Origin: Anaerolineales bacterium | GTDB lineage: Bacteria > Chloroflexota > Anaerolineae > Anaerolineales > UBA6668 | Length of the DNA stretch: 37,424 bases | Assembly (NCBI GenBank): GCA_020630225.1 | Contig: JAHDBS010000006.1 | Coordinates: 1-37,424 of the forward strand | Direction: 5' to 3' | Shown: positions 1 through 37,424 of the stretch, one piece after another | Layout: the number at the start of each line of letters is the position of its first letter | How positions within the stretch are numbered: position 1 is the stretch's first letter | Position numbers and translations under genes: made by a program | The notes under the pieces: generated by a model | Seen by the model: only the letters and a program-made list of their open reading frames with translations | What the model was told of the DNA's origin: nothing | The model's database searches: none

Positions 1-920
1 GCCAATTGCGCAGCGCGTTCCAACAAGCGTGAGTGCAAGTAGAAAACATCACCAGGATATGCTTCGCGGCCTGGTGGGCGGCGCAGCAACAGAGAAACTT
101 GGCGGTAAGCGTAAGCGTGCTTTGAAAGATCATCGTAGATGACCAGTGCGTGCTTACCAGTTTCCATATATTCTTCACCGATTGCACAACCGGTGTATGG
201 AGCGATGTATTGGAGTGCAGCAGATTCATCAGCAGACGCTGAAACGATGATGGTGTGATCCATCGCGCCTTCGCGTTCGAGAATTGCAACTGTTTGAGCA
301 ATAGAAGACTTCTTTTGACCTACAGCAACGTAGATACAAACAACGTCCTTGCCCTTTTGATTGATGATGGTATCGATACAAACTGCAGTTTTACCAGTTT
401 GGCGATCACCAATGATCAACTGGCGTTGACCGCGACCAACTGGGGTCATTGCATCAATAGACTTGATACCAGTTTGAAGTGGTGTGTCCACATCGCGACG
501 GCGGATAACGCCAGGCGCAATGCGTTCAATTGGGCGGTATTCGGTCGCATTAATTGCGCCCTTACCGTCAATCGGTTCACCGAGTGCGTTTACAACGCGA
601 CCAGCAAGTGCTTCACCAACTGGAACGGATGCAACGAAACCAAGACCGCGAACGGACATACCTTCGTCAATCCCGTCGTATTCACCCATGATGATGATAC
701 CGACGTTGTCTGCTTCAAGGTTGAACACAATCCCACGAACGCCATTGTCGAATTCGACCAATTCAGCGTTGCGGATGCCGCTCAGACCTGAGACACGTGC
801 GATCCCGTCACCAGCTTCGATAACGGTACCGACTTCTCTGGCATCCAATGCTGGCGCATCGAATGCATCGATTTGTTTTTGCAGTTCAGCTGCAATATCG
901 GGCAAGCGAATATCTGTCAT
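1..920 (-). CDS. atpA: F1Fo ATP synthase subunit alpha (5' part; runs off the window edge)
   Basis: Manual minus-strand translation from ATG at 920: [17 protein letters not shown]...[10 protein letters not shown]...[17 protein letters not shown] (Walker A)...YDDLSKHA...[27 protein letters not shown]. These are diagnostic AtpA motifs. RBS GGGAG lies 5 nt upstream. Absent from the ORF track because there is no stop codon in the window. Confidence 0.98.
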
Positions 921-1017
921 TTGAACTCCCTACATTAGTAGTCAGCTAGCCAAAGTTTTTTTACCAAGTTGCTAGAACTTGTTTTAAATACAATTTCAAT
1001 GGTTTTTCAACCCGTGG

Positions 1018-1046
1018 ATAATACTAGAAGCAGGGTCGATTGTCCA
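1018..1046 (-). promoter_or_regulatory. Putative sigma-70 promoter of atpA
   Basis: Minus strand reads TGGACA-N17-TATTAT, about 100 nt upstream of the atpA start. Confidence 0.55.
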
Positions 1047-1142
1047 GTATTTCACAAACGAAATCCTCCTCTTGAAAGGGAGTTCTTTCGTATTTAATGC
1101 TAGATTCAGTTTACCGCAATTTGATCACCCTTGTCTCTAAAT

Positions 1143-1177
1143 AAAACAAAAGCGGACCCACACATTGGACCCGCTAT
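1143..1177 (-). terminator. Intrinsic terminator downstream of the GH114-like gene
   Basis: Minus strand: AGCGGGUCCA-AUGUG-UGGGUCCGCU stem (2 G-U pairs) followed by UUUGUUUU. Confidence 0.7.
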
Positions 1178-1262
1178 TTAGATAGTATTCAGTTTGAACA
1201 CCCTATTCCGCTAGCAATATTCAAATTCATCACTGCTGTCTTATACAACAAGCATTTTGCAT

Positions 1263-2378
1263 CTAGTTTTCTAATGGAGCAAGTTGGTCAAGCTTGCGCG
1301 CTCCAACAAATGGGACATAACCTTGCTCTATAGTCCACGCGCGATATTCAGCAGATTGCGCAGGATCACTCAAATAATCTAGTGTGAGTACAGGCTTGCC
1401 CAATTCAGCGAGCCGCCGCAGAGCAATTTCTGCCGGTATAAACGCATCGGCTATTGTTTTATGACCGCCACTTTCATAAAAGCCCTCCCGCGCGATACCG
1501 CTTATTATGGAAGTATAGGCCTGACTTTCAAGCAGCGCCTCACCATTTTGCGGCACAATCAGAAAATCAGCCTCTCCGCGTGTCTGCCGGGCGTACAGCG
1601 CAATACTTTGCACAAAAGCAATCATTTCACTCCGTGACGAATCACGATCATCAATCGTTTCGAAATACTGGTACACATCGACATTATCGAGATATACGCC
1701 ATCAAAACCCGCATTGATCACGCGATTAAGAGCAGACTGCTCGTCTGAAATGATGAGCTGCTGCCAGCCAGCATGCCAATAACGCACCTTGTAATTACAC
1801 CAGTCTGGCAAACCACACCATTCAGGGTTACTTGATGTAAGCCAGTCTGGAGCACCTTCATCTGGCACGCCGTCACGCGGATCCGCATCCCAGCCTGATT
1901 GCCAATAATATTGATAGTCTTTTGCTTCACCGATGCTCATATAGGCCAATACAACACGTCGTGATCCATCTGGCTTTGTTTGCAATTGTGAAATGTCAGC
2001 AGCAGATAATGCACTGTCAACAACAACGATATCGTACTCTGAAGCTGCAATCTGCGCGATATCCAGGCTACTTAACTGATAGAGCCACGTATCAGCAGAC
2101 TGGAAAGCAGCGACACGCGTACTAACAACTGCGGCGCTTGACGAATCGTCAGCGAGCGGCACAACAGCCTCTGCAATTGCTGCTGCCGTATTGGTTTCAA
2201 TGCGTGCGCGCGGCTGACGCGGATTGATAGGCACAATAGCCACTGGCTCTGCTGTAGCATCCCAACGCCCCCACAAAATTAGCGTAAATGCCAGCAAGCT
2301 AACGAACAATGCCATTCCAGTGATAGCAATCCCGAGAAAGCCCCACTGCTTAAGATGTGTACGATCTAACTTATTCAT
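1263..2378 (-). CDS. Membrane-anchored GH114/MJ1477-TM1410-like glycoside hydrolase (putative endo-alpha-1,4-polygalactosaminidase)
   Basis: N-terminal hydrophobic helix and Ala/Pro linker, then family motifs WLYQL, DIVVVD, AYMSIGEA.DY..YW, NPEW...Y.VRYW...WQ, GFDGVYLDNVD.Y, IVPQNG, PVLTLDY. Confidence 0.8.
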   Translation of the reverse strand: MNKLDRTHLKQWGFLGIAITGMALFVSLLAFTLILWGRWDATAEPVAIVPINPRQPRARIETNTAAAIAEAVVPLADDSSSAAVVSTRVAAFQSADTWLYQLSSLDIAQIAASEYDIVVVDSALSAADISQLQTKPDGSRRVVLAYMSIGEAKDYQYYWQSGWDADPRDGVPDEGAPDWLTSSNPEWCGLPDWCNYKVRYWHAGWQQLIISDEQSALNRVINAGFDGVYLDNVDVYQYFETIDDRDSSRSEMIAFVQSIALYARQTRGEADFLIVPQNGEALLESQAYTSIISGIAREGFYESGGHKTIADAFIPAEIALRRLAELGKPVLTLDYLSDPAQSAEYRAWTIEQGYVPFVGARKLDQLAPLEN

Positions 2379-2407
2379 TATTGTTTTGACTTTTTCTGGT
2401 TGTAACG

Positions 2408-2436
2408 TTTATATCGTTTTCAGACATGTGTCTCAA
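2408..2436 (-). promoter_or_regulatory. Putative sigma-70 promoter of the GH114-like gene
   Basis: Minus strand TTGAGA-N17-TATAAA, about 30 nt upstream of the ATG. Confidence 0.5.
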
Positions 2437-2560
2437 TAAAGAAGCCATATACATTTGGATAAAAAGAGGTTTGAATCAGCAGACTAAGTTTGCGTGCTGA
2501 AAATGCAACCAGACTTGCAACACATATGCGCAACAGGAGTGAAAAAGTTTTACAAGAATC

Positions 2561-2593
2561 AAAAAAGCGCCCTCCTAACTGGAAGGCGCTTTT
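2561..2593 (-). terminator. Intrinsic terminator (possibly bidirectional) after the alternative sigma gene
   Basis: AAAAAAGCGCC-CTCCTAACTGGAA-GGCGCTTTT: GC-rich inverted repeat flanked by A and T runs. Confidence 0.8.
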
Positions 2594-2620
2594 GAAAACA
2601 TACAGCGTTTATTTATGTAA

Positions 2621-3544
2621 CTAGCGCACGTATTCTTGCAGACCAGTCGAATATTCTGATCGGCGGATCTTGTCCAGTGCACGGTTTGCAACCTGGCGCA
2701 TCCCTTCACGAGACAACCCATACCTGCGTGCCAAGTCACTTAGCGGATGCATTTCTCCATCTTCGAAACCGAAGCGCATGCGCAAGATACCGGCTTCCCA
2801 TTCGCCCAAGCTATCAATCGCCTTTTGAATTTCACTAGACATGAGATAGTCTTCTGCTTCGTCTTCAGGCTGCTGCACAGTTTCATCTGGCAACAATTCT
2901 TGCAATTCGGTGTCAGCCGAGTCGCCAGGACCAACTAACTTTTCTAATGAGGTTACATTGACGACAGCACCTTGCACATTAGTAACTTGCTCTGGAGTCC
3001 ACTTCAATTTGATAGCAATTTCATCGGTAGTCGCTTCGCGCCCAAACTCTTGCTGGAGTTGAACTTCTGTGCGTCGCACTTGCATCACTTTTTGACCAAG
3101 ATTGACAGGCAAGCGAACCATACGACCGGTATTCGCAACCGCACGACCAATTGCTTGACGGATCCACCAGACAGCATAAGTAGAAAAGCGCGTGCCACGT
3201 TGGGCATCATAACGATTAGCAGCTTTGATCAGACCAATTTGACCTTCTTGCATTAGGTCTTCAAATGTGAGACCAGTGTCAAAGTAACGGCGTGCGACCT
3301 TCCCAACTAACCCTTGATTGCGCAGAACAAGTTCGTCACGTGCAGCGCGACCGCGAGCGCAGGCTGTTTCCCACATCGCAATATCAGCTGCTGAGCCTGT
3401 ACCGGTTTCTAGACATTCTTCCGCTTCATGCCAAGCAGTAATAATTTTTGCCAAGGCAATTTCTTCATCATGGGTAAGCAACTCATCCGGAGAGGCTGGA
3501 ATTCTGATGGGTAGTGGTTCGAAGTTGATGACTGTGTCTAACAT
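2621..3544 (-). CDS. Alternative (non-primary) RpoD/SigA-family sigma-70 factor, 307 aa
   Basis: Region 2 (DLMQEGQIGLIKAANRYD..RGTRFSTYAVWWIRQAI), region 3 (FGREATTDEIA) and a region 4 HTH are present. Start moved to ATG 3544, which is preceded by ACAGGAG; the ORF-track extension to 3697 runs through AT-rich promoter-like DNA. Confidence 0.92.
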   Translation of the reverse strand: MLDTVINFEPLPIRIPASPDELLTHDEEIALAKIITAWHEAEECLETGTGSAADIAMWETACARGRAARDELVLRNQGLVGKVARRYFDTGLTFEDLMQEGQIGLIKAANRYDAQRGTRFSTYAVWWIRQAIGRAVANTGRMVRLPVNLGQKVMQVRRTEVQLQQEFGREATTDEIAIKLKWTPEQVTNVQGAVVNVTSLEKLVGPGDSADTELQELLPDETVQQPEDEAEDYLMSSEIQKAIDSLGEWEAGILRMRFGFEDGEMHPLSDLARRYGLSREGMRQVANRALDKIRRSEYSTGLQEYVR

Positions 3545-3802
3545 CGCGCTGTCTCCTGTGAAAACGTGGAATTGTCCAAGTACACACACATTGTACAGTG
3601 TTTGCACAAGTTTTGTAAGACCTTGTTTTACAAAATGTCCAGTTATTAAGACTCTATTTAAGCAAAAGCGCGGCAAAACCTTGACAAAACTTGACAAAAA
3701 GAACCTATCAACAGCACTATTCAGCAGGATTCAGGACTTATCAGACACGAGTCTGAGTTTAATGAAATTCTGTTCAAGTTTAAATATTAATCAAACTTAA
3801 AC

Positions 3803-3855
3803 AAAAACAGCCTTTTGTCGAGATTAATACAAGAAAAATCGCCAACAAAAGGCTG
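3803..3855 (-). terminator. Probable terminator after proC
   Basis: Perfect 11-bp inverted repeat CAGCCTTTTGT (3808-3818) / ACAAAAGGCTG (3845-3855), followed on the minus strand by TTTTTG; the loop is long (26 nt). Confidence 0.55.
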
Positions 3856-3951
3856 GAGTCAGCAAGAATAACTGAACAAAAGTTAAAAAAGTCTAGATTT
3901 TATATCTTCACTTAGTGTTTTTGCATCAACATAACAACCAACTGAAGTCGT

Positions 3952-4767
3952 CTACTTCTTACCTAAATGCTGCGCCTGCCGGAATGCAGCCTCTACAGCC
4001 TGATCAATTGCTGTACGGAGACCATGGGCTTCTAAGGCTGCTACTGCAGCAGCAGTTGTGCCACCGGGCGAAGTTACCTGATGGCGTAAAGTAGACACTG
4101 TTGTCTCAGATTGATATGCATACTCCGCTGCGCCACGCACCGTTTGCTTCGCCAGCAGTTCCGCTTGTGGTCGAGTTAGCCCCATGCGCACCCCTGCGTC
4201 TGCAAAGGCCTCAATGAACAAAAACACATAGGCTGGGCCGGAACCATTCATCGCAGTTGCCATATCGATATAGGTTTCACCTGGTAATTCAAGCTGCTCG
4301 CCAAGTGCGCTCAGAATAACTTCTGTTTGACGCCGCTGCTCAGCAGACACGGCTTCACCAGCTGTCCAAGCTGTCATTCCCACCCCAACTTGTGCAGGCG
4401 TATTTGGCATCGAACGCACAATTCGGTTATGACCTGTTAGCGCTTCAATTGTTTCCAACGTAGCGCCAGCCATAATTGAAATCAGCAGTGCATCATGATT
4501 GAGTTCACCGCGCAAGTCTGGCAATGCGTTGGGCGCGATCTGCGGCTTGACGGCTAACACAACAACCGAAGCACCTTGAGCAGCTTCGGAGTTGCTTGCT
4601 ACGGACTGAATTCCATAGGCCGCTGTCAATTCTGCGCGTCGCTCAGCCCGCGGTTCAGATGCAGTAATTTGATCTGGCGTCACCAGTTCTCTTTTGATTA
4701 AGCCACCAATGATAGCCCCAGCCATTGAGCCAGCGCCAATAAATGCAATTTTTTGATTTTCAAACAT
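3952..4767 (-). CDS. proC: Pyrroline-5-carboxylate reductase
   Basis: IAFIGAGSMA Rossmann motif, LAVKPQ, RSMPNTP, GSGPAY, VTSPGGTT. Confidence 0.97.
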   Translation of the reverse strand: MFENQKIAFIGAGSMAGAIIGGLIKRELVTPDQITASEPRAERRAELTAAYGIQSVASNSEAAQGASVVVLAVKPQIAPNALPDLRGELNHDALLISIMAGATLETIEALTGHNRIVRSMPNTPAQVGVGMTAWTAGEAVSAEQRRQTEVILSALGEQLELPGETYIDMATAMNGSGPAYVFLFIEAFADAGVRMGLTRPQAELLAKQTVRGAAEYAYQSETTVSTLRHQVTSPGGTTAAAVAALEAHGLRTAIDQAVEAAFRQAQHLGKK

Positions 4768-4782
4768 GTGGATCTCGGGAGG

Positions 4783-5364
4783 CTAAGCGAAGTAGCCTAA
4801 TGCTAAGCGGATTTTTGTTTCGACGTCATCGGGCGCGTCTTGTGGAATATTTTGCAATGCTGTCTGTGCTTCAACGAGGCTATACCCTAACGCTGTTAGC
4901 GCTGCAATAACTTCGGTGTCGGTTTCATCAACTAATGCTGACCCACCCGTGTTGATGAAGTCGGTTTGCAACTTACCACGCAGATTAAAGATAATTTTTT
5001 CAGCAGTCTTCTTGCCAACGCCTGGAACACGCGAAATGATGCCAGCTTCTTCAGTTGCGACAGCTTGGCGTAATAAGTCTGGTGAAAGTGTGGAAATGAT
5101 GGCAAGCGCCATCTTTGGCCCTACCCCAGAAATAGAGAGGCAGGTTTCATACATGGTACGCTCTTCTTCGGTTTTGAAACCGTAAAGCGTAAGCGAGTCT
5201 TCCCGCACCACCAGATGGGTAAACAAACTAATCTGACGCCCCACCCCAACCGAACCATCAAATACAGAAGACGGCACCAACAAGCGCAGCCCCACCCCAC
5301 CAACTTCAACAATCAAAGTGTCGTCAGTAAAGCTCAGAATAGTTCCGCGAATTGAGGCAATCAT
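4783..5364 (-). CDS. ruvA: Holliday junction branch migration protein RuvA
   Basis: MIASIRG, VREDSLTLYGF, ISGVGPKMAL, VPGVGKKTAEKI, ALTALGYS. Confidence 0.97.
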   Translation of the reverse strand: MIASIRGTILSFTDDTLIVEVGGVGLRLLVPSSVFDGSVGVGRQISLFTHLVVREDSLTLYGFKTEEERTMYETCLSISGVGPKMALAIISTLSPDLLRQAVATEEAGIISRVPGVGKKTAEKIIFNLRGKLQTDFINTGGSALVDETDTEVIAALTALGYSLVEAQTALQNIPQDAPDDVETKIRLALGYFA

Positions 5365-5395
5365 TTATTGATCCAGTAAATCTCTAGTGTGGTTA

Positions 5396-5499
5396 CGCGA
5401 ATGTGTAATGCGTAACGTGTAAGTTCGAGCTGAATACGCGGGCGAAAACTTCAAAAATCATTTTCGCGAACGCGCTTACACGTTACAAATTACGCATTA
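5396..5499. repeat. Heptamer-armed palindromic element, copy A
   Basis: Left arm GTGTAAT GCGTAAC GTGTAAG (5403-5423), 51-nt spacer (5424-5474), right arm CTTACAC GTTACAA ATTACGC (5475-5495) overlapping the ruvC stop. Confidence 0.85.
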
Positions 5500-5983
5500 G
5501 ATAGTTCGTCTGCATGCTATGCAAGTGACAAATTGCGACAGCAAGTCCATCGGCGGCATCGTCTGGGCGTGGGATTTTTTCTAACCCTAGCAGCGTCTTC
5601 ACCATCTGTTGGATTTGCGGTTTTTTCGCGCCGCCATAACCACAGACGCTCTGCTTGATTTGCATCGGTGTATATTCACCGGGAGCTAGACCATTGTCTG
5701 CCATGGCGAGAATAGCAACGCCACGTGCCTGCGCCACGGTGATCCCCGTGGTCACATTCTTTGAAAAGAACAGTTTTTCAATGCCAGCACTCACCGGCTT
5801 ATGCTCTTTGATTAGTTCATCGAGTTCACGATAAATAATCTGCAACCGCTCATGCATTGGCATCTTAGCTGGTGTAGTGACCACACCATAGGCAACGGGC
5901 TTGAGGGAACTCCCTACTTGGCGAACAAAGCCGTAGCCCGTGGTCGCGGTACCAGGGTCAATGCCGAGGACGATTTCAGACAT
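5483..5983 (-). CDS. ruvC: Crossover junction endodeoxyribonuclease RuvC
   Basis: LGIDPG, IEKLFF..N, QARGV, YTP.QIK.SVCGYG.A.K.Q, DDAADGLAVAICH. Confidence 0.97.
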   Translation of the reverse strand: MSEIVLGIDPGTATTGYGFVRQVGSSLKPVAYGVVTTPAKMPMHERLQIIYRELDELIKEHKPVSAGIEKLFFSKNVTTGITVAQARGVAILAMADNGLAPGEYTPMQIKQSVCGYGGAKKPQIQQMVKTLLGLEKIPRPDDAADGLAVAICHLHSMQTNYLMRNL

Positions 5984-5986
5984 AAG

Positions 5987-6089
5987 GTGTAATGAGTAAT
6001 AAGTAATTGTGGTTTGGGCGCGCGGAAGAAAACTTCAAATACTGAAGACTCAAGCGTGCTTACACTTTACTCATTACAAGTTACGCATT
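5987..6089. repeat. Heptamer-armed palindromic element, copy B
   Basis: Left arm GTGTAAT GAGTAAT AAGTAAT (5987-6007), 51-nt spacer (6008-6058), right arm CTTACAC TTTACTC ATTACAA GTTACGC (6059-6086) overlapping the yebC stop. Confidence 0.85.
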
Positions 6090-6836
6090 GGAAACCGCTT
6101 CAATCACAGCATCAGTCAACTCAAGGTTGTGATACACATTCTGCACATCATCAACGTCTTCGAGTTTTTCAATGGTGTTGAGCACTTGCAACGCTTGGGC
6201 CGGTTCCAATTCCATGGTGTTCTTGGGTTCCATGCGCAGCATTGCGTCTTCAGGCGTGTGACCAGCTTCGGAAAGGCCAGATGCGATTTCACCGTATGCA
6301 GACACTGGGCCAGTGAGTTCAATCATTTCTTCATCCCAAACAACGTCTTCAGCGCCAATTTCTAGCGCCAATTCAAAGGCAGCATCTTCATCGATGTCAC
6401 CAGTTGGGATCGTGAAATAGGATTTACGCTCAAACTGCCAGCCCACTGAGCCGTTTTCGCCCAAGCTGCCGCCATATTTATTGAACACTGCCCGCACATC
6501 AGACACAGAGCGACGCTTGTTATCTGTCACACACTCAACAATGACTGCAATCCCGTGGTTTGCGTAGCCTTCGTAGCTGACTTCTTCAAACGCTGCACCG
6601 TCTTTGTCTTCACCAGTGCCGCGCTTGATCGCGCGTTCGATGTTGTCTTTCGGCATATTTGCAGCACGTGCTTTATCAACCGCGAGCCGCAAGCGAATAT
6701 TTGTATCTAAGTCGCCGCCGCCTTCACGCGCTGCAATCACGACATCTTTTGCAAGCTTGGTAAACAACTTACCGCGCTTTGCATCTTGCGCACCTTTGCG
6801 GTGCTTAATGTTGGCCCATTTACTATGTCCAGCCAT
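6081..6836 (-). CDS. yebC: YebC/PmpR family protein
   Basis: MAGHSKWANIKHRKG, NMPKDNIERAIK, YEGY, TDN..R, DDVQNVYHN. Confidence 0.97.
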   Translation of the reverse strand: MAGHSKWANIKHRKGAQDAKRGKLFTKLAKDVVIAAREGGGDLDTNIRLRLAVDKARAANMPKDNIERAIKRGTGEDKDGAAFEEVSYEGYANHGIAVIVECVTDNKRRSVSDVRAVFNKYGGSLGENGSVGWQFERKSYFTIPTGDIDEDAAFELALEIGAEDVVWDEEMIELTGPVSAYGEIASGLSEAGHTPEDAMLRMEPKNTMELEPAQALQVLNTIEKLEDVDDVQNVYHNLELTDAVIEAVSNA

Positions 6837-6883
6837 GAATAAATAACCTCTGATTGAGAAAGATTTCGTTTTTCTAAATTATA

Positions 6884-6990
6884 GAGTAATTTGTAATGAG
6901 TAAGGTGTAACGCGTTCAAGCACACAGTATTTCAATGCAACACTCCGCACACCCAAGTCAAAATTACTCATTACTCGTTACTTATTAGAC
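6884..6990. repeat. Heptamer-armed palindromic element, copy C (inverted relative to A and B)
   Basis: Left arm GAGTAAT TTGTAAT GAGTAAG GTGTAAC (6884-6911), 51-nt spacer (6912-6962), right arm ATTACTC ATTACTC GTTACTT ATTAGAC (6963-6990) overlapping the VWA gene stop. Confidence 0.85.
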
Positions 6991-8358
6991 GAAGAGCTCA
7001 TCCACAGCCGCTGCCAATTCCTTCAAATTCCGCACCTGATACACCTCATCTGCAAAATCAGCGTAACGATGCATGTCGGAGTCACCTGTACCCCATAGGC
7101 GTTTGGCTTCCGGGTTGAACCACAAGACCCGTTTGGCGCGGCGTTGCAACGCTTCAGCCAAGTCTAGCCGTGGATCGTAGTAGTTGTTGCGGCCATCGCC
7201 ACAGAATATCACTGTGGTGCGGGCATCCACCGAGTCAGAAAAGTCTTTGAAGAAACCGGCTAAGCTCGAGCCAAGGTCTGTACTGTAATAGCCCGGTGGC
7301 AGCTTGGTCAGCACGTTTGGAATTGCCACATCTGGTCGATCATGCGCTAGGTCGGCGGTGACCTCTTCCATATGATCGATAAACGCAAACGAACGCGTGC
7401 GGCCAAATTGATCTTGCATTTCATAGACCAAACGCAGTAAGAACTCCACCACGGCGCGCATGGACGTTGACACGTCGCAAATCAGCACGAACTTTGGTTT
7501 CTCGCGCCGTTTTTTATGCTCAATTTCAAATGGAATGCCGCCAGTGCGTAAGCTTTGACGCATAGTAGCCCGAATATCGACTTGCGGGCCTTTGCCGCGC
7601 TTCATGCGCAGTGCCGCGCGCGTGCGCAGTTTGGCAGCAAGGCGCGTAACCAACTTCCGAAGATGATCTGACTCTTCGTAATTTAGCGCTTGAAACGGCT
7701 TTTCTTCCAACTTAGCTTCGTCAAATTTCTGGGCAGGCTGGTCAGCCATTTTTTCAGCCAGATTTTGACCAACGTAGTTTTGCACCTGTTGCTCTAGCGA
7801 ATCTAGGTTGTTGAGTAACCCTTCTTCCAACTGCTGCAAGGCTTCTTCCGACATCCCCATGTCTGACAGCTGTTGCAGAAATTTTTCAATTTCCTCCATC
7901 AGCTTGTCTAAGCCAAGCTTGTTTTGCATGCGACGTTCCATCCAACTTTGCGAACGCGCATTGCTCAGCCGATCCAGCCCTGCTTCCCACGCTGCTTGCC
8001 CCATCTGGGCATCGTTTAGCTGCATGCCTTGCATCAACTGCGACATCATCTTGCTCATGTCGCCCATCAACGCTTCAAGCGCCGCTTGCAACATCGCCTT
8101 AGATTGTTCGTCTAATTCATCAGCCGGATTAAGTAACGGCGGCGTGCCCACCTGAAAGAACATCGGAAACATGTGGTCAAACGTCTCAATGTCCATGTAA
8201 TCTTTGATCAACGTCGCCCGCACCGCCGTCTTGAACGTCTCGCGATCTTGAATCCCAAGCGCCTCAATCGCCCGAAACGCATCCTGCGACTCAGCAAGCG
8301 AAACGCGGACTCCGGCAGAGCGGAGGGCGGAGATGAATTGGGTGATGCGTTCGTTCAT
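6985..8358 (-). CDS. CoxE-like VWA (von Willebrand A) domain protein
   Basis: N-terminal F..ALR.AG.RVS..E..DA; helical Q/E/M-rich middle; D.RATMR.SL..GG.P; MIDAS motif DVSTSM, STDLG, GDGRNN, W.NPE...WGTGDS.M. Confidence 0.88.
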   Translation of the reverse strand: MNERITQFISALRSAGVRVSLAESQDAFRAIEALGIQDRETFKTAVRATLIKDYMDIETFDHMFPMFFQVGTPPLLNPADELDEQSKAMLQAALEALMGDMSKMMSQLMQGMQLNDAQMGQAAWEAGLDRLSNARSQSWMERRMQNKLGLDKLMEEIEKFLQQLSDMGMSEEALQQLEEGLLNNLDSLEQQVQNYVGQNLAEKMADQPAQKFDEAKLEEKPFQALNYEESDHLRKLVTRLAAKLRTRAALRMKRGKGPQVDIRATMRQSLRTGGIPFEIEHKKRREKPKFVLICDVSTSMRAVVEFLLRLVYEMQDQFGRTRSFAFIDHMEEVTADLAHDRPDVAIPNVLTKLPPGYYSTDLGSSLAGFFKDFSDSVDARTTVIFCGDGRNNYYDPRLDLAEALQRRAKRVLWFNPEAKRLWGTGDSDMHRYADFADEVYQVRNLKELAAAVDELFV

Positions 8359-8363
8359 GGGGA

Positions 8364-8459
8364 TTCTAATTGGCTAAAGGCTAATCTCTAATGACCTCAT
8401 TTCGATGGCTATAGCTTACGGCCTAAAAACATTAGCCAATTAGCCTTTAGATATTAGCT
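8364..8459. repeat. Palindromic element with CTAA-core heptamer/octamer arms
   Basis: Left TTCTAAT TGGCTAAA GGCTAAT CTCTAAT; right ATTAGCC AATTAGCC TTTAGAT ATTAGCT; the right arm overlaps the tag stop codon. Confidence 0.75.
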
Positions 8460-9024
8460 CTTGGTATCGAAAACAATCCACCGTATGATCCATCACCATC
8501 CCAACGCCTTGCATGTAAGCATAGATAATTGTGGGGCCCACAAAACCAAAGCCGCGCTTTTTGAGCGCCTTGCTGATGGTCTTCGCAAGTTCAGTTTGCG
8601 CAGGCACATCATCTGGAGATTGAAAATGATTGATGATCGGTTGTCCGTCGACAAAGTTCCAGAGCCAGTTTGAAAAGCTGCCAAATTCTTGCTGAATTTT
8701 CAGCATCCCACGCGCGTTATTGATGGAATGCTTGATTTTCAACTTGTTACGCACAATGTTGGGGTTAGCCACTAACGCTGCTTGTTTCGCGTCGTCATAA
8801 GCAGCAACCTTGGCTATGTCAAAGTTGTCATACGCTGCGCGATAGCCGTCGCGCTTTTTTAAGATTGTGCTCCAACTTAGACCAGCCTGTGCACCTTCTA
8901 GAATGAGCATTTCGAATAAATGACGGTCATCACCAATCACAGGCACACCCCATTCATGGTCATGGTAATGCTTGTCTAAGTCGTCGGCGTTGGCTGCCCA
9001 GCGGCAGCGAGTGAGATCTGTCAT
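8440..9024 (-). CDS. tag: DNA-3-methyladenine glycosylase I
   Basis: RC.WA, YHD.EWG.P, LFE.L.LEGAQAGLSW.TILKKR, IVRN.LKI, LKKRGF.FVGPT..YA.MQ..G.V.DH..DC. Confidence 0.96.
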   Translation of the reverse strand: MTDLTRCRWAANADDLDKHYHDHEWGVPVIGDDRHLFEMLILEGAQAGLSWSTILKKRDGYRAAYDNFDIAKVAAYDDAKQAALVANPNIVRNKLKIKHSINNARGMLKIQQEFGSFSNWLWNFVDGQPIINHFQSPDDVPAQTELAKTISKALKKRGFGFVGPTIIYAYMQGVGMVMDHTVDCFRYQELISKG

Positions 9025-9063
9025 TTGTATTGTTTTATGTGCTAGCTATCACGCTCGCACCAA

Positions 9064-9231
9064 TGTCATCCCAGATGCGAACGAGACGAGCTTCGTAACG
9101 AACAATAGTTAGTGCATCTGGGATCTCTTTATAATTCTGCGCTACTTTTATTGCAATTGTCTTCTACAGAGATCCCGCCCACGCCATCGTCTTGACTACT
9201 TTGTTGCTATTCGTTTGTGGTCGGGATGACG
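9064..9231. repeat. CGTC/GTCATCCC-type REP-like palindromic dimer (MITE-like)
   Basis: Terminal inverted repeats GTCATCCC (9065-9072) / GGGATGAC (9223-9230); internal ATCCCAGATGC / GCATCTGGGAT (9068-9078 / 9114-9124) and GGGATCTCT / AGAGATCCC (9120-9128 / 9168-9176). Confidence 0.75.
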
Positions 9232-9282
9232 TCAGGACGAAGGTGGCGGCTAGCAGAAATGAATTTGAACCGCGCACTGCGC

Positions 9283-9317
9283 ATTGGCTGTTGAACATTG
9301 AAAATTGACTATTGTCT
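9283..9317. repeat. Tandem heptamer array (NTTGANN type)
   Basis: ATTGGCT GTTGAAC ATTGAAA ATTGACT ATTGTCT; overlaps the stop codon of the CoxD-like ATPase. Confidence 0.65.
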
Positions 9318-10220
9318 GCGCTTCTGTTCCCGCGCCATAATCATCTTCGCTTTGGCAACATCGGTTTCGTGCTTCAGCAGCAAGGTCAGCGTGTTTTCCA
9401 GCAATTCTGGAGTAATGCTACTGGCATTCAGCTTCACCAACGCCCGTGCCCAGTCCAAAGTTTCAGAAATACTCGGCGATTTTTTCAAATCCATTTGACG
9501 CAGGCTTTGGACGAGCTTGACAGACTGTACCGCCATGCTTTCGCTCAGATCTGGCACTTTGAGCTGCACAATGCGCAGTTCAGCTTCTTGAGTTGGATAG
9601 TCCACATGCAGGTAGACACAGCGTCGTTTGAGAGCTTCAGACAAGTCGCGCGTGTTGTTAGAGGTCAAAATCACCAGCGGTTTGTGCTTGGCCTTGATAG
9701 TGCCAATTTCTGGCACTGTGACTTGGAAATCGCTCAGGATTTCTAGCAGAAAGGCTTCAAATTCGCTGTCGGCGCGGTCAATTTCGTCAATCAATAAGAC
9801 CACGGGCTTGTCTGAGGTAACAGCCCGCAAGAGCGGGCGCGGCAACAGAAAGCGTTCAGAGAAAAAGACATTCTCTTCCTCTGCCAACCGATCGGCGGCG
9901 GCTGTCAGTGTGGTTGTGTCAGCCAGTACATCTTGCAGCTTGTCGCGCAACAGTTGGGTATACAACATCTGCTTGGCATATTCCCACTCATACAGAGCCT
10001 TGGTTTCATCTAATCCTTCATAACACTGCAATCGAATAAGTTCACAGCCTGTCGCGCTGGCCCACGCCTTGGCTAACTCCGTCTTCCCAACGCCTGCGGG
10101 GCCTTCTGCTAAGAGCGGCTTTTCCAGTGCATCTGCCAAATACAAGACAGTCGAAATTTCTTCAGTGGCAATGTAGCCTTGCGATTGTAGTTGTTCAGAA
10201 ACGTTAGTAGGAGAAGTCAT
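9309..10220 (-). CDS. MoxR-family AAA+ ATPase, CoxD-like
   Basis: EGPAGVGKTELA (Walker A), RLQCYEGLD..KALYEW.Y.KQ, LLIDEIDRAD.EFEAFLLE.LSDFQV..PE.G, LTSN.TR.LSEALKRRC. Confidence 0.93.
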   Translation of the reverse strand: MTSPTNVSEQLQSQGYIATEEISTVLYLADALEKPLLAEGPAGVGKTELAKAWASATGCELIRLQCYEGLDETKALYEWEYAKQMLYTQLLRDKLQDVLADTTTLTAAADRLAEEENVFFSERFLLPRPLLRAVTSDKPVVLLIDEIDRADSEFEAFLLEILSDFQVTVPEIGTIKAKHKPLVILTSNNTRDLSEALKRRCVYLHVDYPTQEAELRIVQLKVPDLSESMAVQSVKLVQSLRQMDLKKSPSISETLDWARALVKLNASSITPELLENTLTLLLKHETDVAKAKMIMAREQKRRQ

Positions 10221-10221
10221 T

Positions 10222-10256
10222 ATTGATAGTTGAGAGTTAAAAATTGACTATTGCGT
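10222..10256. repeat. Tandem heptamer array (NTTGANN type)
   Basis: ATTGATA GTTGAGA GTTAAAA ATTGACT ATTGCGT fills almost the whole ftsK to ATPase gap. Confidence 0.7.
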
Positions 10257-10257
10257 C

Positions 10258-12810
10258 TTATTCAAGCGCAGGGTTCTCTGGCGGCATTTCATCTTGCTGC
10301 TCAGCATTGAAGCGCTTGACCTGATCAGCAATGGGATCATCATCACCTTGAACAAACACATCACGCGTTTGCCCCCCGGCACGCTCACTGCCAATGACGC
10401 CCATTTCTTTGAGTTCGTCCATCAGACGCGCCGCGCGTGGGTAGCCAATCCGCATTTTACGCTGTAGCAAGCTGGCAGACGCACTACCGTGCTTCTTGAC
10501 AATTTCAATTGCCTGCACAATTTGCGGATCTTTATCGCTGGTGACTTGCTGACGGGCAAGCATGTCATCCCAAGGCGCTGCGTCTGCTGCGGAAGGCGCC
10601 CCATGAGACGGGCGGGCTGCATTTGGTGCACTGCTTGGGCGGGCTGCTTCTTCTTCCGTTTGTTCCCAATTGTTTTCCCAGAAATCAATCATGCCATCGA
10701 TTTCTTTATCAGACACAAACACCCCTTGCGAACGCAATGGTGCAGAAGCACTCGGTGACAAGTAAAGCATATCGCCTTTACCCAGCAACGATTCTGCCCC
10801 TAAGGTGTCCAGAATAACACGTGAGTCGGTTGACGACGCCACAGAAAACGCAATCCGTGCTGGGAAGTTAGCCTTCAGCAGACCAGTTACAACGTCTGTA
10901 CTTGGGCGTTGGGTCGCCACCACCAGATGCATCCCGGTTGCACGCGCCATTTGTGCCAAACGCGACAGCATTTTTTCGACTTCATCGGCGGCAAGCATCA
11001 TCAAATCTGCCAGCTCATCGATGATAAAAACAATATATGGTAGCGGCTCAAGGCCTTTTTGCTTCTTCGCTTCGGCGTTGTACCCTTTGAGATTCCGCAC
11101 GCCAATCTGTTCAAACAGTCGGTAGCGGCGCTCCATTTCACGCACACCCCAGCGCAGCGTGCCGATCATGCGCTCCATTTCAACTTCTACTTTGCCAAAC
11201 AAATGCGGCAATCCGTTGAAACGCATTAGTTCCACTTTCTTCGGATCCAACATCACAAAGCGCAGTTGGTCAGGCGTGTTATTGAAAGCAAGACAAGTAA
11301 TGATTGAGGTCACACAAACAGACTTACCAGACCCCGTGGTCCCGGCAATCATCAAGTGCGGCATTTTAGCCAAGTCCGCCACAACGGCATTCCCGGCGAC
11401 ATCGCGCCCTAGCCCAAAGGCCAGCGACGACTTCATCTTGTCAAATTTCGGATGCAAGATCAGGCTGCGCAGCCCAACCATAAACTTCTTGCGATTTGGC
11501 ACTTCCAAACCAACGTACGGCGTGCCGCGCACAGGCGCTTCAATCCGCACACGTTTGGCAGACAGCGCCAAGGCAAAGTCATTGGAGAGGTTGGAGATTT
11601 GCGAAATCCGCACTTTGGACTTGCGAACTTCACCATCTGCGCCGCCCGGCTTTTCGAAGAAGCCGGGTTCAATGAGATATTGCGTCACAGACGGCCCAGT
11701 TTGGCTGTCGACCACCTTAGCAGGGATGTTGAAATCTTCTAAAGTGGTATGAATGATATCGATATCACGCTCAATATCTTTCTTAGACGGTTTGATATCT
11801 TCCCCTGCATTCAACAGCTGCAAGTCGGGCAACGCTGTTGGGCGTTTGCGTGGCTTGTAGTTCTTTTCGTCGTCGGCTTTCTTTGGTTTCGCTTTGGCTT
11901 TCGGTCGCGATACAGGTTTCGCCTTGATCTTTGGCGTTGCGGGCACCAGCTCTTCCAAACGTTGTTGAATTGGAGCGGCTGGCGCTAACCCAACTTCTGG
12001 ATCTTCAAAGCGACGTACAGGAGAGGCATCTACATTACCAGCTACTTTGGCTTGCGCCCAAATCAATAAGTCTAGTGGCGCTGTCCAACGAATACGCCAG
12101 ACGAACAGTAAGGTCAGACCAAAGGTAACACCCAATGCAAGGATCGCGGTTCCGCGCAAAAAGCGAGCAAAAATCCAAGCTACAGCCCAGCCGAGTAAGC
12201 CCCCACCACCGCCATCTGAAGCAAGCTTGATGGCATCAATATGGTTGGTAGCGTCAAACAAAGAAATATCTGGGTTTAGGCGGCGCACTAAGACCAAATG
12301 TAGCAAGGCCAACCCTAGCACCACGGCAATTTCAGCAGCAATTACTCGTCGCCACGGAATAACCTGATATGGGCGCATGTTGTGAATCACAATCATTACC
12401 CCAATTGCCACAATCGTCAGCGGCACGAGATAAGAGCCCCATCCCAACCAAGCGCGCAAAAAGTCAGACAGACTGCGCGTCCAATAGCCGTCGCTTAGGC
12501 CTACTAATGAAAGAATCGAAACAAGGCCGAATGCAATCATCACCCAGCCGACAATGTCATCTAACCGTCGTACCACACCAATGATGAGCTGTAGCACAAC
12601 GCCCAATGGACGTTCTACCCAATGCTCCTCACGCGCCTCGGTTGCCTCTGCACGCATTTGACGTGTCTTCGGAGCCTGCGCCTTTTGGGGTTGCGACTTT
12701 CGTGTTGTTGAACTGCTCTTTTTAGCCGAAGACGCACCCTTCTTAGATGCTGCACTTTTGGTGCTTGCTTTACCCTTCTTCGGCGTTGTACCTTTCTTTG
12801 TTTTGGTCAT
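10258..12810 (-). CDS. ftsK: DNA translocase FtsK/SpoIIIE
   Basis: N-terminal TM segments; GPSVT.Y; MPHL.IAGTTGSGKSV, DPK.VEL, IIDELADLMM, RLAQMARATG.HL..ATQRPS, GAESLLG.GDML; gamma domain S.LQRK.RIGY.RAARL.D. Confidence 0.97.
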   Translation of the reverse strand: MTKTKKGTTPKKGKASTKSAASKKGASSAKKSSSTTRKSQPQKAQAPKTRQMRAEATEAREEHWVERPLGVVLQLIIGVVRRLDDIVGWVMIAFGLVSILSLVGLSDGYWTRSLSDFLRAWLGWGSYLVPLTIVAIGVMIVIHNMRPYQVIPWRRVIAAEIAVVLGLALLHLVLVRRLNPDISLFDATNHIDAIKLASDGGGGGLLGWAVAWIFARFLRGTAILALGVTFGLTLLFVWRIRWTAPLDLLIWAQAKVAGNVDASPVRRFEDPEVGLAPAAPIQQRLEELVPATPKIKAKPVSRPKAKAKPKKADDEKNYKPRKRPTALPDLQLLNAGEDIKPSKKDIERDIDIIHTTLEDFNIPAKVVDSQTGPSVTQYLIEPGFFEKPGGADGEVRKSKVRISQISNLSNDFALALSAKRVRIEAPVRGTPYVGLEVPNRKKFMVGLRSLILHPKFDKMKSSLAFGLGRDVAGNAVVADLAKMPHLMIAGTTGSGKSVCVTSIITCLAFNNTPDQLRFVMLDPKKVELMRFNGLPHLFGKVEVEMERMIGTLRWGVREMERRYRLFEQIGVRNLKGYNAEAKKQKGLEPLPYIVFIIDELADLMMLAADEVEKMLSRLAQMARATGMHLVVATQRPSTDVVTGLLKANFPARIAFSVASSTDSRVILDTLGAESLLGKGDMLYLSPSASAPLRSQGVFVSDKEIDGMIDFWENNWEQTEEEAARPSSAPNAARPSHGAPSAADAAPWDDMLARQQVTSDKDPQIVQAIEIVKKHGSASASLLQRKMRIGYPRAARLMDELKEMGVIGSERAGGQTRDVFVQGDDDPIADQVKRFNAEQQDEMPPENPALE

Positions 12811-12934
12811 AGATGCGCTAAAAATTAGAACATAATTGCCATACTATATTACACCATGAAGGGTTGGAGTGATAGCTGAGAGTTGATAGTCATGGCAAAT
12901 TTTTGCTATCAATAGGCTGCCATTTTGGCTTAAC

Positions 12935-12962
12935 AAAAAAAGACGGCTTTACAGCCGCCTTT
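12935..12962 (-). terminator. Intrinsic terminator after the S1-domain gene
   Basis: Minus strand GGCGGCU-GUAA-AGCCGUC followed by 7 U. Confidence 0.8.
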
Positions 12963-12987
12963 CTCAAAGTTCAAAAAATTCAAACGC

Positions 12988-13947
12988 CTATTCTGGCATT
13001 TTGCTTTTTCGCATGGTCAGCCCAAGCTTTCGCTGATTAGGCATAATGTTGACAACGCAAGCACGAATAGTTTCACCCAAGCTAACGACGTTCGCTGGGT
13101 GCATAAAGTTTCCTTCAGCCAGTTCACTAGTGTGAATAAGGCCTTCAAGCCCTGGCTCCAACGTGACAAACACGCCATAGTCCACAATATTACTGACCTG
13201 CCCTTCAATGACTTGGCCAATGCTGTAACGATCATGAACGGTCAACCAAGGATCTGGCGTCAGCTCTTTTAGACTGAGGCTAATTCGGCCTTCGTCCGCA
13301 TTCACATTCAACACCAACGCTTCAATATCTTGGCCTGGTGACAATACTGCACTTGGATGTGAAATCCGACTCCACGAGATTTGTGACACGTGGATCAGCC
13401 CTTCAACACCACCTAGGTCTACAAATGCACCAAAGTGACGTGTATTGGTGACCGTACCGCGCACCTTGTCACCGGGGCGGATCTTGTACAAAATCACTTC
13501 CCGTGCGCCTGGCTGCGACAGCGCTGCACGCTCTGACAAAATCAGACGTTGTTGCTTCTCATCTAATTCAATGATTTTCAAGCGCATACCCTCACCAACG
13601 CGGCGACTCAATAGTGCCTTGCGGTGTGCGTCCGAAATATCAGTTGGCAGATTTAGAATGTGGGAAGCTGGCACGAAGCCACGAACCATGTCCCATTTGA
13701 CTAGTAAACCGCCGCGATTGAAGCCTATAACTTCTAACTCAACGGTGTCGTCTGAGACATATGTCTGATGAATTTTTACCCAAGTGTCCTGGTAGTCCGC
13801 ATATGCATATGCGCTGGATGATTCTGGCTGCGCAGCTGGCGCTGAAGGCACATCATTTTCACCTTCAGTTAGTAGCTGTTGCCAATACCCTTCATCCATA
13901 CCAAACGGATCGGATGGTGCTCGATTATCCGATGGACGAGAAGACAT
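12988..13947 (-). CDS. S1 RNA-binding domain protein (three S1 domains; ribosomal protein S1-like paralog)
   Basis: Three OB/S1 repeats: NRGGLLV...GFVPASH; FGAFVDLGGVEGLIHVSQISW; YGVFV.LEPGLEGLIH.SEL. Short acidic N-terminal extension. Confidence 0.9.
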   Translation of the reverse strand: MSSRPSDNRAPSDPFGMDEGYWQQLLTEGENDVPSAPAAQPESSSAYAYADYQDTWVKIHQTYVSDDTVELEVIGFNRGGLLVKWDMVRGFVPASHILNLPTDISDAHRKALLSRRVGEGMRLKIIELDEKQQRLILSERAALSQPGAREVILYKIRPGDKVRGTVTNTRHFGAFVDLGGVEGLIHVSQISWSRISHPSAVLSPGQDIEALVLNVNADEGRISLSLKELTPDPWLTVHDRYSIGQVIEGQVSNIVDYGVFVTLEPGLEGLIHTSELAEGNFMHPANVVSLGETIRACVVNIMPNQRKLGLTMRKSKMPE

Positions 13948-14132
13948 ACATTACCCCTTATTTAACCCAAAATTGCAATTCCTAAAGGAAGTTGCTTGCA
14001 TATTCCATTACAAAACCCAATTGTGCTGCAGATGTGAAGGTCTCAGCATCTACCAATACTACTCTCCAACTAATTTAGCATGAAACCGCATATTTGCGTG
14101 ACATTTCATGCCATGAAAATGAAGATTGGGCT

Positions 14133-14321
14133 TATTCGGTTGTACGTATTGTGAATGGAAATCTGAGTAGGGCTACAGGACGTAGAAGGATTGCATCTTC
14201 ACTCAGAATGTTAAGCCCTGCTGCAAGCAATACCTTTCAGTACTTATTGATCCTCAGCGTCAACTATTTACATGACGTGAAATCCTGTTCCTACACATCG
14301 TACTACTTTTCTAACCGAATA
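14133..14321. ncRNA. Candidate structured ncRNA or long structured leader (family not recognised)
   Basis: Nested inverted repeats TATTCGGTT/AACCGAATA, GTACG/CGTAC, GTAGG/CCTAC, ACAGGA/TCCTGT; a minus-strand GUACU-GAAA-GGUAU hairpin lies within. Confidence 0.35.
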
Positions 14322-14324
14322 CAA
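14297..14324 (-). promoter_or_regulatory. Putative promoter upstream of the S1-domain gene
   Basis: Minus strand TTGTAT-N16-TACGAT. Confidence 0.4.
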
Positions 14325-14399
14325 AGCATTTTCCAATTTTTTTCAAATTTTGGCAACGAATTGCTAAATTTTCAAACCAAACTGGGGTGAATTTGCCAA

Positions 14400-16337
14400 T
14401 TATTGGCCTTGGAGCTGCTCATTTTCCATAGAAGCAATAACGCGTGCGACTTCTTCAATTGCAACGCGCTGCTTGCGATAGAGGTCTGCTTCGGACACGG
14501 CCAGCTTTAAGGCCACTTCGCGCACCTTTTTGCCTTCCATGAATTTGAGCTCGAGGATGTTGTACAACAGCCAATCTGCCGTGAATTTACGATTACCAGG
14601 CGGTTTGATTTGCTCAATTGCATCTTTCAGTAGCAACCGCAATGCATTCACTGTGCTGTCGTTATTTTGGTCTGCCAATGTCTGCACAATTTCTAAACGC
14701 AGCAAGGGGCTTTCCGTCAATTTCGGCCCACCCCAGTAATGCGTTAATGCATCTTTGACCCACTTTGCTGCATCTGGGCTTTCAAGAAGCGTGTTCTGCT
14801 GAATGGCGCGACTACCAGAGTATTGCGCTGCCGCACGTAAACGTTGCAATTCATCTACTTGGACAAGCAGCGTGTCCATCGCATCAAAGACTCGCTGTTG
14901 CAAACGCATATCTTCCAATGCTGACGCAGTTTGCGCAATTAGAATTTGCAAGGTGTCGCGTTCATCTTCGGTGAATTCATCTTCATCGATGGCTGCGGCC
15001 TCAACACCCAGTACCCCGAGCACTTCTCCAGCTTCAGCCAAACCCTCTTGGTCAGACTGTGCGCGCAATGGAAACAACCAAAATGGCTCCCACTGCAACG
15101 CATGAACACCTTCAAAAATCGAAACCGGTTGTAAATCCGCAGCAATATTGTCAGCAATTGGCAACGTTTGCGCCTCTGGCATACTTTGCTGGGCACCCAG
15201 TGAGACTTCCAAACGCGCACCATCATCGTCCATCACAGCGATAAAACCATTGGAAACATGTACAACATCACAAGCTGTTGCCAACACAATTTCCAAAAAC
15301 TGCCGAATGTCACCTGACGTAAGCAGACGTTCGTTCAAGGTTCGCAAGCGCCTCAAATCTTCGCGGTCACTCGCATTGCCATAAAAGAACCAGCGTTCCA
15401 GCGTATTTCTTGAAAGCGTGAAAGCAAATTGTGGGAGCATTGCTGCAGCCACAATCAGACTAGGTAACAGTAGCGTATTGTCAAATTCAAAACGGCGGCC
15501 CGCCCAACGAATGGTGACGTAAGTCGCAACGACAAGTGATGCCACAAACGGCCCACGGTATGTCCAACGAAACAAGCGGCTTTTCAAAATGCGGTCTGGT
15601 TGCGGCGTGCCAAAGAATGAGACCGTATAGGTCAGCACAATTAGCATTGCGCCTAAGAACCCGTTTACCAACGTTGTAATGAACAAAAAGACGGTGGGTT
15701 GCGCCACAGCAATCTGACCACCTGCTACTAGCAAGTATGGAAAGACTGCCACAGGAATGGCCAGCGAAGCCATGAGCAAGTACCCCATGCGACGGCGCGT
15801 CGCACGCGTCAGACAACGCGTATAAGCGCGGTAGATATTGACTGCGCCTAATACAATTGCTGCCCCGAATGCCAACGAGAATGGCCAGAAAATAATGCCG
15901 GGCTGTAAGTACCGCACAAACAACGTAATCACGACATCCCGCACGAGGTAGTCAGAGAAAATAGCCAGACCTGCGACCGCAATACACAATGTGTAGGCAA
16001 TCCGAATGCCAATTCGGCGTCGTCCGCGCGATGGTCGGCCAGTCAATGCCAAGAGTGCGTCTGATAAATGTAAATAGGTTGCCGGAATACCTGCAAGGCC
16101 TACCATTTGAACCTTCAGCCAAAAATTGATTTCAGGAGCTGTCTGTAAGACTGTGGCAGCAATGTCACCGAGGTACGTCACAAATACGCAGCTTAGCAAC
16201 AAGCTGAAAGACCGCGCAGCGCGATCGCGTAAATTAAATGTGAGGGTATACAACAGGAGAGACCCTGCTGTAATCAACACAGCTACGGAAATAATCTCAT
16301 TGAAGAGCGTAACCGCGTTGCTGAGAATTTCAAGCAT
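14400..16337 (-). CDS. Multi-pass membrane sensor (HisKA_7TM-like N-terminus) with GAF-like domain and C-terminal HTH; putative one-component regulator
   Basis: About 9 hydrophobic segments in the first ~310 aa; GAF-like region (FPLR...GEVLGVLGV...FTEDERDTLQILIAQTASALED); C-terminal sigma4/LuxR-like HTH (ILELKFMEGKKVREVALKLAVSEADLYRKQR). No H-box or HATPase motifs seen. Confidence 0.7.
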   Translation of the reverse strand: MLEILSNAVTLFNEIISVAVLITAGSLLLYTLTFNLRDRAARSFSLLLSCVFVTYLGDIAATVLQTAPEINFWLKVQMVGLAGIPATYLHLSDALLALTGRPSRGRRRIGIRIAYTLCIAVAGLAIFSDYLVRDVVITLFVRYLQPGIIFWPFSLAFGAAIVLGAVNIYRAYTRCLTRATRRRMGYLLMASLAIPVAVFPYLLVAGGQIAVAQPTVFLFITTLVNGFLGAMLIVLTYTVSFFGTPQPDRILKSRLFRWTYRGPFVASLVVATYVTIRWAGRRFEFDNTLLLPSLIVAAAMLPQFAFTLSRNTLERWFFYGNASDREDLRRLRTLNERLLTSGDIRQFLEIVLATACDVVHVSNGFIAVMDDDGARLEVSLGAQQSMPEAQTLPIADNIAADLQPVSIFEGVHALQWEPFWLFPLRAQSDQEGLAEAGEVLGVLGVEAAAIDEDEFTEDERDTLQILIAQTASALEDMRLQQRVFDAMDTLLVQVDELQRLRAAAQYSGSRAIQQNTLLESPDAAKWVKDALTHYWGGPKLTESPLLRLEIVQTLADQNNDSTVNALRLLLKDAIEQIKPPGNRKFTADWLLYNILELKFMEGKKVREVALKLAVSEADLYRKQRVAIEEVARVIASMENEQLQGQ

Positions 16338-16399
16338 CTAAGATGAGTGTGAGTTGTAAGTTAGGGAACCTCGCCGTGACATATCGGCGACTACCCTAG

Positions 16400-16951
16400 C
16401 TAGAGCGACAGCATGAAGTACAACGCAATGTCATTGTTGAGGTAGTAGCGTTCGTTGTAACCACTATGAACAAAGCCATGCTTTCGCAAAAAATTGATTC
16501 CGGGGTCGTTTTTCGTTTGAACTTCTGCCATGACACGTAAAGCATGGTTTTGGGAAGCCCAGTCTAAGCAGCCGTGCATTAGGGCGGTCCCCACACCTTG
16601 GCGACGATGATATTTCGTGACTACACAGTCCGCCAGGTGCAATACACCCGGTAAGGGGCTGTAATCCAGCGCAATGTACCCTTCGATGGTGTTTTCAACT
16701 TCTGCCACAATTAACACAGCGAAACGCTTCCAGTCTTTTAGGGTAACTTCAGGATCTCGCGGGAAGTTCACCCGCATTGTGCGGGGTAAGCGAATACTGC
16801 GGAAGTTGATATTTGCACTGCGGTCTTCCTCGCGAATATCCATTTGCCACACGTAGTCAGTCGTGTAGCCATGATCAAAGCGCATGAGGAGCGGCACGTC
16901 TTTTGAACGCGCAGCACGCAGGGTAATTTGGCTTTTCTTGTTGGGCAGCAT
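16400..16951 (-). CDS. GNAT family N-acetyltransferase
   Basis: Motif A VVTKYHRRQGVGTALM; motif B EVQTKNDPGINFLRKHGF; GYNERYY. Confidence 0.9.
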   Translation of the reverse strand: MLPNKKSQITLRAARSKDVPLLMRFDHGYTTDYVWQMDIREEDRSANINFRSIRLPRTMRVNFPRDPEVTLKDWKRFAVLIVAEVENTIEGYIALDYSPLPGVLHLADCVVTKYHRRQGVGTALMHGCLDWASQNHALRVMAEVQTKNDPGINFLRKHGFVHSGYNERYYLNNDIALYFMLSL

Positions 16952-17010
16952 GGTAAAACAGTAGCAGAAGTTGAGCGTTGGGTCTAGCGTTTTTTAGAAA
17001 ACTCAAACCA

Positions 17011-17736
17011 TTATTGGCCCGGTTGTCCACCAATTGTGATTGGAATGATGCAAGGTTCTGGGGCGCCACCGCTACTGTCAAACACGGTTAAACGGAATGC
17101 GTAGTTACCCGGATCTTGCAGGTCAGCATTCCAAGAACCCATGGGCCCACCATCTACTTCAGTAGATTCATTGCCCGTGTAAACAGTCAGCCAGTTTTCC
17201 CCAAGCGTTGAAAGCTCCAAAATGTAAAACGCGAAGTTATCAATATTGGCGATACCTTGCACTTCTACGACCCCTGACACAATAGCCCCTGCTAACGGGC
17301 TGGTAAGCGTTGCTTTTTCATTATCACAGCCAGGAGTGGCATCCACGACAGGCGTTGGACTTGGCACTGGCGTTGGAGTCTCTTGAATAACTGCCGTTGG
17401 TTCTCCGGGTAACCTAACAACAACTTCGGTTGGTTCAATTGTGGGGGTTGGAGATGGCAGTGCCGTGGGATAAGCACCTGATAACCCTAAGACATCAATT
17501 GCGGCTGGGGTTGTTGCGATCCAAAATGCCGAAATGCAGGATAGGCTAATCAAGACTGCAGACAACGCCACCGCTCGATTTGATGCCGCTGTTTCACGCT
17601 CAAGACCATAGGCGCTAGCAGAGTAACGTCTAGCCCAATGGAAAAGTCCACGGAGATACCAAAGCCCAACTGCGGCTAAGATCCCCATGACATAGTAACG
17701 ATATACGATTACGATGCGTAAAAGTTGTTCAGCCAA
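17011..17736 (-). CDS. Membrane protein with Pro/Thr linker and C-terminal Ig-like beta-sandwich domain
   Basis: Two N-terminal TM helices, PT-rich spacer, then a Cys-bracketed domain (C...LTSP..GA.VSG.VEV.G.ANI.NF.FY.LE...W...PG.Y.FRLTVFD...PC). TTG start, exact start uncertain. Confidence 0.65.
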   Translation of the reverse strand: MAEQLLRIVIVYRYYVMGILAAVGLWYLRGLFHWARRYSASAYGLERETAASNRAVALSAVLISLSCISAFWIATTPAAIDVLGLSGAYPTALPSPTPTIEPTEVVVRLPGEPTAVIQETPTPVPSPTPVVDATPGCDNEKATLTSPLAGAIVSGVVEVQGIANIDNFAFYILELSTLGENWLTVYTGNESTEVDGGPMGSWNADLQDPGNYAFRLTVFDSSGGAPEPCIIPITIGGQPGQ

Positions 17737-17796
17737 TCGTTACCTCAACGCGTAATAAATAGACTACGGAAACAGAACCAACATCCGTTTGACTGA

Positions 17797-18633
17797 CTAT
17801 AGCCGCGGCAACAGCGTTTGCAACAGCTTCATTAGATTTGGAGCAATGACTTTGCCAGCCTCAATCACTTCTTCATGATTTGGCACATCACCATCGCCAA
17901 TATTACAAATATTGGTCACACCAGAGAATCCCAATACACGCATCCCTGCGTGCACAGCCGTTACTACTTCATGTGTGGTGGACATCCCAACTGCATCAGC
18001 GCCAACGGCTTGCAAAAAGCGAATTTCTGCAATGGTTTCATAGGTCGGGCCAGAAAGCGCCATGTACACCCCAGACTGCATGCCAAGCTCCAACTCCGCC
18101 GCGACATCACGCGCTAATTGCTTCAAGTCCGGATCATAAGCAAAGGTCATACTCGGAAAGCGTGGTCCAAATTCTGATAAGTTTGGCCCAAACAATGGGT
18201 TTTGCCCAATCATTCCTGGCAGGTTGATGTGATCATCAATCAACATAATATCGCCAACTGAAAAACTTTGGTTGACGCCACCCGCCGCATTGGTGATGAT
18301 CATCGTCTCCACACCCAGCAACTTCATTACGCGCACAGGTAGCCCAACCTGTTGCATGGTGTAGCCTTCGTAAAAGTGCGACCGGCCCTGCATCACAATA
18401 ACGTCATGCCCTGCCAGCTGACCAATCACTAGGCGCCCAGAATGTCCTTCAACTGTAGACACAGGCCAATGTGGCAAATCGTTATAGGAAATGTAGGTGA
18501 CATTTTCAACGGCTTCCGCCAATGGTCCAAGCCCAGACCCTAGGATCATCCCGATTTTAGGCGCGATGTCAGTGCGTGCTTGAATAGCGGCGACTGTCTC
18601 TTGATAGTCAGCCATAGTGAAATAAGTTGTCAT
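17797..18633 (-). CDS. punA: Purine-nucleoside phosphorylase (trimeric PunA/XapA type)
   Basis: ILGSGLG, STVEGH.G, MQGR.H.YEGY, TNAAGG.N, DHIN, GP.YET.AE, GADAVGMST..E, NHEEV. Confidence 0.93.
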   Translation of the reverse strand: MTTYFTMADYQETVAAIQARTDIAPKIGMILGSGLGPLAEAVENVTYISYNDLPHWPVSTVEGHSGRLVIGQLAGHDVIVMQGRSHFYEGYTMQQVGLPVRVMKLLGVETMIITNAAGGVNQSFSVGDIMLIDDHINLPGMIGQNPLFGPNLSEFGPRFPSMTFAYDPDLKQLARDVAAELELGMQSGVYMALSGPTYETIAEIRFLQAVGADAVGMSTTHEVVTAVHAGMRVLGFSGVTNICNIGDGDVPNHEEVIEAGKVIAPNLMKLLQTLLPRL

Positions 18634-18634
18634 A

Positions 18635-19147
18635 TTAGTTGTCCTGTTGTTTTCGCGCGAAGGCTTGCGTGCGCGAGATCACGAGTCCAAGCGTGGTCAT
18701 CAGCACTGCAACAACCCCAACAATGGCCCAAAAACTTAGTTGAATTATAACGAGTTGCGCTATTCCAATCAGCCCAATGCTGATGATGCTGACCAAGCCC
18801 ACATAACGAAGATGGTGTAGAACCTCTGCGCGCTGCGGCTGTCGCTCATACCGTTGTAGAAAGCTGGCGAGATCCCAAGTCAAAATCGCAGCGCCACCAG
18901 CTACTAAAGGCAACCAAAACTCAAGCCGAAATGCCACTGCCGCAGCCATCAGACAAATAAACAGCAGCAGACAAGTATCAGTAAGCCAGCCGCGCTGCCG
19001 CCACAAGCTAAAGCCCCACAACACGGCTAGGCCAATTACAACCGCAACGCCCCAAGGAAAGTCTGCCAATAAAAAGACAGTTACGCCTAAGGCAGTCGTA
19101 ATTGCCAATGGCACCCAGAAAAGGCCAATCGTTAATCGGTTCAGCAT
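18635..19147 (-). CDS. Hypothetical integral membrane protein (about 6 TM)
   Basis: Highly hydrophobic 170-aa ORF tightly coupled to the DUF58 gene and punA; contains an LTWDL motif. Confidence 0.75.
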   Translation of the reverse strand: MLNRLTIGLFWVPLAITTALGVTVFLLADFPWGVAVVIGLAVLWGFSLWRQRGWLTDTCLLLFICLMAAAVAFRLEFWLPLVAGGAAILTWDLASFLQRYERQPQRAEVLHHLRYVGLVSIISIGLIGIAQLVIIQLSFWAIVGVVAVLMTTLGLVISRTQAFARKQQDN

Positions 19148-19150
19148 GCG

Positions 19151-20410
19151 TTATCGAACCACCCGTTGATAGCGCCGTAACGTGTGCGCTAGCGGTTCAG
19201 CAATGTCCCAATCAATCACATCTGCCCCAGCATTACGCATCTGGCGCAAGAGGAGCTTGCGCTCTAGGCGTGCTAAAGCTTCACCCTGTGAGTTAATGTC
19301 TAGCTCCAAAAATTGTTTTTCATAGCTAATGGGATTAGGAGACACCACAAGCACGTTATAGCCCATCCCTTTGAGACGCAAGACCATGTCAATATCGTCT
19401 TTCCAAACGGGGCTGATGAAGACCAATTGCGAGTGGCGCGGAAACAACTGGGTCGGAATATTACGCAGGTTGTCAAAAACTTGGCTGTCACCAGATTTTG
19501 CACCCGCTAAATCTTGCAAAATACGCAAACGCTGCTGCTTGCCATATCCCGGAAATGTCCAACTGATAAGCCGTCCATACTGCAACAAGCCAACCCGATT
19601 GCCGGCTTCACTATATGCATTTGCTAATGCACCAGCGGCTTGGACACCATAGTCAAACAAGGTTGCATCGCCAAATTTGAACTCACTACGCTCACGCGCA
19701 TCTAAGATAATGCCAACGTCCGCGACGCGTTCTTGTTCAAACGCATTGGTATACATCCGTTGAGTTCCTTTAGAGCTCAAGCGCCAATTGATATGACGAC
19801 GGCTATCCCCCGGTTGAAAGTCACGCACACCAAAGAATTCAACACCAGATCCTGGCGTACGTGCCCGAATATTGCCCGCATATACCAACGTATTCCGCGG
19901 ACGAATAGCAGGTGCGTCTACTTGCTCAATCTTTGGTTCGACTGTCAAATGGACAGGCAACTCATGCTGCTCTTCTCGAATAATCAAGCCAAGCGGGTCT
20001 GTATAACGAATACGGACGTTTTTAGGTTCTGCTCGCCCCCTACCCGGCTTGATGGTGTACTTCAGCGTTTGCGTTTGACCCGCAAACAACGTCCCTGCCC
20101 ATGCAGTCTCGCCTTGCACAATGGTGTGATCTATTGCGAGTTCATCTTGAACACTAAAATTCGCTAGCGTACTGCCACGATTTTTGACACTTACATAAAT
20201 GTCTACCGCTTCCCCAACAGAGATCCGAGAGCGGGACATTTCACGCTCAAGATCGAGCTGCGGTTCAGGGTCATAAAAGAAAATGCTGCCTAGCAAATAG
20301 GCCAACAGTGGCAATACGAATAGCAATATCTTGCCTTGCAATGAGGCAAATGACATTAGCACAAGAAGGGAGATGAGCACTCCCAGTAGAAATAAACGGC
20401 GGGTCAGCAA
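19151..20410 (-). CDS. DUF58 domain protein (MoxR partner)
   Basis: N-terminal TM pair, Ig-like part (DPLGL), GSG.EF..VR.FQPGD..R.INW..S, ILDAR; adjacent to moxR. TTG start. Confidence 0.9.
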   Translation of the reverse strand: MLTRRLFLLGVLISLLVLMSFASLQGKILLFVLPLLAYLLGSIFFYDPEPQLDLEREMSRSRISVGEAVDIYVSVKNRGSTLANFSVQDELAIDHTIVQGETAWAGTLFAGQTQTLKYTIKPGRGRAEPKNVRIRYTDPLGLIIREEQHELPVHLTVEPKIEQVDAPAIRPRNTLVYAGNIRARTPGSGVEFFGVRDFQPGDSRRHINWRLSSKGTQRMYTNAFEQERVADVGIILDARERSEFKFGDATLFDYGVQAAGALANAYSEAGNRVGLLQYGRLISWTFPGYGKQQRLRILQDLAGAKSGDSQVFDNLRNIPTQLFPRHSQLVFISPVWKDDIDMVLRLKGMGYNVLVVSPNPISYEKQFLELDINSQGEALARLERKLLLRQMRNAGADVIDWDIAEPLAHTLRRYQRVVR

Positions 20411-20427
20411 CTGACGAAACCGAGAGG

Positions 20428-21384
20428 TTAGTTATTCAAGACCGGTACAGCCACAGACTGGATTGCATCTTCAACCACGGCTTGCGCGGCGTTTTTACGC
20501 ATCCAGAAATCAGGCTCCAATACAATGCGATGCGCTAACGCATCCACTGCATAATGCTTGATGTCGTCTGGCACAACATAGTCGCGGCCATTCAACGCAG
20601 CATGCGCACGAGCCAGCTTCAATAATGCCAGCGACCCACGCGGGCTAGCGCCCACCACAGTACGGCGATCAGCACGTGTCGCAGTCACAAGTTCGACAAT
20701 ATAGCGCTCTAGGTCCGGATCAATGTGTACACTTTCAACTAAGGCTTGCAGCGCAGTAAAGTCTGTGACGCTTGAACACTGTTCTAACGTAAACGTATCT
20801 TGCTGACGGTTTACCCGTCCGTGCAAAATAGCAACTTCATCATCTAGGGTTGGATAACCGACAGACAGCTTGATTAGGAAGCGGTCTAACTGCGCCTCAG
20901 GCAATGGGAACGTGCCTTCATACTCCACAGGGTTTTGCGTCGCGATGACTAAGAATGGCTTCGGTAATGGATACGTTTCTGTTTCCAACGTTACCTGCTT
21001 TTCTTGCATCGCTTCTAGCAACGCAGATTGCGTTTTAGGTGCAGCACGATTGATTTCATCTGCCAGCACAATATTCGCAAACACCGGACCTTGGCGCAGC
21101 ACAAATGCATTTTCATTACGATCAAACACATAACCACCAGTAATATCACCAGGTAAAAGATCTGGCGTAAACTGAATGCGTTTGAACGAGGCACCTAAGA
21201 CCGTTGCCAAGCTATTGGCTAACAATGTCTTTCCAAGCCCCGGCAAGTCTTCTAGAAGCACATGACCGTCTGCTAAAAATGCAGCCAGCACTTTTTGAAT
21301 GACGGCATTTTTGCCCACAATGGCTTTTGAGACTTCAGCCGTAATGGTTTTTCCAAATTCAGCAACGGGTTGTATAGCAGTCAT
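20428..21384 (-). CDS. moxR: MoxR-family AAA+ ATPase (MRP subfamily)
   Basis: GHVLLED.PG.GKT, RIQFTPDLLP.DITG, LADEINRA.PKTQSALLEAMQE, ATQNP.E.EGTFPLPEAQLDRF, GASPR. Confidence 0.93.
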   Translation of the reverse strand: MTAIQPVAEFGKTITAEVSKAIVGKNAVIQKVLAAFLADGHVLLEDLPGLGKTLLANSLATVLGASFKRIQFTPDLLPGDITGGYVFDRNENAFVLRQGPVFANIVLADEINRAAPKTQSALLEAMQEKQVTLETETYPLPKPFLVIATQNPVEYEGTFPLPEAQLDRFLIKLSVGYPTLDDEVAILHGRVNRQQDTFTLEQCSSVTDFTALQALVESVHIDPDLERYIVELVTATRADRRTVVGASPRGSLALLKLARAHAALNGRDYVVPDDIKHYAVDALAHRIVLEPDFWMRKNAAQAVVEDAIQSVAVPVLNN

Positions 21385-21410
21385 TTTTAATGCGTGATGA
21401 GGGTAAAGAA

Positions 21411-22022
21411 TTAGTAAAGCGTGTCTAAATACGCCGTGATTGTAGCAATATCAGCTTCAGACAGATTTGCTTTTGCGTTACGAGATCGTGCTAAGCCTGC
21501 ATTGAGACGTGCCTGTACGTCCTTTGGTAAGTCTAACTTGGCGTTAGCGATATATTTTTTGGCGTCATTGATAGAAATCTGCTCATGTTGCGCAACGGTG
21601 TCTACCACCAGCGTAGCCACCGCACTTGCTAAGCGCCATTCGGAATATGTCCCCCGCCCAGAGTTATCAAAGTGTTGTTGCCAACTACCTAACGGACCGC
21701 CGAGGTCAATATTGTAGTCAATGTCAGTTGTCTGAATGCTTGGTACAAAGTAAAGCGCCGCTCCAAAGGCGACGGCGCATGCCATAACCAGCAAGATCCA
21801 AACAACAGGTTGAGGCAAGTAGTTGAAAGCCTGCAAGGATGACCAAGAAATGGTTAGTACAGGCCCCATCACATTACGTAATGTTGGCAACATTGCGTCC
21901 CGAATAGGCGGGATCAAATACAGCACTGCAATCAGGGCACAAAGACAAATAAGAAACGTCCGGATACGCCGAAGTATCCGTTGACGTTGTGTCACCTCTG
22001 TCTTTGCAGTGCGATTGAACAT
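21411..22022 (-). CDS. Hypothetical membrane protein, first gene of the moxR operon
   Basis: 203-aa ORF with two or three hydrophobic helices, 26 nt upstream of moxR. Confidence 0.7.
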   Translation of the reverse strand: MFNRTAKTEVTQRQRILRRIRTFLICLCALIAVLYLIPPIRDAMLPTLRNVMGPVLTISWSSLQAFNYLPQPVVWILLVMACAVAFGAALYFVPSIQTTDIDYNIDLGGPLGSWQQHFDNSGRGTYSEWRLASAVATLVVDTVAQHEQISINDAKKYIANAKLDLPKDVQARLNAGLARSRNAKANLSEADIATITAYLDTLY

Positions 22023-22028
22023 ACTATG

Positions 22029-22034
22029 ATTATA
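22029..22034 (-). promoter_or_regulatory. -10 element of a probable leaderless transcript
   Basis: Perfect TATAAT followed by 6 nt (CATAGT) and then the ATG at 22022; no SD sequence. Confidence 0.55.
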
Positions 22035-22043
22035 CGCGGTAAC

Positions 22044-22078
22044 AAAAACGCGCAGATGTAATTCATCTGCGCGTTTTT
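22044..22078. terminator. Bidirectional intrinsic terminator after rpoD
   Basis: Perfect 15-bp inverted repeat AAAAACGCGCAGATG-TAATT-CATCTGCGCGTTTTT. Confidence 0.88.
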
Positions 22079-22139
22079 CGTATGATTATTGGGTTATGTC
22101 TAACTACCCGACAGAGATTGCTCTGCTGTTTCGTTCTTT

Positions 22140-23789
22140 TTAGCCTAGGTAGTCACGTAGTTGGCGGCTACGGGTTGGGTGACGTAGTTTACGCAGCGCT
22201 TTCGCTTCAATTTGGCGAATACGTTCACGCGTAACTTCAAAATGCCGCCCTACTTCTTCTAGCGTGTGATCTTTACCATCACGCAGACCAAAGCGGAGTT
22301 CGAGCACTTCGCGTTCGCGGTCAGTTAAGACGCTGAGTGCATCTTTCACCTGTGTTTTGAGCAGTTCACGATTAGCAGAATCTGCTGGCACTGGCGCGTT
22401 ATCATCTGGGATAAATTCACCTAGCTGACTGCTGTCTTCTGAGCCTACTGGTGACTCAAGTGACATTGGTTCTTGCGCAATACGCAAAATCTTGCGCACC
22501 TTATTCGCACCACGGTTCAAAGAACGTGACAGTTCTTCTGGCATTGGCGCTTCATCTTTCAGCAGCTTGCGAATTTCATCAACCTGATCTGCTGGGATCA
22601 TGTCCATGTCAAGCGCAATTTCTTCCGGTGTTGGGTCACGCCCTAGCGTTTGCACCAACCCACGCTGAATGCGCATTAGACGGTTGATTGTTTCAACCAT
22701 GTGCACTGGAATACGAATAGTCCGTGCTTGATCTGCAATTGCGCGGCTGATTGCTTGGCGAATCCACCAAGTGGCATAAGTACTAAATTTGTAACCACGC
22801 GTTGGATCAAATTTTTCAACTGCTCGCAACAGCCCAATATTCCCTTCTTGAATAAGATCCAAGAAGTTGATACCACGGCCAATATAGCGCTTCGCGACAC
22901 TAACTACCAACCGCAGGTTGGCGCGAATGAGTGCTTTTGACGCCTCTTCAGCTCGGAATTCAATCAGTGCAAAATCATCTTGAATATCGGCTTCGGCTGG
23001 GATTAGCGGTGCAATATCAGCCGCTGTTGCCAAGGTGTTCTTAGCAGACTGCGTTTTGAGAATTTCGCGCTGCAAAGAAGATGGTAATGAATAGTAGTTA
23101 CGGTAAATTGCAAAGAGCTGCTCCGCAACAACGTTCCATGTTTTGTCTGAACCCCAACGACCAGTATCTAGCCAGCCACGCACATAGGATTTCCCGTCTG
23201 CGTCCCAATGCCGGCGCAAGTCCATTGCATCGAGCCAGACTTGGCGCAATTCTGGTGGCTCAACCTCAAATTTAGGGACTTCTTCTAACAGAGTCTCCCA
23301 AGCTTTTTCAGTTTGGCTCCAAAGCGTCAAGATGACATCTTGCGGATCTAACCCTAGCTCACCGGTTAATTCAGTAATGTGATCTTGAGCGTCAATAGCA
23401 GTCGACAACCAAAATTCTTGAGTCGATTTCAGCAGCTTGACCCGCCCGATTTCCTTCAGGTACATCCGCACCGGGTCATCGGCAAGCTCAAACTGCAATT
23501 GACGGCCAGAGCCATCTTCATCGTCGTCATCTGCAGCATCGTCAGCTTTCTTTGGCTTGCGACCACGCTTAGATGTTTTCGGAGCTGCTTTTTCAGCCTG
23601 AGCAGTCTCTTCTTCGTCTAACAACGATCCAATGTCTTCTTCTTCCTCAACCTCTTCATCAACTAATTCATCCTCATCAGGAGATAAGTCGTCTAATTGC
23701 GTTTGTTTTGCACGCAATTCAGAAGTTTGCAAGATTTGGTTGACGATCCGAGTAGTTTCGTCGTTTTCTGGTTTCGTGAGTTTTGCCAT
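22140..23789 (-). CDS. rpoD: Primary RNA polymerase sigma factor RpoD/SigA
   Basis: Acidic N-terminus, [12 protein letters not shown] (region 1.2), [95 protein letters not shown]; follows dnaG. Confidence 0.97.
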
Positions 23790-23972
23790 TCGCTACACTA
23801 ATACACGCACAATCAACTTTCGCTGTGTACGTAGAGTTACTATCAACTTTTCTAGAAAGACAATGGAGTGTCTTGGTGGACCTGATCCCTAATCAGGCTA
23901 TTGTGCATCTATTATGCCTGTTTCACATCAGCGCAGTATTAGCGCGCGTATGAGGAGTCGGCTGAACTTACA

Positions 23973-24000
23973 ATCATAGTGCTTTCGTACGATTTGGCAA
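23973..24000 (-). promoter_or_regulatory. Putative internal promoter for rpoD
   Basis: Minus strand TTGCCA-N16-TATGAT in the 328-nt dnaG-rpoD gap. Confidence 0.5.
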
Positions 24001-24117
24001 GTAAAACGTGTGGAGTTTTATCAAATCTAGTAACCCATTCGCAGCAATTGCCACCCATGCGGTTACGTGCCAACAATCGTGTCGTATTAACGTTGTGTCC
24101 GTCTGATTTACAGCATA

Positions 24118-26043
24118 TCAAATATGCGACTTTTTCTTCGCTTTCCAAGCTTGCTTACTCAGCGCTTTTTGAATGCGAGAAAGCGCTAGTATTTGCGCCA
24201 TAATCTCCGTCTGATAGACACTGCCAATGTCAGAAGCGTCACTTTGCGAGTCTTGTTGCAAAAAACGCAACTCTGTCAGCCAACTGGTGACATTATCCTG
24301 CCGAATACGGAGCACTGTGTCAGACAAGTCGCGCAGACGCATTTCAGACTGAAGATTCATATCTTCTAACTCTTCTACTAACGTCTGATAGCGCATAACG
24401 AGAAAACTGTCTAAGTGGTCTTGGACATAGTCTCCTGGCAAGGCCTCGTCTTGTTGCAAAGATGATTGTACTAATTTCAGCAGCAGTTGCAATTCTGTAT
24501 CGCCAAAATCTTCCACAACTAGTGGTGCCAACTTAAGTTCACGCAGCCGCCGATTGATTTTCGGCAAGCTCTCCGGTTCCATGAGCAAGTATGCCAAACA
24601 ATAGCGCTGCGCTGCAGTAGACGTATTACGTTGCGGCTCTTGCGGTGCAATTGGCAGAATGGGGGCCTGCACTGGCTGCTTCTGCTTGCGACGCGTTGGG
24701 CGCTTGGCTGGAGCCTTCCCTTCTGGGAACAAGACTCGCTCATCAATGCGCAGCACGCTTGCCAAACGCTGGCGATAAGTGCCCTGCTCAATAGGATGCG
24801 CAACATCATTGATGAGAGGCATGATCGCATCTGCGATTTCACTCTTGACCTTAGGATCGTCTAAGTTACGCCCTTTGGTCAGTTCCCCAATCATGTAATC
24901 GACAACAGATTGAGCATCGCCAATTAGCGTTTTCCACGCCCCAGGATCTTGTTGAATCAGATCATCTGGATCAAGTCCGTCTGGTAACGGTGCAATCCGG
25001 ATATCAAGCTTGAGTTGCCCATCAGTACGCACCAGCCCAATCGGATCAAACGCGACTTCACGTTCACCAGTCTTACGCGCAACTTCAACGCCCTTAAGCG
25101 TTGCCTTTTGCCCCGCAGCATCAGCATCAAGTGCCATGACTAGCCGTCGGGCATAGCGTTTGACCTGCCCCATTTGCTGGTCTGTCAAAGCTGTCCCCAT
25201 AGAACAGATAACGTTTTCAAAGCCTGCCTGATGCGCGCTGATCACATCCAAGTAACCTTCAACAAGCACAGCAGTGCCATCGACACGGATTGGCTTGCGG
25301 GCTTTATCTAGGCCATAGAGCGTGCGACCTTTGTCGAACAATGCATTTTGCGGCGAGTTCAGGTATTTTGGCTCGTCATCAGGATCAATTGCGCGGGCAC
25401 CAAACCCGACCATTCGTCCACGTTCATCGCGGATCGGGATCATCAGCCGATTACGAAAGCGATCGTAGATACGCCCCGACTCAGGATTCTTTGTTGCTAA
25501 GCCAACCTCAACTAAATCATCTGGGGTGTACCCAAAGTCAGCGAGGTAAGTAATGAGCGCGTCCCAGCTTTTGAGCGAGAAACCAATTTCAAAAGCATCG
25601 ACAGTAGTTGGAGCAAGACCACGCTTTTCAACGTATGCGCGTGCATTGGCTGCATGACTACTTTTCTGGAAAAGATGCTGGAAATACCCAACCGTTTTCT
25701 CCAGCGCTTCACGCAGGCGGTCTTTCTCTTCTGTCTTTTTCTTTTGTTCTGGGGTGTATTCCTGTAAGACAACGCCTGTGACCTTAGCCAAGTATTGCAG
25801 CGTTTCTTTGAAGTCCCAGCCTTCCTTTTTCATTAGGAAGGAAAAGATGTCACCGTTGTCGTTGCAAGCACCAAAGCACTTCCAATAGCCTGTATCTGGC
25901 CAAAGTACAAATGCCGGCGTATTTTTATTGTCGTGGAACGGGCAAAAGCCTGTGTAAGATGATCCAGATCGGCGTAGCTGAACACTCTGCCCAACAATGT
26001 CGAGCACATCTACGCGTTCTTTGATCTCTTGAACAACAGACAT
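24118..26043 (-). CDS. dnaG: DNA primase
   Basis: Zn-finger CPFH...KCFGAC, DRFRNRLM.PI, GFGAR, PKYLNSP, VEGY.DVI, MGTALT, D.D.AGQ.AT, DPDD. Confidence 0.97.
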   Translation of the reverse strand: MSVVQEIKERVDVLDIVGQSVQLRRSGSSYTGFCPFHDNKNTPAFVLWPDTGYWKCFGACNDNGDIFSFLMKKEGWDFKETLQYLAKVTGVVLQEYTPEQKKKTEEKDRLREALEKTVGYFQHLFQKSSHAANARAYVEKRGLAPTTVDAFEIGFSLKSWDALITYLADFGYTPDDLVEVGLATKNPESGRIYDRFRNRLMIPIRDERGRMVGFGARAIDPDDEPKYLNSPQNALFDKGRTLYGLDKARKPIRVDGTAVLVEGYLDVISAHQAGFENVICSMGTALTDQQMGQVKRYARRLVMALDADAAGQKATLKGVEVARKTGEREVAFDPIGLVRTDGQLKLDIRIAPLPDGLDPDDLIQQDPGAWKTLIGDAQSVVDYMIGELTKGRNLDDPKVKSEIADAIMPLINDVAHPIEQGTYRQRLASVLRIDERVLFPEGKAPAKRPTRRKQKQPVQAPILPIAPQEPQRNTSTAAQRYCLAYLLMEPESLPKINRRLRELKLAPLVVEDFGDTELQLLLKLVQSSLQQDEALPGDYVQDHLDSFLVMRYQTLVEELEDMNLQSEMRLRDLSDTVLRIRQDNVTSWLTELRFLQQDSQSDASDIGSVYQTEIMAQILALSRIQKALSKQAWKAKKKSHI

Positions 26044-26062
26044 ATTTCGTGAGTAGTACTAA

Positions 26063-26122
26063 GAGACAGGCAACAGCGCTGACCTTGGAAGCCCAAAGTG
26101 TTTAGCGGCTGTTGCCTGTCTC
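26063..26122. other. Long intergenic stem-loop between glyQS and dnaG
   Basis: Perfect 15-bp inverted repeat GAGACAGGCAACAGC / GCTGTTGCCTGTCTC around a 30-nt interior; no U-tract on either side. Confidence 0.7.
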
Positions 26123-26126
26123 CTCT

Positions 26127-29117
26127 CTAGAATCCTTCTAGTTTAGAGAGGTCAGCAACACCGTTGGCTAGACCAGAGATGTGCTGCAGCAAGGCAAGGT
26201 TGTTATTACGGACCGTTTGGTCTTTATCCATCACCATGACATTGTCAAAGAAAAGGGTGATGGCAGGAACCATATTGCGCAATGTTTCGACCAAGGAATC
26301 GGCAGTTGGTTCTACCAATGCAATAGTTGCATCTGTATAAGCCGCATATAAGCCTTGGGTAGCATCGTGCGTAAACCCAGCTGGATTGAGCACGTGTAAC
26401 GTATCTTCTTTGCGCGTAATGCGAACGCAGCGAGCATAGGCGTCAAGCACCTGCTCCCAGTCTGGCATCAATACATGATCGCCCAGTTGAGCTGCATAGG
26501 TCGCAGCTTTGAATGGATCGCTAGCCGCTTCTGCAAGCACAGCCTCAACCACATCGTGGCGATACCCTGAGTCACGCAAGACAACATGCAAGCGCCCGGC
26601 AATAAAGTTCAGAACACTTTGTTGCACATCGGCAGAGACATCAATTGGCTGAAGCATCGCAGCAGCTGCGACAGCGTCACCAAGATCGAGGTTCAATTGT
26701 TTACCAATCAGCGTTTGTACAATGCCAAGCGCAGCGCGACGCAATCCAAATGGATCTGCATTCCCTGTTGGTTCTAGTCCAGCAGCAAAGAGTCCCACCA
26801 GTGAGTCCAAACGATCCGCAAGCCCCACTACAACAGCAGGCATTGTTTCAGCAATTGCATCACCTGAACCGGCTGGCCAGTAGTGTTGCTCAATCGCTTT
26901 TGCAACGTCAGAGGTTTCTCCACTGCGTAATGCATAGTCACGACCAATGACACCTTGTAAAGATGTCATCTCAACGACCATTTGAGTTGCAAGATCAGCC
27001 TTGGACAACCAAGCGCCACGTTCTGCAATAGCTTGATCTTCAGCAGAGAGGTCTAGCTCTTTGCTGAGCGCTTTAGACAACTCAACCATGCGATCTGTTT
27101 TGTCTAACATGGACCCAAGCTGTTCTTGGAACGTCAGCTTCGTCAATTCTGGCCGGAAGTCAGCCAAGCTTTGGGTGACATCTTCGCGCACAAAGTAGTT
27201 TGCGTCTGCAAAACGCGCGCGGATTACTTGTTCATTACCGTAAATCACCTTATCAAGGTGTTCTGCGTCACCATTACGCACGCCAATGAAGTAAGGTTGA
27301 ATTTCACCGTCTTTGAGGACTGGGAAATAGCGCTGATGCTTGCGCATTACCGCAATCAGCACTTCTTGCGGCAGCTTGAGGAATTCTTCTTCAAACGTGC
27401 CACGGAACGCGGTTGGTGCTTCAATTAGGTTCGTGACTTCAGCTAATAGACCTTCGTCATCGGGAATAACGCCCCCAACTTCAGCAGCTAGCTTACTTGC
27501 TTCAGCTTGCACAAACGCCCGCCGATCATCCACATCACCCATAATGTGATTGGCTTGCAACGCAGCTGCATACTCACTTGCCGCCGCAATTGTGAATTCT
27601 GGGCTGCTAAGTGGTCGGATCCCTTTGCTCATTCGACCAGCAACTAAAGTGGCATATTCAAACGGCACAACATCCGCGCCTAAAAGTGACACAATCCAGC
27701 GGATTGGGCGCGAAAAGGCCGTGTTATTGCCCCCAACCCAACGCATGGTGCGCTTGAATTTGAGCGCTGCAATGACTGCAGGGCCAAGAGCAGCCAACAC
27801 TTCTGTAGCCGACTTGCCTGGTTTGTTCACAACTGCAAAGACATAATCATTGCCTTTGACTTCACGCTTGACCAAGTTTTCAATAGCAACGCCTTTGCCC
27901 CGCGCAAAGCCTTGAACTGCTTTAGTTGGATTACCGTCTGCATCAAATGCCCGATCCCAAGAGGGGCCGCGCGATTCTTCAGTCGCATCTGGCTGACGTG
28001 CCGCGAGATGATGCACCAAGACGCCTAGACGGCGTGGTGTTGCAAAATATTCAATCTCGCCATGAGCTAAGCGATTTTCAGCAAGCAAGTTAGGCACCAA
28101 CGTTTCAAGCTGTGCGAGCGCATCATCGACGTTGGATGCTGGCAATTCCTCGACCCCAATTTCTAACAGGTAGTCTTGGACAGCGTCGCTGGCAGCAGGT
28201 AATTCAGGAACAGATGGTGTTGCCACTGCTGGCATTTTGTCCATCCAAGGAAACCCAAGCTCTTCGCGTTGCGCAACATATGCTTGTGACACTTTGCGTG
28301 ACAAGTTCCGCATCCGGCGGAAGTAATTAGCACGTTCAGTTACGCCCACAGCCCCTCGTGTATCAAGGACATTGAAGGTGTGTGAGCACTTCAAGACGTT
28401 GTCGTGCGCAGGCAAAATTAGGCCGCGTTCAAGCGCTGCTAAACATTCGGCCTCGGCAATATCAAAGACAGTGCGCATGCGCTCAACGTCTGCAATTTCG
28501 AAGTTGTAGGCGCTGTGTTCTTGCTCTGACTGTAAGTTGACATCGCCATAGGTAAAGGTGTCTGTCCACTTAATGTCTCGGAAATTGTTTACGCCTTGTA
28601 ACGCAATCGCAATCCGTTCAAGCCCATAGGTAATTTCAACTGCAGGTGATTCGAGCTGCATCCCACCTGCTTGTTGGAAGTAAGTGAACTGCGTAATTTC
28701 TTGACCATCAAGCCAGACTTCCCAACCAAGCCCCCACGCGCCAAGCGCTGGTGACTCCCAGTTGTCTTCTACAAAGCGAATATCATGTTCTCGCCGATTG
28801 ATCCCCACCGCTTCTAAAGACTGCAAATATAGCTCTTGCGGGTTGCCAGGATCTGGCTGCAAAATCACCTGATATTGATAATGCTGATTGAGACGATTCG
28901 GGTTTTCTCCATAACGCCCATCATCAGGTCGAACTGATGGTTCAACGTATGCGACGCTCCAAGGCTCTGGCCCCAACACGCGCAAGACCGTTGCGGGGTT
29001 CATTGTGCCCGCCCCAACCTGATGGTTATAAGGCTGCCAAATGAGACAGCCTTGTTCCGCCCAAAATTTTTCTAGACGGATAATAATTTCTTGAAAGGTG
29101 ATTGCTTTTTCAGACAT
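26127..29117 (-). CDS. glyQS: Glycine--tRNA ligase, fused alpha+beta subunits (996 aa)
   Basis: Alpha motifs [58 protein letters not shown]; Pro/Ala linker; beta motifs LLEIG.EELP, TPRRL, RPIRW, HQRYFP, GNE.V.RARF.DA, K.DL.T.MV.E...LQG, DPF.LRR. Start set at ATG 29117 (MSEKAIT). Confidence 0.96.
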
Positions 29118-29180
29118 GAATATTAAATACCCTAGCAAGGGTGTTAGATTTTTTTGGTCTTTTATTGTATCGGGGATTGA

Positions 29181-29215
29181 CGCGAATGCGTAAGGGGTAA
29201 TGTGTAATTTATAAC
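29181..29215. repeat. Solo arm of the GTAA heptamer element
   Basis: CGCGAAT GCGTAAG GGGTAAT GTGTAAT TTATAAC; same ACGCGAATG lead-in as copy A at about 5395. Confidence 0.7.
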
Positions 29216-29251
29216 AACTAACTGTTTGTCAAATCACACAAGAGCAGACCT

Positions 29252-30013
29252 CTAAGAAAGATAGCGTTCGCTCCATGCCGCAATGACATTACCAGTGTAA
29301 ACGGCATCTGCATCATCAGAAAGCAGATGGTCAGCATCATCTAGGGTAATAAAGCTCTTTGGGTGTAATGCTGCCCCAAAGATTTCGCCAGCATTTTCAA
29401 TACCAACGGTATTGTCGATGGGCGAATGCATGACTAATAAGGCGCGACGCAGTTCACGGATGAAATCGGTCATGCGATATTGTGCGAGATCATCTACAAA
29501 TTGCTTTTTGATGCGGAACCGCCGGCCAGCTAATACAATATCCGCTTCGCCACGCGCCTCAATTTCGTGTAGATGGCTATCCACCAAGTGCAACACGTGC
29601 GACGCTTGAGAAGGCGCACCTATAGTCACAATTGCGCGGCAACTTTCTACATGTTTCGCAGCTTGCAAGACAGCAGCCCCACCTAACGAGTGTCCAATTA
29701 GCACCTGAGGTGCACGTGCAATGCTCTCCATGTAAGCAACTGCTGCCAACAAGTCCTCAATATTTGAAGACACATTGGTATCAGAAAAATCGCCTTTACT
29801 ATGTCCTAAGCCGGTGAAATCAAAGCGTAAAACTGCAACTCCATTGTTAGTCAGTGCTTGCGCAATGCGTCCGACAGCGCGCAAATTTTTACTACATGTA
29901 AAACAATGCGCAAATAAGGCATACGCTCTAGGTTGCTCATCATCAGGCAATTCAAAGCGCCCTGAAAGCTCAACACTCTGACTACCCGGAAAGGTTACAA
30001 ACTCTGTTTTCAT
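29252..30013 (-). CDS. Alpha/beta hydrolase (homolog of the N-terminal domain of alpha/beta hydrolase-OsmC fusion proteins)
   Basis: YALFAHCFTC.K, LRFDFTGLG.S.G.F, nucleophile elbow GHSLGG, HSP.D..V, HPKSF..LD.ADHLL; ATGA overlap with the recO stop. Confidence 0.88.
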   Translation of the reverse strand: MKTEFVTFPGSQSVELSGRFELPDDEQPRAYALFAHCFTCSKNLRAVGRIAQALTNNGVAVLRFDFTGLGHSKGDFSDTNVSSNIEDLLAAVAYMESIARAPQVLIGHSLGGAAVLQAAKHVESCRAIVTIGAPSQASHVLHLVDSHLHEIEARGEADIVLAGRRFRIKKQFVDDLAQYRMTDFIRELRRALLVMHSPIDNTVGIENAGEIFGAALHPKSFITLDDADHLLSDDADAVYTGNVIAAWSERYLS

Positions 30014-30798
30014 TCTTTGTCTTTAGGCTGGAAACTTGCTGTCATTTGCCGCACTTTATGCAGGAAGTCTGCTGATTTCAAGCGTCGCTCAAGCAAAGCT
30101 GCAATGTATTTGGTCATCACTTGCTCAACTTCGCGCGCCACAGGTTTCCGAAGCGACAACTGCTCAATTTGTTGATATTGGCTACGCTGTAGAAAACGTA
30201 ATACCTTCAGTGCATCAACTGAAATGGGAAATGCGCCAATTTGAGTAGCACCGTAATTTGGACGCACCACCCCACCCGCGATTGGGTCAAAAAACTGATC
30301 CTCCGGTTGGATGTCCTCTCCACTTACAACACAGTGTGTAAGCTCGGGACGAAACCCAACCTGATTGAGCAACTGCAATTCATAGAAATGCGTCATCAAC
30401 ATCGGATTGCTCGTATCGCAATTCCAACGCATGGCACTTGCTAACAATACATATTGCTCTGGATTAGCGTCGTCTTCAATGGTGAAGCGTTCTAGCAGCT
30501 CGACAAAATATTGTGCATAGCTCAGCCGCAACAGATCTTCTCGCAAGCAACGATAAGTTTCTATGGTCTCAGCTTGGGTAACTATATGCCAGTCGCGCCC
30601 TTTCGCAAGCAATAAGTCGACGCGGTTGTAAAGGTCGAGGTGTCCAGCTTTGCGACTATGCATTCTACGCACCCCCTTAGCCATAAGCTTTAGCTTGCCA
30701 TATTCAGGGGTCAACACCGTCAGCATGCGATCAGCTTCACGGAATTCTTTTTGACGAAGCACAATGGCTTCAGTGCGAATGGTACGTTGGCGAGACAA
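30010..30798 (-). CDS. recO: DNA repair protein RecO
   Basis: EAIVLR...F.EADR.L..LT...GK....AKGVRR..SR..G.L; GFRPEL..CV..G. TTG start. Confidence 0.93.
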   Translation of the reverse strand: MSRQRTIRTEAIVLRQKEFREADRMLTVLTPEYGKLKLMAKGVRRMHSRKAGHLDLYNRVDLLLAKGRDWHIVTQAETIETYRCLREDLLRLSYAQYFVELLERFTIEDDANPEQYVLLASAMRWNCDTSNPMLMTHFYELQLLNQVGFRPELTHCVVSGEDIQPEDQFFDPIAGGVVRPNYGATQIGAFPISVDALKVLRFLQRSQYQQIEQLSLRKPVAREVEQVMTKYIAALLERRLKSADFLHKVRQMTASFQPKDKE

Positions 30799-30825
30799 AG
30801 CGCGAGTAATCAGTAACGCGTCAGG

Positions 30826-31215
30826 TTATAAATTCTCTGGGCCGAATGAGTCAACTAAAAGTTGATCAAGTCTTAGCGTATGGCGAATGTTACCTTCAAG
30901 ATCGGCCATGATAACTTCGATTTGCGGCGCAAATTCAGTCATGACTTGGCGACATACACCACAAGGTGACACAGCACCTTTTGAGACAACTGCAATTTTC
31001 ACATAGTCTCGTTTGCCTTCAGAGACAGCTTTGAAGACCGCTGTGCGTTCAGCGCAGTTGGTTGGTGAATAGGCGGCATTTTCAATATTGACACCAGTAA
31101 TTACTTCACCAGCAACGGTCAGCAGCGCTGCGCCTACCTTGAAATTAGAATATGGCGCATAGCAATATTGCGTCGCATCAATTGCGGCTTGAACGAGCTC
31201 TTGATCAGTAATCAC
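30826..31215 (-). CDS. cdd: Cytidine deaminase (homotetrameric type)
   Basis: YAPYS.F.VGAALL, G.NIENAAY...CAERTA, SPCG.CRQV..EF. GTG start. Confidence 0.96.
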   Translation of the reverse strand: MITDQELVQAAIDATQYCYAPYSNFKVGAALLTVAGEVITGVNIENAAYSPTNCAERTAVFKAVSEGKRDYVKIAVVSKGAVSPCGVCRQVMTEFAPQIEVIMADLEGNIRHTLRLDQLLVDSFGPENL

Positions 31216-31217
31216 AG

Positions 31218-32570
31218 CTAGCTTTCTTTACGCTTTTTGATGACACGAGCTGGCACACCAACTGCAGTCGCATCTTCAGGAACATTTTTCGTCACGACAG
31301 ATCCAGCACCAGTTCGAGCACGATCACCAATGGTCAGCGGAGCAACTAACATTGAGTCGCTACCAATGAAAGCATCCTTACCAATTTCAGTGCGATGCTT
31401 TGTTTTATCAGAGGCAAAGTTACAGGTAATTGTGCCAGCGCCAATGTTGGTGTTTTCACCAATAGTGGCATCGCCAATATAGGAAAAGTGCCCGACTTTC
31501 ACCCCTGGGCCAAGGTATGACTTCTTGACTTCGCCAAAATTGCCCATGTGCACGCCGTCAGCCAAGTGTGCGCCTTTGCGTAAGTGGCCAAACGGGCCGA
31601 TATCCACATGGTTTTCCATGGTGGCCTCTTCTAGAACGGAGGCTTCAATCTCACAATAGTTACCAATTGTGCAGTCGCGAATAATGGTGTTTGGGCCAAC
31701 TGTACAATTTTCACCAATTGCCGTTGCCCCTTCAATATGCGTATTCGGCAAAATGACAGTGTCAGTCCCAATCGTGCTATCAAGGCTGATGTAAGTAGTG
31801 TCAGGGTCGACTAACGTGACTCCAGCGTCCATCCAATACTGATTAGTGCGCTGACGGAGCAATTTTTCAGCTTCAGCCAAGTGCACACGTGTATTAATCC
31901 CAATTGCTTCAGTGTTATCTTCCAGAATGACGGCCTCTACGCGCGATCCTTGCCCAACGGCCATTGCAATCAGGTCTGTCAGGTAGTACTCACCCTTTGG
32001 AGACTTTTCAATGTTATGTAGGTTCTCCCACAGCCATGCTGCATCAAAGCAATACACGCCGACATTCAATTCTTTAATTTCCAATTGCGCTGGCGTACAG
32101 TCTGCATGTTCAACAATGGCAGCAACACTTTGGTTGGTTTGGCGAACGATGCGGCCAAATCCGCGCGGATTTTCCGCAATAATTGTAGACATTGTGATTG
32201 GGCCTGAATTCTTCGCCTGCGTGTCGATGACAGATTGCAGCGTCTCTGCCGTGAGTAATGGCATATCTGCAGCCCAAACTAGCACTTGATCAACCTGTCC
32301 TTTTAACAAGTCTTCTGTTTGCATCACAGCATGTCCCGTTCCGAGTTGGTCGGCTTGGAGCGCAAATTGGGCGGTGTCACCTAAAGCAGCCTTCACATCG
32401 TCAGCGCCGTGGCCAACAATGACCACTGGTGTGGCATCCCCGACAGCCGTTGCGAGATTGACCGCATGTTGTACAAGCGGCTTGCCTGCTACTTTATGTA
32501 GCACCTTTGGCAGCTTAGATTTCATGCGGGTTCCTTTGCCCGCCGCCATAATTACAGTTGCAATTGTCAT
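31218..32570 (-). CDS. glmU: Bifunctional UDP-GlcNAc pyrophosphorylase / glucosamine-1-phosphate N-acetyltransferase
   Basis: MAAGKGTRMKS.LPKVLH, Q..QLGTGHAV, EYYLTD, hexapeptide repeats, GNFGEVK, HFSYIGDA.IG...NIGAGTITCN, FIGSDS.LVAP. Confidence 0.97.
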   Translation of the reverse strand: MTIATVIMAAGKGTRMKSKLPKVLHKVAGKPLVQHAVNLATAVGDATPVVIVGHGADDVKAALGDTAQFALQADQLGTGHAVMQTEDLLKGQVDQVLVWAADMPLLTAETLQSVIDTQAKNSGPITMSTIIAENPRGFGRIVRQTNQSVAAIVEHADCTPAQLEIKELNVGVYCFDAAWLWENLHNIEKSPKGEYYLTDLIAMAVGQGSRVEAVILEDNTEAIGINTRVHLAEAEKLLRQRTNQYWMDAGVTLVDPDTTYISLDSTIGTDTVILPNTHIEGATAIGENCTVGPNTIIRDCTIGNYCEIEASVLEEATMENHVDIGPFGHLRKGAHLADGVHMGNFGEVKKSYLGPGVKVGHFSYIGDATIGENTNIGAGTITCNFASDKTKHRTEIGKDAFIGSDSMLVAPLTIGDRARTGAGSVVTKNVPEDATAVGVPARVIKKRKES

Positions 32571-32576
32571 AGTGAT

Positions 32577-32690
32577 GTGTCAGCTGTTAGCTGCTGACTA
32601 ACAGTACGAGTTGATAAATTTTGGGTTTTAGAAATGCATCGCAATAATGGCGTAAGCTAAACACTCACACCTGATCGCTGATACCTAAAT
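32577..32690. repeat. Degenerate heptamer-armed element (TCAG/CTGA core)
   Basis: Left GTGTCAG CTGTTAG; right GCTAAAC ACTCACA CCTGATC GCTGATA CCTAAAT. Confidence 0.45.
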
Positions 32691-32697
32691 TTAGCAT

Positions 32698-32734
32698 AAA
32701 AAAAGCCCCACACAACTGAATTGCATGGGGCTTT
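32698..32734 (-). terminator. Intrinsic terminator after tRNA-Gln
   Basis: Minus strand AGCCCCAUGCAA-UUCAG-UUGUGUGGGGCU followed by a U-run. Confidence 0.85.
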
Positions 32735-32744
32735 ACATACTACG

Positions 32745-32815
32745 CTGATCTACCTGGATTCGAACCAAGACCGACTGTTCCAAAGACAGCTGTGCTACCA
32801 TTACACCATAGATCA
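32745..32815 (-). tRNA. tRNA-Gln(UUG), CCA not encoded
   Basis: Cloverleaf: acceptor TGATCTA/TAGATCA with U1-A72, D arm GTGT-AATGGTA-GCAC, anticodon arm GCTGT-CT TTG GA-ACAGT, T arm CTTGG-TTCGAAT-CCAGG, discriminator G. Confidence 0.97.
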
Positions 32816-32826
32816 GAGCGACCCAA

Positions 32827-32835
32827 ATTTTAGCA
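32827..32835 (-). promoter_or_regulatory. Putative extended -10 promoter of tRNA-Gln
   Basis: Minus strand TGCTAAAAT (TGn-TAAAAT), 11 nt upstream of the tRNA. Confidence 0.55.
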
Positions 32836-32885
32836 CAGTTTGATCTGAAAACAAAAACAATTCGTAGAAATTGGTAACTTAATCG

Positions 32886-32916
32886 CAAAGCGGGCTTCTT
32901 GATGAAGCCCGCTTTG
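32886..32916. terminator. Terminator-like hairpin after the ABC transporter operon
   Basis: Perfect 13-bp inverted repeat CAAAGCGGGCTTC-TTGAT-GAAGCCCGCTTTG. Confidence 0.75.
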
Positions 32917-32935
32917 TCTTTTGTTATTCAACTAT

Positions 32936-33934
32936 CTATTCCACAGGGACTTTGTAGCAAGCAACCTGCATACCATTGCCCTTCACTTCCAAAGGTGGAT
33001 GATCATGCGTTTTGCAATGTTCATCACGGATCGGACAGCGGGCATAGAAACGACACTGTGGCTGCGGATCAATTGCTTTACTAATCCCACCTTCAATTTG
33101 CACAGCATCACGCTTGATACGCGGATCAGGAATTGGCACTGCCGACAGCAGCGCTTTTGTGTATGGATGCCGTGGATTACTCAGCAATTCTTCCGTTGGG
33201 CCAATTTCAACGATCTTACCAAGGTACATGACCGCAATTCGGTCACACATATACCGCGCTACAGCCAAGTCATGCGTAATGTAGAGGTAAGTTACGTTGA
33301 GGCGTTCCGCAAGGTCTTGCATCAACTTCATCACACCCGTACGGATGGAGACGTCAAGCATAGACGTTGGTTCATCTGCCACAACGAAGGCTGGTTCAAT
33401 TACCAGTGCCCGTGCAATTGCCACCCGTTGGCGTTGCCCACCAGACAATTCGTGCGGATAGCGGAACATAAAGCTAGAAGCAGGGGTTAGACCCACCATT
33501 TCTAAGAATTCAGCAACACGCTCTTCACGCTCAGAGATCGTGCCAATGTCCTGAACTGCCAGCGGCTCACCAACAATATCAAAAATTGTCATCCGCGGGT
33601 TCATTGACTCGTACGGATCTTGGAAAATCATCTGGACATTACGACGGAAATCTTTGCGCGAATTCCGATCAATGTTGCTCACGTTGATATAACTATCGCC
33701 AACTTGCAACTTGACTGAGCCGTCAGAAGGTTCAAACAATTTGACCAACATCTTGCCTGTTGTGCTTTTCCCACAACCAGACTCACCTACCAAGCCCAGA
33801 CTTTCACCGTGCCCAATTTCGAAATTGAGGCCATCCACAGCATGGTTAAAACTAGATGGTTTACGGAATACACCGCCATCAATTGGGTAGAGCTTGCGCA
33901 GCCCTTCAACTTTGATCAATGGTTGGTTACTCAT
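32936..33934 (-). CDS. Opp/Dpp-family peptide ABC transporter ATP-binding subunit (OppF/DppF-like)
   Basis: [59 protein letters not shown]. Start set at ATG 33934, 2 nt after the upstream stop. Confidence 0.93.
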   Translation of the reverse strand: MSNQPLIKVEGLRKLYPIDGGVFRKPSSFNHAVDGLNFEIGHGESLGLVGESGCGKSTTGKMLVKLFEPSDGSVKLQVGDSYINVSNIDRNSRKDFRRNVQMIFQDPYESMNPRMTIFDIVGEPLAVQDIGTISEREERVAEFLEMVGLTPASSFMFRYPHELSGGQRQRVAIARALVIEPAFVVADEPTSMLDVSIRTGVMKLMQDLAERLNVTYLYITHDLAVARYMCDRIAVMYLGKIVEIGPTEELLSNPRHPYTKALLSAVPIPDPRIKRDAVQIEGGISKAIDPQPQCRFYARCPIRDEHCKTHDHPPLEVKGNGMQVACYKVPVE

Positions 33935-33936
33935 GA

Positions 33937-34911
33937 TTAGTTGATCTCCATTGGGTTCCAGCAAGCACAGAAGTGATTATCGCCATAATCTTTCCATTCT
34001 GGCTGTTCTTGGTCACATTTTTCAATGCGATTTGGGCAGCGCGGGTGGAAGCGACAACCTTTTGGCGGATGCAGCAAATCTGGTGGCTCGCCCGGTAGCG
34101 CAACAAGCTCACGCTTAGGCCCAGTCACACTTGGGAATGACTGCATGAGCGCATAGGTATAAGGATGAATTGGACGAATGAAAATCTCTTCTGTATCAGC
34201 CAGTTCAACCATGCGTCCCGCATACATCACACCGACACGATCACTGACTTCTGCAATAACAGCCACATCATGAGAGATGTAAACCATTGACATGTTGAGG
34301 CGGTCTTGCAAGGTCGTAATTTCTTTCAAAATACTGTCTTGAACAATCACATCAAGCGCTGTAGTTGGCTCGTCTGCAATGATGATGTCAGGATCGCAAG
34401 ACAATGCCATTGCAATAACGGCACGTTGGCGCATCCCGCCAGAATATTCATGTGGATAGCGATCGACCATTTCTGGGGCTAACCCAACCATGCGGAATAA
34501 GTTTTCAATTTTGACCCGCGCATCTTTTTCAGACACATCAGGCAAGTGCGTTTCAATCGCTTCAATGATTTGATCACCAACGGTATAGACCGGATTGAAC
34601 GCATTCATTGCAGCTTGGAACACCATGGAAATCTCGCTCCAGCGGTGCTTACGCATTTCTTCTTCAGGTAGTGGCACCATGTCCTTACCATTCAGAACAA
34701 TTTGCCCTTGCTGGATCATGGCGTTATCTGGCAACAGCTTCAGCAACGACTTTGCAATACTCGTCTTGCCACAACCAGATTCCCCGACCAAGCCGAGAGC
34801 TTGACCGCGCTTAATGGAAAAACTGACGTTATCCACAGCAGAGACGTTGCCTTTGCGCGTGGAATATTCCATTGTCAGGTTTTTGACTTCAATAACGTTT
34901 TCTGTACTCAT
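33937..34911 (-). CDS. Opp/Dpp-family peptide ABC transporter ATP-binding subunit (OppD/DppD-like)
   Basis: [50 protein letters not shown]. Confidence 0.94.
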
Positions 34912-34926
34912 ATTTGCTGAGCCCCT

Positions 34927-35889
34927 TTAGCGTTGGCGCAACCGTGGGTTGACGATTTCATCAAGCGCCCGACCAACAAGGTAAAACGCAGAACTCAGCA
35001 AGGTAATTGACAACCCAGCTGGGAAGATCAAATACCATCTGTTGCTGAAGTCCAAAATAAAGCCAAGGTTACGCGTGGTGTTCAGCATAATCCCCCAACT
35101 CATATCTACTTCGAGCAAGCCTAAGAACGCCAACACTGCTTCAGAGAAAATAGCTCCGGTTACAGAGAACATCATGTAGAGCAATGCAATTGGCATTAGG
35201 TTTGGTAATAGGTGGCGGAAAATAATGTGGAAATCGCCACCGCCTGCAACGCGCGCAGCTTCAATATAAGGCTTTACCTTAATGGATAACGCTTGCGACT
35301 TGATGACGACTGTAGACGCCCCAAAAGCAGAGATAAGTCCAATGACCAGCGCAAGCTGAACAATACTCAACTCGAACAGACCACTGACCACAATCAAAAT
35401 TGAAAGTGCAGGAACCATAATGACAAGATCAACAATGCGCATGATGACATTGTCGATTACACCACCATAATAAGCTGCAATTGCGCCGAGTGTTGTGGTC
35501 ATTGTCACGGTTACAGTTGCCGCGAGAACCGCCAAAATAAACTCGTTACGCGCGCTAAACATTAGCTGACTAAGAATGTCTTGACCTTGAGGCGCTGTGC
35601 CTAGCAAGTGCCGCGCTGATGGCGGGGCCGGATTGACTGGTGATTGAGGGTCAAAGCCATTGATTGGATTGTAAACATTCGGGTCCCAGACCGTATTCAA
35701 CAAAATTGGATGCAAAATAACCAATAGTAAGAAGAACAGAATGATCCCAAGGCCAATAAGGCCAACTGGATTTTCAGCGAAGAGCGCCCAGTTTGCAGCA
35801 GCAGATTTCCTAAACAAAGCCCAGCGTGCTTGCCAGACAGAGCTACCACCATTAGATCTATTAGATGAAGAATTTGTCATAGTTGCCAT
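34927..35889 (-). CDS. Opp/Dpp-family ABC permease (OppC/DppC-like)
   Basis: HLLGT..QGQDI, EAA motif YIEAARVAGG....IIFRHLLPN, SWG.ML, NPRLR. Confidence 0.93.
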   Translation of the reverse strand: MATMTNSSSNRSNGGSSVWQARWALFRKSAAANWALFAENPVGLIGLGIILFFLLLVILHPILLNTVWDPNVYNPINGFDPQSPVNPAPPSARHLLGTAPQGQDILSQLMFSARNEFILAVLAATVTVTMTTTLGAIAAYYGGVIDNVIMRIVDLVIMVPALSILIVVSGLFELSIVQLALVIGLISAFGASTVVIKSQALSIKVKPYIEAARVAGGGDFHIIFRHLLPNLMPIALLYMMFSVTGAIFSEAVLAFLGLLEVDMSWGIMLNTTRNLGFILDFSNRWYLIFPAGLSITLLSSAFYLVGRALDEIVNPRLRQR

Positions 35890-35896
35890 CTCTCGT

Positions 35897-37084
35897 TTAG
35901 TGGATGCGAATGCGTGGATCTAAGAAGACGTAGCCAATGTCAACAATAAGGTGACCAATCAGCGTCATAATCCCGATGAGCGTCAGCGCCCCCATTGCAA
36001 CAGCAAAGTCACTCACAGATACGGACTGTACGAGCGTTGCCCCAATCCCAGGCCATGAGAACACTGTTTCAGTAATAATCCCACCGCTAATGGTGTTACT
36101 AAGACTAAAGACGAGTGCGGTCCAAACTGGCAACACAGCATTACGAGCTGCGTGTCGGTTCCGAATGACCCCTTCAGGTAACCCTTTCGCCCGCGCTGTC
36201 TCAATGTAGTCCTCGCGCAGCGTTTCGAGCATACTCGTTCTTGTTAGCAGCATATTCCCACCGAATGAGATGAGGGTCAGCGTCAGAATAGGCAAGAACA
36301 AGTGCTTGACAATGTCCCAAGCATAGAGACCTACTCCTGAGATAAAAGCCCACCAAATTAGGCTGCCGCCAATTGACAACACAACACTACCGATGCGCAA
36401 TGCTGGGCGGTAGCGACGTGGAATGTAATTTGACACGATCAATGCAATCAAGATGATCATTACGATTGCAAAGAAGTTCCAGTTCATCCAAGAGAAGACT
36501 GTATTTGTGTCGTATGGGGCGCGCCGCCAGAGGCTTGGCGTGTTGAACTTACTAATCGGAAGATCAAAGTCAATTCCGAAGGTGTCCGATATCCACGAGT
36601 CAAGTTGACGGGCAAATAACCACAAGAGGATGTAAGCCAACAATGGCGTGAAGATGGTGAACAGTGTTACACCAGTAATGGTTGATGCATATTCCCATGC
36701 ACCACCACGCTTCCAAGCCAAGAACTTACCAGCGATGTAACCAAGCCAAAATGACAAGATAGTCGCAGCCATGAACAGCGTGAAGGTCCGCGGCAAACGT
36801 GTCATCAAAATTTCTGACACTGGCCGTGGATATTGCTGCATTGAAACGCCTAAGTTCCCCGTATAGAAGTTCGTCAGGTAGGTCCAAATGCGGCTTGGCA
36901 GCGGACCGTCTAGACCTAAGTCTGCCGCAATCCGAGCGCGTTCAGCTGCGGTAATGTCAGGATTACCAATAAGCAGATCGGTAACATCACCTGGTTGCAG
37001 ATCGATCAAAATATACGTTGCAATCTGAAACAGAAGCAATGTAATGAACATCTGCACAATTCGTTTTCCAATATATGACCACAT
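35897..37084 (-). CDS. Opp/Dpp-family ABC permease (OppB/DppB-like) with extra central TM segments
   Basis: YI.KR, PGD, LGLD.PL, G.LG.S, RLP.T; TR.SMLE.LREDY..TARAKGL....I..RH..RNA.LP; ETVFSWPG.G; LDPRI. Confidence 0.92.
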   Translation of the reverse strand: MWSYIGKRIVQMFITLLLFQIATYILIDLQPGDVTDLLIGNPDITAAERARIAADLGLDGPLPSRIWTYLTNFYTGNLGVSMQQYPRPVSEILMTRLPRTFTLFMAATILSFWLGYIAGKFLAWKRGGAWEYASTITGVTLFTIFTPLLAYILLWLFARQLDSWISDTFGIDFDLPISKFNTPSLWRRAPYDTNTVFSWMNWNFFAIVMIILIALIVSNYIPRRYRPALRIGSVVLSIGGSLIWWAFISGVGLYAWDIVKHLFLPILTLTLISFGGNMLLTRTSMLETLREDYIETARAKGLPEGVIRNRHAARNAVLPVWTALVFSLSNTISGGIITETVFSWPGIGATLVQSVSVSDFAVAMGALTLIGIMTLIGHLIVDIGYVFLDPRIRIH

Positions 37085-37377
37085 ATTGCGGGTCCCCTAT
37101 GGTTGTGTAATAGCCAAAATTGACTGCAATGAGATTAACGTTCTGGCTGGCTCTTACTGACGTTTCGCCAACTGAACTCGGTTACTTACAGTTATTTGTT
37201 ACGAAACACTGACTGTGGAATTTGGAGAAAGGAGTTGTAGTGATTGTTCACAACTTTCTCCGTATAAAAAACACATGTTAGTTCATCACGCATGGTGATC
37301 CCCTAACATGTGCTTTTTATAGGCACAAAAGAACGACTTCCAGCCCATAAAGGACTGGAAGTCGTAAAAAGTTGTGA

Positions 37378-37424
37378 CTATTGAGTCAGTGGTGATGCAG
37401 AACTTTCAAGCGTGGTGAAAATTT
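37378..37424 (-). CDS. Probable 3' end of an upstream gene (likely the ABC substrate-binding protein)
   Basis: Open minus-strand frame ...NFTTLESSASPLTQ* ending at 37378, followed by hairpins. Identity is inferred only from its position before the permeases. Confidence 0.4.
   Translation of the reverse strand, partial: IFTTLESSASPLTQ

What the first reader, a model, noticed from the sequence alone, without database searches (positions are those of the whole stretch)
5396..6990. Repeat family with inverted heptamer arms and a fixed 51-nt homologous spacer in three consecutive intergenic gaps
Seen: the ruvA/ruvC, ruvC/yebC and yebC/VWA gaps each hold the same architecture: 3-4 tandem NNGTAAN heptamers, a spacer of exactly 51 nt (5424-5474, 6008-6058, 6912-6962), then 3-4 inverted NTTACNN heptamers. 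The spacers are homologous. A and B align without gaps and share CGCGG-NN-GAAAACTTCAAA at the same offset (spacer position 14). The reverse complement of C matches B at 14 of the first 19 nt and shares AAATACTG, so C is an inverted copy. Known: short tandem heptamer repeats (STRR) are described in filamentous cyanobacteria. Inference: the fixed spacer length, conserved core and both orientations point to a discrete mobile unit (non-autonomous, mobilised in trans) or a repeated protein-binding/RNA module rather than slippage. No mobilising gene is in the window. I do not recognise this element as described.
Basis: partly seen in the sequence, partly recalled or inferred. Interest (0 to 1): 0.72.

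Follow-up and report, generated by a model that had tools for sequence, protein, structure and literature searches.

The report
Gene-less heptamer-armed hairpin cassettes
Three short hairpin-shaped repeats between DNA-repair genes belong to a family of at least 27 in this genome and are likely gene-less copies of a small cassette that, in a sister species, carries a four-helix-bundle gene between the same 7-base repeat arms; how they spread is untested.

Summary
Three gaps (ruvA/ruvC, ruvC/yebC, yebC/VWA) hold inward-facing GTAA/TTAC heptamer arms around homologous 51-nt loops (z 3.6-5.5); C is inverted. But 51 nt is not the family rule. The 27 paired elements in this genome have 11-121-nt loops. 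A subfamily of 8 (8 more in sister genome G001; 0 of 400 other genomes of the class) keeps this loop, with two CGCG motifs 32-34 nt apart. In G001 the same arms enclose a TIGR02436 four-helix-bundle gene. 22 of 26 such genes tested have inverted repeat arms (0 of 25 controls). Best reading: gene-less relatives of four-helix-bundle hairpin cassettes, copied to gene junctions before G000 and G001 split and inherited since. Copy C's orientation differs from its G001 orthologue, so a loop flip explains it without a new insertion. Against: no gene-bearing copy with this loop was found, and 0 of 119 arm-first loci lie near such a gene. Convergent heptamer pairs are in print (Xanthomonas), and so is a heptamer-bearing, ORF-carrying 23S intervening sequence (Coxiella). 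This scan noted the cassette link before on other genomes (107 findings matched my search words). The mobiliser and the function are untested.

The parts
5399..5423 (.). Copy A, left arm (tandem heptamers, GTAA phase); on the mRNA (- strand) it is the downstream arm, 34 nt before the ruvA start
5424..5474 (-). Copy A loop, 51 nt; conserved motifs at 5437-5441 and 5469-5474
5475..5499 (.). Copy A, right arm; supplies the ruvC stop codon (5483-5485) and encodes its last residues (MRNL)
5983..6007 (.). Copy B, left arm; abuts the ruvC start codon (5981-5983)
6008..6058 (-). Copy B loop, 51 nt; same orientation as A. At this site G001 carries a different heptamer family
6059..6090 (.). Copy B, right arm; supplies the yebC stop codon (6081-6083) and its last residues (NA)
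6880..6911 (.). Copy C, left arm; on the mRNA it ends 43 nt before the yebC start
6912..6962 (+). Copy C loop, 51 nt; inverted relative to A and B and relative to its G001 orthologue
6963..6987 (.). Copy C, right arm; its outermost TAA is the stop codon of the VWA/CoxE-like gene (6985-6987)
4783..5364 (-). ruvA (host gene)
   Evidence: Pfam RuvA_N, HHH_5, RuvA_C
5483..5983 (-). ruvC (host gene)
   Evidence: Pfam RuvC, E 4e-51
6081..6836 (-). yebC/TACO1 (host gene)
   Evidence: Pfam PF01709, PF20772
6985..8358 (-). VWA CoxE-like gene (host gene)
   Evidence: Pfam PF05762
29184..29214 (.). Fourth, unpaired arm of the same family upstream of glyQS; no partner arm found

Best explanation
The three elements are inward-facing 7-base repeat arms around a homologous loop, predicted to pair into a long hairpin, and are likely gene-less, non-autonomous relatives of a cassette whose full form carries a four-helix-bundle (TIGR02436/PF05635, 23S-IVS-type) gene between such arms. 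SHOWN: G000 has 27 paired GTAA elements, all without a gene, mostly between co-directional genes; one arm often supplies the upstream stop (TAA at period 7 stops all three frames) and the other ends near the next ATG. A subfamily with a loop of about 53 nt was copied to at least 8 unlinked sites. The same arm sequence encloses a four-helix-bundle gene in G001. Orthologous junctions in relatives are empty or carry other heptamer families. INFERRED: a cassette lost its gene by deletion between the arms, and the short derivative spread in trans before G000 and G001 split. It is tolerated because it lands at stop/start junctions. Loops later flipped or were exchanged between sites by recombination through the arms. 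In mRNA the roughly 20-bp arm stem is likely a double-strand RNase (RNase III-type) site, as shown for the Coxiella IVS. The two conserved CGCG motifs likely mark a recognition feature of the mobile unit rather than an mRNA structure, since both orientations occur in mRNA. The mobilising enzyme is unknown; the four-helix-bundle protein as an RNA-binding cofactor is a guess.
For: Same arms around a gene: L068 (G001) has the G000-type arms on both sides of a 153-aa TIGR02436 ORF (70 bits, cut-off 24) whose ATG overlaps the last arm TAA. Gene-first test: inverted arms (z>=3) at 13 of 17 four-helix-bundle genes from G000, G001, G002 and G006 and 9 of 9 further ones, against 0 of 25 ordinary window genes. 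GxxExxY genes in G000 show the same layout by eye (4 of 5; the fifth is cut by a contig end). Same operon: G006 has a four-helix-bundle gene with AATCCCA-type arms right after ruvA (L020), a gap that is 15 nt and empty in the window. Junction preference: 19 of 28 elements lie between co-directional ORFs. Empty and filled sites: 40 of 58 relatives have a yebC-ruvC gap of 30 nt or less; 6 have period-7 arms (score >=10/14) and 3 more by eye, in several different units. Of 31 G001 rows compared with G000, 12 share the element, 4 have another arm family, 4 have no arms, and the rest are unclear or uninformative. One GTAA element holds a second arm family nested inside it (L134). Copying: loop homology at 8 G000 sites; the loop profile hits only these 8 at E<1. 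Precedent: the Coxiella 23S IVS has heptamer repeats, a 28-bp terminal stem and an S23p ORF, and is cut by RNase III (PMC4990558, passages).
Against: Only 1 of 26 four-helix-bundle genes tested has GTAA arms, and its interior shows no link to the 53-nt loop, so no parent of this subfamily was found. None of 119 arm-first loci from the GTDB scan has a four-helix-bundle or GxxExxY gene within 300-900 nt (small home-made profiles). Of 74 ruvC loci, none has such a gene in the yebC-ruvC or ruvC-ruvA gap; the only hit was L020, after ruvA. No clean insertion with a target duplication was seen, and gain cannot be told from loss. No transposase is linked to the arms. RNAalifold found only 4 inner pairs with no compensatory change, and loop-only folding is mostly weak. 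Motif conservation over neutral drift is significant for all 8 copies (2 of 5000 simulations) but borderline for the 6 picked by length alone (317 of 5000).
Confidence: 0.6

Rival explanations
1. Host-selected cis-regulatory module. Whatever its origin, the hairpin and its two CGCG motifs 32-34 nt apart are kept because they set processing, stability or translation of downstream cistrons, or bind a host protein on DNA. This can hold together with the best explanation.
For: Motifs are 74-86% (5') and 62-75% (3') identical against 34-40% in the loop middle, while four-fold sites between G000 and G001 are only 31-51% identical. Motif spacing is 32-34 nt in 15 of 16 copies. Arms end close to start codons. 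A translational role was proposed for TAACTGA arrays (PMC4679880, abstract, part 1 of the results and the summary section).
Against: The same junctions are empty in most relatives or hold unrelated units. The subfamily is confined to one genus sample (0 of 400 other class genomes). Both loop orientations occur in mRNA. There is no covariation, no Rfam match and no terminator or promoter excess.
Confidence: 0.2
2. A classical MITE or REPIN moved by a separate transposase (RAYT/Y1 or DDE), unrelated to four-helix-bundle cassettes.
For: Inverted ends, a less conserved spacer of constrained length, and a hairpin match the REPIN description (PMC3116915, passages). G000 has 2 Y1-transposase matches.
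Against: The contigs with the two Y1 genes (C321, C533) carry no GTAA arm. The arms are tandem direct heptamers, not palindromic REPs. No target duplication was seen. The one gene found inside these arms is a four-helix-bundle gene.
Confidence: 0.1
3. Local origin: slippage builds heptamer arrays at stop codons and template switching makes the mirror arm; loop similarity is incidental.
For: Arm units vary within and between copies, loop lengths span 11-121 nt, and most non-subfamily loops show no clear similarity to the window loops. Arm units differ between orthologous cassettes while left and right stay matched.
Against: Loops at 8 unlinked sites are homologous. One arm sequence dominates dozens of sites in two genomes. 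Slippage may still explain arm length and unit drift.
Confidence: 0.07

Closest known systems
ORF-bearing 23S rRNA intervening sequence (Coxiella burnetii S23p IVS; PMC4990558, passages)
   Same: Terminal inverted stem, tandem heptamers with variable copy number, and, in the G001 cassette L068, a PF05635/TIGR02436 ORF in the loop.
   Different: The window copies lie at mRNA gene junctions, not in rRNA, and have no ORF. RNase III cleavage is untested here.
Convergent GGGAATC heptamer pairs of Xanthomonas and GGGGA(C/T)T repeats of Nostoc (PMC4692102, passages)
   Same: Heptamer arrays in inward-facing pairs (70 and 75 cases), intergenic, mostly between co-directional ORFs, near stop and start codons; one is marked at ruvA.
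   Different: Different unit, with no G-tracts for a quadruplex. The passages read report no homologous fixed-length loop family and no link to a cargo gene; its supplements were not read.
TAACTGA intergenic arrays of Beggiatoaceae, and cyanobacterial STRR heptamers (PMC4679880; the STRR name is recalled)
   Same: Heptamers carrying stop codons, 2-6 copies, overlapping upstream gene ends and ending just before start codons.
   Different: Reported there as direct arrays, with one inverted case. Here they are paired, with a conserved loop.
REPINs (PMC3116915, passages)
   Same: Non-autonomous doublet of inverted ends forming a hairpin, with a spacer less conserved than the ends.
   Different: The ends are not palindromic REPs and no RAYT carries them.

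Membership tests
23S rRNA intervening sequence (ORF-bearing) | Located inside a 23S rRNA gene | tested here: not met
   Flanked by ruvA, ruvC, yebC and a VWA gene; no Rfam match
23S rRNA intervening sequence (ORF-bearing) | Terminal inverted repeats forming a long stem | tested here: met
   Predicted stems, z -2.3 to -4.8
23S rRNA intervening sequence (ORF-bearing) | S23p/PF05635 ORF in the loop | tested here: not met
   Window loops are 51 nt. Met only for the G001 cassette L068 with the same arms
23S rRNA intervening sequence (ORF-bearing) | Excision by RNase III | not testable with these tools
   Needs an in vitro assay or RNA end mapping
Heptamer-armed four-helix-bundle cassette (seen in this scan; not found in print) | Inward-facing tandem short-repeat arms at a stop/start junction | tested here: met
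Heptamer-armed four-helix-bundle cassette (seen in this scan; not found in print) | Same arm sequence found around a cargo gene | tested here: met
   1 case, L068; 1 of 26 genes tested; 0 of 119 arm-first loci
Heptamer-armed four-helix-bundle cassette (seen in this scan; not found in print) | Loop derived from the cargo gene or its leader | tested here: inconclusive
   The loop profile hits nothing outside the 8 elements in G000 at E<1; it was not run on other genomes' cassettes
Convergent intergenic heptamer pairs (Xanthomonas type) | Inward-facing heptamer arrays, intergenic, near stop and start codons | tested here: met
Convergent intergenic heptamer pairs (Xanthomonas type) | G-tracts able to form a quadruplex | tested here: not met
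   Commonest units are TAAGGTG, TAATGAG and TAATGCG
REPIN | Inverted doublet forming a hairpin | tested here: met
REPIN | Ends are palindromic REPs also flanking a RAYT gene | tested here: not met
   2 Y1 matches, on contigs without arms; genome 78.5% complete
MITE | Terminal inverted repeats, multiple dispersed homologous copies | tested here: met
MITE | Target-site duplication | tested here: inconclusive
   None visible at 4 armless orthologous sites, but the flanks are only about 80% identical
MITE | Autonomous partner with a transposase and the same ends | tested here: not met
   No gene inside any of 27 G000 pairs; none inside the 11 unpaired or weakly paired arms inspected

The most novel reading that the evidence does not exclude
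The roughly 53-nt-loop subfamily is the minimal mobilisable substrate of an undescribed class of mobile element, the heptamer-armed four-helix-bundle cassette. It moves through a single-stranded, possibly RNA, intermediate. The all-frame-stop arms let it land harmlessly at stop codons, and the two CGCG motifs at fixed spacing are the signal read by the cassette protein (an Avd-like fold, recalled) together with a host or reverse-transcriptase enzyme. That would give the unexplained heptamer arrays of many bacteria a source and give a 100-nt test substrate.
Probability: 0.15. Interest if true: 0.8.

Novelty: new variant of a known kind. Interest (0 to 1): 0.33.

Why it matters
Paired heptamer arrays at bacterial gene junctions and the large four-helix-bundle family (TIGR02436) both lack an explanation in the papers found. 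This genus gives a small natural series: a gene-bearing cassette, gene-less copies with the same arms, a dispersed fixed-length subfamily, a flipped loop, a nested element, and sites where the arms changed unit. The subfamily's conserved motifs and spacing are concrete targets for a cleavage, binding or mobility assay. The general architecture is in print and the cassette link is a repeat finding of this scan, so the added value is modest.

Tried and rejected
Rfam scan of 4500-8000 at E<=1: 0 matches. Promoter and terminator scan: no excess over shuffles and no site on an element. RNA runs: no RNA holder listed; this is no evidence either way. YebC search of plasmids was uninformative. Loose loop-motif patterns without full arms scored no better than their reversed controls and served only to pick candidates. 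Metagenome scan with RuvC gave only distant loci. Arm-first GTDB scan: 0 of 119 loci with a four-helix-bundle or GxxExxY gene. Consensus folding of the loop: 4 pairs, no compensation. A second suspected loop flip (C259) was rejected: same-orientation z 4.1 against flipped 2.5. Three G001 gene-less copies begin like the start of a four-helix-bundle ORF, but the match is only 6 nt beyond the arm and I did not count it. More G-to-A than C-to-T variants in the CGCG motifs (read by eye) could hint at one functional strand, but the copies are few and related. A recalled paper on small dispersed repeats of Nostoc was not held and is not used. Literature searches listed no paper describing four-helix-bundle cassettes with heptamer arms outside rRNA; subscription journals are mostly missing from that library. 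No supplements were read; those of PMC4692102 may list loops between paired repeats.

Full report
Context. The window is G000:C260, a 4.84-Mb draft that is 78.5% complete. Pfam names the flanking genes ruvA, ruvC, yebC/TACO1 and a VWA CoxE-like gene, all on the minus strand, with proC after ruvA. The organism is probably an Anaerolineae member (Chloroflexota). This is inferred from a fused glycyl-tRNA synthetase (the taxonomic link is recalled) and from named records with the same arms.

Observation. The loops are homologous beyond shuffles: A/B z 5.1, A/rcC z 3.6, B/rcC z 5.5. Each element folds into a long hairpin on either strand; on the mRNA strand the energies are -36.7, -30.6 and -29.3 kcal/mol, with z -3.9, -4.8 and -2.3. 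Rfam gave 0 matches at E<=1.

The family in this genome. A heptamer profile finds 61 arms (31 left, 30 right) against 1 on one shuffled strand. In the distance scan all pairs faced inward. I curated 27 paired elements, leaving out C155, which lies in a 9,385-nt exact duplicate of C149. Their loops measure 11-121 nt; 6 of 27 are 51-53 nt. None holds a gene. Of 28 elements scored (the 27 plus one degenerate pair), 19 lie between co-directional ORFs, 2 between convergent, 2 between divergent, and 5 could be scored on one side only (a rough ORF rule). In the window each mRNA-upstream arm supplies the stop codon of its gene and, for ruvC and yebC, the last residues. TAA at period 7 stops all three frames, which explains why such arms are tolerated there (inference).

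The window's subfamily. Eight G000 loops (A, B, C, C455, C97, C304, C240, C37) and eight G001 loops align on two motifs, a CGCG-type motif next to one arm and a CCGCG-type motif 32-34 nt later in 15 of 16. A loop-only profile hits these 8 G000 copies (its own training set) and nothing else at E<1. The strict pattern occurs in 0 of 400 other genomes of the class. Pairwise identity is 74-86% in the first motif, 62-75% in the second and 34-40% in the middle. A uniform-rate model reaches this spread in 2 of 5000 runs for G000, 0 of 5000 for G001, but 317 of 5000 for the six G000 copies picked by length alone. The alignment was anchored on the first motif, so some excess is expected. The inner structure is not established: RNAalifold gives 4 pairs with no compensatory change.

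Orthologous sites. Four-fold degenerate sites between G000 and G001 are 31-51% identical, near saturation, while the proteins are 85-96% identical. I compared 31 rows of G001 elements with G000; these cover only part of G001's elements, since one search listed about half its matches. Twelve sites are shared, 4 carry another arm family in G000, 4 have no arms, 1 is unclear, and 10 are uninformative (masked, contig end, no orthologue, or a merged row). At the 12 shared sites loop lengths are mostly inherited, and exactly one loop is flipped: copy C (flipped z 4.5, same z 1.5). So C's orientation needs no new insertion. Subfamily loops at orthologous sites are no closer than paralogues in 5 of 6 pairs (40-52%, mean of all pairs 48%). 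G000 C455 is closest to G001 C87a (78%) rather than to its own orthologue (42%), which suggests loop exchange between sites. In 58 other genomes or contigs with yebC next to ruvC, 40 have a gap of 30 nt or less; 6 have period-7 arms by score and 3 more by eye, in several different units. G001 itself has a different family at site B. One GTAA element holds a second family nested inside (L134).

Link to gene-bearing cassettes. G000 has 7 PF05635 genes over the cut-off and 5 GxxExxY genes, most bracketed by inverted short-period arms of other sequences between a stop and a start. An inverted-arm test gave z>=3 for 13 of 17 genes (one miss has a masked flank) and 9 of 9 more, against 0 of 25 ordinary genes. 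One of these 26, L068 in G001, has the GTAA arms themselves around a TIGR02436 ORF. At the same site G000 has its reciprocal best hit (60% identical) with different arms. Other same-site pairs also differ in arm unit while left and right stay matched. This means either concerted turnover of the arms or replacement by a related cassette; these genes diverge faster than their neighbours. G006 has such a cassette directly after ruvA. Against the link: none of 119 arm-first loci had such a gene nearby, none of 74 ruvC loci had one in the gaps of A or B, and no parent of the 53-nt loop was found.

Mechanism. Most likely (0.6) these are gene-less, non-autonomous relatives of four-helix-bundle hairpin cassettes, spread in an ancestor of G000 and G001 and then inherited, with occasional flips, exchange, loss and replacement. 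Dispersal, junction placement and the shared arms are shown. Deletion of the gene, movement in trans, RNase III cleavage and any role of the protein are inferred. Rivals are a host-selected regulatory module (0.2, compatible), a classical MITE or REPIN (0.1; the two Y1 transposase contigs carry no arms) and local slippage (0.07).

What is known. PMC4692102 (passages) reports 70 and 75 convergent heptamer pairs in two Xanthomonas genomes, near stop and start codons, and found them generally not associated with IS elements or transposons. PMC4990558 (passages) shows heptamers, a terminal stem, an S23p ORF and RNase III excision for the Coxiella IVS. PMC4679880 (abstract, part 1 of 5 of the results, summary section) describes TAACTGA arrays ending just before start codons. 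PMC3116915 (passages) defines REPINs. PMC8700078 (passages) added nothing. Six searches listed no paper on armed four-helix-bundle cassettes outside rRNA. Earlier notes of this scan reach the same reading on other genomes (107 matches); I had recorded my reading before opening them, and they are not counted as support.

Verdict. The feature is real and correctly seen. It is a new variant of a known kind: a genus-restricted, fixed-loop subfamily of paired heptamer hairpins tied by one shared-arm cassette to the four-helix-bundle family. Interest 0.33.

Noticed in passing
L008 (G000:C332:527-3832): A complete-looking diversity-generating retroelement on one strand: a 433-aa target gene ending in a variable-repeat-like stretch, a 114-aa Avd-like gene (weak PF05635 hit), an AAC-rich template-repeat-like stretch and a 348-aa reverse transcriptase. 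The part labels are from recalled DGR layout. A second RT lies on C50.
   Followed up: partly
G000:C145:9797-10204 vs L069 (G001): This four-helix-bundle pair is 98% identical with similar arms, while the three other same-site G000/G001 pairs checked (C254, C349, C384) are 60-80% identical; this suggests recent horizontal exchange or unusual constraint.
   Followed up: no
G000:C149 and C155: A 9,385-nt exact run shared in opposite orientation; likely an assembly duplicate.
   Followed up: partly
window 29184-29214: An unpaired GTAA arm upstream of glyQS with no partner arm.
   Followed up: partly
G000:C214:41988, C223:2691, C568:1920: GTAA arms followed inward by arrays of other heptamer families (TCACT-, TAGCT-, TCACTAA-type): mixed or nested elements.
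   Followed up: no
window 37255-37329: A 35-nt inverted repeat, 80% complementary with a 5-nt loop, upstream of the oligopeptide ABC transporter operon.
   Followed up: no
window 9283-9314 and 10222-10253: Two copies of a 32-nt repeat (78% alike) on either side of the AAA-ATPase gene 9309-10220.
   Followed up: no
L017-L043, upstream of yebC: A TG(G/C)TATAAT extended -10-like motif recurs upstream of yebC in most relatives printed.
   Followed up: no
L134:894-1057: A GTAA element with a second (CTGAT-type) arm pair inserted right after its left arm, the same family that occupies site B in G001.
   Followed up: partly
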